64,000 nt of DNA. Origin: an uncultured delta proteobacterium. Its GTDB lineage: Bacteria; Desulfobacterota; Syntrophia; Syntrophales; UBA2185. Under the pieces are notes generated by a model. That model did no database searches and was not told where the DNA came from. It saw only the letters and a list, made by a program, of their open reading frames with translations. Positions 1 to 64,000 of the stretch are shown piece by piece. Position numbers and translations under genes: made by a program. The stretch lies in the NCBI GenBank assembly GCA_963729715.1, contig CAVSPA010000007.1, forward strand, positions 288,001 to 352,000, given 5' to 3'. Each line of letters opens with the position of its first letter. Within the stretch, counting starts at the first letter, position 1.

Positions 1-758
1 AAAGGGCGAGAGAATTCAAAGCCGCGAGCTTTAACCAGCGGAATTGCCCAGGGGTTCAGTAGCGGGCAATCGATAAATATAAGTTCTCTCGACGATCGGA
101 GCAAAAACGAATTCAACAGCCTCTCCGCCGCGTCTTCATTATGAGCGACCCATGGCCCCATGTGCTCGGCACGCGAACCCAGCCGACCGAAACTGTATCC
201 GGTGATTTTCCCCTCTTGCTGATCTACCAAAGTGAGGTGCGGAGCTTCTTGAGCGAGAGAGCGGAGGAGTTCGCTCCTATTAGCTCCGAAAACTTCCCTG
301 TCAATTAGCAGAGCGTCTTCTATTGATATTGGCACATTCTCCAGAACATTCTCTTTTACTGTGCGATTGAGCATCCATCGCTCGATGTCGTACTCGCTTA
401 TGAAGCCAAATTTTTCGTAAAGGGGTTTGCCCTGCGGTGTGGCATCGAGCTTCATGGTCGGAACTCTTTGCGAATCGAGAAAGCGGATTGCACGTTCGAG
501 CAGAGCTATTCCGATACCCTGACCTCGATATTGCTTGTCAACTATGACCATGCCAATCCATGCAAACCTGCCCTCATAGATGATTGTTGCTGATGTGCCT
601 ATGACATCGCCGCGATACTCCGCCACAAAGCACCCCTCGGGACTGGCCGAAAGAAAACGTACCCAGTCAGTGGCTGTCTGGTTCCAACCGGCTGCGTCTT
701 TCAACTTCATCGCTTGGGGAATGTCCTCAGAGATCATCGACCGCAATTTGAAATTCAT
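1..758 (-). CDS. GNAT family N-acetyltransferase (3' end runs off window)
   Basis: Not in ORF track. Manual translation from ATG 758: MNFKLRSMISEDIPQAMKLKDAAGWNQT...WIGMVIVDKQYRGQGIGIALLERA...LDATPQGKPLYEKFGF, with GNAT motif A (RGQGIG) and motif B. Confidence 0.85.
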   Translation of the reverse strand, partial: MNFKLRSMISEDIPQAMKLKDAAGWNQTATDWVRFLSASPEGCFVAEYRGDVIGTSATIIYEGRFAWIGMVIVDKQYRGQGIGIALLERAIRFLDSQRVPTMKLDATPQGKPLYEKFGFISEYDIERWMLNRTVKENVLENVPISIEDALLIDREVFGANRSELLRSLAQEAPHLTLVDQQEGKITGYSFGRLGSRAEHMGPWVAHNEDAAERLLNSFLLRSSRELIFIDCPLLNPWAIPLVKARGFEFSRP

Positions 759-858
759 CAATTCAACTCCGAGGGTGTTTTTTTAAAGGCAGTCTATATA
801 GCGACTGTATTGTGAAAATTACGAGGCAGAGGGGAGGTCCCTTGAGGAACCAGCCGGT

Positions 859-1602
859 TCATATTCTTGAGGTTACGGCGATTATCAATTCGCTTGATAT
901 GCGCCACCGCTTCAAAAAATCTGCATAAGAGTAGGAGATTTCCGCCCCATATCCCGGGTCTGCTATGATCATTCTTCTTGCGGTGTCATCATATCCTATC
1001 ACCACTGCCGCATGACGACCCCACGCCCTCCCGGACCCTGCGGCGTGGAGCCATAGTACGGGGATGTTATTGTCTATATATCTCTTAATCTCTTCAAGTT
1101 CGCCTTTATGGTGGTATTCAAGATCGAGCTTGAGAGACTTCAGAGTTTCGAAATATTTCAGAATCGCCTCCAGGGTCATGCCTCGCTCAAGGGGAATGCC
1201 GGACTCGATCGATACCTGCATCGGATCTATGTGGTAGCCATAATACTGGGCAATCATGGCTATGCTGGTCAGGGCGCACCAGTTAGGATCTTGTTGCATA
1301 ATGGGGAAATTTGTGAGCTTGTGGACAGTGCCGGGCGCTCCCGCAGGCACTCTTTTTGCTACTTTTGTTTTTTGGGGTGAATAGGCTTCCTCTTTGGAAA
1401 CGTCGGTCTTCGTGTCAGGTTCTTCAGCCCTTACTGATTTTGCACCATTTACACCTGCCGGCCGTTCATCTGAAAAGTGGACGACGCCCTCGCTGTCAAT
1501 CCATTTGTACATCTCCGCGGCGTGCGACGGCGCCAACAGCACCACTGTAATGAGCACAATCATCAAAACTTTTAAGCAGGTTGAATTAATCGCTGTGTTC
1601 AT
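859..1602 (-). CDS. Exported DUF4124-like N-terminal domain plus C39-like cysteine peptidase
   Basis: Signal peptide; YKWIDSEGVVHFSDERP (DUF4124-like); QQDPNWC, GRHAAVVIGYD and IADP give a Cys-His-Asp pattern. Confidence 0.75.
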   Translation of the reverse strand: MNTAINSTCLKVLMIVLITVVLLAPSHAAEMYKWIDSEGVVHFSDERPAGVNGAKSVRAEEPDTKTDVSKEEAYSPQKTKVAKRVPAGAPGTVHKLTNFPIMQQDPNWCALTSIAMIAQYYGYHIDPMQVSIESGIPLERGMTLEAILKYFETLKSLKLDLEYHHKGELEEIKRYIDNNIPVLWLHAAGSGRAWGRHAAVVIGYDDTARRMIIADPGYGAEISYSYADFLKRWRISSELIIAVTSRI

Positions 1603-1878
1603 AAAAGAATATTCGCAGTTAATATCGTTCCGTTACGTTATCTTATCGGCATATTTTTTAAAAATGTTGAGAATGTTGAATCTAAAGATACTTATACATT
1701 ATCTTGTGAAATGTTGCATCAAGAATGGAAATCAAAAAACGACATTACGGGAAGCTAGTGGCAGGGGGGCCTGTTTCGTTCACCGACGAGTCCCCAGTAA
1801 AGATGAAAATGGGCAACTGAAGATTACCAATTGAAAGAAAGCAGGGCTCCGCGTCACCAAAAATTGAATGATTGAATT

Positions 1879-2685
1879 CTATCTGCTGGCTATCTGAATC
1901 TTGTTTTCTACGGATTCAACGCCTTTGACTCCTTTTGCAATCCGCTCCGCGGTCGATTTTTCCCGGGGAACTTGCACGACCCCTGTTAACCGGACTTTTC
2001 CCGGCTCATTAACGTACGCGGAAACATAACTCGATGGAAAACCGGCTTGTGCAAGGGCTGTCGCCACTCTTACTGCAGGTTCCATCATATCCAGGGAGTT
2101 CATCACATCACCGGCGCGTCCTTCGGCTTCATCTGCGCGGGCTGCGCACAAGATCATATCAGCCGCGGTATCCACGGTAAGTTTGTCCATATTGAGGACA
2201 ATATCATACAACTCAGGATTCTCCCACTCCCGATGGAAGGCAAACCTGATAAAATTTTCTCTCTCGTGATCACTCTTCTCCATGACCATAAGGGCGGCCT
2301 CCCTCTTACTTATAACCTCTCTCCACAAGATTGCGGCCACGCTGTTCCTGTGATGCTATTATCCGGACATGAAGCGCATGCGGGAGAGACCGAAAAAGCA
2401 TATTGCCTCCCCGTCCGAGAATTACTGCGCTTCCGAGACGTGCGAGTTCATAAATGACGACATATAGGCGGTCCAGGCAAATCTCAGGCCGGCATGAAAA
2501 AACCCTCTTCAACAGAGGTGGAGTCTTGCTGTCTATTTTTCTGATGTCATCAAGAAATCCCATCTCTTCGGCTTTTTTTCGATATCTTCTGTATCATAGA
2601 AGGCATACTTCAGTTCTTTCGCTACGAGCTTCGCAATTTCTGTTCCTTTTGTGCCCATCTTCCTGGACAAGGTAATAAAATACAT
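1879..2685 (-). pseudogene. Cytidylate-kinase-like family protein with C-terminal BON domain, two frameshifts
   Basis: Start MYFITLSRKMGTKG at 2685 after GGGAGG; VILGRGG and YDIVLNMDKL motifs; C-terminal VRLTGVV...GVESVENKI (BON). Split by a -1 in a 7-T run (2573-2579) and a 4-bp duplication near 2306. Confidence 0.75.
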
Positions 2686-3041
2686 GATATCCTCCCTACA
2701 ATCCGACTACTCTGCTGTCAGGCCCTCTTCCTTCGCACCCCATCCGCCACTCATAGATTTGTACAGGTTCACGAGATATCGGGAAAGGCTTGACTGTGTT
2801 CGAGCATTGTACGTCTTCAAATGGTTTTGGATAAATCAGGTCTAAAACTAAGATCCGGTTTCAGTGTACAATAATCCTTTCCTGCCTTTTAGTCAACATT
2901 GAGTACCATTTAAGAGGATGCATGCCCGTCAAAATCTCCGGATGCTAAATTACAGTTAGTGACAGATTTATCTTAACGAAAGTAAATACTAAACAAGAAT
3001 ACTGAAAGGGTATATACTCGTTCTATAGGGGGACCAAAACA

Positions 3042-3281
3042 ATGAAGAACGAAAAGGGTATCTCGAAGATAGTTTTGTTTGTGATGATCGTAATAATCAT
3101 AGCTGCTGCGATTTACTGGGCGAAGTATTTCGCCAAACCTATGGCTACAGTTATGATGGGCGGCGCAGAGCAAGCTCAGCCAGCTATAGAAAAAGCCAAA
3201 CAGGCAAGTGACGCGATGAACAGAGTTACTAAAACCGCCGAAGAAATGGCGAAAAAAGCAACCGATAGTGCGGAGAAATAG
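3042..3281 (+). CDS. Small single-TM protein with prepilin-like leader
   Basis: MKNEKG|ISKIVLFVMIVIIIAAAIYW then an Ala/Lys-rich helix; GGGGGA RBS upstream. Confidence 0.55.
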   Translation: MKNEKGISKIVLFVMIVIIIAAAIYWAKYFAKPMATVMMGGAEQAQPAIEKAKQASDAMNRVTKTAEEMAKKATDSAEK

Positions 3282-3421
3282 GGAACGGTTCTTCCCGTGT
3301 GCATTGCAAAGACAAGGGTAAGGAGCATCAGAGGACCGATGTACAAATTGCGTTGAGCATTTCAATCAGCGATCTTTAGCAAATATGAAATCGCAGCGAG
3401 AATGAAGGGGGGGAGCGAGGG

Positions 3422-4939
3422 ATGAATATTGCGTGCTATCTAAGAATGAGCGCCAGGGAATACGGTGACAAGGTCGTGGCCATGGACGGAGACCGCCAGA
3501 TCACATACAACGAACTGGATGACAAATCGAACCGGATTGCCGGCTGGCTGAGGAAATCAGGAGCGCGACCGGGAGAAAGAGGCATCATCTATATGCCAAA
3601 CAACATCGAATATTTCTATCTGCTGTTCGGCATGTTCAAGGCGGGGGTGATTCCCATACCCTTGAATTACCGCTTCCAGAAGGAAGAAATCCGCTATGTT
3701 ATAATGGACTCTGGCGCCTCGCTCATGTTCGTGCTCGAACGAAACGCACCGCTCGCGAACGAGTTACAAAAGGAGGTCTCCACACTGGAGCAGGTTGTCG
3801 TCTCCGACGAGAAGGCATCAGGCTCGAATGCTCTCATCAACGAAGTCCTGAAGCGGTACGATCCGGACCCGGATATTTTTCCCGCCCTCGATGACGACCT
3901 TGCCATGATCATGTATACCAGCGGAACGACGGCAAAACCCAAGGGGGTTAAACAGACCCACCGTAACGCAGTGGCAAACGCGAACATTTTTGCCTTCACC
4001 CAACAGGTGGCATCCAAGGATCGGTTTCTCTGCGCGACGCCCCTCTTTCACGTAGGCGGCATGATCCCCTCCTTCACGACCATTTTCACCGGAGGATCGG
4101 TGGTCTTCTTGCCCATGTGGGATGCCACAAGATTCCTGGAGTTGGTTGACCGGAAAAAAGTGACCTGGACATTCCTGGTGGGCCTCATGGGTGCCCAGCT
4201 TGCCGGCACGCAGGGCATCGATAAATACGATTTGAGTTCATTGAAACGCGTCGTCTTCGGAGGATCATCCATATCCGAGACAATCTACAAAAATTTTCAG
4301 AAGAAATTTAATGCAATGATCTATGAGCTTTATGGTCGAACAGAACACGTGGGTGTCTCCGTCTGTTACGACGTGACCGACACGAGGGTGCCAGGCTCAG
4401 CGGGGAAACTGCTTGGGCAGGTCATCAAGGGTAAGTTCGTCGATCCTCAGACTGGCAAAGCTGTCGGTATCGGGGAGCCGGGTGAACTGATGGTCAAAGG
4501 AGACATCCTGACTCCCGGGTATTGGAACAAGGCCGAAGAAAATATAAAACTCCTCGACGAGGAAGGATGGCAGCATACGGGAGACGTATTCACACAGGAT
4601 GAGCAGGGCTATCTCTTCTTCATGGAAAGAACGGACGATATGATCATAAGCGGCGGTGAGAATATCTATCCACGGGAGGTCGAATCCGTCTTGTACAACC
4701 ATCCGGGCGTGGCGGAGGCGGCTGTCATCGGGCTTCCCCACGAGGAGTGGGGGGCACAGGTCGCTGCCGTCATCGTGAAGAAAGACCCAAAATTAACGGA
4801 AGAGGATATCATCGAGTTCTTGAAAGGGAGGAAGGATCTCAGCGCCTACAAGCGACCACGGATTATCAAATTCCTGGATAAAATCCCGAAAACGGCAAGC
4901 CATAAGGTTGACAAGGCGACTCTGAAAAAACTCAATTGA
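3422..4939 (+). CDS. Long-chain fatty acid/acyl-CoA ligase (AMP-binding family)
   Basis: YTSGTTAKPKG P-loop, YGRTE, HTGD, IISGGENIYPREVE, PKTASHK. Confidence 0.92.
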   Translation: MNIACYLRMSAREYGDKVVAMDGDRQITYNELDDKSNRIAGWLRKSGARPGERGIIYMPNNIEYFYLLFGMFKAGVIPIPLNYRFQKEEIRYVIMDSGASLMFVLERNAPLANELQKEVSTLEQVVVSDEKASGSNALINEVLKRYDPDPDIFPALDDDLAMIMYTSGTTAKPKGVKQTHRNAVANANIFAFTQQVASKDRFLCATPLFHVGGMIPSFTTIFTGGSVVFLPMWDATRFLELVDRKKVTWTFLVGLMGAQLAGTQGIDKYDLSSLKRVVFGGSSISETIYKNFQKKFNAMIYELYGRTEHVGVSVCYDVTDTRVPGSAGKLLGQVIKGKFVDPQTGKAVGIGEPGELMVKGDILTPGYWNKAEENIKLLDEEGWQHTGDVFTQDEQGYLFFMERTDDMIISGGENIYPREVESVLYNHPGVAEAAVIGLPHEEWGAQVAAVIVKKDPKLTEEDIIEFLKGRKDLSAYKRPRIIKFLDKIPKTASHKVDKATLKKLN

Positions 4940-4973
4940 AGCTCTCCGCAGCTTGCTGCGGAGAGCTTCAATT
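4934..4973. repeat. Perfect 19-bp inverted repeat (terminator or REP-like palindrome)
   Basis: AATTGAAGCTCTCCGCAGC-TT-GCTGCGGAGAGCTTCAATT; related copy at 43622-43651. Confidence 0.85.
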
Positions 4974-4976
4974 TTC

Positions 4977-5022
4977 TGGTGGTCCCACCGGGGTTCGAAC
5001 CCGAGCTTCCGGCGTGAAAGGC
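4977..5022 (-). repeat. Displaced 3' half of tRNA-Glu (att site of island)
   Basis: 41/46 identical to 28721-28766, including CCA, T-arm and anticodon region (TTC here, CTC in the full gene); no 5' half present. Confidence 0.85.
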
Positions 5023-5270
5023 AGTCCCATAAAGATATCTAAGTCACCTGTTTTATTATAAGTATTTGCTTTTATTGGAAGCCGTGTGTCGCCTGGCGTA
5101 ACCCTGTGTAGTCATTTTATCCCGATTTCCAAAGAGAGGACACACAGAGGGGCACACATTTCAATGCTGAAAAATGCAGTTTAATTTAGTACCTCCTAAT
5201 TCTCGTTCTGCAAATTCCATCTAATAAAAATCAATGGTTTTTTTTCTTCGTCTTATCCAGAAAAAACCCC

Positions 5271-5322
5271 TTGACATTTGCCAGTAATTTTGAGTAAATT
5301 TACTCACGATATTGAGTAAATT
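5271..5322 (+). promoter_or_regulatory. Sigma70-like promoter with overlapping palindromic operator
   Basis: TTGACA 5271-5276; perfect palindrome TGAGTAAA|TTTACTCA 5291-5306; extra half-site TGAGTAAATT 5313-5322. Confidence 0.6.
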
Positions 5323-5343
5323 GTTAACTAATGGATTTGACGT

Positions 5344-6534
5344 ATGTTTAAAAGACCTATTTTGAACACGATAAAGGGACGAATTACTGAGCGCCGTCGA
5401 TTTATGCAGGTTATCGTCGGACCACGGCAAACCGGTAAAACTACCCTGGCTCGACAGTTGATTGATGACCTTGGCCTGCCGAGTCATTATGCCCCGGCGG
5501 ATGAACCCACACTGAAAACCACTACCTGGATCGAGCAACAGTGGGAGACTGCACGGATAAAGGCACGAGCCAGTGAGCACAAAAAGGCGCTCCTCGTATT
5601 GGATGAGGTACAAAAGATAGGAAACTGGTCAGAGATCGTAAAACGTCTCTGGGATGAAGATACAGCAGTGGGTGGAGTTTTGCAGGTCATTCTCCTCGGC
5701 TCATCTCCACTTCTAATACAGACCGGTTTGACGGAAAGCCTTGCAGGACGGTTCGAGCTGATTCCGGTTGTGCATTGGTCCTTTTCTGAGATGCAGGAAG
5801 CCTTCGGTTGGAATGTTGAGCAGTACATCTTTTATGGAGGATATCCGGGCAGTGCGGATCTGATAAGCGATCCGCGGCGATGGGCAAACTACATAAGGGA
5901 TTCTCTCATTGAGACAACGATTTCACGTGACATTCTCCTCATGAGGCGCGTGGATAAGCCTGCCCTTCTGCGACGACTTTTTGAGTTGGGCTGTATCTAC
6001 TCCGGGCAAGTTCTGTCCTTTCAGAAGATGCTGGGCCAACTTCAGGATGCTGGGAATACGACTACCCTTGCTCATTACTTGAATCTGCTAGAAGGGGCAG
6101 GGCTACTAATGGGATTGCCCAAATACGGAGAGCGTATAGTGCGGCAGCGGGCTTCCAGCCCGAAGCTTCAGGTACTCAACACGGCCCTGATAACAGCACA
6201 ATCGGGGTCTGATTTCGATGCCACCTTGAAGGACCGGGAATACTGGGGACATCTTGTAGAATCTGCCATAGGTGCAACACTGGCCAACGGTCTCAAGGGC
6301 ACGGGTGCGGAGCTATTCTACTGGCGGGACAGAAATAGAGAGATAGATTATATCATCAGGAAGGATGATATGTTAGTGGCCATGGAAGTGAAAAGTGGCA
6401 GCAGCAAAACGAATCTGCCAGGAATGGACTCCTTTGCCAAGGCGTTTCCTGTTAAGAGAAAATTGTTGATCGGTTCTCAGGGAATAGCCTTGCGTGATTT
6501 CTTTCTTACCCCGCCGGAGCAGTGGTTAGAATGA
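5344..6534 (+). CDS. AAA+ ATPase (AAA_14) with C-terminal DUF4143 domain
   Basis: GPRQTGKTT Walker A, LVLDEVQK Walker B, LGSS, ESLAGR, YGGYP, EIDYII...MEVKSG. Confidence 0.88.
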   Translation: MFKRPILNTIKGRITERRRFMQVIVGPRQTGKTTLARQLIDDLGLPSHYAPADEPTLKTTTWIEQQWETARIKARASEHKKALLVLDEVQKIGNWSEIVKRLWDEDTAVGGVLQVILLGSSPLLIQTGLTESLAGRFELIPVVHWSFSEMQEAFGWNVEQYIFYGGYPGSADLISDPRRWANYIRDSLIETTISRDILLMRRVDKPALLRRLFELGCIYSGQVLSFQKMLGQLQDAGNTTTLAHYLNLLEGAGLLMGLPKYGERIVRQRASSPKLQVLNTALITAQSGSDFDATLKDREYWGHLVESAIGATLANGLKGTGAELFYWRDRNREIDYIIRKDDMLVAMEVKSGSSKTNLPGMDSFAKAFPVKRKLLIGSQGIALRDFFLTPPEQWLE

Positions 6535-6811
6535 CCGAAGCCAGACTGGCTTCATAGGGAGCATTAACCGAAGATTGAAATCCGCCCTATAAGCGATTAG
6601 CAGTGCGAAGGCAGGGTAGACGAAACTTCAAATGCAATCGAGGCATGCGGTCTCCGTACCGGTTTATTGAATGCGGGATATAACATGCAAAAAAATAGAG
6701 CTCGTTTTTCCACCTCACGAGTTTGTGAACTGCTTCCTGAACTCGTTATTTTTGAATTTTACCCAGACATCAAATAGTTCAAATGAAAAGAGATGAATGA
6801 AGAGCAAAAAG

Positions 6812-6833
6812 AAGGCCGGTTTTACCCGGCCTT
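6812..6833 (-). terminator. Probable intrinsic terminator of the flg-like gene
   Basis: AAGGCCGG/CCGGCCTT stem followed by a T tract on the minus strand. Confidence 0.55.
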
Positions 6834-6876
6834 TGGGATATCGCTGATTGGTACCGCGACCGTTATCTGCGTAGTC

Positions 6877-7224
6877 TCAGGCCTTGATATCGATGATCGA
6901 CTGCTGCATCTCGTTTTGGGCATTGATCGCGTCTACATTCGCCCCCACACTGTTCTGCGCTACTATCAGGTTGATTAGATTCTCCGCAAGGTTGACGTTT
7001 GATGACTCCTGAGGGTTGCCATTCGCGTCAGGGGGGAGCGTATCGCCAGGTGTATTTACGCTGCTGATAGTAACCTTGACGCCTGAAGGATCAACATCCT
7101 TGAATTCTACGTTGCTCTCCTTGAAACCGTTCGTTTGACTGTTGGCGATATTGTTTGCAGTGACGTCGGTTTGTGTAAAAAAGGCATTAAGGGCGGAAAG
7201 CGATGTATTGAGTGCGTCTGACAT
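6877..7224 (-). CDS. Short flagellar basal-body rod/hook-like protein (FlgB/C/E terminal motifs)
   Basis: LNTSLSAL...VTANNIANSQTNGFK; SNVNLAENLINLIVAQ...ANV...SIIDIKA. Confidence 0.8.
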   Translation of the reverse strand: MSDALNTSLSALNAFFTQTDVTANNIANSQTNGFKESNVEFKDVDPSGVKVTISSVNTPGDTLPPDANGNPQESSNVNLAENLINLIVAQNSVGANVDAINAQNEMQQSIIDIKA

Positions 7225-7256
7225 AGAACCACCTCCTGTAAGTATTGCTGATTGGT

Positions 7257-7284
7257 ATATCGGCAGTTTCGGGCAGAAACTTTA
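7257..7284 (-). promoter_or_regulatory. Sigma28 (FliA/SigD)-type promoter
   Basis: Minus strand TAAAGTTT-N12-GCCGATAT, about 30 nt upstream of the flg-like ATG. Confidence 0.78.
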
Positions 7285-7761
7285 ATTTAATTGTCCTGAC
7301 TTATATTCCTCTTCACAGACACTGTCCAACACATACCACAACAGCCCATTTAAAATTTGTGTGGCGATGCATGCACATTTTCGTGAATAATGATAATAGG
7401 TTGTAATGTAGCACAGAGGTGTTATTTTAGAAAATCAACGTAGGAGAAAGTTATCAAGACGGTAGGTTCTGCCGTTTCGAAAAAATTGTCCTTCCCAAGT
7501 GACTGTTACGGTATCTATAAAGATAGCTATAGGGCCAGCATGCCAGTTTGTTGAATGCGGAATGTAATATACAAAAAAATATACCAAACTTCTTCATTTT
7601 ATGTGTTCGTGAATAGCTTCCTCTTCCGCAAACCACCCTCTTTGATTTTCATTGTAGATTTCAACTGGGAATCGTGATATTCAAAAGTTATATATAAAAG
7701 TCAGAGTTTAAATTTCATAAACCCTTTAACATTGCGTGAGGGTGCTATGGACTGATTGTTG

Positions 7762-7792
7762 AAACCCCGTTTCTCGAAAGAGGCGGGGTTTT
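7762..7792 (+). terminator. Terminator-like hairpin in the 5' leader of the cysteine hydrolase gene
   Basis: AAACCCCGTTTCTC-GAAA-GAGGCGGGGTTTT just upstream of the GGAGG RBS. Confidence 0.6.
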
Positions 7793-7810
7793 GTGTTTGA
7801 GGAGGTAATT

Positions 7811-8494
7811 ATGAAATGGACCAATAAGATTTTGGGATTTATCTGCCTGTTCCTTCTTATCTTTTGTGCGGCCACGCCTGTTCTTACAGTAAAGAGCGCT
7901 GATATGATGCAAGCGAATCACTCAGCGCTATTAGTGATGGACGTTCAAAACGGAATCGTTCAGCGTTTCGCTGAAAAACCAGAAGTCATGGTTCCATTTC
8001 AACGTGCCGTGAGCGCTGCCCGTCGTGCTGGGATTCCGGTTATTTTTGTTCGTGTCGCGTTCCGTAAAGGCTACCCTGAAGTAAGCGCAAAGAACAAAAT
8101 GTTTTCGGCCATCACAAAATTTGGAAGCATGACCATTTCTGATGCTTCGACGCAAATTCATTATTCGGTAGCGCCGCTTCCGGATGAACCCGTCGTGACG
8201 AAATTACGCGTGAGCGCGTTTGCCGGTAGTGATCTTGAGATTATTCTCCGCGCCCGTAAGATCGACACGCTAATTCTAACTGGTATTGCAACAAGCGGTG
8301 TTGTCCTTTCAACTTTGCGAGAAGCTGCGGATAAGGATTACGGGCTCGTCGTTCTTTCCGATGCGTGTTTACATGCAGATCCAGAAGTCCATCGCGTGCT
8401 GGTTGAAAAGTTGTTTCCCCGTCAGGCGGATGTTTTAACCGTGAGTGAGTGGGCTGACACCTTACTGAATCAAGGAGGATCGCCGAAAAGCTAG
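7811..8494 (+). CDS. Isochorismatase-like cysteine hydrolase family protein with signal-like N-terminus
   Basis: ALLVMDVQ, KLRVSAF, LTGIATSGVVLSTLREAADKDY; RBS favours ATG 7811. Confidence 0.85.
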   Translation: MKWTNKILGFICLFLLIFCAATPVLTVKSADMMQANHSALLVMDVQNGIVQRFAEKPEVMVPFQRAVSAARRAGIPVIFVRVAFRKGYPEVSAKNKMFSAITKFGSMTISDASTQIHYSVAPLPDEPVVTKLRVSAFAGSDLEIILRARKIDTLILTGIATSGVVLSTLREAADKDYGLVVLSDACLHADPEVHRVLVEKLFPRQADVLTVSEWADTLLNQGGSPKS

Positions 8495-8523
8495 CTTCAA
8501 GTGAGCCGTATGTTAGAGAGTAA

Positions 8524-9941
8524 GAGATATAACCCAAAGTTGTGGACAGGATAAAAAGAAGGCGTATCCTAAATAAGTGTAGTTTAACTTAAAGCCCCCT
8601 TGGCGAGAGGGGAGAAAGAAGGATACGCCCATGGAGAATAATGAACGAGATTATCTGGAAAAGCAAGTTAAAGAAGAATCAAAAAGCGCATTGGAGTTAA
8701 TTATCCGGGAAGGCGCCTGTCGGATGTTGCAGGCGGCCATAGAGAATGAGATAAGTGAGTACATTGAGAGTTTCAAGGATGCGAGAGATAATGGTGGTCG
8801 GCGCATGGTTGTGAGGAACGGGTCCTTACCGGAAAGAGAGATTGTGACTGGCATTGGGCCATTGCAAGTGAAACAGCCCCGCATTCACGACAAGAGAGAA
8901 GGCGAGGCTTTTACCAGCACTATTTTGCCGAGATATATGAGAAGAGTTCCATCAATAGACGCTTTAATACCGGCACTCTATCTTAAGGGGATCTCCACTG
9001 GGGATTTCAGTGAGGCACTAGAATCCATATTAGGAAAGAACGCAACGGGGCTTTCCGCCACAAATATTGTTCGATTAAAGACTCTCTGGGGACAAGATTA
9101 TGAAAACTGGGCGGGGCGGGATCTTGCCCATAAGCGATACGTTTATTTCTGGGCAGACGGCATTTATTTCAATGTTCGTTTGGGAGATGTGGAGAACAAG
9201 CGGCAATGCATCTTGGTCATTATGGGGACATTGGAAGACGGGAAGAAGGAACTTGTTTCCCTTCTTGACGGATACCGGGAGAGCAAACAGGTTTGGCAGG
9301 AGATGCTGCGCGATCTCAAGCAAAGGGGGCTTAAAGAAGGTCCTAAGTTGGCGGTTGGTGACGGCGGCTTGGGATTCTGGGCAGCCCTTCGGGAGGAGTT
9401 TCCGGAAACAATAGAGCAGCGTTGCTGGGTTCATAAGACTGCCAATATCCTGGATAAGATGCCAAAGAGCGTTCAACCGAGAGCCAAGGTTCATATCTGC
9501 GACATGTATATGGCTCCGACCAGGGATGAAGCCTTTAGAGCCTATGATTATTTCTTATCTCAATATCAGGCAAAATATGAAAAAGCATGCGAGTGTTTAA
9601 GAAAAGACAAAGAAAGTCTTTTTGCTTTTTATGATTTCCCGGCAGAGCACTGGCGTCATATCCGGTCTACAAATCCTATCGAATCAACCTTTGCCACTGT
9701 GAGGCTTCGCACAAAACGGACAAAAGGTTGTGGCTCAAGATTGGCAACACTTACCATGGTTTTCAAATTGGCCATGGAAGCAGAAAAGACTTGGCAGAGA
9801 ATCAGGGGGCATAACCTTATCTGCAAGGTCATTGAAGGAATCAGATTTGTTGATGGTGTAATAATGAAAGAAGCTGCTTGAATTTGAAAAGGGTCAGGAT
9901 ACGTTGAAAAATGTCTCATCCACAACTATTGACAATATCCC
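8524..9941 (+). mobile_element. IS256-family insertion sequence
   Basis: Imperfect terminal IRs (GAGATATAACCCAAAGTTGTGGA / rc GGGATATTGTCAATAGTTGTGGA); 9-bp TSD AGAGAGTAA at 8515-8523 and 9942-9950. Confidence 0.92.
8631..9881 (+). CDS. IS256 family transposase
   Basis: LYLKGISTGDF, WADGIY, VGDGGLGFW, QRCWVHK, RSTNPIES. Confidence 0.95.
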   Translation: MENNERDYLEKQVKEESKSALELIIREGACRMLQAAIENEISEYIESFKDARDNGGRRMVVRNGSLPEREIVTGIGPLQVKQPRIHDKREGEAFTSTILPRYMRRVPSIDALIPALYLKGISTGDFSEALESILGKNATGLSATNIVRLKTLWGQDYENWAGRDLAHKRYVYFWADGIYFNVRLGDVENKRQCILVIMGTLEDGKKELVSLLDGYRESKQVWQEMLRDLKQRGLKEGPKLAVGDGGLGFWAALREEFPETIEQRCWVHKTANILDKMPKSVQPRAKVHICDMYMAPTRDEAFRAYDYFLSQYQAKYEKACECLRKDKESLFAFYDFPAEHWRHIRSTNPIESTFATVRLRTKRTKGCGSRLATLTMVFKLAMEAEKTWQRIRGHNLICKVIEGIRFVDGVIMKEAA

Positions 9942-10636
9942 AGAGAGTAAACCGCAAATACAAGTCTGCGCCTTAGTGATCGGCTCATTTTATTGATAAC
10001 TGGTTGTAAGGCGCAGATATTTTAACGTGCATTTCTGGAATGATGGTGGTCTGATGTTCTTCCTTGTAGTCAAGCATCAAGTAATTTTGACATATATTCA
10101 CCCTTTCAAGCGATAATCGGTGATTATTATTGCATTGACATCTCTGACCACCTGTCTTGTCTCCGACCGTCATAAAGCAAAGCCTTATCAATATTTAGCC
10201 AACCATTTCATAAATTTTTGTTTCGCCTCAGGCGAGGGTTTCCCACCATCTCCATGCAGACACTAAAAATTGACAATCTCTCTAAAAGATGTGGTTGACT
10301 TAACTGTAAACCTATGTGGCATCGGGGTCTAATAAAGGAGATGACGAAATGAAAAAGTTACTTTTTGTAACAATCTTTTTAGCTTTGGTAGGTGTCTTTC
10401 CTGTCATGACGATGGCAGCGGTAGATGTAAGTGTAAAATCCGGTTCACCTCGAACGCCCAATCCGGTCAAGATCGAACACTGAATCCGGTGATAATCGAA
10501 CAGTAAATCCGATTATGCTCGAACATTTTTTTGACATTACCGGATTCGCTGTTCGGTGAAGAACGGATCTTCTCTCTGATGATTCTCCTCCTTATCTGAT
10601 GTAATAAGTGTCCTCAAAAACATTTGGAGGGCATGG

Positions 10637-12193
10637 ATGAAGAAGAAAGGGAGGAAGTTACCCATGAGGAAACTCAGAGAAATAGCGCGGCTGTTTTTAG
10701 AACTGAAGCTGGGTGTGCGCCCGATTGCCAGGGCGTGTGACATTTCGCCATCTACAGCCCATACGTATATGGAGAAACTCAGGGAGCTCGGTGCCGGTTA
10801 TGGAGAAATTATGGAGATGGATGATGACTCGCTTTCCGATCTTCTGTTTCCCAAGGGAGAGCAGCCGGCGTCAAGGCCATTGCCTGACTTTGTCTACCTG
10901 ACAGGGGAGATGAAAAAGAAAGGAGTAACGCTTCAACTTCTATATGAAGAGTACAAAAGAGACAATCCCGGAGGATACGAGAGGAGCCAGTTTTATCACC
11001 TTTACGGCGAATGGGCCGGGAAGGCGGACCCGGTGATGAGGTTTACCCACAAGGCGGGAGAGAAGATGTTTGTCGACTTTTCCGGAGACAGTCCCCACTA
11101 TCAGGATCCGGCAACAGGAGAGCGGGTTGATGTTGAACTTTTCGTTTCGGTATTAGGTGCGAGCTCATACATTTTTTCCTGTGCGGCGCCTGATCAGACG
11201 GGGAAAAGCTTTGTGAAATGCAACATCAAAGCCTTTGAATTCTACGGAGGATGTCCCGAGAGTATTATTATCGACAATTTGAAAGCCGGGGTTACACATG
11301 CCTGTTACTATGATCCGGAAATCAATAAGACCTTTGCAGCAATGGCAGAGCATTACCGCATTGCCGTCATTCCCACAAGAGTGGCAAAACCCAGGGACAA
11401 GGCGAAAGTGGAAAATGCAGTCCTTCAAGCCCAGCGAAGGATTGTCGCCGCATTGCGGAACCGGTTGTTCTTTAACATTACGGAACTCAACGAGGCGGTA
11501 ATGGAAGAAGTGAAGAATCTGAATGCCAGACCCATGACGGGGATAAATAAATCCCGCCTTGACCTCTTTCTCGAAATTGAGAAACCCTTACTGAAACCCC
11601 TCCCTGCGGAGAGGTTTGTCATTGCCGCCTGGAAGAAAGCAAAGGTGCACATCGATTACCACATCGAGGTGACAAAGACATACTATAGTGTTCCCTATAC
11701 CCTGATCGGGGAATACGTGGATATCAGGTATACCGGCACTGTTGTCGAAATATATCACAAGAGCAAACGGGTGGCCTCTCATATGCAGGTAGATAAGCCC
11801 GGTGTTTTTGTCACGCAAGACCTCCACATGCCGCATGAGCACCGGCAGTACCTCGAATGGACACCGGCACGGATAAAGTCATGGGGAGAGAAGGTAGGGC
11901 CTTACACCAGGGACTTTATGGAAAAGTTAATGGAGAACCGTGCCCACCCGGAACATGGGTTCCGGAGTTGCCTCGGCATAATAAGGCTCTCCAGGACATA
12001 CTCTTCTCCACGGGTAGAGAAAGCATGTAAAAGAGCATTGGACATAGGGGCATACAATTACCGGAGCGTAAAGTCCATCCTGAAGATGGGACTGGAGGAG
12101 GCGGGCCCTGAGGGGAGTGAGATAAAAAAGATCTTCCCCTTACATCCCAATATAAGAGGAAACAACTATTACCATGAGGCATCCCATGATTGA
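10637..12193 (+). CDS. istA: IS21 transposase
   Basis: N-terminal HTH, FVDFSG, IIDNLKAGV, PRDKAKVENAV, YSVPY. Confidence 0.95.
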   Translation: MKKKGRKLPMRKLREIARLFLELKLGVRPIARACDISPSTAHTYMEKLRELGAGYGEIMEMDDDSLSDLLFPKGEQPASRPLPDFVYLTGEMKKKGVTLQLLYEEYKRDNPGGYERSQFYHLYGEWAGKADPVMRFTHKAGEKMFVDFSGDSPHYQDPATGERVDVELFVSVLGASSYIFSCAAPDQTGKSFVKCNIKAFEFYGGCPESIIIDNLKAGVTHACYYDPEINKTFAAMAEHYRIAVIPTRVAKPRDKAKVENAVLQAQRRIVAALRNRLFFNITELNEAVMEEVKNLNARPMTGINKSRLDLFLEIEKPLLKPLPAERFVIAAWKKAKVHIDYHIEVTKTYYSVPYTLIGEYVDIRYTGTVVEIYHKSKRVASHMQVDKPGVFVTQDLHMPHEHRQYLEWTPARIKSWGEKVGPYTRDFMEKLMENRAHPEHGFRSCLGIIRLSRTYSSPRVEKACKRALDIGAYNYRSVKSILKMGLEEAGPEGSEIKKIFPLHPNIRGNNYYHEASHD

Positions 12194-12929
12194 GGCGACT
12201 ATTGAAAAGCTTATTGCCATGAAGCTCCATGGGATGTCAGAGGGCTTGAGGGAACAGATGAACAGCGCTGAATATCGTGACCTCGGTTTTGAGGAGAGAT
12301 TCGACCTTCTTGTCGACAAGGAAAAACTTCACAGGGAGAACCGGCGTATAAAGCTCCTCCTCTCCCATGCACATCTCCGGCACCCCACAGCCTGTCCTGA
12401 GAATATCGACTTCAGGACCAGGCGGGGCATAACGAAAGACGCAATACTGAGACTTTCTCAGAATGAGTGGATACGGAATAACCAGAACATCATCATAGTC
12501 GGTCCCACCGGTGCAGGGAAAACGTACCTTGCATGTGCCCTGGGGAACAGCGCTATACGGCAGGGAATAAGTACCTTGTATACGAGGCTGCCACGGTTGG
12601 GCCGTGAACTGAAAATAGCAAAAGCAGACGGGAGCTATGTGAAACTTCTTCAGCGCCTCCAGAGAATAAAGCTCCTCGTCATCGATGACTGGGGGATAAA
12701 TCCTTTTACCGATGAAGAAAGAAGGGACTTACTCGAAATCATGGAAGACAGACATAACGTACGGTCCACTATCATTGCCAGTCAGTTCCCTGTCGATACA
12801 TGGCACGATATCATAGGAGACCCGACTCTTGCAGATGCCATATGTGATCGCGTTGTCCATAATGCGCATAAAATTATATTTACATTAACAGGAGGTTCAA
12901 TGAGAAAAATACATTCAGGCTTGACTTAG
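12186..12929 (+). CDS. istB: IS21 helper ATPase
   Basis: GPTGAGKTYLACALG, LLVIDDWG, ADAICDRVVHNAH. Confidence 0.95.
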   Translation: MIEATIEKLIAMKLHGMSEGLREQMNSAEYRDLGFEERFDLLVDKEKLHRENRRIKLLLSHAHLRHPTACPENIDFRTRRGITKDAILRLSQNEWIRNNQNIIIVGPTGAGKTYLACALGNSAIRQGISTLYTRLPRLGRELKIAKADGSYVKLLQRLQRIKLLVIDDWGINPFTDEERRDLLEIMEDRHNVRSTIIASQFPVDTWHDIIGDPTLADAICDRVVHNAHKIIFTLTGGSMRKIHSGLT

Positions 12930-13644
12930 ATCGAACACTTTTATACTTAAGTGTCGGCTGGAGAAGAATCATCAAAGAGCCGTTCGGACAAATCGGACTC
13001 AGTGTTCGACCACATCGGATTTAGCATGTAAGTGTTGGAATTTCTATACCACTACCGCCACCTGTCACATTCGAAGCACCGCCGACTGTAGTCGTATTAC
13101 CAGATACCAATAGTGTTTACGCTGTTCCCAGTATAGGTGTAGGGTTTCTGGTGGCGTCCGTGGGAAGGTCGGTGGTACCGCTCGTAGTATTATGATCGTG
13201 GGTGGGCTTATTACAATAGTGTTCCAAGATTCTATTTTGACGTAGACCCATATTGGAGAGGAAACTATCAGAACCATAATTGGCATGGTCACATTTGGAA
13301 TTATCAACCGATTCCTCATTCAGAACTTCAACGGAACTGGAAGAGCTGGCAACGTAACCATTATTGGGACAAGAAAAAAACTTGGGGTGTTCAGGGTTAT
13401 ACACGTAAACCACAACAACAGACTCAGGTATTAAGGCAACAAAGACAACCTCAGAGGCAACAGCAACATAAGGGTGAATCACATCAACAGTCTGAAGGAC
13501 ACGGAGGAATGGGCGAAGAACACAGAAAGTAGGAGGACAAAAAGTTAAAAACGTTACCCTCTATAATATCTGTCGGGTAGAACAAAAAAACCGTGATCGT
13601 CAACATTCAGGATTATTTTGGAATAAAGACTGGTAAGGGGTCAT

Positions 13645-13752
13645 ATGAAAGTTTTCAAGATTACACTCGGAATCACAGCAATACTATTTCTTGTTTCATC
13701 CATCGCTGTCGCAGATGATTTAGACTGGATTCCCTATTTTAATCAAGACTGA
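13645..13752 (+). pseudogene. Probable truncated remnant of an exported protein
   Basis: RBS then MKVFKITLGITAILFLVSSIAVADDLDWIPYFNQD*: a signal peptide followed by only about 12 residues. Confidence 0.4.
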
Positions 13753-14014
13753 GGCGCTTCCATTTGTACGACCTCTTTAATATTTTCATTCATTGCTCTC
13801 GCACAGTACCGGTTGGAAGCTGCTATTCCTTGGCAACTTATTCCCATCACATGTAGCTTACGGCTGCCTTTCTGTAATCCTCTCAACATTCAATATGCAG
13901 TAATTATTGAACATTACGACCGGTAATGTTGTGATCTGGCAGTCAGACACCGGGAGACGATTTTCCTCAAGCGACTGCTATGGCATAGGATTATAGGAGT
14001 ATGTGGAAAGATGC

Positions 14015-14043
14015 TTGACAATAAGGGCATGTGTTAATATATT
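14015..14043 (+). promoter_or_regulatory. Sigma70 promoter of ars operon
   Basis: TTGACA-N17-TATATT upstream of arsR. Confidence 0.6.
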
Positions 14044-14073
14044 ACTGTTTAGCAATATATAGGAATGTAATCC

Positions 14074-14415
14074 ATGAAAGATTTTATAAAGGTCATGAAG
14101 GCCCTTTCAGATCCCAACAGGGTGAAGATTTTGAAAATGTTGCAGCACAAGGCCATGTGCGTATGTGAAATGCAGGCGGCACTGGATATTGCCCAGCCAA
14201 CTGTTTCCAAACACTTGAAGTTTCTTGAACATGCCGGTCTTGTCGGCTTTAAGAAGGACGGCCAGTGGGTCAATTATCATCTAACGGACGGAAGCAAGAG
14301 CCCCTATGCTGCGAGTCTTCTGGGAAACTTGAAACATTGGATCCAGGACGACCCGGAGATTCGGCATATCGTAAAAAAACTTCAATCCATCCGCCGTGAA
14401 GATATCTGCAAATAA
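14074..14415 (+). CDS. arsR: ArsR/SmtB transcriptional repressor
   Basis: KALSDPNRVKIL, MCVCEM, QPTVSKHL. Confidence 0.9.
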   Translation: MKDFIKVMKALSDPNRVKILKMLQHKAMCVCEMQAALDIAQPTVSKHLKFLEHAGLVGFKKDGQWVNYHLTDGSKSPYAASLLGNLKHWIQDDPEIRHIVKKLQSIRREDICK

Positions 14416-14466
14416 CTGTGATGATATATTGCTCAATAGAAATGTCAGCGATAGTGGGTAATTCAA

Positions 14467-15417
14467 ATGATTAAAGCTTTCGCCGACTGGCTGACTTACA
14501 GCGTATTTGAACTCTCAGCTGATACTCATCTTGCTGATGCCGTCAATTTCTTCATATATGACACCATCAAGATCCTTCTGATGTTGACCGTAATTATCTT
14601 TCTCGTCTCGATCATCAGAAGTTTCTTTCAGCCGGAGAAGGTAAAGAAGATACTCGCCAATAAAGTTGAATTTGTCGGAAACATATTGGCTTCCTTGTTG
14701 GGTATTGTCACGCCATTTTGCTCCTGCTCAGCCGTGCCGGTATTTATCGGTTTTCTGGAGGCGGGTGTTCCCCTCGGAGTGACACTGTCTTTCCTGATCG
14801 CCTCACCGATGATCAACGAAGTGGCATTGGTGCTTCTCTGGGGCCTATTCGGGGCGAAAATTGCCTTGATTTATATCGGAACGGGCTTAACTGTTGCCAT
14901 CATCTCCGGCATCATACTGGGACGCATCCCTGCCGTAGAAAAGATGGTTGAAGATTACGTGTGGGAACTGAGGATGGGTGAGACTAATATTCCGCAGCTT
15001 TCCTGGCGGGACCGTTTTCAACTGGCGTCTTTTCATACCCAGGATATCCTGAAGCGGGTGACGCTCTATGTCATTCTCGGAATCGGAGTCGGCGCGGTTA
15101 TTCACGGATACGTGCCGATAGATTTTGTGGCAACCTACGCTGGTCGGGATAATCCCTTTGCAGTCCCCCTCGCTGTCCTAATCGCAATACCTCTTTACTC
15201 GAACGCTGCGGGTACGATCCCGATTGTACAGGCTTTGATGGGCAAGGGTATGCCGCTCGGAACTGTCTTGGCTTTCATGATGGCTGTTACGGCGATTTCA
15301 TTCCCGGAAATGGTGATCCTGAGAAAGGTTTTAAAAGTAAAGCTCTTGATTATATTTGCTGCCATACTAACAGTTGCCATAATTATCGTCGGCTATCTGT
15401 TTAACGCAATTATGTAA
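14467..15417 (+). CDS. arsP: ArsP/DUF318 permease
   Basis: TPFCSCSAVP, FLIASPMINE, PLYSNAAG, ISFPE; ars context. Confidence 0.85.
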   Translation: MIKAFADWLTYSVFELSADTHLADAVNFFIYDTIKILLMLTVIIFLVSIIRSFFQPEKVKKILANKVEFVGNILASLLGIVTPFCSCSAVPVFIGFLEAGVPLGVTLSFLIASPMINEVALVLLWGLFGAKIALIYIGTGLTVAIISGIILGRIPAVEKMVEDYVWELRMGETNIPQLSWRDRFQLASFHTQDILKRVTLYVILGIGVGAVIHGYVPIDFVATYAGRDNPFAVPLAVLIAIPLYSNAAGTIPIVQALMGKGMPLGTVLAFMMAVTAISFPEMVILRKVLKVKLLIIFAAILTVAIIIVGYLFNAIM

Positions 15418-15431
15418 AAGGAGGTAAATCA

Positions 15432-15671
15432 ATGGAGATTAAGATATTGGGACCAGGTTGCCGCAACTGCGAGAAATTAGCTGCCGATGCCAAACTTGCC
15501 GCGAAAGACGGCGGCTGTGCTGCCGAAGTTGTCAAGGTGACCGATATGAAACAGATAATGAGTTATGGGGTACTCAGTACACCTGGCTTGGTTATAAATG
15601 GCAAGGTCAAGTCATACGGAAGAATTCCGTCAGTCGATGAAATCAAAAAGTGGATTGAAGAAGAAAAATAG
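15432..15671 (+). CDS. Small redox-active disulfide protein (thioredoxin_3 family)
   Basis: IKILGPGCRNC, YGVLSTPGLVING. Confidence 0.88.
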   Translation: MEIKILGPGCRNCEKLAADAKLAAKDGGCAAEVVKVTDMKQIMSYGVLSTPGLVINGKVKSYGRIPSVDEIKKWIEEEK

Positions 15672-15690
15672 AGTCGGAGTAAATATCGCA

Positions 15691-16113
15691 GTGCCGGGAA
15701 ATAAGAAACGGGTGCTGTTCATCTGCACCCATAATGCCGCTCGTTCCCAGATGGCCGAAGGTCTGCTGCGCGCCTTGCATGGTGAACTCTATGAAGTCTT
15801 TAGTGCCGGTACTGAGCCTGCAGGTGTGAGCCCTTATGCAGTTAAGGTGATGAGTGAAATTGGCATCGACATGGAAGCCCACCGCTCAAAGGGTATTCAG
15901 GAATTTTTAGGTCAGCAGTTTGACTACGTGGTCACCGTCTGTGATCATGCGAAGGAGGCCTGCCCGTATTTTGACGGCGGTAAAAAAATGCTTCACCAGA
16001 GCTTTACCGATCCGTCAGACTTGATAGGATCGGAAGAAGAAATCATGGCGGGTTTTCGACGGATCCGGGATGAAATCAAATGCTGGATTGAAAGAGAATT
16101 CCTTAGACTGTAA
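15691..16113 (+). CDS. arsC: Arsenate reductase (LMW-PTP type)
   Basis: FICTHNAARSQMAE, TVCDHAKEACP, DP, FRRIRDEI; GTG 15691 is the likely start. Confidence 0.88.
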   Translation: MPGNKKRVLFICTHNAARSQMAEGLLRALHGELYEVFSAGTEPAGVSPYAVKVMSEIGIDMEAHRSKGIQEFLGQQFDYVVTVCDHAKEACPYFDGGKKMLHQSFTDPSDLIGSEEEIMAGFRRIRDEIKCWIEREFLRL

Positions 16114-16140
16114 CCCGCTGTCTAGAGAAAGGATGGGTAT

Positions 16141-17022
16141 ATGTCAGAGAGTATTGTGAAAAGGTTATCATTTCTGGACCGCTTTTTGACTCTATGGATC
16201 TTTCTCGCTATCGGCGTGGGAATCGCGATCGGCTTTTTCCTCCCGGGAGTGTCAAAGTTCATTACGGGGTTACAGGTTGGTACAACATCGATCCCCATTG
16301 CCATCGGGCTGATATTGATGATGTACCCACCCCTTGCCCGCGTCAAATATGAGGAAATGGGCAAAGTTTTTAAGAACAAGAAATTGCTGGCCATATCCCT
16401 TCTGCAGAACTGGGTCATCGGGCCGGTAGTCATGTTTATCTTGGCCGTAGTCTTTCTGCACAATTATCCGGAATATATGATCGGGGTAATTCTGGTGGGG
16501 CTTGCCCGGTGCATCGCCATGGTTATTGTGTGGAACGAGCTTGCGGGCGGAGACAGGGAGTTTGCTGCTGGTCTTGTTGCCCTGAATGCCATTGCCCATG
16601 TCCTCTTTTATGCGGTCTACATCTATGTCTTCGTGACCCTTTTTCTGAACTGGCTTGGACTCGCGAAGTCCCTCAATATCAATGTCTCGATGGTGGAATC
16701 AGCTAAAACTGTATTTACTTATCTCGGTATTCCCTTTCTTGCCGGCTTGATTACACGTTATACCCTCATCAGTGTAAGGGGGAAGGAATGGTTCGATACG
16801 GTTTTTATGCCCAGGCTGAGCTCTGTTACCCTTGTCTTTTTGCTTTTCACCATTGTCGTCATGTTCTCGACCCAGGACAATAAAATCATTGCCTCGCCCT
16901 TTGACGTATTGATAGTGGCAATTCCCCTCACCATTTATTTTTCAAAACCCGACCGCGTGATCCCGGCTCATATTGATCTTCAATTAAGTCAGAGGTGTCA
17001 TACCGACCCGATTTTTTCATAA
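16141..17022 (+). pseudogene. acr3: Acr3 arsenite efflux transporter, C-terminally truncated
   Basis: [33 protein letters not shown]; Acr3-like sequence stops after IPLTIYF (about 16940) and the last TM helices are missing. Confidence 0.82.
16935..17020 (-). pseudogene. N-terminal remnant of a Fic-family protein
   Basis: GGAGG RBS then [29 protein letters not shown], resembling the Fic N-terminal YxPG..VLKN motif; fused to the broken acr3. Confidence 0.55.
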
Positions 17023-17703
17023 TCCTCCGTTATTTCCTTTATTCATAAATTTATGTACTCAATATGTGCTTGAAATTTAAATGAAAATTATACCTGCATA
17101 TGAAATTAGTCAAGTCAATTTGACTAAACTATTTCGAAAAAAACATCAATTTCGTCTATCAAGGCAAGTTGACGAATATTTTTAAGATTCCATACATAAG
17201 GGAAACGATTTTCAATCACCCAGCATTTTTAAGAAAATATATTTAATATTTCACCCATTCTACTTATCCTCAATAATCATCCAAAATTATGCCAGAATCA
17301 TAACATAAAAACTGGACCGGTTTAGGTGGCAGGTCAGTCCGTGATTCTGTCTTACGTTGAATGACTTTCGGGAGACAAGGACGACAGCAATACATATGTT
17401 AACCCCCGATATCCAAAACTTTGCATGCGCCCCACCTATCTATTGACCAATTTTCACCTATCCATGAGGCTTGTTAACTGCAAAATATTTTCTTCCTTAG
17501 ATTCTGCCTCACTTTCCGGGAGAATTAACATCTCTAATAAAGATAATCACGCAATTTGCAACCTTACCCTTTTCGTATAGTCATCCAAACTATCTTTTTT
17601 ATGTTTGATTACCTTCAGGCTCGGAGTCTTCATCATTTAAGAGATAAAGGAGTTTCTACCGGACGGGCTGCTCTTCAGTATTACAAACAAAAGGGATGAG
17701 CTT

Positions 17704-18672
17704 ATGGAAAGATTAAAAAAGATCAGGGAAGGAGATGTTCGCACCGCCTCTCGTCTCATAAGGAATATTGAAGATGATATTCCGGAAACGCGGCAAATCA
17801 TCAAGGACATTTTCCTTCATACGGGGAATGCTCATATTATAGGAATTACCGGCTCTCCGGGCGTCGGGAAAAGCACGCTGGTTGACGGCCTCATAGAATG
17901 GAACCGCAGTATCGGAAAAACCGTGGGCGTCCTCGCCGTCGATCCCACCAGCCCCTTTACGGGAGGCGCAATTCTGGGTGACAGAATTCGCATGCAGCGG
18001 CATGCGGAAGATAACGGGGTTTTTGTGAGAAGCATGGCCACACGGGGCTCATTGGGAGGTCTTTCGAAGGCCGTTGGCGAGGCAATCCATGTCCTGGATG
18101 CCATGGGTAAAGAACTAATAATGGTGGAAACGGTAGGCGCGGGTCAGCAGGAAGTGCAGGTCATGAATTATGCCCATACCATCGTGCTCGTCCTCGTTCC
18201 CGGGATGGGAGACGAGATTCAGGTCCTTAAGGCTGGCATCATGGAGATCGCCGACATCTTTGTTATCAACAAGGCACACCGTGATGGAACTCATAAACTT
18301 CAACGCGAGCTAATGGCCATTCTCGACATGTCGCCAAACCGATCAGGCCAATGGCGGCCTCCCATCCTCACCGTTGAAAGTGTCTTCGAACCTGCGAAGT
18401 TCCGAAAGGGAATTGAAGCCCTGGCGACTACGATCCTGGATCATCACAGGTATCTTTTCGAAAACAATGTGATCGGCGATTGCAACCGTCGCCGGTCATT
18501 TCATGCATTAAACGATGCCCTTGTCTTATGTATTCTCAACCCAATCTTAAACCAACTGATTGTGGAAGGCGAGATGGACCGCATGGTTGATAAACTGCTT
18601 CACGGTGAAACGGACCCTGTCACTCTCGCAGAGGAGGTAGCTGGAAGATACCTGCAAATCACTGCCGATTAG
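17704..18672 (+). CDS. meaB: MeaB/ArgK GTPase chaperone of B12 mutases
   Basis: GITGSPGVGKSTL, AVDPTSPFTGGAILGDRIRM, RSMATRG, VETVGAGQ. Confidence 0.92.
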   Translation: MERLKKIREGDVRTASRLIRNIEDDIPETRQIIKDIFLHTGNAHIIGITGSPGVGKSTLVDGLIEWNRSIGKTVGVLAVDPTSPFTGGAILGDRIRMQRHAEDNGVFVRSMATRGSLGGLSKAVGEAIHVLDAMGKELIMVETVGAGQQEVQVMNYAHTIVLVLVPGMGDEIQVLKAGIMEIADIFVINKAHRDGTHKLQRELMAILDMSPNRSGQWRPPILTVESVFEPAKFRKGIEALATTILDHHRYLFENNVIGDCNRRRSFHALNDALVLCILNPILNQLIVEGEMDRMVDKLLHGETDPVTLAEEVAGRYLQITAD

Positions 18673-18687
18673 ATTAACTCTCATGTT

Positions 18688-19623
18688 TTGGAGGAACTCA
18701 TGGAAGCACCGATGACAGAAAGAGTGCGTGTTACCCCTTTGGCGTTAACGGAAAACCTCTGGGTATTGGGAAATTATTTCTTTAACCTCTATCTTGTCCG
18801 GGGCAGGAACGGATCAGCGCTTATTGAGGCGGGCATTTCAGCGATTGCAGATAGGGTCATCCGGCAGATGGAGGCCCTTGATATATCGCCGACGTATTTA
18901 ATCCTAACGCATCCGCATGCTGACCATGTAACGGGACTGGGAGCCTTGCGGGAAAGATACCCGGATGCAGTGGTTATTGCCGGCATGGGAGCAAAAGAGT
19001 TTTTGACCCATCCCAAAGCCCTGCAAACGATGTTGAAAGAAGACCGATTCATGACAGCCCGTCTATACAAGATGGGTACAAAGTACGGCCGTCCTCCGAT
19101 TGAGAAATTTGAATTTCCGGAAAATCATATTGCCGTCAAGGATAAGCGTGACATTGACCTCGGCGGGATTTCCCTGCAGTGCCTCAAGGTCGGAGGGCAC
19201 TCACCGGGTAACATCGTTATACATATACCGGCGATGGGAGCATTGATACTTTCAGATTCTCTCGGCTTTCACTTTCCCGGACAGGAGTTTCTGCCTCTCT
19301 TCCTGACTGATTTTTCAGACTATATAAACACCATCGATTACATGAAATCGCTCAACGCGCATATCCTCGGATTCGGTCATCAGGGGCCATTGATGGGGTC
19401 CTCAGTAGAAGATGCTTTTAGCCAATCGCGGCAAGCAACATTCGATATGTTGTCCCGGGTCATGAATGAAGATAATAAAGGCGACGAATTGGCTGAGGAG
19501 ATATTCAGGGAATATTACAGAGATGAATTCACGGTATATAGCGAAGAAAATATCAGAAGCGTAGGGCAGCTCCTGGTTCGCAGAGGGCGCGAGACCCTCA
19601 TAACCCGGCGCATTACCCAATGA
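18688..19623 (+). CDS. MBL-fold metallo-hydrolase
   Basis: THPHADH, GHSPG, SD, GHQG. Confidence 0.88.
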   Translation: MEELMEAPMTERVRVTPLALTENLWVLGNYFFNLYLVRGRNGSALIEAGISAIADRVIRQMEALDISPTYLILTHPHADHVTGLGALRERYPDAVVIAGMGAKEFLTHPKALQTMLKEDRFMTARLYKMGTKYGRPPIEKFEFPENHIAVKDKRDIDLGGISLQCLKVGGHSPGNIVIHIPAMGALILSDSLGFHFPGQEFLPLFLTDFSDYINTIDYMKSLNAHILGFGHQGPLMGSSVEDAFSQSRQATFDMLSRVMNEDNKGDELAEEIFREYYRDEFTVYSEENIRSVGQLLVRRGRETLITRRITQ

Positions 19624-19886
19624 TCCCTCGTTCGTGGAGAAAGCATATATGAATTTCAATTTCGCCAGAGCCAATAGCCTTAAGAAGCAGAGTTTCGGAA
19701 TTTTGTGATAGGGAATGTTTGCCGAAACTGGAAACCATATTGTTATAGTGGTTGTGGATTGTTGCAAACGACATTTCTGTCGGCTGCTATATGCATGGAT
19801 TATAAATACGGTGGTCAAAAAACTAATCGCCTTTTCCCAGCGTGTGAGTTATTGTTCTTTCAACGGGCGATACCATATTAACGGGA

Positions 19887-20684
19887 ATGGCCATTTTTAA
19901 AGACTGTGCCATGATAGAGAACAATTCACCACAGACAAATGTCTACCATATAACCTACTCCCGGGAATATGGTGTGTGTTGCCTTTTCTTCTGGGGATGC
20001 AATTTGAGCTGCCGGCTCTGCCTTCTTAAGAAAGAGGCTTTTGACTGCCATCTTCCCGAAACCCGCTTGCGCATCTACGATCCCGCATATATAAGCGAGC
20101 GGCCCAGTCGTTTTCTGGCTTTACACGAACTCGTACAACTTCTCGATCCGCTGTCATTAAAACAGATCGTCCTTATGGGCGCCGAAGCCGTGTGTGACCC
20201 CCTTCTGCCCCGGATTCTGGATTCTCTGAAGCAGTCGAAGAATTGTTCCTTTGTGCTTCTCACCAACGGCAGGAAATCGCCGCCACTTGCGATGCTGGAT
20301 GAAGTTATCTTCAGCATTAAAGCTGTCACGCCCGCCTTGCACCGTGACTATACGGGAGTCGACAACAGGATTATCTTGCGGAACTTCGCTGAGATTGCAC
20401 CATCCAAGTCTGTCTCGCTTCATGCTGAAACCGTTTTCGTACCAGGCTACGTCGATGAGGAAGAAATTTTGCGGATCGCCGCCTTCATCGCTTCCGTGGA
20501 CCGATCTATCCCCCTCAGAATAGATGCTTATCTGCCCATCCAAGGTCTGCCCTGGCGTGTTCCCACGCCCGAAGAGATGCAGGCATTGGCGGATAGAACA
20601 AAGCAGGTTCTTCCTAATACCGCCTGCTTCTATGGTGACAAAGGAAAGACTGAGTTGGCTTATGAAATCGAAAGAATTTATTGA
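19887..20684 (+). CDS. Radical SAM protein (activating-enzyme-like)
   Basis: FWGCNLSCRLC CxxxCxxC, GAEA, LTNG, SIKA...HRDYTGVDN; start may be 19911. Confidence 0.82.
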   Translation: MAIFKDCAMIENNSPQTNVYHITYSREYGVCCLFFWGCNLSCRLCLLKKEAFDCHLPETRLRIYDPAYISERPSRFLALHELVQLLDPLSLKQIVLMGAEAVCDPLLPRILDSLKQSKNCSFVLLTNGRKSPPLAMLDEVIFSIKAVTPALHRDYTGVDNRIILRNFAEIAPSKSVSLHAETVFVPGYVDEEEILRIAAFIASVDRSIPLRIDAYLPIQGLPWRVPTPEEMQALADRTKQVLPNTACFYGDKGKTELAYEIERIY

Positions 20685-20703
20685 AACAAGAGGCGATTGA
20701 TTC

Positions 20704-22386
20704 GTGTACTTTGCAAAGGAATTGCTGGATCAGTCAAGCAGGCTCAAGAAGAAGTGGGAGGACGAGGTTCGCAGGAGTGTCACCCGGAACCCCGACCAGA
20801 AATCTCAATGGGCCACCAATTCCGGCATCGAGATCAAGCGGCTTTATACGCCTGATGATATTAAGAACTTGGACTTTACCCATGACATAGGTTACCCGGG
20901 GCAGTTTCCGTTCCTCCGTGGGAACCAGGTGACAGGCTACCGTGGGAAATACTGGACTTACAGGATGTTGTCAGGGATGGGCACTGCTGAGGATACCAAC
21001 AGGCGATGGCGCAAATTTCTCAAGGATGGACAAACAGGTCTCAGCATTCCTTTCGATTTTCCAACCCTTATGGGCTATGATACGGACTCGCCGAAAGCCC
21101 GCGGAGAATGCGGAAAATGCGGTGTCGCTATTGATTCCCTGGAAGAATTCTTAGTCCTCCTCGATGGAATTCCCATGGACAGGGTGACTACCTCCATGAC
21201 CATCAATCCGCCGGCAACCGTCATCTGGGCCATGTATTGCGCTGCTGCTGACTTGAAAGGCATCCCGCTTACCAAGTTATCCGGAACCATTCAGAACGAC
21301 CTGCTCAAGGAATTTATTGCGCAGAAGACCTTGATGTGTCCCCTCGAACCTTCGTTGAAACTTGTCTGCGATGCCGTGGAATTTGGTGTTAAGCATGTCC
21401 CCAATTGGAACACTATTTCCATCAGCGGATACCACATCAGAGAGGCTGGATCTACGGCCGTTCAAGAGCTTGCCTTTACTTTGCGCGACGGCATAGAATA
21501 TGTTGATGCCGTAATCCGGAGAAAAGGACTCAACGTTGATTCATTTGCATCGAGACTTTCCTTCTTTTTCAACTCCCACATTGACTTCTTTGAAGAAATT
21601 GCAAAGCTTCGGGCGGCAAGGAGGATGTGGGCAAGGATTATGCGTGACCGCTTCAAAGCGCGGAAACCCCGGTCCTGGTGGATGCGCTTCCATACTCAGA
21701 CAGCGGGCGGCTCTCTCACAGCCCAGCAGCCTTACAACAACCTCGTCCGAACCGCACTGGAAGCCCTTGCGGCTGTCCTGGGAGGAACCCAGTCTCTCCA
21801 TACAAACTCGTTGTATGAGGTTCTCAGCCTTCCCTCCGATCATGACCTGCAGCTCGCCCTCCGGACCCAGCAGATCATCGCAGAGGAAACCGGCGTTGCC
21901 AATACAATCGATCCGCTTGCCGGTTCCTATTTTGTGGAAGCGCTAACGAACGAATTGGAAGAGCAGGCTTGGGCATATATCGAAAGGATCGACAGGATGG
22001 GCGGCATGGCCGTCGCCATCGAAAAGGGTTTCCCGCAACTGGAGATCGCCGACGCTGCGTACAAATTTCAGAGGCAGATAGATTCCTGTGAAAAGATCAT
22101 GGTAGGGGTGAACAAATATATTTCCACCGAAAAGATATCCATCAAGCCCGTTGAGGTGGAAGACGCCCTTGAAATCGAGCAGATAAAACGGCTGCACAAG
22201 GTTCGCAGGAAGCGGAACAACAAGGCCGTAAACAAATGCCTCAAAAATCTCAAGAGCGCCTGCGAGAAGGGTAAAAATGTGATGCCCTACTGCATAGAGG
22301 CAGTGAAAGATTTTGCAACCATCCAGGAGATTTGCGACGTATACCGTGAGGTCTACGGCGAATATCCTGACCCGGGATACTACTGA
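20704..22386 (+). CDS. B12-dependent acyl-CoA mutase, large (substrate-binding) subunit
   Basis: GYPGQFPFLRG, GLSIPFDFPTLMGYD, GTIQND, ISGYHIREAG, GGTQSLHTN, DPLAG, VGVN; no DxHxxG B12 domain. Confidence 0.92.
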   Translation: MYFAKELLDQSSRLKKKWEDEVRRSVTRNPDQKSQWATNSGIEIKRLYTPDDIKNLDFTHDIGYPGQFPFLRGNQVTGYRGKYWTYRMLSGMGTAEDTNRRWRKFLKDGQTGLSIPFDFPTLMGYDTDSPKARGECGKCGVAIDSLEEFLVLLDGIPMDRVTTSMTINPPATVIWAMYCAAADLKGIPLTKLSGTIQNDLLKEFIAQKTLMCPLEPSLKLVCDAVEFGVKHVPNWNTISISGYHIREAGSTAVQELAFTLRDGIEYVDAVIRRKGLNVDSFASRLSFFFNSHIDFFEEIAKLRAARRMWARIMRDRFKARKPRSWWMRFHTQTAGGSLTAQQPYNNLVRTALEALAAVLGGTQSLHTNSLYEVLSLPSDHDLQLALRTQQIIAEETGVANTIDPLAGSYFVEALTNELEEQAWAYIERIDRMGGMAVAIEKGFPQLEIADAAYKFQRQIDSCEKIMVGVNKYISTEKISIKPVEVEDALEIEQIKRLHKVRRKRNNKAVNKCLKNLKSACEKGKNVMPYCIEAVKDFATIQEICDVYREVYGEYPDPGYY

Positions 22387-22420
22387 CAGTGCCTTATCGG
22401 CAAGATCTTGCCAGAACACT

Positions 22421-23173
22421 TTAAGAATGTATGTTTTTCCCTTGCAGCTTTTTCCAAGTGCTTGCCGAATACCAGATATCGACGAATTCGAGGATGGCGC
22501 CTCTTTCCCTTTTCATGATCTCTTCTGCGATGGTACCCCTGAGAAGTTTCTTGATGCTTTTGAATGCGGCCGCATCCTTTTCAGCGTATTGACCGGCGAT
22601 TTTTTTCGCTTCCGCCTCCAAATCGACTTCTGATGAGATTTGATCAATCAGTCCCATCCGGTGTGCTTCCTCCGCCGAATACATTGCCCCGGTATATACC
22701 GCCCTTTCCGCATTCCTTTGTCCCAGCAGCAGTTTCATCATTGCAACGCTTCCCCAAAACAGTGACGAGCCGAAGTTGATTTCATTGAGGGAAATCTTTG
22801 CCTTCCCGGAGACCATGATCCTGTAATCGCAGGCGATGGCGAGCATACAGCCCCCGGCGATTGTGTGGCCGTTGAGCGCGGCAACGACCGGTTTAGGATA
22901 CAGGAACAGGTAAGTACATAAATCAGTGAACTTGGTGAGATAACGGATAAACGATTCTTTGGGGTAGCCGAGAAACTCCGGGATGTCAAAACCGAAGGTG
23001 AAAAATTTTCCTGTCCCTGTGAGGATAACAGCCCTTACTCCGGCATCGCCGGCAAGCTCTTTAAAATGGCCTGTCATTTCATCAATCACTGTTTCATTAA
23101 GGGCGTTCACTTTCCCTCTGCTTATGCGGACCGTAACGATTCCCTGATCGTTGTTGCTATTTACATACTGCAT
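22421..23173 (-). CDS. Enoyl-CoA hydratase/isomerase family protein
   Basis: FFTFGFDI, PKPVVAALNGHTIAGGCMLAIACDYR, LNEINFG. Confidence 0.9.
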   Translation of the reverse strand: MQYVNSNNDQGIVTVRISRGKVNALNETVIDEMTGHFKELAGDAGVRAVILTGTGKFFTFGFDIPEFLGYPKESFIRYLTKFTDLCTYLFLYPKPVVAALNGHTIAGGCMLAIACDYRIMVSGKAKISLNEINFGSSLFWGSVAMMKLLLGQRNAERAVYTGAMYSAEEAHRMGLIDQISSEVDLEAEAKKIAGQYAEKDAAAFKSIKKLLRGTIAEEIMKRERGAILEFVDIWYSASTWKKLQGKNIHS

Positions 23174-23252
23174 GATTTCACCATCCTTCCCGTATCATTT
23201 TTACTTGTTCATCGTTTCCGCACTCGACGCCGCCAAAAAGAAAATATGTGGT

Positions 23253-24431
23253 TCATGTTATCTCGAAGAGCCGGCGGGGGCTCTTTGTCATGATTTCATT
23301 CCCCCCCTCCTTAATGAGAATCATGTCCTCCAGCTTGACAACCCCAACGGCCTCATTCATCATGTGCATATCCAACGCCACAACATAATTATCGCCCACC
23401 TCGGAATGGTCATACTCTGACGGAACGGGCGGCTCATTCAGCTCCAGGCCGATCCCGTGACCGATAAGCCGGGACTTTTTCCCCTTGCCGAAATTTTGAA
23501 AGTGGTCCGATCTTCCGAGTGCTCTCGCCTTCTCAACTGCAGCGCCGTAGATTTCACTGCATTTTATCCCCGGCTTAATGCTGCTGATGAGGTGGTCCGC
23601 TATGGTTACGAGATCGCCGTGCATGGATTTGATCTCATCAGGGGCCTTTCCTAAACAGTACGTCCTTGTCTGGTCTGCATGATAACCATCAACGAGTACC
23701 GGTATATCGACAATGACGGGCTCTCCTTTTGCTATTTTTCGCAGCGAGGGGCCGGCAGGCACTGAGGAACTCAATCCCACGCCGGTGATGGTATACACGA
23801 CGCCGCTGATCTTGAAGAGGTTCGATCCCGACGAGATGGGTCCCCGGCTCATGAAGAAATCTGGCTGCCGGATGAAGAAAATCCCTTCGTGTCCTGCCAG
23901 CCGATGGGCATTTTCGACGGCGGCGGCAAGTTTAAGCTCGGTAACGCCTTCTTTCATGGTGGAGAGAACCGCTTCATGTCCCCGGTGAATCGCGTCACAG
24001 GCCTTTTTGATTTTCTCGATCTCGGAGAGATCCTTCGTCTTCCTCTGCTCCAGGACGAGGGGAGATACATTCACAAATTCATAACCGGCAAATATCTTCT
24101 CCATATCCTTGAATTGCTCGGCTGTTAAAATATCGAGCTCCGTACCAATCCGTTTACTCCCCGAGTCCCGGCCGGCGACCATTTCTTTGAATACGTTTGC
24201 CAGGCGGCGTTCCTCTCGCACTTTTTCTTTGCCGACAAAGACGTCGTCCAAAGCGAATTCAATACCGCTTCTGACAAACAAAACATAAGCATTGGGTAAG
24301 ACAAGCAGGTATGAAGGCTGTGCCGTACCTGTGTAGTACAATATATCTCGGGAATAGCAGAGCAGGGCGCCGCACAACTCAAGTTCTCCAATTCTATTTT
24401 GCAGGATTTTGATTCGGTCTTCTCGGTTCAT
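23253..24431 (-). CDS. M24 (Xaa-Pro peptidase/creatinase-like) family protein
   Basis: DGYHADQTRT, GHGIGLELNE, KLEDM; RBS favours ATG 24431. Confidence 0.85.
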   Translation of the reverse strand: MNREDRIKILQNRIGELELCGALLCYSRDILYYTGTAQPSYLLVLPNAYVLFVRSGIEFALDDVFVGKEKVREERRLANVFKEMVAGRDSGSKRIGTELDILTAEQFKDMEKIFAGYEFVNVSPLVLEQRKTKDLSEIEKIKKACDAIHRGHEAVLSTMKEGVTELKLAAAVENAHRLAGHEGIFFIRQPDFFMSRGPISSGSNLFKISGVVYTITGVGLSSSVPAGPSLRKIAKGEPVIVDIPVLVDGYHADQTRTYCLGKAPDEIKSMHGDLVTIADHLISSIKPGIKCSEIYGAAVEKARALGRSDHFQNFGKGKKSRLIGHGIGLELNEPPVPSEYDHSEVGDNYVVALDMHMMNEAVGVVKLEDMILIKEGGNEIMTKSPRRLFEIT

Positions 24432-24709
24432 AAACGACACCTCCTTTTCGATAAAAACCCAAGTACGCCTGCCTTTGATTAGGCAATAATTTTTTATGGA
24501 TTGTAACAAACAGCCTGATCCGCTGACCCTGATGATTAGATATAGTTAGCAATGTTAACCTCCCGGGAAAGCACGATTCCTCTTGAGATTCATTCTTTAT
24601 GAAAGTTAACAAACTTACAGAATGGGTTTGATTTGCTCAGGGATTGGGTTGGTTTTCACAAATATGGATAGGGAGTTGGGTCAAAAGCCAATAGTTACAG
24701 CGGAGATTA

Positions 24710-26086
24710 CTATTGCGATTTCCGATGCCAGATATCCAGGATTCTGACGGCCTTATCTTCAGGCAGGGTGTGCAGTCCCCTCTCGTAGTTGGAGAGGGTC
24801 TGCCTCGTCACACCTAATGCTTTGGCCAGTTCCGCCTGGCGCAAGTAGTTATCAGCCCTGAATTGCCTGATAATCGTTTGATCGGCAATCAGATCTTCTG
24901 CAGTTTTTGGAATATCAGAAGCGCGAGACTCCTGCCTGTACTTTCTTCCCCGGACCGGCCTTTTCTGCCGAAATGGCAATTTAGCTCTTCTGGGGGTATC
25001 GGCTACCTGCCAGAGATCTTCCGATAACTTCACCGTGAGCGCCGTATTAAGCCAGTCGTTGAAGTATCCTCTGCTCCTCGCCATCGGCTCTAAGACCGGA
25101 ATACTTTCTATCACGCCTAAGTCTTCGAGACGCTGATGGGCTTCGATAAATGCATCAACCGTCTGTCCCGGGTGCCTCCAGTTTATATCCTCGCCGCAAA
25201 AATTTAGAATAGTCTTCGGTGTAGCGCTGGGGAGCATCCCCTTTTTTTCGGCGACAGTGCCGACAATTATCCAGTATGTTCCCAGCTTTTTTGTCAAGGC
25301 ATCATGATAAGGGCTCAGGTGCAGCAGAGCTTTACTGTAATACCCGATCCAGAACAGTCCCTCAGGGTCGAGGAAATGTGAAAGCGCCTGGCCGCAACGA
25401 AAACGAAAAGAAGTCCATTTCTCCGCTTCACGCTTATACTCTATATCCAATATGTCCAAAAGCCTGTCCGGCCGTTCCTTTCCGAAGGTGACTTCCCCTC
25501 CGGTTTTATAGTCTCTCCAGGACATGGTGAGGCGCATGTCGGCAAGCCGCAATACCTCCTGTTTAAAGTCTTCATAGAGATTCTGCCTGCTGCCATGCCG
25601 GAGGCGAACTCCGCGCGATTGAGCAATGTCATCAAGACTGATACTGGCGATTCCTTTCTTGGGATCCGGCAGTTCCGCAATACGCGACATGAGAATCAAA
25701 AATACATCCGCAGTCTCCACCGATAAATTATGGACTGCTTTTCTCAGGCTTCCGGAATAGATGAAATCAAGGCGCGGTGTGTAGTATAGCGCTATGGAGT
25801 GATGAAAGCGGTTCCCGAAATCGGGTGGAGGCGCAAAGAAGAACGTTACATGCCCAGCCCTTGTTTCGTATTTGTACAATGGGCGGCCGTACAAATCCGA
25901 CGCCCACGCGCTTTTCGGACCGCCTGCATATATGGCGCGCAATGCGGAATGGATCAAGGGGCTGATGGGAACAGGGAATCTTTTCTTTTCACGATCTGAC
26001 TGACCTACAGGCAGCTTATCGATCTTCTGCTGAGTAAGGGAATCATGATGGTGTCTCATAAATGGCCTATTTATTTTAGCAACCAT
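24710..26086 (-). CDS. Hypothetical DNA-binding protein: possible replication-initiator-like region plus C-terminal XRE HTH
   Basis: C-terminal LRQAELAKALGVTRQTLSNYERG is a clear XRE HTH; ADVFLILM...ISLDDIAQSRG is only suggestive of a winged helix. Confidence 0.6.
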   Translation of the reverse strand: MVAKINRPFMRHHHDSLTQQKIDKLPVGQSDREKKRFPVPISPLIHSALRAIYAGGPKSAWASDLYGRPLYKYETRAGHVTFFFAPPPDFGNRFHHSIALYYTPRLDFIYSGSLRKAVHNLSVETADVFLILMSRIAELPDPKKGIASISLDDIAQSRGVRLRHGSRQNLYEDFKQEVLRLADMRLTMSWRDYKTGGEVTFGKERPDRLLDILDIEYKREAEKWTSFRFRCGQALSHFLDPEGLFWIGYYSKALLHLSPYHDALTKKLGTYWIIVGTVAEKKGMLPSATPKTILNFCGEDINWRHPGQTVDAFIEAHQRLEDLGVIESIPVLEPMARSRGYFNDWLNTALTVKLSEDLWQVADTPRRAKLPFRQKRPVRGRKYRQESRASDIPKTAEDLIADQTIIRQFRADNYLRQAELAKALGVTRQTLSNYERGLHTLPEDKAVRILDIWHRKSQ

Positions 26087-26304
26087 CTCTCACATGCATC
26101 GGGTTAACCCAATTTAAGGAATATAACAAGAGAGCTGTTTCATCCGCCGCCATCAATTACTGACATATACAGGATTCAGATGATTTTAGGAAGTGCAACT
26201 TGCAGGGAGGATTGTTTATTAGCCAGTATGTTTAAGAAAATATATTTAATGCATAAGGATACTTTTCTCTATAATCGATATTAATACGAAAATAAAACTG
26301 TGCA

Positions 26305-27549
26305 TCAAGCCGCTTCAGGCAGTTTTTCTACTTTGACCTCATAGCCTAAGGCAGTGATCCTTGATGTTAAACGTCTGACAAGATGTTGTTCATTTAACTT
26401 GTCGAAATAATCAGCACCAAGTTCATTGTAAGTGCGATGCTCTTTGATAATATGGTAAGCCATAACTAAGATGGTGTGGCCGACAGCAAGGGCTGCCCGT
26501 TTCTTCCCCCTTCTTGCCGCCAGGCGACGGTACCTGGCGCTCAAGTAGGTGTTTTTTGTTTTGGACGCTGCCCATCCAGCTTCCACCAAGGCGCTTTTGA
26601 GCCATTTGTTCCCCTGTGTCACTTTGCCGCTTCTTCGTTTTCCCGCGCTTTCATTGTTGCCCGGACTGGCTCCCGCCCAGGAGGAGAGGTGGGCATCTGA
26701 TGGGAAGCGTGACATATCGATTCCGATCTCGGCGATGATCCGCTCAGCGAACTTTTTTTTTACACCTGGAATGGTCTGGAGACCTTCAGCTTCCTCCTGG
26801 AAAGATTCCATCCTCTTCTCTATTTCATCGTTCAGCTTCTCGATGGCCTCGTCATACGAGGCAATCATCTGAAGCGTCAGTTTCAGGATGATACGATGAT
26901 GATCCGAAAAGTAACCCTCCAAGGATTTTTCCAGATCCTCGATCTTGTTCCTGAGACGCCCTCTGGCGAGATCAGCCATTTCCTGAGTGCTCATATCATC
27001 CTCGATCAGATGATGGATCATGTTCCGGGCAGATACCCCGTTGATGTCCGTTGCCACTGAAGAAAGCTTGATATTGGCATCCTCCAGAAACTTCTGGAGG
27101 CGGTTGATCTCAGAAGAACGCTTCTGGGTAAGTTTCTCACGGTAGCGCGTGAGGTCTCTTAACTCCCGGATCGGCTTGGGAGGAATAAAGCTCGCCTTGA
27201 CCAGGCCGTGACGAAGGAGTTGGGCAAGCCATTCGCAATCCCTTACGTCGGTCTTCCGTCCGGGAACATTTTTCACATCTCTGGCATTGGCCAGAATGAC
27301 CTCCATGCTGTCCTCCAGAATGTTGAATACCGGCTTCCAGTAAACCCCGGTGCTTTCCACAACCGCATGGGTGCAACCTTCTGATACCAGCCAGTCTCGA
27401 CAGGCCAGAAGATCACGGGTCATGGTGGAAAAGGTCTTGATGGTTGTCTTCGGTTTCTCATGGGGTTTGCCCACCGCCAGGCAAACAACGATGTTCTTCT
27501 TGTGGACATCGATACCGCAGCATCTCTCAATAATGGCTCCCATAATCAT
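26305..27549 (-). CDS. IS110 family transposase/recombinase
   Basis: DEDD RuvC-like motifs GIDVHK, VVESTG, KTDVRD; LQTIPGV, AEIG, PGNNESAGK (catalytic Ser), GNKWLK. Confidence 0.96.
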   Translation of the reverse strand: MIMGAIIERCCGIDVHKKNIVVCLAVGKPHEKPKTTIKTFSTMTRDLLACRDWLVSEGCTHAVVESTGVYWKPVFNILEDSMEVILANARDVKNVPGRKTDVRDCEWLAQLLRHGLVKASFIPPKPIRELRDLTRYREKLTQKRSSEINRLQKFLEDANIKLSSVATDINGVSARNMIHHLIEDDMSTQEMADLARGRLRNKIEDLEKSLEGYFSDHHRIILKLTLQMIASYDEAIEKLNDEIEKRMESFQEEAEGLQTIPGVKKKFAERIIAEIGIDMSRFPSDAHLSSWAGASPGNNESAGKRRSGKVTQGNKWLKSALVEAGWAASKTKNTYLSARYRRLAARRGKKRAALAVGHTILVMAYHIIKEHRTYNELGADYFDKLNEQHLVRRLTSRITALGYEVKVEKLPEAA

Positions 27550-27570
27550 GTCTCCTTTCTCTTTAAAAAA

Positions 27571-27700
27571 GGGGGCAGATTATCGATGAAAAATTTAATA
27601 CGCGTACTCCCAAAGGGGTAACAATCCGTGGTTCTTTTAATCTGCCCGGGTCAGATTACTACTCGGGGTATGACCACCAAAATATCGACGACCCTCTTCC
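27571..27700. ncRNA. Candidate IS110 bridge RNA (two internal-loop domains)
   Basis: Stems 27573-27582/27638-27647 and 27648-27652/27690-27694; loops carry TTAATACG (matches junction 26281-26288) and GATTACTAC (matches junction 27780-27788). Confidence 0.68.
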
Positions 27701-27785
27701 TTTTGAAGAAAGGATATAATGTCAAAGAGCTATAAACAACTTATTTTCATGCCTTCGTGGTGCCCTCGCGGGGCATGTTGATTAC

Positions 27786-27863
27786 TACGAAAATAGAACC
27801 GCCGAAGACTATAACAACTTATTTTCATGCCTTCGTGGTGCCGCCACGGGGCATGGTGATTTT
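27786..27863. mobile_element. 78-bp miniature derivative carrying both IS110 ends
   Basis: Starts TACGAAAATA and ends with a near copy of 27736-27783 (AACAACTTATTTTCATGCCTTCGTGGTGCC...GGGGCATG.TGATT). Confidence 0.6.
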
Positions 27864-27898
27864 TAAGAAAATATTTTTAGTACTTCATACATTATTAA

Positions 27899-28426
<528 letters not shown>

Positions 28427-28720
28427 CTACGAAAATAGAACCGCCGAAGACTATAACAACTTATTTTCATGCCTTCGTGGTGCCGCCACGGGGCATGGTG
28501 ATTTTTAAGAAAATATTTTTAGTACTTCATACATTATCTAAAAAATACCGGATTCTTGGATACGGCTCCTTGTTACTTTTCTTTTCAATAGGGTATCGAT
28601 AAACTACTCCTCGCAGTGCGGGGTAAATAATACTTGTGGGTTGGAAATATGGTTGGAAATGAGTCCTCTTTTAAAAAAATGGGGCGGTCTGAATGTAGTC
28701 TAACTCTATGATTTAATTAT

Positions 28721-28795
28721 TGGTGGTCCCACCGGGACTTGAACCCGAGTTTCCGGCGTGAGAGGCCAGCGTCCTAACCACTAGACGATGGGACC
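28721..28795 (-). tRNA. tRNA-Glu (CTC)
   Basis: GGTCCCATCGTCTAGTGGTTAGGACGCTGGCCT-CTC-ACGCCGGAAACTCGGGTTCAAGTCCCGGTGGGACCACCA; cloverleaf with encoded CCA; downstream of gltX. Confidence 0.96.
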
Positions 28796-28856
28796 GCGGA
28801 CGATGTAATTGGAGGGTGATTTTTAGTCAATCACCCCTGAAATGTCAAGGTCAAAA

Positions 28857-30269
28857 TCAACCTCTGCAATTAATGAACGCAATTGCTCTTCGTATGCGTT
28901 TGATGACCCTCTCTTTGCCGATGGTGATCATAATTTCATCAACGCCGGGGCTCACGGTTTTTCCTGTCAGTGCAACGCGGAGGGGCTGGGCAATCACCTT
29001 GAGGCTGACGCCCCTTTCTCCGGCGATGGCGCGGAGAAAATCCTCCATGCCTTTCTTCGTAAAATCCTGGAACGTGGGAAGCCCTTCAGCTATGGCAGTC
29101 AGATGATCCACAATCTTTTTGTCGAGAAATTTATCAGCCGCCTGCGCGTCATAGACAATATCATCCGTGAAGTAAAAGACACTTGCATCGGCAAGCTCTG
29201 CGAGAGTCTTCGATCTCGTCTTCAGGTCATCGGCGATATGTTTCAGAAGATCGCAGTCTGAAGTATCAACACCCAGTTTCTGCCAGAGTGGCATCGTCTC
29301 CTCTACGAGTCTTGCGGATTCACATTCCTTGATGTAGTGTTGATTCAGCCAGAGAAGTTTTTCCGGATTAAATACAGCGGCGGATTTTCCGACGGACTCA
29401 AGCGTAAAAACTCGGATAAGTTCATCCAAAGAAAATATTTCCTGGTCTCCGTAAGACCAGCCGAGCCTGACGAGATAATTCACCACGGCCTCGGGCAGAT
29501 AGCCCATTTCCTTGTAGGCCATGACCGATGTCGCCCCATGACGTTTGCTCAGCCGCGCCTTATCCGAACCCATGATCATGGAAACGTGTGCGAATTCAGG
29601 AACATCATATCCGAGCGCCTGATAGAGGAGGATCTGCCTTGGCGTATTGTTCAGGTGGTCATCCCCCCTAGTCACATGGGTAATTTCCATCTGGGCATCG
29701 TCCACGACGACGGCAAAATTATACGTGGGGTAGCCGTCGCTTCTTTCTATGACGAGATCATCGAGTTCCTCGTTATTAAAGGTAATCATCCCCTTAATCA
29801 GGTCATTTACGACCGTCACGCCCGTGTCAGGACACCGGAAGCGCACGACCGCATTCGCGGACCGGGGAAGGTTCTTATCCCGGCACGTGCCGTCATACTT
29901 AGGCTTCCTCCCTTCGGCAAGGGCCCTCTTCCTTTTGCCCTCCAGCTCTTCGGGAGTGCATACGCAGCAGTAGGCCTTGCCTTCATCGAGGAGCCTTCTT
30001 ACCATTTCTCTATGGATATCTACACGTTGTGCCTGAAAAAAAGGTCCTTCGTCCCAGTTGAGCCCCAGCCATGACAGGGCGTCGAGAATCGCCCTTGTTG
30101 ATTCCTCCGTCGAACGAACCTGATCGGTATCCTCAATCCGGAGAATAAATTTTCCGCCCTCGTGCCTGGCATAAAGCCAGGAAAAAAGAGCCGTTCTCGC
30201 CCCGCCGATGTGCAAGAAGCCCGTCGGAGACGGGGCAAAACGGGTTCTGACATTTTTCTTTTCCGTCAT
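28857..30269 (-). CDS. gltX: Glutamate--tRNA ligase
   Basis: RFAPSPTGFLHIGGAR, LRIEDTD, RGDDH, LSKRHG. Confidence 0.97.
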   Translation of the reverse strand: MTEKKNVRTRFAPSPTGFLHIGGARTALFSWLYARHEGGKFILRIEDTDQVRSTEESTRAILDALSWLGLNWDEGPFFQAQRVDIHREMVRRLLDEGKAYCCVCTPEELEGKRKRALAEGRKPKYDGTCRDKNLPRSANAVVRFRCPDTGVTVVNDLIKGMITFNNEELDDLVIERSDGYPTYNFAVVVDDAQMEITHVTRGDDHLNNTPRQILLYQALGYDVPEFAHVSMIMGSDKARLSKRHGATSVMAYKEMGYLPEAVVNYLVRLGWSYGDQEIFSLDELIRVFTLESVGKSAAVFNPEKLLWLNQHYIKECESARLVEETMPLWQKLGVDTSDCDLLKHIADDLKTRSKTLAELADASVFYFTDDIVYDAQAADKFLDKKIVDHLTAIAEGLPTFQDFTKKGMEDFLRAIAGERGVSLKVIAQPLRVALTGKTVSPGVDEIMITIGKERVIKRIRRAIAFINCRG

Positions 30270-30469
30270 TTTATTAACCGTACCCACCGCTTTGATGACC
30301 TTCTTATAGGGCTGCAACTTTCGCTTGTCAAGCCGGATTTCGAAAGGTAAAATTATACTTGACAACCAGGCCAATTTATAATCTACTTCGCACCTTACAG
30401 CAAAAGCTCATCGCATGCCTGGGATACATTTTAAGAATAGAATCCGACGCATATAATTAAAGAAGTACC

Positions 30470-31006
30470 GTGAAAGTAATTATCAACAACATCCCAGATG
30501 AGGGATTGAAAATATCGCTGCAGAAGGATGGCGACTGGTTTCGGTGTCTCCTCCCTGAGAAGGAAAAAGATGATTTCTCCATCCGGGGGATTGATGTTTT
30601 CTGTGAAGCTAAAAGGATCCGTGAGACCGTGTTCATCGATGGGACTCTGGAAACCACCGTTACTGCGAATTGCTGCCGGTGTCTGGAAGCCACCCATCTG
30701 CCTATAAAGACCAGCTTTAGATACACCTTTATCCCGGAGAAGAAAGGGTCGAAGCAGGAAGACGAACTGAGTACGGAGGACCTTGAATACGGATATTATC
30801 AGGATGATGTAATAGACCTCGATAATCTCGTATTTGAACAGGTCATGCTGCAGATTCCGATCAAGGTTCTTTGTACGGACGCCTGCAAAGGTCTATGCGC
30901 ACATTGCGGAAAAAATCTCAACACGGCAAACTGTGGCTGCCATGCCGAATTCATTGATGAAAGGCTGGCAGTTTTAAAAAAACTCAAATTAGTGGAAAAC
31001 AAGTAA
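30470..31006 (+). CDS. DUF177/YceD family protein
   Basis: CCRCL, LCTDACKGLCAHCGKNLN, DERLAVL; directly upstream of rpmF. Confidence 0.9.
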   Translation: MKVIINNIPDEGLKISLQKDGDWFRCLLPEKEKDDFSIRGIDVFCEAKRIRETVFIDGTLETTVTANCCRCLEATHLPIKTSFRYTFIPEKKGSKQEDELSTEDLEYGYYQDDVIDLDNLVFEQVMLQIPIKVLCTDACKGLCAHCGKNLNTANCGCHAEFIDERLAVLKKLKLVENK

Positions 31007-31030
31007 ATTTAATCTTAGAGGAAAAGAACT

Positions 31031-31216
31031 ATGCCAAACCCCGTAAAACGACATTCGAGAACAAGGAGGAACAAGAGGAGGTCGCATGATTTTCTCAAGC
31101 CTCAACTTGCTTCTGCGTGCCCACAGTGCAATGAACCGAAGCTTGCTCATCATGTCTGCCCGAATTGCGGCACATATAAGGGCAGGCAGGTCATTCCGAC
31201 GGAAAAGATGTCTTAA
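31031..31216 (+). CDS. rpmF: 50S ribosomal protein L32
   Basis: MPNPVKRHSRTRRNKRRSH...CPQC...HHVCPNCGTYKGR. Confidence 0.96.
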   Translation: MPNPVKRHSRTRRNKRRSHDFLKPQLASACPQCNEPKLAHHVCPNCGTYKGRQVIPTEKMS

Positions 31217-31339
31217 AGACTGTTGCGGCAACAAGACATCCACAGCAGATGGATTTTAAAGATTCCGCGTCTACGGCGCGGTCTTTATTTGTGTGATACG
31301 GTTTCATAAATTAGTTTATGCGTGGAGGAGGAAGTATTG

Positions 31340-31576
31340 ATGAAGCTCGAGGATAGAGTCATAGAGATTATAGTGCAGCGTCTGGATGTCACAAAGGAAG
31401 AATGCGTGCCGGAGGCAGCCTTTATAGATGATCTGGGAGCCGATTCCCTTGACTTGGTTGAACTGATCATGGAAATGGAAGAAAATTTTGGAATACAAAT
31501 CTCCGATGAAGAACTGGAAAAAATCCGCACGATAAAAGACGTAATCGAATTCCTCAAGAAAAAAGGGGTTACGTAA
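31340..31576 (+). CDS. acpP: Acyl carrier protein
   Basis: FIDDLGADSLDLVELIM. Confidence 0.96.
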   Translation: MKLEDRVIEIIVQRLDVTKEECVPEAAFIDDLGADSLDLVELIMEMEENFGIQISDEELEKIRTIKDVIEFLKKKGVT

Positions 31577-31607
31577 AATAAATACGCAGCGAAGGAAACA
31601 ACCCTCT

Positions 31608-32852
31608 TTGAAAAGAAGAATCGTTATAACCGGAATCGGTGCAGTCACGCCTCTTGGCAACTCTGCTCGCGATTCGTGGAAGGCAATCTGCGCCGGACAA
31701 TCCGGAATCGGGAGAATAACAAGATTCGATGCCTCGGGACATAGGACGCAGATTGCCGGGGAACTGAAGAACTTTGATCCCCTGAATTATGTGAGCAATA
31801 AAGAGCTTCGCAAGCTTGATAACTTCATTGTCTATGCCCTGGCAGCTGCCGGGATGGCTGTGTCGGATGCGAAACTGCGCATTAATGAAACGAATGCCCA
31901 GCGGGTGGGAGTAATCATCGGATCGGCAATCGGCGGCCTTGGGACCATGGAAAGAGAGAAAGATGCTTTACTCGCCGGTGGCCCCAGAAAGATCTCCCCT
32001 TTTTCTATCCCGGCCGTCCTTGCAAATCTTGCCGCAGGTCATGTATCGATCAGATTCGGAGCCAAAGGCCCGATAAGTTGTCCCGCCACTGCCTGCTCTT
32101 CCGGCACAAATGCTGTCGGGGACGCCATGAGGATCATCAGCGGCGGTTATGCGGATGTCATGATAGCCGGAGGCACTGATGCCGCGATTACACCTCTCGG
32201 TGTGGGCGGCTTCAACGCCATGAGGGCCATATCTACAAGAAATGACGAGCCTGAGAAAGCGAGTCGTCCCTTTGATAAAGATAGGGATGGCTTTGTTATG
32301 GGGGAAGGTTCCGGTATTTTGATCCTTGAGGAACTGACTAATGCCCTCAAGAGAGGCGCGAGGATATGCGCGGAAGTGGTGGGTTACGGCTCGACGAGTG
32401 ATGCCTACCACATGGCGATACCTCCTCCGGGACATGAAGGTGCAGCGCGATGCATGTCCGCCGCCCTGAAAGACGCCCACATGAAACCGGCTGACATCGA
32501 TTACATAAATGCCCATGGCACATCGACGCCTCCGAACGACCTCTATGAAACACAGGCCATTAAGAAGGTCTTTGGCAAACATGCCTCAAATCTTGCCGTC
32601 AGTTCTACAAAATCCATGACCGGTCATCTCCTCGGAGCTGCAGGCGCGCTGGAAGCCATTATATCAGCGATGTCTATTTACAAAGGAATTATTCCACCGA
32701 CTATCAATCTCGATAACCCGGACCCAGATTGTGATCTCGACTATGTTCCCCACAAGGCGCGGAAGAAAAATATCGCTACGGCCATGTCGAACACATTCGG
32801 TTTCGGCGGAGTCAACGCTGTCCTGATATTCAGGAAATCAAATAAGCTTTGA
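31608..32852 (+). CDS. fabF: 3-oxoacyl-ACP synthase II
   Basis: TACSSG, NAHGTST, KSMTGHLLGAAG, NTFGFGG. Confidence 0.95.
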   Translation: MKRRIVITGIGAVTPLGNSARDSWKAICAGQSGIGRITRFDASGHRTQIAGELKNFDPLNYVSNKELRKLDNFIVYALAAAGMAVSDAKLRINETNAQRVGVIIGSAIGGLGTMEREKDALLAGGPRKISPFSIPAVLANLAAGHVSIRFGAKGPISCPATACSSGTNAVGDAMRIISGGYADVMIAGGTDAAITPLGVGGFNAMRAISTRNDEPEKASRPFDKDRDGFVMGEGSGILILEELTNALKRGARICAEVVGYGSTSDAYHMAIPPPGHEGAARCMSAALKDAHMKPADIDYINAHGTSTPPNDLYETQAIKKVFGKHASNLAVSSTKSMTGHLLGAAGALEAIISAMSIYKGIIPPTINLDNPDPDCDLDYVPHKARKKNIATAMSNTFGFGGVNAVLIFRKSNKL

Positions 32853-32856
32853 TAAA

Positions 32857-33309
32857 ATGGACAAGATAATCATAGGCAGCGACCACGCGGGTTTTTCCTT
32901 AAAAGAAATTGTCAAACAGTACGCTGCTGAAATGGGATACGCCGTGACGGACGCAGGCACGGACAGCGCGGCCAGTGTGGATTATCCGGATTTCGGCGCC
33001 GTAGTCGCCCAAAGGGTATCTGCCGGGGAGTTTGACCGGGGCATACTCGTGTGCGGTTCCGGTGTCGGCATGAGCATTGTCGCAAACAAATTCCCCGGCG
33101 TGAGAGCGGCCCTGTCCCTTGATGAAGAGACGGCCCGCATGAGCAGGCTGCACAATGATGCAAATATTCTCGTCCTTGCCGGGAGACGAACGGAAGAGGA
33201 AAGGGCAAAATTGATTGTCCGCTTGTGGCTGAACACCGAATTTGAGGGCGGCCGCCATCAGACGAGGCTCGATAAGATTGCGGCGCTTGGCGAGCAGCTT
33301 TACAAATGA
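32857..33309 (+). CDS. rpiB: Ribose 5-phosphate isomerase B
   Basis: GSDHAG, DYPD, CGSGVGM, HNDAN, FEGGRH. Confidence 0.95.
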
Positions 33310-33362
33310 AGATTAGTGGTTATATAAATCCATGGAGAACGGAGAGGCTGACAGGTAGCAAG

Positions 33363-33848
33363 ATGGCTAAGACCGGACGTTCAAAGCCGGAGGTCCCCCG
33401 ACGGAAAAAGCGCCGGCCGGAATGGAACGAATATTTCATGGACATCGCCGATCTCGTCTCGAAACGTTCTACATGTCTGAGACGGAGTGTCGGCGCTGTT
33501 ATCGTGAAAGATCGCAGGCTGCTTGCCACGGGCTACAATGGCGCGCCCTCCGGCCTTCACCACTGCCTGGATGTCGGCTGTCTGCGGGAACAACTCGGCG
33601 TTCCTTCCGGCGAGCGCCATGAACTCTGCCGCGGATTGCACGCAGAACAGAATGCCATCATTCAGGCCGCACTCCACGGAGTAAGTGTAAATGGTTCCTC
33701 GCTTTACTGCACCAATCATCCGTGTATAATATGCGCCAAGATGATTATCAACGCAGGTATAGTGACAGTGATCGTAAAGGCAGACTACAGGGATAAACTG
33801 GCGACGGATATATTAAAGGAAGCCGGTATAACGGTGACTCAGTTATGA
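33363..33848 (+). CDS. dCMP deaminase (ComEB-like)
   Basis: RSTCLRR, TGYNG, HAEQNA, PCIIC; start uncertain (33306 or 33363). Confidence 0.9.
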
Positions 33849-34315
33849 AGTGTCCCTTTTGCGCAAATGCAGAAAGCAAGGTTATTGACTCCCGGATCAG
33901 CAAGGACGGGGATGCGATAAGGAGAAGACGGGAATGCATCGCCTGCGGGAAACGTTTCACGACCTATGAATTCGTGGAGGAAGTCCTTCCGATGGTGGTC
34001 AAGAAAGATGGACGCAGGGAACCATTCGACAGCACAAAGATACGCTCCGGCATCAAGAGGGCCTGTGAAAAACGCCCCATAAGCACGGATGCAATCGAAG
34101 GCGTCGTGGATAGAATCGAGAGGCACTGTCAGGAATATCAGGATAAAGAGATCCCCTCATCCGCCATTGGCGAGCAGGTTATGAAGGAGCTTCAGAATCT
34201 GGACGACGTCGCCTATGTGAGGTTCGCATCGGTATACAGGGAGTTTCGTGACGTCAGTGATTTCATGGAAGGACTGAAGGATCTCCTCAATGTAAAAAAA
34301 GATGAACACAGATGA
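33845..34315 (+). CDS. nrdR: Transcriptional repressor NrdR
   Basis: MKCPFC...VIDSR...RRRREC...[16 protein letters not shown]. Confidence 0.97.
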
Positions 34316-34353
34316 CTGATCAAAAAAGTTGTCGGCGGGAAATTTGAACAACC

Positions 34354-34989
34354 ATGTTCACAGGGATCATAGAAGACTTAGGGACAGTCAACAGGATAAC
34401 GAGGAAGGGAGAAGACGCCCTTCTCATTATCGACACGTCCATGAACCTCGGTGACGTCAATATTGGCGACAGCATTTCCATAAGCGGCGCCTGTCTCACG
34501 GTAACGGAGAAAGGAAACAAGCGCTTCTCCGCGGACGTCTCCGCCGAAACCCTGGCCAGGACGAATCTTAAATCGCTAAAGTCAGGCGATAAGGTGAACC
34601 TGGAAAAATCGCTGCGGCTGAACAGCCTCCTCGGAGGACACCTGGTTCTCGGTCATGTGGACGGCATAGGGAAGATTCAGGAGAGAGCGAGTAAGTCTAA
34701 CTCCATCCAGTTCGGCGTGGAAATCGACGCCGAATTGGGCCACTACATCGTAGAAAAGGGGTCGGTCGCCGTCGACGGCATAAGTCTGACGGTAAATCGT
34801 TGTGAAAAGAACAGATTTTATGTTAATATGATTCCGCATACGGCCCGGAACACGACTTTAGGATTTAAAAAAGCAGCCGACCTAGTTAATATTGAAACGG
34901 ATATAATCGGAAAATATGTGGAGAAATTTGTCAATCCCGGCAAAGGGATTGACATGAATTTCCTTGCGGAGCACGGATTCTTGAAATGA
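34354..34989 (+). CDS. ribE: Riboflavin synthase alpha chain
   Basis: MFTGII, GACLTV, GGHLVLGHVDG, KGSVAVDGISLT. Confidence 0.96.
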   Translation: MFTGIIEDLGTVNRITRKGEDALLIIDTSMNLGDVNIGDSISISGACLTVTEKGNKRFSADVSAETLARTNLKSLKSGDKVNLEKSLRLNSLLGGHLVLGHVDGIGKIQERASKSNSIQFGVEIDAELGHYIVEKGSVAVDGISLTVNRCEKNRFYVNMIPHTARNTTLGFKKAADLVNIETDIIGKYVEKFVNPGKGIDMNFLAEHGFLK

Positions 34990-35077
34990 ATCTCCTCCCT
35001 TTCCCTTTTGCACAAGGACACGGGGAAATTCGATAGAGCGCTCAAGCATTGAGAACTAAAATATTGAAGGTGAAAAG

Positions 35078-36280
35078 ATGGGTATAAGCACAATAAAAGA
35101 GGCTATTGTAGATATCAAGAGCGGCAGAATGGTCATCCTAGTTGATGATGAAGACAGAGAAAACGAAGGCGACCTCTGCATGGCGGCGGAATTTGTTACG
35201 CCTGAGGCCATTAACTTCATGGCAAAATATGGGAGAGGGCTTGTATGCCTGTCCCTGAATGACGATCTTGCCGATAAACTGAACCTCCACCCCATGGTGG
35301 TGGATAACAAATCCTGCTTCGGCACCGCCTTTACTGTATCTATAGAAGCGAAGCGCGGCGTGACAACCGGAATTTCCGCGGCAGACAGGGCGACGACAAT
35401 AAAAACCGCCGTAGCAGATGACGTTACACCTGACGACGTCGTCAGCCCGGGGCATATCTTCCCCATACGCGCAAAAAAAGGCGGCGTGCTGGTGAGAACG
35501 GGCCAGACCGAAGGTTCCGTAGATCTCGCGCGGTTGGCCGGGTTGAAGCCCGCGGGTGTGATATGTGAAATCATGAAGGACGATGGCACCATGGCCAGAA
35601 TGCCTGACCTGGAAATCTTCGCCAAGGGACATGATCTCAAGATAGTGACCATCTCCGATCTAATCCAGTACAGGATGCAGCACGAATCCCTGATCAGGAG
35701 GGCAGCGGCGGCGATGATTCCTACAGTCTTCGGCGGTCAGTTCAAGATTGTCGTGTACGAAAATGACGTGGACGATATGAAACATGTGGCTCTCGTGAAG
35801 GGAGATATTGGGCCGGACGACGAGGTTCTGGTGCGGGTTCATTCGGAGTGCCTTACCGGCGATGTCTTCGGGTCGGAAAGGTGCGACTGCGGCCACCAAC
35901 TCCATAGGGCAATGGAAATGGTGGATGAGGCGGGAAAGGGTATTATTGTGTATATGCATCAGGAAGGCAGAGGCATCGGCCTCGTCAATAAAATCAGGGC
36001 CTACGAATTGCAGGAGCACGGGAAAGACACTGTCGAAGCCAATATCTCGCTCGGTTTCAAGGCGGATTTGCGGGATTACGGTATTGGCGCCCAGATACTT
36101 GCAGATCTCGGTGTGAAGAAGATGAAACTGATGACCAACAATCCCAAGAAGATTGTGGGCCTCGAAGGGTATGGTTTAACCGTTACCGACCGCATCCCCA
36201 TCGAAATAAAACCTAATGAGAGCAACATCAAATATCTGAAGACAAAAAAGAAAAAGATGGGCCATTTGTTGGAGATATAG
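35078..36280 (+). CDS. ribBA: DHBP synthase / GTP cyclohydrolase II
   Basis: [33 protein letters not shown]. Confidence 0.97.
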
Positions 36281-36351
36281 TTTCTTTTTATCATAATACG
36301 CGGACATGAACTGAAGGTTAGGTTCCAGGATTACAAAATGGAGAGGAGAAT

Positions 36352-36816
36352 ATGCCAAGAATCATAGAAGGAAAGCTTGTAGCCAAGGGGATGAAGTTTG
36401 GCATTGTCGCCAGTCGATTCAACGATTTTATCTGTGGAAGGCTCATTGATGGCGCTGTTGATGCACTCACCAGGGCAGGTGCGGATGAGAAGGACATTAT
36501 CATTTATAAGGTCCCCGGTGCATTTGAATTGCCCGCTATGGCCAAGAAGCTCGCAAAGGCTGCGAAATTCGATGCCGTGATTTGTCTTGGCGCAGTGATC
36601 AGAGGGGCGACACCGCATTTTGAATACATCAGCGCCGAGGTCACAAAAGGGATAGCGAGTGTCGGTCTGGAGACGGAGATGCCTGTAGCCTTCGGCGTAT
36701 TGACGACGGACACCATTGAACAGGCAATTGAACGGGCGGGCGCCAAAGCCGGGAATAAAGGCTGGGACGCCGCCATGTCCGCCATCGAAATGGTGGACCT
36801 CTTCAGAAAATTATAG
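36352..36816 (+). CDS. ribH: Lumazine synthase
   Basis: [22 protein letters not shown]. Confidence 0.97.
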
Positions 36817-36843
36817 CCTGGGACCTTCTGAAACTTCATCTAA

Positions 36844-36916
36844 TGTCATTTCGGGAAAGAGTGCGCGAAGATTGCCCCCGCAAAGGCGGGGAGCAGTCGC
36901 GCTGACCGAAATGACA
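36844..36916. repeat. Nested palindromic (REP-like) element
   Basis: TGTCATTTCGG...CCGAAATGACA enclosing GCGCGA/TCGCGC and CCCCGC/GCGGGG stems. Confidence 0.65.
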
Positions 36917-37010
36917 GGGCAACATTTCTTTCAAGACCGCTATGTTTCTTTTTTTATTATCTGCAGACCCGTCATGAGCGGCGTCTGATGCACCATATTT
37001 AGAGGAATTA

Positions 37011-37466
37011 ATGCATCAACGGAGAAAGGCAAGAGAGATTGCCTTACAAGTTCTTTACGAGTTGGATGTTTTAGATATCGATGCCACCGAGGCTATTGCG
37101 ATCTTCTGGAACTATTTCGGCGCGCCGGAAGAGTCCAGAAAATTTTCTACGCTCTTGATAGAAGGCACTTGCGGTAAGAAAGAGGAGATAGACAGTCTCA
37201 TAAGCAGTTCTTCCGATAACTGGTCCCTTGCACGGATGTCGAGGGTCGACAGGAATATCCTCCGCATGGCCGTCTACGAGCTCTTATACTGTCCGGACAT
37301 ACCCCCCAAAGTCACGCTGAACGAAGCTATAGATTTAGGCAAGTTGTACGGCTCTGAAAATTCCGGCTCTTTCATAAACGGTATTCTCGATGCCGTATAC
37401 CTGAAATTGTACAAAGATGAAGCAGATCAGAATATAAACGGACTCACCGGAAGTTCTAATTCATGA
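37011..37466 (+). CDS. nusB: Antitermination factor NusB
   Basis: RRKARE, DRNILR, NEAIDLGK, FINGILD. Confidence 0.96.
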   Translation: MHQRRKAREIALQVLYELDVLDIDATEAIAIFWNYFGAPEESRKFSTLLIEGTCGKKEEIDSLISSSSDNWSLARMSRVDRNILRMAVYELLYCPDIPPKVTLNEAIDLGKLYGSENSGSFINGILDAVYLKLYKDEADQNINGLTGSSNS

Positions 37467-37541
37467 TGATATTATCCCTAAGTCTTGACAATAGGCGTTG
37501 AAGAAAGGGCGTCCCTGAGCATTTTGGAGGCTGGATGATTT

Positions 37542-40124
37542 ATGGAGAATAAGTACAAACCCCGGGAACTTGAAAAAAAATGGCAAAGGATCTGGGCAGA
37601 CGGCTGTATTTTCAAGGTCACAGAGGATCCTGATAAGAAGAAATACTACCTCCTGGAGATGTTTCCGTATCCGTCCGGGAAAATTCATATGGGCCATGTG
37701 AGGAACTACACTATCGGTGATGTAGTGGCGCGCTACAAGCGAATGAACGGATACAACGTCCTGCATCCCATGGGCTGGGATTCCTTCGGCATGCCTGCGG
37801 AAAACGCAGCCATAGACCATAAGATTCACCCGGCGACATGGACGAATGAAAACATCGCCTATATGAGAAAACAGCTCAAGGAGATGGGTTTCAGCTATGA
37901 CTGGGACAGGGAGCTTTCCACGTGTGAGCCGGAATATTACCGCTGGGAGCAACTGTTTTTTCTCTGGATGTACGAAAAAGGGCTGGCCTACAAAAAAAGT
38001 TCCATCGTGAACTGGTGCCGTGATTGTAAAACTGTTCTGGCAAATGAACAGGTGGAGTCCGGTCTCTGCTGGAGATGCTCCAAAGATGTCGAGGAGAAAT
38101 ACCTCGACCAGTGGTTTTTCCGCATCACCGATTACGTTGACGAGCTCCTAGAATATTGTGACAAGCTTCCCGGATGGCCTGAACGGGTCATCACTATGCA
38201 GAAGAACTGGATAGGCAAAAGTTTTGGATGCGAGATACACTTCCCTATGGCGGAAGGAAATGATGTAATCAAGGTCTTTACGACAAGGCAGGACACCGTA
38301 TACGGCGCCACATTCATGCTCGTCGCCGCCGAACTCCCCCGCGTCATGGAGCTGGCCAAGGGGAAGCCTGTTGAGAAAGAAGTCAGGGAATTCGTTGACA
38401 AGGTCAAAAAACAAGACAAGTTGATGAGGACTTCGGAATACTACGATAAGGAAGGCATATTCCTGGATGCCTACTGTCTTAATCCCGTGACTAAGAAGAG
38501 GATGCCCATCTTCGCCGCAAACTTCGTTGTTGCGGAGTACGGAACAGGCTGTGTCATGGCGGTTCCCACCCATGACCAGCGTGACTTTGAATTCGCAAAA
38601 AAGTATAATCTGCCCCTCATCGTGGTCATACAGCCGCCCAACAAGTCCCTCAATGTCCACACCATGACGGAGGCCTACGTGGAAGAAGGCATGCTCATCA
38701 ATTCGGGACAATTCAACGGCATGGAAAATATGAAGGCCTTAGATGCAATCGCGGAATATCTCGGATCCCTAGGGCGGGGCAAGAAGACCATACAGTACCG
38801 CTTGAGGGACTGGGGCATTTCCCGTCAGCGCTACTGGGGGGCTCCCATTCCCATCATCTACTGCGATAAGTGCGGCACGGTGCCGGTACCGGAAAATGAT
38901 CTCCCAGTGGTCTTGCCCAGAGAAGTGGAATTAACGGGAGAAGGCGGGTCGCCGCTCGGGAAGTACAAGGCCTTCGCGGAAACGCAATGCCCCAAGTGCG
39001 GCAATGCAGCGAAACGGGAAACTGATACTATGGACACGTTCGTAGAATCGTCCTGGTATTTTGACCGTTTCTGCTCGCCACAGTGCGCGGAGAAACCCGG
39101 CCTTGATCGTAAAAAGGTCGGCTACTGGATGCCAGTCGATCAGTATATCGGCGGGATTGAGCACGCCATCCTCCATCTTCTCTATTCAAGGTTCTATACA
39201 AAGATGCTGAGAGACTTCGGCGTTATTGACTTCGATGAGCCCTTCATTAATCTCCTGACCCAGGGCATGGTCTGCAAGGAAACGGCGCACTGCAAGGAGC
39301 ACGGCTATCTGTTCCCCGAAGAGGTGAAGGACGACAAATGTAAACACTGCGAGGCTGCAGTCATAATCGGCAAATCGGAAAAGATGTCCAAATCCTTGAA
39401 GAACGTCGTAGACCCCGATTACCTGATCAAGCAATACGGCGCCGATACGGCAAGGATGTTCTGCCTTTTTGCTGCGCCCCCGGAGAAGGACCTCGAGTGG
39501 AGTGACCAAGGTGTTGAAGGGTCGTTCCGTTTTCTCAACAGGGCATGGCGGATTGTCATGGACTACCGCGATGACATCGAAGCGGTTAAGTCCGCAGGCG
39601 GAGGCGAGACAATCGAAGGCGAACTGAAGAACCTGCGGCGAAAAACCCACCAGACAATCAGGAAAGTGACACGTGATATCGAGGACCGCTTTCATTTTAA
39701 TACGGCTATAAGCGCCGTCATGGAACTCGTCAATGCCCTCTATCTGATCGAGAGGCCGGCAAAGGAAGATAATATCGCCCTCTCTGTCATCAGAGAAACC
39801 ATCGAGACGGTAATAATATTGTTGGCGCCCATCGTTCCTCACATAACCGCGGAACTCTGGAAGGCATTGGGCTATGAAGGCAGTCTGGCCGACGTTCCCT
39901 GGCCTGTATATGATCACGCGGTTGCCGCAGACGAGGAGATAACCATAGTCATTCAGGTAAACGGCAAGGTAAGGAGCAGGATGCTTGTCCCCGTAGATGA
40001 GGACGGCGAGAAGATCAAGGCCCTTGCTCTCAATGATGATAAGATTGTCAGTTTAATCTCTGGCAAGAAGGTAGTGAGAGAAATATATGTCCCCAGAAAG
40101 CTCGTCAATATTGTCATTCAATAA
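37542..40124 (+). CDS. leuS: Leucine--tRNA ligase
   Basis: [29 protein letters not shown]. Confidence 0.98.
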
Positions 40125-40182
40125 GAAACGAATCGAAATAATTTGCCGCGCAGACCGTCCGTCGCTTTGTCTCCGCGGAACG

Positions 40183-40683
40183 ATGGTCGTCGCTTTTCTT
40201 CTGTCAGTCTTTCTCCTCGCAGGCTGCGGCTACCGCTTCAGCCCCGGCGGAGAATATATCGACAAGAAGATCAAGACGGTATTCATCGACAACTTTGTCA
40301 ATAAGACAAGTGAAGCCAATGTTGAAAATACTATCAGGAATTCCTTTATCGATCAATTTATCATAGGGGGCAGGTTCGCGTTGATCGACCGGCGTGAAAA
40401 TGCGGATGCAATCTTCAAGGGTAGTGTGAACAGCATCGTGACCTCCCCTCTCTCTTACCAGAGGACAGGCCTGGCGTCAGGAGAACGCCTGTCAGTAGTA
40501 ATGGAACTCATCTTTGAACAGGACAACCATAAGCTTATCTGGAATGACAAGAATTTTACGGCAATCCAGGACTACACCTTCACCGATCTGAATACCAGAG
40601 ATACAAACCGGAGCAATGCCCTCGTCAAGCTGTCAAATGATGCGGCCGAGAAAGCATACCGGTTAATGATGTCAGGCTTTTGA
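40183..40683 (+). CDS. lptE: LptE-like LPS assembly lipoprotein
   Basis: Lipobox LLAGC-GYRF, directly after leuS; start uncertain. Confidence 0.75.
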   Translation: MVVAFLLSVFLLAGCGYRFSPGGEYIDKKIKTVFIDNFVNKTSEANVENTIRNSFIDQFIIGGRFALIDRRENADAIFKGSVNSIVTSPLSYQRTGLASGERLSVVMELIFEQDNHKLIWNDKNFTAIQDYTFTDLNTRDTNRSNALVKLSNDAAEKAYRLMMSGF

Positions 40684-40716
40684 TAGGGATTGTTCTGAAA
40701 AAAGAATGTAGGGAAA

Positions 40717-40983
40717 TTACCCCTGAAGGGCGTTCACCTTCCTTGTTAACCTTGAAATCTTTCGTGAAGCCGTCTTTTTATGAAATACGCCCTTGGAAGC
40801 TGCCTTGGCGATAGCAGGTATCGCAGCGGCAAGGACAGTTTCCGAGCCCTTCTTGTCTTTCGTTTCAGCGGCTGATAGTACATGTTTTACGTGTGTCTTT
40901 ATACTGGATTTTACCGATGTGTTTCTCACGCGTCTCTTTTCGTTCTGCCTGCTCCTCTTTTCCGCGGATTTATGTGTGGCCAA
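40717..40983 (-). CDS. rpsT: 30S ribosomal protein S20
   Basis: MATHKSAEKR...KGVFHKKTASRKISRL. Confidence 0.96.
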   Translation of the reverse strand: MATHKSAEKRSRQNEKRRVRNTSVKSSIKTHVKHVLSAAETKDKKGSETVLAAAIPAIAKAASKGVFHKKTASRKISRLTRKVNALQG

Positions 40984-41205
40984 AAACTCTCCTCCTTCGA
41001 TTGTTGATAATCTTACTGTATGACAGAATTTTTAGCTGAAATCCCCGCGCCTGTCAAGTCTAAAGTGGTCATGAACACCTTTCTTGTTTCTAATATAGTT
41101 GACTTTTTCCTCGCACCGCCCATAAGATAGCAGGCGAATGATTCTCTTTTTGCAGTGCTGAAAGCATAGTGGTGGTCATACGAAGACTTACAAGAGGAGG
41201 GCCCC

Positions 41206-43338
41206 ATGGAAACCGAAGTGACAAAAATTCTATCCGAGGTAAAGCGGCAGGGGCGGGCTGTACTTACGGAGGTAGAGAGTAAGGAAGTGCTCACGGCTTG
41301 CGGCATCCCGGTCAGAACGGGTCAGGTGGCGACAGATCCGGAATCGGCGGCCGACATATCCGATAAGTTGGGATACCCTGTCGTGATGAAGATAGTATCT
41401 CCTGATATCCCGCACAAGTCTGACGTCGGGGGCGTGCGGGTAAATATTGGTTCAGCGGCGGCCGTTCATTCTGCATTCACCGACATCGTCACAAAAGCGA
41501 GACTGGAAAAGCCGAAAGCGGACATCCAGGGAGTGCTGATCTACCAGATGGTGCCGGAAGGAGTAGAACTGGTCATCGGAGCCACCTTCAGCCGCCAGTT
41601 TGGTCATGCCGTGATGTTCGGCCTGGGAGGCATTTTTGTTGAGGCTGCGATGGATGTAGTCTTCAGACTGGTACCCCTGAAGCGGGAAGATTCCCTCGAT
41701 ATGATTCAGGAGATCAGAGGCAGAAAAATCCTTGGCAATTTCCGCGGGAAACCGGCGGTAAATATTAATGCCGTAGCCGACATCATCGAGAAGCTCTCGG
41801 CGCTTGTGGCCGACCATCCAGAGATCATTGAGGTTGATCTAAACCCTGTCATCGCATCGGCAGCAGGAGCAATCGTCATTGATGCCCGCATGGCCCTTGG
41901 CGAACCGAATAAAATTGCCGATACGATATACTCTTCGGAAGAAATCGTTACCAGCATGAAAAGGATATTTTCGCCGGTGGGAATCGCCATCATCGGAGCT
42001 TCCGGCGATTCTTCCAAACTCGGATACTCCACAGTGAAGAATATCATTGATGGCGGCTACAAGGGAAAAATTTATCCCATAAATCCGAAAGTAGATCAGA
42101 TACTGGGGCTGAAATGCTACAAGAACGTACGGGAGATTCCCGGCAAGGTTGATGTCGCTGTGATTGTGATACCGGCGAAGAATGTTGCCGATGCGGTCAT
42201 AGCGCTCGGAGAAAAGGGGGCGGCCGGCGCCATCGTGATCTCCTCGGGGTTTGCCGAGATCGGCAATAACGACCTCCAGAAGGAGCTCGTTGAGACAGCC
42301 ATGAAGAGCGGGGTTCGCATACTCGGGCCAAATATTTTCGGGATATACTACACTCCGTCTGATCTCTGCGCGACTTTCTGCACACCCTACACGGAGAAAG
42401 GGCCAACGGCCCTATCCTGTCAGAGCGGCGGTGTGGGCATGGCCATCATCGGCTACAGCCGCTCTAACAGGATGGGTGTCTCGGCCATTGTCGGTGTGGG
42501 AAACAAGTGCGACGTCGATGAGGATGATCTGATCGAGTTCTTCGGCCAGGACCAGAACACGAAGGTGATCGCCATGCATGTGGAAGACATAAAGGACGGT
42601 GTCGCTTTTGTAAGGGCAGCCGTAAAGATAAGCCGGCAGAAGCCCATCATCGCACTCAAGGCCGGAGCCACTTCGTTAGGAGAAAGGGCGGCCTTCTCCC
42701 ACACGGGGGCTCTGGCGGGAGACGACAGGATCTACAGCGCTGCCTTCGCGAAAGCGGGGATAGTCAGGGTTTCCAATCTCGAAGACCTTCTGGATTGTGC
42801 CAGGAGCCTGGGAAAAATGCCGGCCCCAAAAGGGGAAAACGTCTTGATCGTTACGGGCGCCGGAGGTTTGGGCGTCCTTCTAGCAGATGCGTGCAGCAAG
42901 CATCAGCTTCAGCTCATGCACTTGGAAAAAGACCTGGATCAGGCCTTCAAAAAATTCATTCCGCCCTTCGGCGCCACAGGAAACCCCGTGGATATCACGG
43001 GAGGCGAGCCGCCGGCAACGTATGAAGCCACGATCCGGCTCGCCCTTGAAGACGACCGCATCGATGCCCTGATCCTCGGCTACTGGCATACACTGATTAC
43101 CCCGCCCCTGGTCTTTGCCGAAACCGTCATAAGGGCGAAGAAGGCAGCCGAGTCAATGAAAGTGCCGAAACCGATTGTCGCAGCCCTGTCGGGTGATGTC
43201 GAGGTGGAGCGTGCGGCCTCCCTTCTGGAAGCACACGGCATTCCTGCCTTTGCCTATTCGTCGGAAAAAGCCGTCGTGGTGCTCGGCGCCCTCTACCGAT
43301 GGGCGAGGATGGCGGGCAGGATCAAGCCCCGTTTGTAG
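41206..43338 (+). CDS. Acetate/acyl-CoA ligase (ADP-forming), beta-alpha fusion
   Basis: N-terminal ATP-grasp (GYPVVMKIVSPDIPHKSDVGGV, EVDLNP), then CoA-binding (IGAS, GPN) and phospho-His SHTGALAG. Confidence 0.9.
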   Translation: METEVTKILSEVKRQGRAVLTEVESKEVLTACGIPVRTGQVATDPESAADISDKLGYPVVMKIVSPDIPHKSDVGGVRVNIGSAAAVHSAFTDIVTKARLEKPKADIQGVLIYQMVPEGVELVIGATFSRQFGHAVMFGLGGIFVEAAMDVVFRLVPLKREDSLDMIQEIRGRKILGNFRGKPAVNINAVADIIEKLSALVADHPEIIEVDLNPVIASAAGAIVIDARMALGEPNKIADTIYSSEEIVTSMKRIFSPVGIAIIGASGDSSKLGYSTVKNIIDGGYKGKIYPINPKVDQILGLKCYKNVREIPGKVDVAVIVIPAKNVADAVIALGEKGAAGAIVISSGFAEIGNNDLQKELVETAMKSGVRILGPNIFGIYYTPSDLCATFCTPYTEKGPTALSCQSGGVGMAIIGYSRSNRMGVSAIVGVGNKCDVDEDDLIEFFGQDQNTKVIAMHVEDIKDGVAFVRAAVKISRQKPIIALKAGATSLGERAAFSHTGALAGDDRIYSAAFAKAGIVRVSNLEDLLDCARSLGKMPAPKGENVLIVTGAGGLGVLLADACSKHQLQLMHLEKDLDQAFKKFIPPFGATGNPVDITGGEPPATYEATIRLALEDDRIDALILGYWHTLITPPLVFAETVIRAKKAAESMKVPKPIVAALSGDVEVERAASLLEAHGIPAFAYSSEKAVVVLGALYRWARMAGRIKPRL

Positions 43339-43615
43339 CGAAGTAACAAAAATGATGATTACGCCGGTATTTTTCCATAAGCAAGACGAAGGTAAGAACG
43401 GCTTTAGAAAACAAGAGCTTCAAAGACATTAAGGTCCTGACATTATGCATACTGGCTTTTCTCGTTCTCGCAGAGGACTTTAATGTCATGACCTTTGTGG
43501 ATGCATGTTCTATTGCTCTGTAGAAATCCGCATCTGAATTCGGTAGCGAGCGCAAACACCTTCGCTTGCTGCGGGTAAGTGAGCGAATGACGAACGATAA
43601 TGTTCCTTAAGAATC

Positions 43616-43651
43616 GAAGATTCTCCGCAGCTTGCTGCAGAGAGCTTCAAT
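43616..43651. repeat. Second copy of the palindrome at 4934-4973
   Basis: 43622-43651 is 29/30 identical to 4943-4972. Confidence 0.75.
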
Positions 43652-44474
43652 CAGAACCTCAGCGCCATTCCTGCGAGATAAGTAATATCTGCCTCGGCGT
43701 TGTTCAAACCTGCCTTGATGCCGAAATCGATATCCATATTCTCTCTTATGGAATAGATAAACCCGCCTAATATAAATGCCGGGTCAGTATCAGACAACTT
43801 GTCGGTATTTCGCTCCGCGCCGATGTTGGCAACCAACTTCAAATTTTTCATAACTTTATATTCGCCGGCCAGAGACGCATGCCAGATATCTTCTCTCTCA
43901 TCTATATTATTTTCATTTCTCTTATAGCCAAGATTCCGGTGAAACGCACACGGGTCTATTTCCTTTGTGGCAATGAAATAAAGCGTGCCCGTCCCCCTTC
44001 CCGTCCCAAGATCCTTATCCTTGTCGCCCGCTGGGAGCGTTATCCCCGCTTGACAGCAAGGCTCAAGCCGTCTTTTTCGAAGAAACGCCACTTGATCTCC
44101 ATGGATACGTCCGCAACGCCACTTACGTCAGACACAGTCGCATCGCTTACTTCCGTCTTCTTCCACTGGTGGGGAATAGTCCAGATCACATCGATATTAT
44201 CAATAACGCCGTAGGTCAGTGCTGCCCTTAGCTCGGTTTCTCTCTCTTTTGCCGTCACATTGGCGCCGATCCCTTCTGCTGACTTTTCTGTTTCACTACC
44301 CATTTGACCATTCAGCTCGAAAAGATATTTCCCTTTCCCCTGTGTGCCTGCATCGTCGGTAATGAGGGGATGCGCCGCATGACTCAAAGTCGAAAAAGCG
44401 TGGGGCACAATTATAATGCAAAATATCACTCTTATGCTTTTCATAACGAAATGGATGGTATTAGAAATTATCAT
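43651..44474 (-). pseudogene. Outer-membrane beta-barrel (MetA-pathway/transporter family), one frameshift
   Basis: Signal peptide, AHPLITDDAGTQGKG, terminal aromatic LRF; frame break near 44050 (LAVK|GITLPAGD). Confidence 0.7.
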
Positions 44475-44562
44475 TAGTTAAATTTACTGAACTCTCCGTT
44501 AGAACCATATTCGTATATAGAGAAAACCTCCCATCAGCTAACGCAAGTGCAGAAGCAATATA

Positions 44563-45399
44563 TCAACTGTCCACATTATCGGCCTTCCTGTCGTGACGGT
44601 GAAACAGGTAATGAGAATGGATATGGATGTGGGCATGATTCCCGTGGTAATGAACATGCTCGTGGATGAGATTGACTCTCAACAATAGGTCCTCATCCTG
44701 CAATATCTCCTCGGCAGTCCCGATTTTTTCAACACGGTGATCTTCAGAAAGGACGGCAACACGGCATCTGAGCTCACTGATAAGAGACAAGTCGTGGGTG
44801 GCAATGACGAGGGTTTTTCCTGCGTCATTGAGGAGAATCATCAGTTCTATCAGGAAGCTTTTTGTTCTCGGATCGAGACCGTTCATCGGCTCATCGAGCA
44901 GGAGAAGACGGGGGTTCATGGTAAGAATAGAACCGATGGCGACCCTCTTTTTTTCACCTCCCGATAACATGTAGGGGGGCCGATCCTCAAGATGAGAAAT
45001 TTCTAACATTGCCATAATCTCGCTGACCCGCCCGGAAGCCTCCTCTTCGGAAAGACCTAACTGGAGCGGACCAAACATCAGTTCATCGAAAACGGTCGGG
45101 CAGAAAAGATGGACGTCAGAATCCTGAAAGACATAACCCACGCTGCTCCTGAAATATTTCAGAAATGTCCTGTCCCGGAGCGCACGCTCAGAAACTTCTT
45201 TTCCCTGGAAATACACCCTGCCCGAACGGGGATAAATCAGTCCGTTCATGACATGCAGGAGCGTCGACTTACCACACCCGTTAGAACCGATAACTGCAAA
45301 TATTTCACCTTCAGAAATACCCATGCTCACCCGTGATAAAGCGGGGATATTATCATGATAGGCATAGCTTACGTCGTCAATTTGGATAATATCTGCCAT
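44563..45399 (-). CDS. cbiO: ECF Ni/Co transporter ATPase with His-rich tail
   Basis: GSNGCGKST, VFQDSD, LSGGEKKR, LDEP; C-terminal HEHVHYHGNHAHIHIHSH. Confidence 0.9.
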   Translation of the reverse strand: MADIIQIDDVSYAYHDNIPALSRVSMGISEGEIFAVIGSNGCGKSTLLHVMNGLIYPRSGRVYFQGKEVSERALRDRTFLKYFRSSVGYVFQDSDVHLFCPTVFDELMFGPLQLGLSEEEASGRVSEIMAMLEISHLEDRPPYMLSGGEKKRVAIGSILTMNPRLLLLDEPMNGLDPRTKSFLIELMILLNDAGKTLVIATHDLSLISELRCRVAVLSEDHRVEKIGTAEEILQDEDLLLRVNLIHEHVHYHGNHAHIHIHSHYLFHRHDRKADNVDS

Positions 45400-45406
45400 C
45401 TTATTC

Positions 45407-46333
45407 TCACATCCATAAAAGGAAAATCCCGGCAAGCAGGAAGAAGCAGCCGGAAAGCCGATCCATCGCAGTCAGCTCGCCGATATCGGACAGCCTCACC
45501 TCTTGGGCAAAGCCTCTCGCTACCATTGCTCTGAATACTTCCTCATACCGGGACATGGACTTTCTGAACATATGTGCAATTCTCCCGGCCACCCAGATCC
45601 GCGCTTCGTCATCTCTTGCCATTCCTACAAGCCTGCTTTTTCTGGCAAGGTACATGCTCTCTACTGTTTTTGCGAAAATAAAAATGTACTTGTAAGAAAG
45701 AGTAATAACCAGGAGTAGAGCTTGGGGAACGCGGAAAACTTGCAGCGCCTTGATGATCCTGTGAAACGGCGTGGTATAGATCACTAAAAGAGAAACGGCA
45801 AGAGAGTTCATCATTCTCAGACAGAGCATCATCACGCAATCAAGCCCCTGCCTTGTGAGGCCTATCTCTTCGGGGATATGATAAATCGGGAATTCATATG
45901 GATGCGACAAATGGATGACAGGCATAATTAATTCTCCCGGCGTTACCACATTAAAGGCGGATGGGAAGACAACCAGAAATCCAAAAAGAAACGTCAAGCC
46001 GGCTATTTTTTTGTAGAATTGCGCGAGGTTTATCCGTGACGAGACGACGAGAAGGAAGGTAAACAGGGTGATTGCCGCCTCGGGTAATATATTCGTTTTC
46101 AGACTGACAATGACGACAAAGAAGATGAGAAAGAAAACCTTCACCCTCGGATCGAGCTTCTGAAAAAAACCTTTCCCTGACCCCTGACCCACGTTTAAAT
46201 AACCGGCCGTAATAATATCCGACAGATGTCCTATTCCCTTCTCTATATACGAAAGCCTTAGTGTGCCACTCTCGCCGGCATTATGTGCCTGCGCGGGTGT
46301 GCACAGAAGAAAGTCCGGAATCTTATTTCTCAT
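45407..46333 (-). CDS. cbiQ: ECF transmembrane T component
   Basis: LDPRVK, YKYIF, ARKSR, AMVARGF. Confidence 0.88.
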   Translation of the reverse strand: MRNKIPDFLLCTPAQAHNAGESGTLRLSYIEKGIGHLSDIITAGYLNVGQGSGKGFFQKLDPRVKVFFLIFFVVIVSLKTNILPEAAITLFTFLLVVSSRINLAQFYKKIAGLTFLFGFLVVFPSAFNVVTPGELIMPVIHLSHPYEFPIYHIPEEIGLTRQGLDCVMMLCLRMMNSLAVSLLVIYTTPFHRIIKALQVFRVPQALLLVITLSYKYIFIFAKTVESMYLARKSRLVGMARDDEARIWVAGRIAHMFRKSMSRYEEVFRAMVARGFAQEVRLSDIGELTAMDRLSGCFFLLAGIFLLWM

Positions 46334-46658
46334 GTTTGAAAAGCAGTCTCGATATTATTAGGACTATGACCCACGCAAGGACGATTCCTATAAGAGCGGA
46401 CACAATATAGGAAACAATCCTTGTTGAGATCAGTGAAACTTCTCCACCGAAGTTATAATTCCGTATGGGGGCCGCCCAGATGTCTGCGGTCTTCTTTAAA
46501 CCGCTGGGAACATAGCCCAGAAGCTTTTCGAGGGTATCTGCGCTCCACTCTCCCCAGGCTCCTTCAGCATCGAATTTTCCCGGCAGGATAATTCCGAGGG
46601 GAGACAAGAGGGCCATCACGAAAAGCCACAGCCATAGTCTTTTCTCAAGCCGCTTCAC
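46323..46658 (-). CDS. PDGLE/NikN-like accessory membrane protein
   Basis: LSPLG...AWGEW...APIRNY, two TM helices, between cbiM and cbiQ. Confidence 0.8.
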   Translation of the reverse strand: MKRLEKRLWLWLFVMALLSPLGIILPGKFDAEGAWGEWSADTLEKLLGYVPSGLKKTADIWAAPIRNYNFGGEVSLISTRIVSYIVSALIGIVLAWVIVLIISRLLFKHEK

Positions 46659-47340
46659 GGGAAGCCTCTCTCATTGCATAAATGAGTGTCGACTCATTAT
46701 TCAGAAAATATTTTAAAAGCGCAACCGTAATGACGCCTTCGACGATGCTGAAAAGGAACAGATGTTCAATAGCCATGGCAGGAATGGCAATGGAAAGGGG
46801 ATACGGTGCATACAGCGGCACGCCGTCAGGACCGGAAGCAATGACAGGCTGGATGCCGAGCATGATAGCGGCCGAGACGGCGGCGGCGGTAAGTCCAAGA
46901 TAACCTGAAAGAAAAGCCGCTGCGAGGACCCTTACTCTGTTCTGCGATAAGCCTTTGATCAAATTGAATGTCCAGTAGGCAACGAAAGGCATGACTATAG
47001 CCATATTAAAACAGTTGGCGCCTATGGCTGTGATGCCGCCATCGCCGAAGACAAACGCCTGTATAATCAAGACGACGGAGACGGCAATGACCGCCGTCCA
47101 GGGCCCCAGGAGCAGGGCGATGATACCCGCCCCGACAGCATGCCCCGATGTCCCCCCGGGGACAGGAATATTGAACATCTGAACGAGAAAGGAGAATGCG
47201 GCAGCCATGGCCAGGTAAGGAACATGTTTGGCGGAGAGCTCATTCTTAATCTTTTTCAGGGCTATTCCCCAGACTGCTATTGACGCACCATAAAGGGGAA
47301 TATATGTCTGGGGACTGAGATAACCATCGGGAATATGCAT
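46645..47340 (-). CDS. cbiM: ECF Ni/Co S component CbiM/NikM
   Basis: N-terminal MHIPDGYL, GGTSGH, FGDGGITAIGAN. Confidence 0.93.
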   Translation of the reverse strand: MHIPDGYLSPQTYIPLYGASIAVWGIALKKIKNELSAKHVPYLAMAAAFSFLVQMFNIPVPGGTSGHAVGAGIIALLLGPWTAVIAVSVVLIIQAFVFGDGGITAIGANCFNMAIVMPFVAYWTFNLIKGLSQNRVRVLAAAFLSGYLGLTAAAVSAAIMLGIQPVIASGPDGVPLYAPYPLSIAIPAMAIEHLFLFSIVEGVITVALLKYFLNNESTLIYAMREASREAA

Positions 47341-47361
47341 ACCAACCACCAAAGCGTGATT

Positions 47362-47388
47362 GTGCTATGAACCTATATTTCGTGCCAC
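47362..47388. promoter_or_regulatory. NikR-like operator (degenerate)
   Basis: GTGCTAT-N13-GTGCCAC just upstream of cbiM. Confidence 0.55.
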
Positions 47389-47542
47389 GCATGCACAAAA
47401 AAAATAATACCGACTGCCTTATAGCGATCTCCCGGAACCTGATATGGAGAACGACACTTTCCGTACGACTATGGCCAATTTATTGAGTAAAGACTTTTGC
47501 AACGGCGCGGCGAATATTAATAACTCTGACGCCGATTCTATC

Positions 47543-47569
47543 GTGCTATTTTTTCGTATTTTGTAGCAC
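47543..47569. promoter_or_regulatory. NikR-like operator
   Basis: GTGCTAT-N13-GTAGCAC near-perfect spaced palindrome, next to a minus-strand TTGACA at 47583-47588. Confidence 0.68.
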
Positions 47570-47676
47570 AGCGCGATGCGGCTGTCAAGAGAAAAATTGG
47601 ACAACGCGAGGGCACTGAGAAGGCCGACTCTTGCCATGCCCGTCCATGCATGGGCATATGGGGGCAGCAACGGGGA

Positions 47677-48333
47677 TCAATCGATGATAATTTTGCAGAA
47701 GCGCTCCGATATGTATTTCAGCTTTTCCAGCTCCTTTACGAGATCTTCCAGCGGGGGTCTCTTGTTAATATCGTGAACGTCTATATAACGTATGATTCCT
47801 TTCTTATCGATGACGATCATCGTTCGCTCCGCTACCCCGTCGGCGCGAAAAACTCCATACATGGATGCAACCTTTCCATGCGGCCAGAAATCGGAGAGCA
47901 CCGGAAACCACAAATCGCCCATCTGTTTCGTCCAGGAAAACAAGGTAGGAATGTTATCCACAGAGATGCCGAGCAGTATGGCATCATGTTTATCAAATAT
48001 GTCTTTCACTATGTTGTAACCCGGCCATTGGTCTGAGCAGACGGGAGTCCATGCTGCTGGTACAAATGAGATGACAACATTCTTCTTGCCCCGGTACTGT
48101 CTCAGGGACACCGTCTCCCCTGATACGGCTTTCAGTATAAAATTAGGGGCTCTGTCTCCTGCCTTCAGCTTCAAGACGCTGTCCGTAGGCTTGAGGAGAC
48201 CGGGGTTGTAGATATTATTCTTAACCGCATCAGAAATACCGAATGCCGCCTGAGACGCCGGAGAATAAATGAAAATCACAAGACCCATCCCTGTTAGTAA
48301 GACAAAGAAAAAATATCGGCCGTATTTTTTCAT
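47677..48333 (-). CDS. Exported peroxiredoxin/redoxin (AhpC-TSA family)
   Basis: SFVPAAWTPVCS, GISVD, LSDFWPHG, ERT. Confidence 0.85.
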   Translation of the reverse strand: MKKYGRYFFFVLLTGMGLVIFIYSPASQAAFGISDAVKNNIYNPGLLKPTDSVLKLKAGDRAPNFILKAVSGETVSLRQYRGKKNVVISFVPAAWTPVCSDQWPGYNIVKDIFDKHDAILLGISVDNIPTLFSWTKQMGDLWFPVLSDFWPHGKVASMYGVFRADGVAERTMIVIDKKGIIRYIDVHDINKRPPLEDLVKELEKLKYISERFCKIIID

Positions 48334-48343
48334 ATCAACCCTC

Positions 48344-48921
48344 CTATTGTAAGTCGGACAATTTAATCAACGTGGAGAGAAAATCATCAACTCCGCCAAT
48401 GGCACCGAGTTTGGAATAAATAACCCTATTGGTGCCATCAGGATTTATTTTCACTGCAATAAAGTACGGCGTCCTCACTTCCCCTACCAACCCATGGATA
48501 ACGAATTTTTCATCGGTAAAAAGAGGGAATGGCACATTGTATTTCTTACTGAAGATTCCGACTTCAAAGGGTGTATTGCCGGCGCCAATGCCAATAACCT
48601 TGACAACATCCTTAAGAGCGGGATTATGGTCAATCTTGGCATACAGTTTATTTACATTGGGTGCTTCCCTCTGGCAATAGGGGCAGTACATGTTGAAAAT
48701 CTCGATAACAACCACCTTCGCTCTTATCTGGGGTATCTTGAATGAACCAAAACCGGAAAGGCCAAGATAATTCTTGTCTGCAGAATCTCTCGGTGCGGAA
48801 AGCGTTATGTCCGGCAATGTTCCGCCCACCGCCGGCGGAGAACTTGCCGCTATTGCGGCACTTGCTGCCCAAAGAAGAGTCGCTATAACTGCAAGCCCGC
48901 ACACTGTGCTTTTTTCATCAT
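48344..48921 (-). CDS. TlpA-like thiol-disulfide oxidoreductase; apparent -1 frameshift in signal peptide
   Basis: FNMYCPYCQREAP, RTP; GGAGG-led ATG 48921 is out of frame by one A in the 48910-48915 run. Confidence 0.78.
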
Positions 48922-49098
48922 ATTTCCTCCGTCTTTCCCTTAGTGGCCAGTCCCAGTCTATTCATATAAAACTACTTCACCCATGCACATGTGTCAAAAA
49001 AAAGTTACCGCTGGAATGTCAACGTGTTGACAACCTATCACCTAAGATGATAAATAATACATTCCATGCTGAACTGACTATTACTACGGCGGCAGGTT

Positions 49099-49917
49099 AT
49101 GACAGAGCTTTCATCAAAACTGAAATCGCTGGAAAAGATACTGACTGATATGGGGAGTGTCCTCATCGCCTATTCCGGGGGCACGGACAGCACCTTCCTG
49201 CTCAAGGTTGCGGCAAACGTCTTGGGTGACAAGGCCGTAGCAGTCACTGCGAGTTCGGAAACATACACGCCACAGGAACTCCGGGAAGCCAAGAAGAACG
49301 CGGAAATAATCGGCGCACAGCACATTGTAGTATACACAAATGAACTGGACGACCCGAATTTCTCGTCCAATCCCCCGGATAGATGCTACCATTGCAAGAA
49401 GGAGCTTTTCACCAAGCTTACCGAACTGGCAAAGCGGCACCGTCTCAACACTATTATAGATGGTTCAACGTGTGATGATGAAATGGATTTCCGTCCGGGA
49501 ATGAGAGCGGTCGCGGAGTTCGACGTCAAAAGCCCTCTTAAGGATGCGGGTTTCACAAAAGATAACATCAGAAAACTGTCGAAAGAGATGAATCTCCCTA
49601 CGTGGGATAAGCCGCCACTGCCCTGTCTATCAACGAGATTTCCATACGGCACGCAAATCACGAAAGAGAAGGTACTGCGCGTCGGTCGTGCAGAAGAGTT
49701 TCTGGCAGGTTTCGGAATCCGCCAATTGAGGGTCAGGGACCATGGTGATGTTGCCAGGATAGAGGTGCTCCGCGCGGACATGCCCATATTTATCGATGAG
49801 GGGATATCAAAACTGATTGCGGAAAAATTCAAACTCCTGGGATATGCATATGTCGCTCTGGATGTTCAGGGTTACAGGATGGGCAGCATGAATGAACCCT
49901 TGAAGGACGAGGAATAG
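49099..49917 (+). CDS. larE: ATP-dependent sacrificial sulfur transferase
   Basis: AYSGGTDS, RCYHCK, FRPG, CLSTRFPYG, RMGSMN. Confidence 0.93.
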   Translation: MTELSSKLKSLEKILTDMGSVLIAYSGGTDSTFLLKVAANVLGDKAVAVTASSETYTPQELREAKKNAEIIGAQHIVVYTNELDDPNFSSNPPDRCYHCKKELFTKLTELAKRHRLNTIIDGSTCDDEMDFRPGMRAVAEFDVKSPLKDAGFTKDNIRKLSKEMNLPTWDKPPLPCLSTRFPYGTQITKEKVLRVGRAEEFLAGFGIRQLRVRDHGDVARIEVLRADMPIFIDEGISKLIAEKFKLLGYAYVALDVQGYRMGSMNEPLKDEE

Positions 49918-49919
49918 AG

Positions 49920-50678
49920 ATGGATAGAGAAAAGATCAGGAAACTTTTGGAAAACGTTAGAACCGGAAAAACGGGGATCGATGATGCACTGAGGGCCTTA
50001 AAATCTTTTCCCTACCAGGATTTGGGCGACGCCAAGATCGATACACACAGGGATTTGCGGAGAGGTTTTCCGGAAGTGATACTGTGCCGGGGAAAAACTA
50101 TCGAACAAATCACGAGAATTGTAGAGAGCCTCTCAGTGGAGACGAAATTCATTATGGCAACAAAGGCCGACAAGGTGGTCTTCAAAGCCATCAGGAAAAT
50201 AAGAAAAGATGCCGTCTACTACGAAGCGGCCAAAATCGTCATGGCGGGAAAGAAAAGGAAGATGAAATCTGCCAAGTCGATCCTTGTAGTCACTGCGGGA
50301 ACATCCGATGTGCCTATCGCGGAGGAGGCGGCGATTACGGCAGAGATCATGGGAAATGCCGTCGAAAGGATCTACGACATCGGTGTCGCCGGAGTGCACA
50401 GACTTTTCGACAGCAAGGAAAAGCTGTTCAACGCCAATGTCATAATAGTGGTGGCCGGCATGGAAGGGGCCCTGGCAAGCATAATTGGCGGACTTGTCGA
50501 CAGCCCTGTGATTTCCGTCCCAACCAGCGTGGGCTACGGCGCAAGTTTCGAAGGCCTGGCGGCGTTGCTGTCCATGCTGAACTGTTGTTCACCAGGCTCG
50601 GTAACTGTAAACATTGATAACGGATTTGGGGCTGGATACTTTGCAAGTCTCATAAACCATATGGGTGAGGAAAAATGA
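49920..50678 (+). CDS. larB: NPN cofactor biosynthesis carboxylase/hydrolase
   Basis: GFPEV, TAGTSD, VAGMEGAL, PTSVGYG, VNIDNGFGA. Confidence 0.94.
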   Translation: MDREKIRKLLENVRTGKTGIDDALRALKSFPYQDLGDAKIDTHRDLRRGFPEVILCRGKTIEQITRIVESLSVETKFIMATKADKVVFKAIRKIRKDAVYYEAAKIVMAGKKRKMKSAKSILVVTAGTSDVPIAEEAAITAEIMGNAVERIYDIGVAGVHRLFDSKEKLFNANVIIVVAGMEGALASIIGGLVDSPVISVPTSVGYGASFEGLAALLSMLNCCSPGSVTVNIDNGFGAGYFASLINHMGEEK

Positions 50679-51844
50679 GGATAGCCTATTTCGACTGTTT
50701 CTCAGGCGTCAGCGGAGACATGGTACTGGGGGCGCTGATAGACGCGGGAGCTGATCTGCATAAGCTTGAATCGGAACTGAGCAAACTCAAGATATCCGGA
50801 TTCACGCTGAAGGCCGAAAAAACAACCAGGAAAGGGATCTCAGGAACCAAATTCTTTATCAATGCAGATGACAACCACGCCGAGAGGCATCTTGCAGACA
50901 TCGAAAAGATCATGGATAAGAGTGATCTTGGCGATGAAATAAAGGCGAAAGCCAAGATAATCTTTCTCGACCTCGCAGAGGTCGAGGCGAAGATTCACAA
51001 CACCGATCCCGGACATGTTCATTTTCATGAGATCGGCGGAATGGATTCCATCATCGACATTGTTGGCTCTCTCATAGTCCTAAAGATGCTGGGCATCGAA
51101 GCCGTGTACGCCTCGAGAATACCGGTGGGGACAGGATTCGTTGAATGTGACCATGGTGTCCTGCCGCTTCCCGCACCCGCCACCCTCGAGCTGCTCAAGG
51201 GCATTCCCGTATATGCAAGCGGCATCGAGAAAGAACTTGTCACACCAACCGGGATTGCTATTCTCAAACACGTGGTGCAAAGCTTCGGCATCATCCCGGA
51301 GATGAGAATTGAACGCTTAGGTTATGGTGCCGGGAGCAGGGATTTGAAAATACCGAACCTGCTCCGGGTCTGGATAGGTGAGACCGAAGTAAAGCAGGAA
51401 TACGAGGGCGATGGGGTCATCCTTATAGAAACTAATATCGACAACATGAATCCGGAGATTCTCGGCTACGCCCTGGAAAGGCTCCTGGAAAGAGGCGCCC
51501 TTGATGTCTTCATGACTCCCATATTCATGAAAAAGAACAGGCCGGGGACGCTGCTCAGCATTTTGATTACACCGGATAAACTGGATGACGCCCTCTCCGT
51601 AGTCTTCGCGGAAACGACTTCCCTCGGGGTCAGATTCCAGCGTCTGGAAAGAAGAAAACTCCCGAGAGAGCTGATCACTGTGGAGACTTCATTTGGACCC
51701 GTAAGGGTAAAGGTCGGCAATACGGGTATGGTGAAAAGGATTATATCGCCGGAATACGAAGACTGCCGGGAAATCGCCGCAAGATTGGGCATCCCCCTGA
51801 GGAAGGTATATGAGGAAGCCCGGGCAGCCGCAGAAAAAATATGA
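50675..51844 (+). CDS. larC: NPN cofactor nickel insertase
   Basis: YFDCFSGVSGDM, VHFHEIG, PAPAT, ETNIDN, MKKNRPG, PEYEDC. Confidence 0.94.
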   Translation: MRIAYFDCFSGVSGDMVLGALIDAGADLHKLESELSKLKISGFTLKAEKTTRKGISGTKFFINADDNHAERHLADIEKIMDKSDLGDEIKAKAKIIFLDLAEVEAKIHNTDPGHVHFHEIGGMDSIIDIVGSLIVLKMLGIEAVYASRIPVGTGFVECDHGVLPLPAPATLELLKGIPVYASGIEKELVTPTGIAILKHVVQSFGIIPEMRIERLGYGAGSRDLKIPNLLRVWIGETEVKQEYEGDGVILIETNIDNMNPEILGYALERLLERGALDVFMTPIFMKKNRPGTLLSILITPDKLDDALSVVFAETTSLGVRFQRLERRKLPRELITVETSFGPVRVKVGNTGMVKRIISPEYEDCREIAARLGIPLRKVYEEARAAAEKI

Positions 51845-51957
51845 GCGGGCGAATCGTAGACACCCACCCGCCAGAGGCACCTATCCGTTCATCTGCGCAA
51901 GCAAAATTGCCTCGCCCGCGCCGAAGCCTGCTACGTAATGACTTGATACTGCAAGTG

Positions 51958-52746
51958 CTATTTCCCCTTTGATGCCTTCTCTTGTTTCTGCCCCACCGGA
52001 CAGGATTTCATACAGTTCCAGCAGAAATATTGGAAACCTATAAACCCGGCCTGATACATGCGCCAGAAATCCACGCCTTTAACCATTTTCTTCTTTTCCT
52101 CAGGTGTCGCATCAGCGAACTTTGACCAGAAGCGGATACTGTTGCCGATACCATAGGGCTGCGAGTTGCGGAGGCATTTTCCGACGTCTGTCCTGTTCTC
52201 TTCATTAAGGGCCCCGGCGGGACACTCTTCGACACAAATATCGCAGTGAACGCACAGCTCCTCCGTGTACGGGATGTCGGAAGGAATCTCTAAATCTGTC
52301 AGTATCGCCGTGAAGATCACGCGCGTACCGAGTTTAGGATGGATGACGAGGTTATGCCTGCCAAAGACCCCCAGGCCAGCCACAATCGCCGCATGCCTGA
52401 GCGAGACGTCGCCGATGGCGCCCATGGTTTCCATGCTCATTTCCAGGGGATAGGAAGCGGGAGCGGCCATCGCCGTCGCGCCGCATTCCCTCTCGAGAAA
52501 ACGGCCCATTCTATAGTTGCACGACCGTGAAAATTCCATCACATCCATTCTGCCGCTCATGGCCACCTGCATATTCGTGCTCTCGCAGCTTGACGGTTCC
52601 TTATAGGCCATGACAACGATGGATTTTACACCGGGAAAAATAGTGTCTAGTTTCGGCGAGCGGGGACTCTGATAATCGGCAGCCGCCGCAACTCCCACAT
52701 CGTCAACCCCAAGGCTTAATGCAAATTCCTTGATTCTTTTCTTCAT
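51958..52746 (-). CDS. QueG/reductive-dehalogenase-like 4Fe-4S protein
   Basis: SLRHAAIVAGLG.FGRHNL, ILTDL, CVHCDICVEECP, CWNCMKSCPVG. Confidence 0.78.
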   Translation of the reverse strand: MKKRIKEFALSLGVDDVGVAAAADYQSPRSPKLDTIFPGVKSIVVMAYKEPSSCESTNMQVAMSGRMDVMEFSRSCNYRMGRFLERECGATAMAAPASYPLEMSMETMGAIGDVSLRHAAIVAGLGVFGRHNLVIHPKLGTRVIFTAILTDLEIPSDIPYTEELCVHCDICVEECPAGALNEENRTDVGKCLRNSQPYGIGNSIRFWSKFADATPEEKKKMVKGVDFWRMYQAGFIGFQYFCWNCMKSCPVGQKQEKASKGK

Positions 52747-52791
52747 ACTATTCCTCCTCTTTGTATATACACCTTTTTCTTCAAAAGAATT

Positions 52792-53250
52792 TCATCGTTC
52801 CTTGTCTTTCTTCCATATTCCATTAGCGATGCCGCAGAGCACTTCTGCCCCTTCTTCTCCAAGCAGACTCAGGGCTTTTTTCTGTGCGTCTTCCCATACT
52901 TCCTGCACCTTTCCCAAGAGCTCCTCTCCTGCAGAAGTAAGCCTCAACAGTTTCCTTCTTTCCGCCTTGACAGTTACGATCTTGAGCCATCCTCTTTTCT
53001 TCATGCGCTCTATATTTCTGCTGGCCGTCGATTTTTCCATCTTGAGCCGTCTGCAAAGGGCATCATATCCAACCTCCCCGGCGAGATGGACAAAGACCAG
53101 TATGCTTATCTGATTGAGCTTGACACCGAACGGGTTCAACGCTGAATCGTAGATGTTGGTTACCATGCGGCTCAGCAGTCGTATCCGCACGGCAATGCAC
53201 TGCCGCGACATACTTCTTATCAGCGATAATCTGTCAACGGATTTCTTCAT
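52792..53250 (-). CDS. MarR family transcriptional regulator
   Basis: CIAVRIRLLSR..YD, MEKSTASRNIERM..GW, LTSAG. Confidence 0.88.
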   Translation of the reverse strand: MKKSVDRLSLIRSMSRQCIAVRIRLLSRMVTNIYDSALNPFGVKLNQISILVFVHLAGEVGYDALCRRLKMEKSTASRNIERMKKRGWLKIVTVKAERRKLLRLTSAGEELLGKVQEVWEDAQKKALSLLGEEGAEVLCGIANGIWKKDKER

Positions 53251-53266
53251 AAGAGGCTGTCCATCG

Positions 53267-53288
53267 TATAGTTGTATATACAACTATA
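53267..53288. promoter_or_regulatory. Perfect 22-bp palindrome, probable MarR operator
   Basis: TATAGTTGTAT|ATACAACTATA just upstream of marR; core TGTATATACA recurs at 52762-52771. Confidence 0.75.
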
Positions 53289-53483
53289 ATGGGACGAATA
53301 TCTTGTCAACATTTTTCTGAAGAAAAAAGCGCAACTGGTCGATTCCCTCCGCATATAGAATTTCTTTCTAAAATTGTCTGAATCCTGTATATTTCTATCA
53401 TTAATGGATGGTGCAGGCGGATGGAAAGGTCTCTTGTTATAACTCATTCTGCAAATTGGCTTTAGCCGGCTAAGGAGGGGCGA

Positions 53484-54605
53484 ATGGCTGTAATATTTGA
53501 AGAAACTACAATCAACGGTATGACCATGCGCAACAGATTGATAAGGTCCGCTACATGGGAGGGAATGTGCGATCCGGACGGAAGGCCACGAGAGAAGCTC
53601 ATCACCTTATATCGCGACCTAGCGCGAGGAGGTATAGGACTCGTAATTACGAGCTATGCGTATGTAAGGCCGGACGGCAGGAGTTTACCCGGCCAGATGG
53701 GTATATATACCGATGCCTTTGCGGATCCCTTCCAGCGCATGGCCAGGGCTGTGCATGATGCAGGCGGAAAGATAGCCGTCCAGGTGGTTCACGGCGGCGG
53801 CCAGACGGATACAAAGACCGCAGGCTGTAAGCCCTTTGCCCCCTCAGCTGTTAAGGTTGAACAGTTTCCGGAAATGCCGGAGGAACTCACAAAGGATGAA
53901 ATCAAGCATATCGTTGCGGCATTCGGGAATGCGGCGCGACGCGTAAAGGAGTGGCGATTCGATGCCGTGCAACTGCATGGCGCCCACGGCTTTCTGATCA
54001 ATCAGTTCCTTTCCCCTCTCACCAACCGCCGTACTGATGAATATGGCGGCAGCATGGAAAATCGCGTGCGGTTCCTTCTCGAGGTCTACCAAAATGTACG
54101 GGGGGCGGTCGGCACGGATTATCCTGTGCTTATCAAACTGAACGCCACGGATTTCATAGAGGGAGGACTGGAAATTGAGGAAGCAATCTACGCAGCCAAG
54201 CGGCTTGCGGAATCTGGCATCGATGCCATAGAAGTCTCTGCCGGAACTCCGTCGTCGGGTCCCAAAAGCCCGGTGCGCACAAAAATAATAAAACCGGAGA
54301 GAGAGGCTTACAATCTTGAAATGGCTCGCCGAATCAAGAAAGCAGTCGGCTGCCCGGTAATAGTAGTGGGCGGATTCAGATCATATGAAGTTGTTGAAAA
54401 GGCCATCCGGGATGACGGCATGGATTACATCGCCCTGGCGAGGCCGCTCATCTGGGAGCCGGGTCTTGCCAATCGCTGGCTGCAAGGCGACCGGAGACCG
54501 ACAAGATGTATCTCGTGCAACAACTGCTTCACAGGCGGACTCGAAGAAGGCGGCATCTATTGCGCAACGGAAAAGAAAGAGATTGAAAAAGCGGCAAGGC
54601 GCTAA
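53484..54605 (+). CDS. NADH:flavin oxidoreductase (Old Yellow Enzyme family)
   Basis: RNRLIRSAT, QLHGAHGFLINQFLSP..NRRTDEYGGS, ARP, CISCNNC. Confidence 0.92.
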   Translation: MAVIFEETTINGMTMRNRLIRSATWEGMCDPDGRPREKLITLYRDLARGGIGLVITSYAYVRPDGRSLPGQMGIYTDAFADPFQRMARAVHDAGGKIAVQVVHGGGQTDTKTAGCKPFAPSAVKVEQFPEMPEELTKDEIKHIVAAFGNAARRVKEWRFDAVQLHGAHGFLINQFLSPLTNRRTDEYGGSMENRVRFLLEVYQNVRGAVGTDYPVLIKLNATDFIEGGLEIEEAIYAAKRLAESGIDAIEVSAGTPSSGPKSPVRTKIIKPEREAYNLEMARRIKKAVGCPVIVVGGFRSYEVVEKAIRDDGMDYIALARPLIWEPGLANRWLQGDRRPTRCISCNNCFTGGLEEGGIYCATEKKEIEKAARR

Positions 54606-54631
54606 GGATTTTTTATACAGGAGGAAGTCCG

Positions 54632-55321
54632 ATGAATCTGGAAGGTAAAACCGTTCTTATCCCCGGTTCAAGTTCGGGGATAGGAAGAGAGACGGCACTC
54701 CAGCTTGCCCGTGAGAGATGCAGACTCATATTGACATATTTCAAAGGCGAGGCAGCGGGAAAAGGGGTGCTCAAAGAATGTTTGAATCATGGCGAGGCTG
54801 CCCTCTATCGGCTGGATGTACGCGATGATCGCTCCGTCAGGCGCCTCGTAAAATCAGTTACGGATAGATTTTCCTCCCTTGATATTCTTATCAACGTTGC
54901 CGGCGTCATGGCGGAAACCCCACTTATCGAGCAATCCGCGGAAGACACGGCGAATCAGATTGGTGTAAATTTACTCGGACTTATCAACGTCACACGATCA
55001 TTCCTGCCCCTCCTTCAGAGGCAGAAAGAAGCGGTGATCGTCAATATTGCAAGTGGGCTCGCAAAGGAAGTGCTTCCGCAACTCACCGTATACTGCGCGA
55101 CAAAGTGGGGTGTGAGAGGTTTTACCCGCGCTCTTGCCGTGGAACTTCCCAGCAAGGTGAGGGTCTATTGCGTAAACCCCGGGTTGACGGCGACAAGAAT
55201 GACAGACTACCAGGGGGCCGACCCGGCAGATGTGGCGAAGATCATCGTGCGGACGGCGGCGGAAAAGCTCCGGAAAAAATCCGGTGATGACGTGGATGTA
55301 TGGAGATACGTTTCTCAGTAA
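54632..55321 (+). CDS. SDR family oxidoreductase
   Basis: GSSSGIG, NVAG, YCATK, NPG. Confidence 0.9.
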   Translation: MNLEGKTVLIPGSSSGIGRETALQLARERCRLILTYFKGEAAGKGVLKECLNHGEAALYRLDVRDDRSVRRLVKSVTDRFSSLDILINVAGVMAETPLIEQSAEDTANQIGVNLLGLINVTRSFLPLLQRQKEAVIVNIASGLAKEVLPQLTVYCATKWGVRGFTRALAVELPSKVRVYCVNPGLTATRMTDYQGADPADVAKIIVRTAAEKLRKKSGDDVDVWRYVSQ

Positions 55322-55354
55322 TGATGTCACGGCCGGACGTGACATCATCATACA

Positions 55355-55561
55355 TTATTCCTCGGCGCTCTTCTCCGATTCTTTTTTGGTATCCTTGTTT
55401 CCTTTCTCTTTCGTGACAGGGCTCTGAACCTTGTAACCTTCTTTCTTCAGCTCATATCCTCCGGCTGCTCCTGCGCCTGCTGCAGCCGCATACCAGCATA
55501 CCGAGAAATACGGAATTGCAAAAACAAATATGAAGCCTGCGATCATCCTCTTTAGTTTCAT
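55355..55561 (-). CDS. Small exported hypothetical protein
   Basis: GGAGG RBS, signal-like N-terminus, charged tail. Confidence 0.45.
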   Translation of the reverse strand: MKLKRMIAGFIFVFAIPYFSVCWYAAAAGAGAAGGYELKKEGYKVQSPVTKEKGNKDTKKESEKSAEE

Positions 55562-55609
55562 AGTTATGGCGCACCTCCTCGCCTGGTTAATAGTATGCCT
55601 GTACAGCAA

Positions 55610-56071
55610 CTACCCACTTGCAACAATTTTTTTCATTCGTACAGCGTCGCCGTAAGGATAATAGTCGGGAAGAAACTTCGATTCCATGTAACCACACTTG
55701 GCGAAAAAAGCTTCCGCTCCGCCTTCACCTTTCAGCGTCTCTAAAACGATGAAGGAAACATTAGATTCAATCAGATATTTCTCCATCGCATCCAATAAGA
55801 TCTTGCCCGCGCCCGTGCTTCTGTATGCCGGGAGTACACCAATGGAATAGATTCTTCCCTTATATTTACCATTTCTCAACTCGTTTCTTAAGGTCACGCC
55901 GAATCCGACAGATGAGCTATTATCACGAAGAAGAAAGAAAGAGGCATTATGTGAAGATCTAAGATATCGGAGTTGTGATCGCGAGAAGCATTCATTCACC
56001 CTGAATATGCGCCTTTCAAGGTCATATATTTCACCGGAATTATTTTTTGAAATTCTGATGACAGTCAACAT
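55610..56071 (-). CDS. GNAT (RimI-like) acetyltransferase
   Basis: IYSIGVLPAYRSTGAG, FFAKCGY, DYY..DAVRM. Confidence 0.82.
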   Translation of the reverse strand: MLTVIRISKNNSGEIYDLERRIFRVNECFSRSQLRYLRSSHNASFFLLRDNSSSVGFGVTLRNELRNGKYKGRIYSIGVLPAYRSTGAGKILLDAMEKYLIESNVSFIVLETLKGEGGAEAFFAKCGYMESKFLPDYYPYGDAVRMKKIVASG

Positions 56072-56105
56072 GGTATGAAATGATGTTGAGACATTGGTAA
56101 GCTGC

Positions 56106-56753
56106 TTATTGTATGATGATGATCCCCGCCAGAGTGCCTTTGGATATCTCTTCCGGTTTGGCGTTGCTGCCTATGGGGTAGATGTCCCACCCCATTGCAG
56201 CGGCCATTTTATAAACATCAATGCCTACTGCCTCCATGGAAGGCCGGGAACGGAGAGAGATCCTACACCTCTTCCCTTCCAGGGCCTGGCAGTTCTCCTG
56301 CTGGCTGCAGAACGTATGCCTGCAGGAGCCAGCAGCAAAGCCGAAGGCCAGATAGTGGCCGTCGTAGAAAGCCATGGATTCGATCTCACCCACGATGTCA
56401 AATATTCTCCGATAGGCTGCCTCTCTTTCTTTTATCGTAGCCCGGTCTCTGACTATCACCTCGGGCGGGACATCGAGGGTAAAAAAGACCGCCCACTCGA
56501 ACCCTTTTAATAAGTCACGCAGCTCTGCCGGTTTCAGCGTGTGGGGCGGGCAGTGCACACTGGTGCCGTATCCAAAACACCGCGGTATCTGACATTTCAG
56601 CACAATCCTTTCATCCACGGGAATCTCTTTCACGCTTACAATTGTGGCCCTGGTAGCGCCCAGTTCGACGGCCTTTGCCTTATACCTCTCCAGATCCCCG
56701 AGCAGCCGGGCTGCATTCATATCGACAGTTATCCTCTCTATCCTTTCCCCCAT
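56106..56753 (-). CDS. DUF2284 family Cys-rich metal-binding protein
   Basis: KCQIPRC..YG...HCPP, AGSC, RPSMEAVGIDV. Confidence 0.82.
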   Translation of the reverse strand: MGERIERITVDMNAARLLGDLERYKAKAVELGATRATIVSVKEIPVDERIVLKCQIPRCFGYGTSVHCPPHTLKPAELRDLLKGFEWAVFFTLDVPPEVIVRDRATIKEREAAYRRIFDIVGEIESMAFYDGHYLAFGFAAGSCRHTFCSQQENCQALEGKRCRISLRSRPSMEAVGIDVYKMAAAMGWDIYPIGSNAKPEEISKGTLAGIIIIQ

Positions 56754-56904
56754 CTCATTTCCCCTTTGAAGCCTCTGATCAATATCCGGTTAAATCTTCT
56801 TCTTTCACAAGTAAAATATAGATGGGCTCATCATGTATGTCAATATCATTCGACTGCAGGATGTAGGAAGCCATGACGCAACGCGTGAGAAATGCACCAT
56901 TAAA

Positions 56905-56934
56905 AAGCCCCGGTGAAAAATATCACCGGGGCTT
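56905..56934 (-). terminator. Intrinsic terminator of the por-nuoEFG-like operon
   Basis: AAGCCCCGGTGA/TCACCGGGGCTT stem with a T tract on the minus strand. Confidence 0.8.
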
Positions 56935-57000
56935 CCATTATTTACTGCCATGCCGCGTCAAATGGCCTTTATACTGATAAAGGCATCCCGCGTTGATTTC

Positions 57001-57729
57001 TTATTTACAGCTCACACAGACTGCGAGTTCCTTCAGCGGAGTGCCTGTCTTCTGGCTTATGTATTTCAGCTGGTCGATCGGGGCAAAATACCTCCCGCAT
57101 TTCTCGCAGGCCTGCATCTTAAAGGTACGTCCCCATATTTTCCGCTTGCCGTCCGTTGCCTCCATGACGATGTGCTCCGTCGGGCAGATATACGCGCACG
57201 CACCGCATCCGATACAGGTTTTGGAATCCTCGACGAATGGGGGGCCGACTTTTTTGTCTTTGCCTCTGCCAGACAAGCCAATGGCACTCACACCCACAAC
57301 ATCTTCACAAGCCTTAACACAAAGTCTGCATAGTACACACTTCCCTTTGTCTGTTTCAGGATGAAAGGCGGGTTGCGGTTCAATGCCCATCTCTTTAGCC
57401 ATATCCTTAAGTACGTCGGACTCAGGACACCTTGCCATGAGAAGCTGCATAACGAGACGCCGGACATTCATAACCCTTTCCGATTTCGTTTCAACAACGA
57501 TACCTTCATCAACAGGATACAGGCATGACGTCACGATCCTTGTTCTCTTGCCTTTCTTCACCTCAACTACACAGAGGCGGCATGCTCCTGATGGAGCAAC
57601 TGACTCATGGCAGCACAGGGTTGGAATCACTATGCCATTATTGCGGGCAACCTGAAGTACCGTTGCACCTTCCTTAGCCTCAACCTTCTTACCATCTATG
57701 ATAAAGTTTACCATTTCCCCTACCTTCAT
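57001..57729 (-). CDS. HydA/NuoG N-terminal-like Fe-S subunit without catalytic domain
   Basis: IPTLC, GACRLCVVE, TSC, CVLCRLCVKAC, CIGCGACAYICP, C-terminal CEKC...CVSCK; only 242 aa. Confidence 0.85.
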   Translation of the reverse strand: MKVGEMVNFIIDGKKVEAKEGATVLQVARNNGIVIPTLCCHESVAPSGACRLCVVEVKKGKRTRIVTSCLYPVDEGIVVETKSERVMNVRRLVMQLLMARCPESDVLKDMAKEMGIEPQPAFHPETDKGKCVLCRLCVKACEDVVGVSAIGLSGRGKDKKVGPPFVEDSKTCIGCGACAYICPTEHIVMEATDGKRKIWGRTFKMQACEKCGRYFAPIDQLKYISQKTGTPLKELAVCVSCK

Positions 57730-59639
57730 TCTATGCTTATTGCTTCAAATTTACAGCTTTCTCTACAGACGCCGCACTTGATACACACTGTTTGATCAAT
57801 CACATGTGGCTTTTTCTTCTGACCAGTTATACACACAGTGGGACACTTCTTGGCGCAAACGCCGCATCCCGTACATTTCTTTGCATTGATTTTGAAACTG
57901 ATCAGGGCCCTGCAGACACCGGCAGGACATTTCTTGTCCCGAACATGAGCGACATACTCATTACGGAAATACTTGAGGGTGCTCAAAACCGGATTTGCAG
58001 CCGTGCTGCCCAAGGCGCACAAGGCGCCATCGACGATTCCCTGGGACATGGACTCCAGAAGTTCAACGTCACCCTTCTTTCCTTTGCCTTCGCAGATGTC
58101 ATGCAGGATTTCATTCATCCTGTGGACCCCTTCCCGGCAGGGAACACACTTACCGCAGGATTCAAATTCGAGGAAATCGATGAAATACCTCGCGATATCA
58201 ACCATGCAGGTGCTCTCATCCATGACAATCATACCACCGGAACCCATCATGGAGCCGGCTTCCCACAGAGAATCAAAATCTACGGAAATATCTATGAGAC
58301 TTGTGGGCAGGCATCCGCCGGACGGACCGCCGGTCTGGACCGCCTTGTATTTCTTACCACCGGGAATCCCGCCGCCGATTTCGTATATAATATCTCTCAG
58401 AGGTATCCCCATGGGCACCTCAACCAACCCAATATTATTTATCTTACCGACGACAGAAAATACCTTCGTTCCTGAATTATTCTTACAGCCTATGCTGGAG
58501 AACCACTTCGCGCCCCTGCTGATAATGGCCGGAACATTTGCCCATGTTTCCACATTATTCAGATTGGAAGGCCTGTCCCACAGTCCATGCTCGACTGTAT
58601 GTATGTATTTTGCTCTCGGCTCGCCGGCTTTGCCTTCCAGAGAAGTCATCAAGGCCGTTGATTCACCGCAAACGAATGCACCAGCACCCTTGCCGATTTT
58701 CAGATCAAAATCAAACCCTGTATTGAGAATATTTTTTCCGAGGAAACCATATTCTCTCGCCTGGTTAATTGCCCGCTGCAGATTGGCGACGGCTAAGGGA
58801 TACTCGTTTCTGACATAAATAAATCCCTGGCCGGAACCAATGGCAAATGCTCCTATAATCATTCCTTCGATGACACTGTGGGGATCTCCTTCCATGACGC
58901 TTCTGTCCATGTAAGCGCCGGGGTCTCCTTCATCGCCATTGCAGATCACATATTTAATGTCTCCATGGGCGCGTCTGCAAGTCTGCCACTTGATACCGGC
59001 GGGGAACCCTCCGCCTCCACGACCTCTCAAACCTGAAGCAATTATCTCTTCAATGATCTCATCCGGCTTCATCTTGGTGAGGGCCTTGAGAAGGCTGAAG
59101 TAACCACCCTTGGCGATGTATTCATCTATGCTCTCATAATTGATCATCCCGCAGTTTCTGGTGGCCAACTTCAGCTGTTTCTTGTAGAATTTGACATCCC
59201 CTATCTTGGGAACATCCGCCAGATCTTTCGGAACGGCGCCCTTAAAATAGGGCTTCTTTTCATTCAGACAGATGAAGTCTTCCTCATCCATTCTGTAAGT
59301 GGGTTTGTTGCCATTCGTAGCGCCTTTTACAATCTGGTCAATGACTTCCGGCACCTTCTTCGCGGTCATCTTGCTGAATGCCAGACGTGGTTTGTTCGGT
59401 TGCAGGACGTCTACAAGGGGCTCTATGCAGTCCATACCCATAGCCCCCGTTTTGCTCAGGACAAAATCCAGCTTCCGTTTCTTTATCTCCGCCTCCAAGG
59501 CATTGTAGACCTCCTGGGCCCCCGAGGCAATCCCACTCGTCGCCATTCCGACCATGATTTTCGTTTTTGACGGGATGATAGATTCCAGCCCTCTTTTCGC
59601 TGCCTTGTTCAAATCTTCAAGTGTATTGATCTTACTCAC
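57726..59639 (-). CDS. HydB/NuoF-like NAD(H)/FMN-binding subunit
   Basis: GLRGRGGGGFP, NGDEGDPGAYMDR, GGPSGG, ESCGKCVPCREG, two C-terminal 4Fe-4S motifs. Confidence 0.93.
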   Translation of the reverse strand: MSKINTLEDLNKAAKRGLESIIPSKTKIMVGMATSGIASGAQEVYNALEAEIKKRKLDFVLSKTGAMGMDCIEPLVDVLQPNKPRLAFSKMTAKKVPEVIDQIVKGATNGNKPTYRMDEEDFICLNEKKPYFKGAVPKDLADVPKIGDVKFYKKQLKLATRNCGMINYESIDEYIAKGGYFSLLKALTKMKPDEIIEEIIASGLRGRGGGGFPAGIKWQTCRRAHGDIKYVICNGDEGDPGAYMDRSVMEGDPHSVIEGMIIGAFAIGSGQGFIYVRNEYPLAVANLQRAINQAREYGFLGKNILNTGFDFDLKIGKGAGAFVCGESTALMTSLEGKAGEPRAKYIHTVEHGLWDRPSNLNNVETWANVPAIISRGAKWFSSIGCKNNSGTKVFSVVGKINNIGLVEVPMGIPLRDIIYEIGGGIPGGKKYKAVQTGGPSGGCLPTSLIDISVDFDSLWEAGSMMGSGGMIVMDESTCMVDIARYFIDFLEFESCGKCVPCREGVHRMNEILHDICEGKGKKGDVELLESMSQGIVDGALCALGSTAANPVLSTLKYFRNEYVAHVRDKKCPAGVCRALISFKINAKKCTGCGVCAKKCPTVCITGQKKKPHVIDQTVCIKCGVCRESCKFEAISIE

Positions 59640-59652
59640 TTTTCCACCCCTA

Positions 59653-60120
59653 TTATTTATAATTTGCCAAAACCTTCGGAATCTGGTCCTGCGTTAAATT
59701 AGGATGAATGTTACCGCTTATCCGCGCGACAGGGGCCAGACTGCAACATCCGAGACATCTGACCTCTTCGAGGGTAAACTTTTTATCCTTCGTCGTTTCG
59801 CCGCAACAAATCTTCAGATCTCTCTCTATCCTGTCCATCAGATTGGCAGCCCCCTGAACGTGGCACGCCGTCCCGGCGCACACCTCTACCAGGTTCCTGC
59901 CCCTAGGCTTGAGGCTGAAGGCGTTGTAAAATGTTGCAATCTCATAGATCCTGGTGAGGGGCACCTCCATCTGCTTACTAATAGAGGAAAGCGCTTCCTT
60001 TGGTAGATATCTGAATTCTTCCTGCACATCCTGAAGGATGGCTATCATTGCTGTCTTGTCGCCATCATATTTCTTTATGATGCTTTTAACCGATTTCTGC
60101 TTGGTCTTCGCTGTCTTCAT
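59653..60120 (-). CDS. HydC/NuoE-like 2Fe-2S subunit
   Basis: ATFY, VCAGTACHV, CLGCCSLAP. Confidence 0.92.
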   Translation of the reverse strand: MKTAKTKQKSVKSIIKKYDGDKTAMIAILQDVQEEFRYLPKEALSSISKQMEVPLTRIYEIATFYNAFSLKPRGRNLVEVCAGTACHVQGAANLMDRIERDLKICCGETTKDKKFTLEEVRCLGCCSLAPVARISGNIHPNLTQDQIPKVLANYK

Positions 60121-60152
60121 ACTTCAATCACCTTATCCCGTATAATAGCAAC

Positions 60153-61118
60153 TTAACTTGTCATATCCGACCAGGATTTTGAATGCTTAATCCTCTCCAA
60201 CACTTTATTGTATTCAAGCATTGCCATTCCCTTGAAAATCTGAATCTGATCCGGCGTGAGATGCCTGAACCGTCCCTGAGGCTTCAGATAATCTTCTATG
60301 GGCCGAAGCTTTTTGGGCATCTCGATGGTCATTTTGTATTTCCCGTTTTCCACCTCGTACAGCGGGAACACACCTGTTTCCACAGCGAGACGGCCCATCT
60401 TGATACATGCATCCGACGGACACCGCCATCCTGTCGGGCAGACGGCCAGACAGTGGATGAAGGCAGGACCGTTTACTTTTTTTGCTTTTTTGACTTTATC
60501 CATAAAATCAAACGGGTAGCTATGGCAGGCCGTGGCCACATAGGGCACCTTGTGGGCCACCATGATCTCGGCCATGTTCTTCTTCCACGTAGTGTTTCCG
60601 ACGCTTTTCTTGCCCGCGGGTCTCGTCGTTGTCGATGCCCCGTAGGGCGTTGCGCCGGAACGCTGAATGCCCGTGTTCATGTAGGCTTCATTGTCGTAGA
60701 CGATATAGATCATGTTGTGACCGCGCTCCATGGCTCCAGAAATGGCCTGGAAACCGATGTCAAAGGACCCTCCATCGCCTCCGATGGAAACCACCTTTAC
60801 ATCCCTGTCAGCGATTTTCCCCTTCTTGCGGAGGGTTTTCAAGGCGGCCTCAACACCCGCTCCCACGGCAGCGGAATTCGGGAACGCCACATGCACCCAC
60901 GGAAGCTTCCACGCCGTCGTCGGATAAGGGGTAGCAGTAACTTCCATACATCCCGTAGCATTGGTCACTACCGTATCTTTACCCAAAGCCTTTGCCATCA
61001 GGCGGATTGCTAATGCTTCACCGCAACCCTGGCAGGCGCGATGTCCTGAACTGTAATATTCCTCTTTATCAACCAGCTTTGGGGCAAACAAATCAAAATT
61101 TTCTACAATACTCTTCAT
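60153..61118 (-). CDS. porB: Pyruvate/2-oxoacid:ferredoxin oxidoreductase beta subunit
   Basis: [32 protein letters not shown]. Confidence 0.93.
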
Positions 61119-61120
61119 GA

Positions 61121-62287
61121 TTATCCCCTCACTCCATAAATTTCATATGCTCTTTCGGGTTTAGCCTTGGCTGCCTTCTTGAAGATTTTTATAAAGTCTT
61201 CGACCCGTACGTCGCGACCACCGAGACCGATGATTTCATTCGTAATCACCGGACGATCCGGCTCATCATAAAGGGCAGATTTCACCTCGGCACAGACAGG
61301 AGCAGCAGCACCGCCAGACATAACAGCCCGGTCTATAACGATCAGATTCTTGATTCCTTTCACTGCCTTTTTCAATTCATCCGCAGGAAATGGTCTGTAA
61401 AGCTTCAGGTCTAACAGTCCGGCCTTGAACCCTTCTTTGCGCAACTCATCAATGGCAACCTGCGCTGTTTCACCCATGGACCCCATGGTAAGCATGAGTA
61501 CATCGGCATCATTTGCCTTATAGGACATGATGGGTTCATACTTCCGGCCGAACATCTTCTCCCACTCTTTCCATATTTCAAGGATGACCTTCTTCGAATT
61601 GATTAGCGCCTCATCATTGGCTTTTTTTGCCTCGTTATAGATATCCGGGAGTCCCAGGGTTCCCATGGACACTACATTATCCGGATGCAGGGCTGCGAAA
61701 GGTTTTCGCGGCGGGAGGAACTTGTCTACTTCCTCCTGATCAGGCATTATCATCGCCTCCACCACGTGGGTAAGCTGGAAACCGTCCAGATTTATAAGCA
61801 CCGGCAGCATAACATCCGCATGCTCACCGATCTTGAAGGCCTGGATGCACATATCGACGGTTTCCTGGCCGTTTGACGCGAACATTGAAATCCAACCCAG
61901 ATCCCTCACACACATGTAATCGCTGTGATCGTTCCAGATGTTGATAGGACCCGATATCGCCCTATTGCCAAGGCACATGATCACCGGAAGTCTCATAGAA
62001 GGCACAACCGGAACGATTTCATACATATACAGCAGGCCCTGTGAACTTGTCGCCGTAAAGACGCGGGCGCCCGCTGCCGACGCTCCCGTACAGGCGCTCA
62101 GCGCCGAATGCTCGGATTCCACAGCTATATATTCGCAGTCAAGATCCCCATCGGCAACAATGTCTGCCAAGTGTTCTGGTATATGTGTGTTAGGCGTGAT
62201 GGGATAAGCCGCGATCACATCGGGTCTGCATAAAGCGACCGCTTCTGCCGCGGCCAGAGCAATTTCCATTCCAATTCGTTTCGACAT
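61121..62287 (-). CDS. porA: Pyruvate/2-oxoacid:ferredoxin oxidoreductase alpha subunit
   Basis: AYPITP, ESEHSA, ATSSQGL, NRA, GLGGRD. Confidence 0.93.
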
Positions 62288-62300
62288 AACGTATCCCTCC

Positions 62301-62588
62301 TCAGTCCTCTACCATCTTTATGGCGCGCGGCCAGCATTCGTGATAGCAAATACCACAGCCCTTGCAGTAATTCAGATCTGCCATAAAGAACCCTTCCGCG
62401 TCTTCCGTTATGCACGCTTCAGGACAGAACAGATAGCAGACGCCGCACTTGATGCATTTCGTATTATCCCAGATAGGCTTCTGTGCCCTCCAGCCTCCGG
62501 TCAAATATGACCGTGAGCTTCCAGGTTTGAATATCATGAGCCCCGGATTTGTATCTTGCCAGGTTTCTGGCCACTTTTTCTCTGTCAT
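62301..62588 (-). CDS. porD: POR delta (ferredoxin-like) subunit
   Basis: TGGWR, CIKCGVCYLFCPE, YCKGCGICYHECW. Confidence 0.92.
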   Translation of the reverse strand: MTEKKWPETWQDTNPGLMIFKPGSSRSYLTGGWRAQKPIWDNTKCIKCGVCYLFCPEACITEDAEGFFMADLNYCKGCGICYHECWPRAIKMVED

Positions 62589-62617
62589 ATGATACCTCAA
62601 CACTCATTCACTTATTA

Positions 62618-63163
62618 TTAGTTAAATTTGACTTCGTCGTATGCCCGTTTCATGGCCGCCATGTTCTTGTTGGCGATTCTGCCGAACCTATGATCCACCG
62701 GATCTTTCACTGATTCGATTTTAACAGCATTCGTACACTTGATCAGCGCCCCAAGCATGGTCGTATTCGTAATCGGAACGCCAAGCTCCTTCCACGCAAT
62801 GGATGATCCATCGACTGTGGCGATCTTACCCTTGAACTTCGTGATTTCAGCAATTTCTTTTGCTTTTTTTGCTGTGTTAACAATGAGTACACCTTCTGGT
62901 TTCAGTCCTTCGGCAACATTAACCATGCCGATGAGACTCTCATCAAGGACAACCACTACATCCGGATTGTAAATCTGAGATCTGACCTTTATGTGGTGAT
63001 CATCAATCCGGTTGAATGCTGCAACTGGCGCCCCTCTTCTCTCAGGTCCGAAACTCGGAAAACCTTGAGCATACTTACCTTCTCCGATGGCGGTCAATGC
63101 AAGTAATTCAACTGACGTTACCGCTCCCTGACCACCTCTTCCATGCCATCTGACTTCTATCAT
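62618..63163 (-). CDS. porC: POR gamma subunit
   Basis: HGRGGQGAVT, FGPERRGAP, NTTMLGA. Confidence 0.93.
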   Translation of the reverse strand: MIEVRWHGRGGQGAVTSVELLALTAIGEGKYAQGFPSFGPERRGAPVAAFNRIDDHHIKVRSQIYNPDVVVVLDESLIGMVNVAEGLKPEGVLIVNTAKKAKEIAEITKFKGKIATVDGSSIAWKELGVPITNTTMLGALIKCTNAVKIESVKDPVDHRFGRIANKNMAAMKRAYDEVKFN

Positions 63164-63317
63164 TGGAAAATCTCCCAGATTGGATTGATGTAGAAATTGT
63201 TAAAGAAGATGAACTAACGTTGAACAGAAATGACGTCCGGCTACCTATTACAAAATTCCCTCCCTGTCAAGTATTTTTTTGTCAATTATTTATTTGCTGA
63301 ATTTCTGATAAAGGTTT

Positions 63318-63917
63318 TCAGAGACCTCTGCGGTATTCCATTGACTTAGACAGCGTCATCCTGTCCATGTACTTAAGATCACCGCCGACGGGCACGCCGA
63401 GGGCGATCCTGGTTACCCTGATGCCCAGAGGCCTGACGGATTTGTTAATGAGAAGGGCAGTTGCTTCACCTTGGACGCTTGGATTTGTGGCCACAATTAT
63501 CTCTTCGGCCCCATTCTCCGCTATCCTTGTCAAAAGTTCCCGTAATTTCAAATGATCCGGTCCGATACCGTCCAGCGGCGAGAGTGCTCCATGAAGGACA
63601 TGATAGGTTCCTCTGAAGCTCCCGCTTTCTTCTATGGCAATGAGAGAGTCAGGCTCTTCGACAACACATATGAGATTCTTATCTCGCGATGGGTCCATGC
63701 ATATTTCACAGAGCCGTCCCTCGGCAAGATTGAAGCACACGGAGCAGAAGCGTATCTTCTGCTTTACCTCTAATATGCTCTGTGCAAGTCTTCTCGCATC
63801 TTCCTCGGATGCACGCAGGATAAATGTGGCCAACCGCGTGGCTGTCTTTTCCCCTATGCCTGGTAATTTCCCGAGTTCTCCGATCAGACGTTTTATAGGA
63901 AGGGCGTAACCAGTCAT
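63318..63917 (-). CDS. recR: Recombination mediator RecR
   Basis: [10 protein letters not shown]4 zinc finger, CVVE, YHVLHG, GEATA. Confidence 0.96.
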
Positions 63918-63928
63918 CTTGAAACCCG

Positions 63929-64000
63929 CTACATCAGCCCGGGGATATTGAACCCCCCGGTAATCTTAGACATCTCTGCCGTTGCCATTTCCTGGGCTTT
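63929..64000 (-). CDS. ybaB: YbaB/EbfC nucleoid-associated protein (3' end only)
   Basis: ...[23 protein letters not shown] directly upstream of recR. Confidence 0.8.

Follow-up and report, generated by a model that had tools for sequence, protein, structure and literature searches.

The programming of DNA recombination by bridge RNAs was described only recently, and natural variants of these RNAs separate fixed from free features. In the insertion sequence (IS) IS621, the bridge RNA is encoded in a long non-coding end upstream of the DEDD/Tnp recombinase gene; its bottom-strand guides run in the direction of the core, and after the left-target guide come the first two bases of the left end (Durrant et al. 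2024, PMC11208160). An IS110-family element in the genome of an uncultured delta proteobacterium of the Syntrophales raises the question whether the non-coding sequence upstream of its recombinase gene encodes such an RNA, on which strand this RNA would lie, and which of its loops would read the target and which the donor DNA. An earlier note on this DNA had proposed a bridge RNA, possibly antisense to the recombinase, with a TA core, in which the loop containing TTAATACG served as target loop and the loop containing GATTACTAC as donor loop.

In this study, the element was compared with its other genomic copies and with homologues from other genomes. The window, i.e. the whole stretch of DNA that was analyzed, comprises 64,000 nucleotides (contig CAVSPA010000007.1 of GenBank assembly GCA_963729715.1, positions 288,001 to 352,000), and all positions given below are counted within it.

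Materials and methods

Loci encoding relatives of the recombinase were fetched (80 in total), and 49 upstream regions with both anchor motifs were obtained from them. After dropping those that were at least 93% alike, 33 non-redundant upstream regions were aligned in recombinase orientation; the comparison set can also be described as the two other genomic copies plus 30 non-redundant homologues. The relatives of the recombinase belong to Syntrophales-, Chloroflexota-, Planctomycetota- and Acidobacteriota-type genomes. These homologues are mutually related, and all counts of alignment cells and loci are to be read as counts of non-independent events. To assess chance matches, the non-coding region was shuffled 2,000 times with its dinucleotides preserved, and the shuffles were compared with 22-nt junction windows on both strands. 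Comparisons with published systems refer to the consulted portions of the cited sources.

Boundaries, core and gene content of the element

The window contains an intact IS110-family element on the minus strand, with TT on the plus strand at either side. Its ends were fixed by aligning three genomic copies together with their flanks, giving an IS body of 1,499 bp. Two more full copies are present in the same genome, of which L002 is identical across the element and L003 is 91% identical. The following features define the element:

26283 to 27781, minus strand: body of the IS110-family insertion sequence (span common to L002 and L003; direct-repeat spacing 1,501)
26281 to 26282, plus-strand letters, AA in recombinase orientation: core dinucleotide TT, left copy (three-copy junction comparison; A[A/G] in homologues)
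27782 to 27783, plus-strand letters: core dinucleotide TT, right copy (junction comparison of three copies)
26305 to 27549, minus strand: recombinase gene, 414 aa, with DEDD_Tnp_IS110 and Transposase_20 (Pfam matches)
26753 to 26761, minus strand: A9 run within the recombinase gene, T9 on the plus strand (compared with L003 and L017)
26283 to 26304, minus strand: short right end (RE), with CGTATT at 26283-26288 (minus strand) as left-donor half-site, matched by the 3′ guide of the donor loop, and GAAAAT at 26288-26293 (plus strand) as one inverted-repeat arm
27735 to 27781, minus strand: terminal region of the left end (LE), with TCAA, CATG, a hairpin at 27762-27774, CACCACGAAGG at 27752-27762 and then CATGAAAAT; ATTTTC at 27743-27748 (plus strand) is the other inverted-repeat arm (homologue comparison)

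The junctions of the three copies on the plus strand read as follows:

Window copy: left TCGATA-TT-AATACG, right GTTGA-TT-ACTACG
L002: left TCGAATA-TT-AATACG, right GTTGA-TT-TTTAAG
L003: left AAAATA-TT-ACTACG, right GTGGA-TT-TTTAAG

The core is thus TT on the plus strand, and the TA core of the earlier note is not retained; among the homologues the core is AA or AG in recombinase orientation, AA corresponding to TT on the plus strand of the window.

The 414-aa open frame matches PF01548 (DEDD_Tnp_IS110, E 6.5e-27) and PF02371 (Transposase_20, E 5.9e-20), so that the protein has the N-terminal DEDD RuvC-like and the C-terminal Tnp domain of IS110 recombinases. Most full-length homologues have 410-416 aa. 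In the relatives L003 and L017, the A9 run is replaced by A8, and the recombinase gene is frameshifted. A relative represented by contig X1 from an RNA library has one base missing at 26752. Judged by eye from Supplementary Table 1 of the IS621 paper (PMC11208160), the nearest ISfinder relatives appear to be in the rows with ISSsu10 and with ISAfe3/ISGka2/ISSto4. The element is an IS110-family IS that is intact and recently active.

The non-coding sequence is distributed unequally, with 232 nt upstream of the recombinase gene versus 22 nt from the stop codon to the element end. The element also has a sub-terminal inverted repeat (T)GAAAAT(A) of 6-8 bp whose two arms lie at unequal distances from the core (5-6 nt at the RE, more than 30 nt at the LE). 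At least 6 nt of this repeat were found in 25 of 26 loci, and a compensated variant is present in L030.

A conserved two-loop structure upstream of the recombinase gene

For the 33 aligned upstream regions, RNAalifold predicted an outer stem and two stem-loops with an inner hairpin in each:

27567 to 27703, minus strand: structured core of the predicted bridge RNA, with the outer stem around the target and then the donor stem-loop (RNAalifold, 33 sequences)
27648 to 27694, minus strand: target-binding stem-loop, with closing stem GGGTC 27648-27652 / GACCC 27690-27694 and inner hairpin 27664-27679 (RNAalifold)
27573 to 27647, minus strand: donor-binding stem-loop, with closing stem GGGCAGATTA 27573-27582 / TAATCTGCCC 27638-27647 and inner hairpin 27603-27623 (RNAalifold)

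Compensatory changes occur in 19 of the 28 pairs. Standard pairs account for 94.1% of the cells, compared with 76.7% in shuffles, and the observed value was reached by none of 500 shuffles in any measure; controls with slid partners gave 28-47% standard pairs. Thereby, the long non-coding end of the element shows the conserved RNA structure with two internal loops that is expected for IS110. The earlier note had seen an inner hairpin in each loop, and both were recovered by RNAalifold. Its general proposal, in which a bridge-RNA-like structure with two loops and readable guides lies upstream of the recombinase gene of an IS110-family element, agrees with the Pfam matches, the alignment and the covariation described below. 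A scan of positions 25800-28900 against Rfam 15 with E values up to 10 did not detect any bridge-RNA family; its hits were a tRNA at 28724-28795 and chance matches.

Assignment of loops and guides

Three sequences connect the loops with the junctions. TTAATACG occurs at 27595-27602 and at 26281-26288, GATTACTAC occurs at 27654-27662 and at 27780-27788, and AATATCGA (27681-27688) corresponds in reverse complement to TCGATATT (26275-26282), which comprises the left flank and the core. The first two matches had been named in the earlier note and are exact; all other strings and stems that it listed were likewise found in place. Exact runs of at least 8 nt to the left junction were obtained in 300 of the 2,000 shuffles, runs of at least 9 nt to the right junction in 38, and both together in 19. 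The left 8-nt match alone is therefore weak evidence, and the pair of left and right matches is moderately unusual. The main support for the predicted guides is the covariation over copies and homologues, beyond the window alone.

Comparison of L003 with the window copy separates the two loops. The loop with TTAATACG reads TTACTACG in L003, where position 27598 and the element end at 26284 are both changed from A to C; it thus tracks the element's own end and is the donor loop. The second loop has GATTTTTAA in L003 in place of GATTACTAC, identical to L003's own right junction; this loop tracks the flank and is therefore the target loop. The two labels had been swapped in the earlier note. The resulting guide assignments are:

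27654 to 27662, minus strand: target loop, 3′-side guide GUAGUAAUC, sense copy that spans the left target, the core and 2 nt at the start of the left end (flank covariation)
27681 to 27688, minus strand: target loop, 5′-side guide UCGAUAUU, complement of core and right target, top strand in recombinase orientation (reverse complement of 26275-26282)
27595 to 27602, minus strand: donor loop, 3′-side guide CGUAUUAA, sense copy of RE end and core (27598 covaries with 26284)
27623 to 27638, minus strand: donor loop, 5′ side, with GAUU 27623-27626 as complement of the core and 2 nt of the left end, and ACCACG 27627-27632 as sense copy of an internal left-end segment (wobble pattern, sense copy)

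Covariation of loop and flank across homologues had been named as a check in the earlier note. It was found for the GATTACTAC loop, whose 3′ guide shares an exact run of at least 8 nt with its own left flank in 22 of 28 loci, compared with 1 of 714 non-cognate pairs. The 3′ guide of the TTAATACG loop follows its own RE (run of at least 8 nt in 24 of 32 loci versus 5 of 728 non-cognate pairs). Flanks and element ends are thus each tracked by a loop of their own, as expected for IS110.

The guides on the 5′ sides, described as weakly evident right-hand guides in the earlier note, differ from each other. The 5′ guide of the target loop is perfect in the window copy (8/8 nt), and here that description does not apply. 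In many homologues, this right-target guide contains mismatches or covers few nucleotides, with runs below 5 nt in 19 of 29 loci; runs of at least 5 nt with the own site occur in 10 of 29 loci versus 35 of 678 non-cognate pairs. For the second donor guide the description was appropriate, and the 5′ side of the donor loop is the weakest of the four guides. A search for a contiguous right-donor guide complementary to the terminus of the left end gave only the core complement plus 2 nt in the window and was inconsistent among the homologues. Instead of a complement, this side repeats in sense orientation a segment of 9-10 nt from the left end that is located between the covarying hairpin and the CATGAAAAT motif, with an exact run of at least 8 nt in 5 of 29 loci versus 29 of 638 non-cognate pairs.

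The core dinucleotide is common to target and donor and is contained in every guide, as expected for IS110. Where a core was called, the 3′ guide contains it in sense orientation in 31 of 32 loci for the target loop and in 32 of 32 for the donor loop, and its complement, including wobble pairs, is found on the 5′ sides.

Strand of the predicted RNA

As judged from the comparative data, the predicted bridge RNA is most likely encoded on the same (minus) strand as the recombinase gene rather than on the opposite one. Single-sequence folds of the window do not separate the strands (−63.7 kcal/mol for minus versus −62.4 kcal/mol for plus). According to the earlier note, wobble pairs leave the strand unsettled; this applies to the window alone, where the main stems are Watson-Crick paired, but not to the homologues. 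In the 28 pairs predicted from the 33-sequence alignment, 159 G:U cells stand against 8 A:C cells. Because a structure predicted from one strand biases this count, both orientations were folded, and in the 33 pairs predicted by RNAalifold for both strands G:U cells were still in excess (79 versus 24 A:C cells). The fold energy of the alignment was −57.95 for sense versus −49.32 for antisense.

The complement of the core points in the same direction. The dinucleotide before the inner hairpin of the donor loop is TT in 8 of 9 loci with AA cores, while AG cores are combined with CT (9 loci) or TT (14 loci), and CT never occurs with AA. This pattern fits only a U·G wobble of a sense RNA, being forbidden for an antisense RNA. 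Furthermore, the 3′ ends of all four guides lie at the core if the minus strand is read, whereas on the plus strand the guides are directed away from the core. With the loops correctly labelled, the order of target then donor is obtained on the minus strand only.

A scan for promoters and terminators near the structure gave nothing useful, and upstream of the structure the minus strand showed no sigma-70-like site. A −10-like hexamer located 12-13 nt before the outer stem matches in at least 5 of 6 positions in 14 of the 33 homologues, 11 of which have an upstream TG; the window copy has a 4/6 match only. Unstranded contigs of relatives with 90-95% identity from RNA libraries, which may contain DNA, cover 27217-27765 (X1) and 27434-27830 (X2). 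They originate from two metatranscriptome runs of one study, with shares of 0.16 and 0.11, and have no bearing on strand, ends or expression level.

Proposed bridge RNA and alternative explanations

The explanation that we prefer, with a probability of about 0.85 based on comparative sequence analysis, is an intact and recently active IS110-family IS whose 232-nt upstream end would encode a two-loop, four-guide bridge RNA on the recombinase strand. It starts from direct observations, namely the boundaries, the structure with its compensatory changes, the three guides that covary with flanks or ends, and the strand asymmetry. The predicted RNA, read 5′ to 3′ on the minus strand, would begin with the outer stem or a 5′ hairpin, followed by the target stem-loop (27648-27694) and the donor stem-loop (27573-27647). 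Its 3′-side guides GUAGU-AA-UC (left flank and core) and CGUAUU-AA (RE end and core) would pair with the bottom strand, and its 5′-side guides would be the complement of the core and the right half-site, perfect for the target (UCGAUAUU) and weak for the donor (GAUU). All four predicted guides include the core and would have their 3′ ends at it, as in IS621. We infer that the RNA is made, bound by the recombinase and directs recombination at the AA core.

A guide RNA transcribed from the plus strand, antisense to the recombinase leader, with the TTAATACG loop as target and the GATTACTAC loop as donor loop, appears very unlikely. It accommodates the nearly equal folds of the window on both strands, the purely Watson-Crick main stems and the negative promoter scan on either strand, and the sense-copy guides would come to lie on the 5′ sides only if the plus strand is read, giving a superficial likeness to IS621. 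This antisense reading arose because the loops were mislabelled: covariation contradicts that loop assignment, and on the plus strand the order would be donor then target. By reasoning from the IS621 description, its guides would have their 5′ ends at the core and pair with the DNA strand opposite to that used in IS621. It would also convert 79 G:U cells into A·C mismatches and gain only 24, lower the share of standard pairs from 94.1% to 77.6%, and turn the UU core complements facing AG cores into A·C mismatches. An antisense bridge RNA was therefore rejected on comparative grounds, with covariation, G:U excess and guide polarity all favoring the minus strand.

An additional plus-strand antisense transcript that regulates the recombinase would be compatible with the minus-strand bridge RNA and is somewhat easier to accept, yet still improbable: a perfect TATAAT is present at 27716-27721 on the plus strand, but it is directed away from the loops and the scan gave no −35 partner. 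Least probable of all is that no guide RNA exists and that the internal copies of ends and flanks are sub-terminal DNA repeats bound by the recombinase or chance matches. Such an explanation could draw on the left 8-nt match, which alone was reached in 300 of 2,000 shuffles, and on motifs of the protein-binding type such as the conserved sub-terminal inverted repeat and the CATG-flanked hairpin. Against it, the compensatory changes and the surplus of G:U cells suggest that an RNA fold is under selection, the flank-matching segment varies with the insertion site over 28 loci, unlike a fixed protein site, and RNA guidance is experimentally established for the IS110 family according to the parts of two reports considered here (PMC11208160, PMC11187229).

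Comparison with known bridge RNAs and seekRNAs

The element is of an ordinary kind, and its architecture is possibly a variant. As far as described in the consulted part of the IS621 report (PMC11208160), both systems have two stem-loops with internal loops in the order target then donor, one bottom-strand and one top-strand guide per loop, the core in all four guides with the guide 3′ ends at the core, and a left-target guide extending 2 nt into the left end. The two systems differ in the loop side that repeats the DNA in sense orientation: left target with core and RE end with core are copied on the 5′ side in IS621 and on the 3′ side here. Further differences concern the core (A[A/G] in the clade of the window element versus CT in IS621), the outer stem around both stem-loops, found in most homologues of the window element unlike in IS621, the sub-terminal inverted repeat (6-8 bp versus 2-3 bp), and the length of the recombinase (414 aa versus 326 aa, counted from the printed IS621 protein). 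Thus, guide polarity towards the core and the order of target then donor are kept relative to the portion of the IS621 data considered, and the loop side of the long guide is swapped. If this swap is confirmed, it would widen the design space and link the IS110 and IS1111 arrangements.

The seekRNA of ISEc21 is likewise encoded in an upstream non-coding region, and the RNA predicted here would be co-directional with the recombinase gene as in ISEc21 (Siddiquee et al. 2024, PMC11187229, in the part consulted). A non-coding region upstream of the gene and a target loop preceding the donor loop, as in IS621 and ISEc21, are both found here. In ISEc21, too, both target strands are matched over short stretches and the element is re-directed naturally via guide changes, whereas its bottom-strand match precedes the top-strand match and this order is reversed in the window element (PMC11187229).

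That order is found in the IS1111-type seekRNAs of ISEc11, ISPa11 and ISKpn4, in which the bottom-strand match is preceded on its 5′ side by the top-strand complement (PMC11187229); this comparison equates the "top strand" convention of the IS1111 description with ours, by inference from the agreement between ISEc21 and IS621 in the parts of the publications consulted. Sub-terminal inverted repeats of several bp are another shared trait (PMC11187229). The IS1111 repeats have 7-17 bp, and those of the window element 6-8 bp in 25 of 26 loci, asymmetrically placed. In contrast to the window element, with its upstream non-coding region and 414-aa recombinase, IS1111-type elements as described there have the non-coding region downstream and a transposase of ~340 aa (PMC11187229). 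Only 22 nt lie downstream of the gene here, compared with 232 nt upstream, and the element differs in this from the IS1111 group, in which both the non-coding region and the RNA are downstream.

Tentatively, the combination may represent a third bridge-RNA arrangement, an interpretation that we consider possible though doubtful. It would combine the IS110-type upstream position with the IS1111-type guide order (top-strand complement first, long bottom-strand guide with 2-nt extension on the 3′ side), a 6-8-bp inverted repeat, and a donor-loop 5′ strand that mirrors a left-end segment beside the covarying CATG-flanked hairpin. If true, the element would occupy an intermediate position in evolution between the groups IS110 and IS1111, possibly with structure-assisted donor recognition, and the window copy would exemplify natural retargeting onto the end of a sibling element. 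A 2026 language-model preprint, in the part consulted, describes 86 covariance models that cover 32,190 bridge RNAs and states that many of these differ from IS621; for this reason the guide arrangement seen here is not claimed as unpublished, and published architecture figures may already show arrangements of the same type.

Insertion next to a mini-element

The right neighbor of the window copy is not an ordinary flank but a mini-element:

27784 to 27859, minus strand: 76-bp non-autonomous mini-element that combines one RE-like with one LE-like end, with TT at 27860-27861 and the usual target TTTAAGAAAATAT after it (three genomic copies)

In recombinase orientation, the target loop of the window copy specifies GTAGT-AA-TATCGA, which is the exact junction of the RE-like end of the mini-element with its flank. 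This match to the RE-like end plus flank explains the tandem arrangement. In CazIS110-1, tandem element repeats are by-products of bridge-RNA-guided recombination according to the portion of the preprint consulted (bioRxiv 10.1101/2025.10.25.684509). Here, the tandem consists of the IS and a mini-element; unlike in CazIS110-1, the partner is a diverged 76-bp derivative whose end is matched by the target loop (same source).

The TTTAAGAAAATAT motif also flanks L002 and L003. The relatives L003 and L017 (91-94% identity) have the guide TTTAAA-AA, which fits the common TTTAAG motif and differs from the window guide in 4 of 6 left-target positions. The window copy thereby is a clean natural case of a guide change with a matching site change. 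In L002, the left target of the TTTAAG type mismatches the element's own target-loop 3′ guide and fits the guide of L003 and L017, and its right target fits with one extra base. L002 may be an older insertion with a later guide change, or a product of another route; this site mismatch is the main loose end of the model.

When the reconstructed pre-insertion site was searched for in the same genome with up to 2 mismatches, 75 matches were obtained, no exact copy among them, versus 99 matches for a control pattern; the result is uninformative beyond the uniqueness of the site. Target motifs similar to the usual one but unoccupied are present at L013-L015 and at 26231-26248. RE-like ends abutting the left end were also observed in L019, L027 and L077.

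Repeats and conserved segments at the element ends

The 5′ strand of the donor-binding stem-loop of the predicted bridge RNA (27627-27632, read on the minus strand) is a sense copy of a left-end segment (27752-27762), and the two covary across 29 loci. This left-end segment adjoins a hairpin that itself covaries and is bracketed by two CATG motifs. We know of no guide rule that explains the sense copy in the 5′ strand of the loop. The ends of the IS110-family element also carry the following feature:

26288-26293 and 27743-27748, sub-terminal inverted repeat GAAAAT/ATTTTC, kept in 25 of 26 loci

In the homologue locus L030 the repeat is present as the compensated variant GAAGAT/ATCTTC. One of its arms lies 5-6 nt away from the core, the other over 30 nt.

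Insertion sites and genomic context

This IS lineage usually inserts at the motif TTTAAGAAAATAT(A/T)TTTA, which recurs in the genome (window positions 26231-26248 and loci L013, L014 and L015). Of these loci, L013 carries no insertion and is paralogous to the flank of the identical element copy L002. In three homologue loci (L019, L027 and L077), the left flank is formed by the right-end-like end of a related element (ATTTTC + 6 nt), within the 22 nt that precede the left end; insertion beside the right end of a relative thus recurs in other genomes. The element has these neighbours:

24710-26086, minus strand, gene of an HTH_3-domain protein
28724-28795, minus strand, tRNA gene
28857-30374, minus strand, gene that by eye looks like one for glutamyl-tRNA synthetase

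Elsewhere in the same genome (contigs C3, C4 and C5), 125 nt of the recombinase gene were matched at 72% identity in seven places (L006-L012), which probably represent several copies of a second, different IS110-family element.

Reading frame of the recombinase gene and contig across the left end

The recombinase gene contains a run of nine A (26753-26761), which is replaced by eight A in the 91% identical copy L003, in the relative L017 and in one RNA-library contig. With eight A, the frame is broken past about residue 262, between the two recombinase domains. This difference could reflect a homopolymer error, decay, or slippage-dependent expression. Another contig of a relative, from metatranscriptome run X2 (corresponding to 27434-27830), extends from the start of the recombinase gene past the terminus of the left end and into sequence similar to that of a right end. 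Both a tandem copy and a circle junction would look like this, the two being alike in these data.

Poly-A run and apparent duplication of the mini-element

At 27901-28423, 523 consecutive A bases were found, flanked on both sides by a 119-nt duplication (27785-27903 and 28427-28545; 97% identical) that takes in the 76-bp mini-element and its flank. This arrangement has the appearance of an assembly artefact and not of a biological feature, and the second copy of the mini-element may therefore not be real.

Labels in the published IS621 table

In sheet 1 of Supplementary Table 1 of Durrant et al. (PMC11208160), the RE-LE junction stands in the row labelled Target; on this sheet, the Donor and Target row labels are apparently exchanged relative to the text of the paper.
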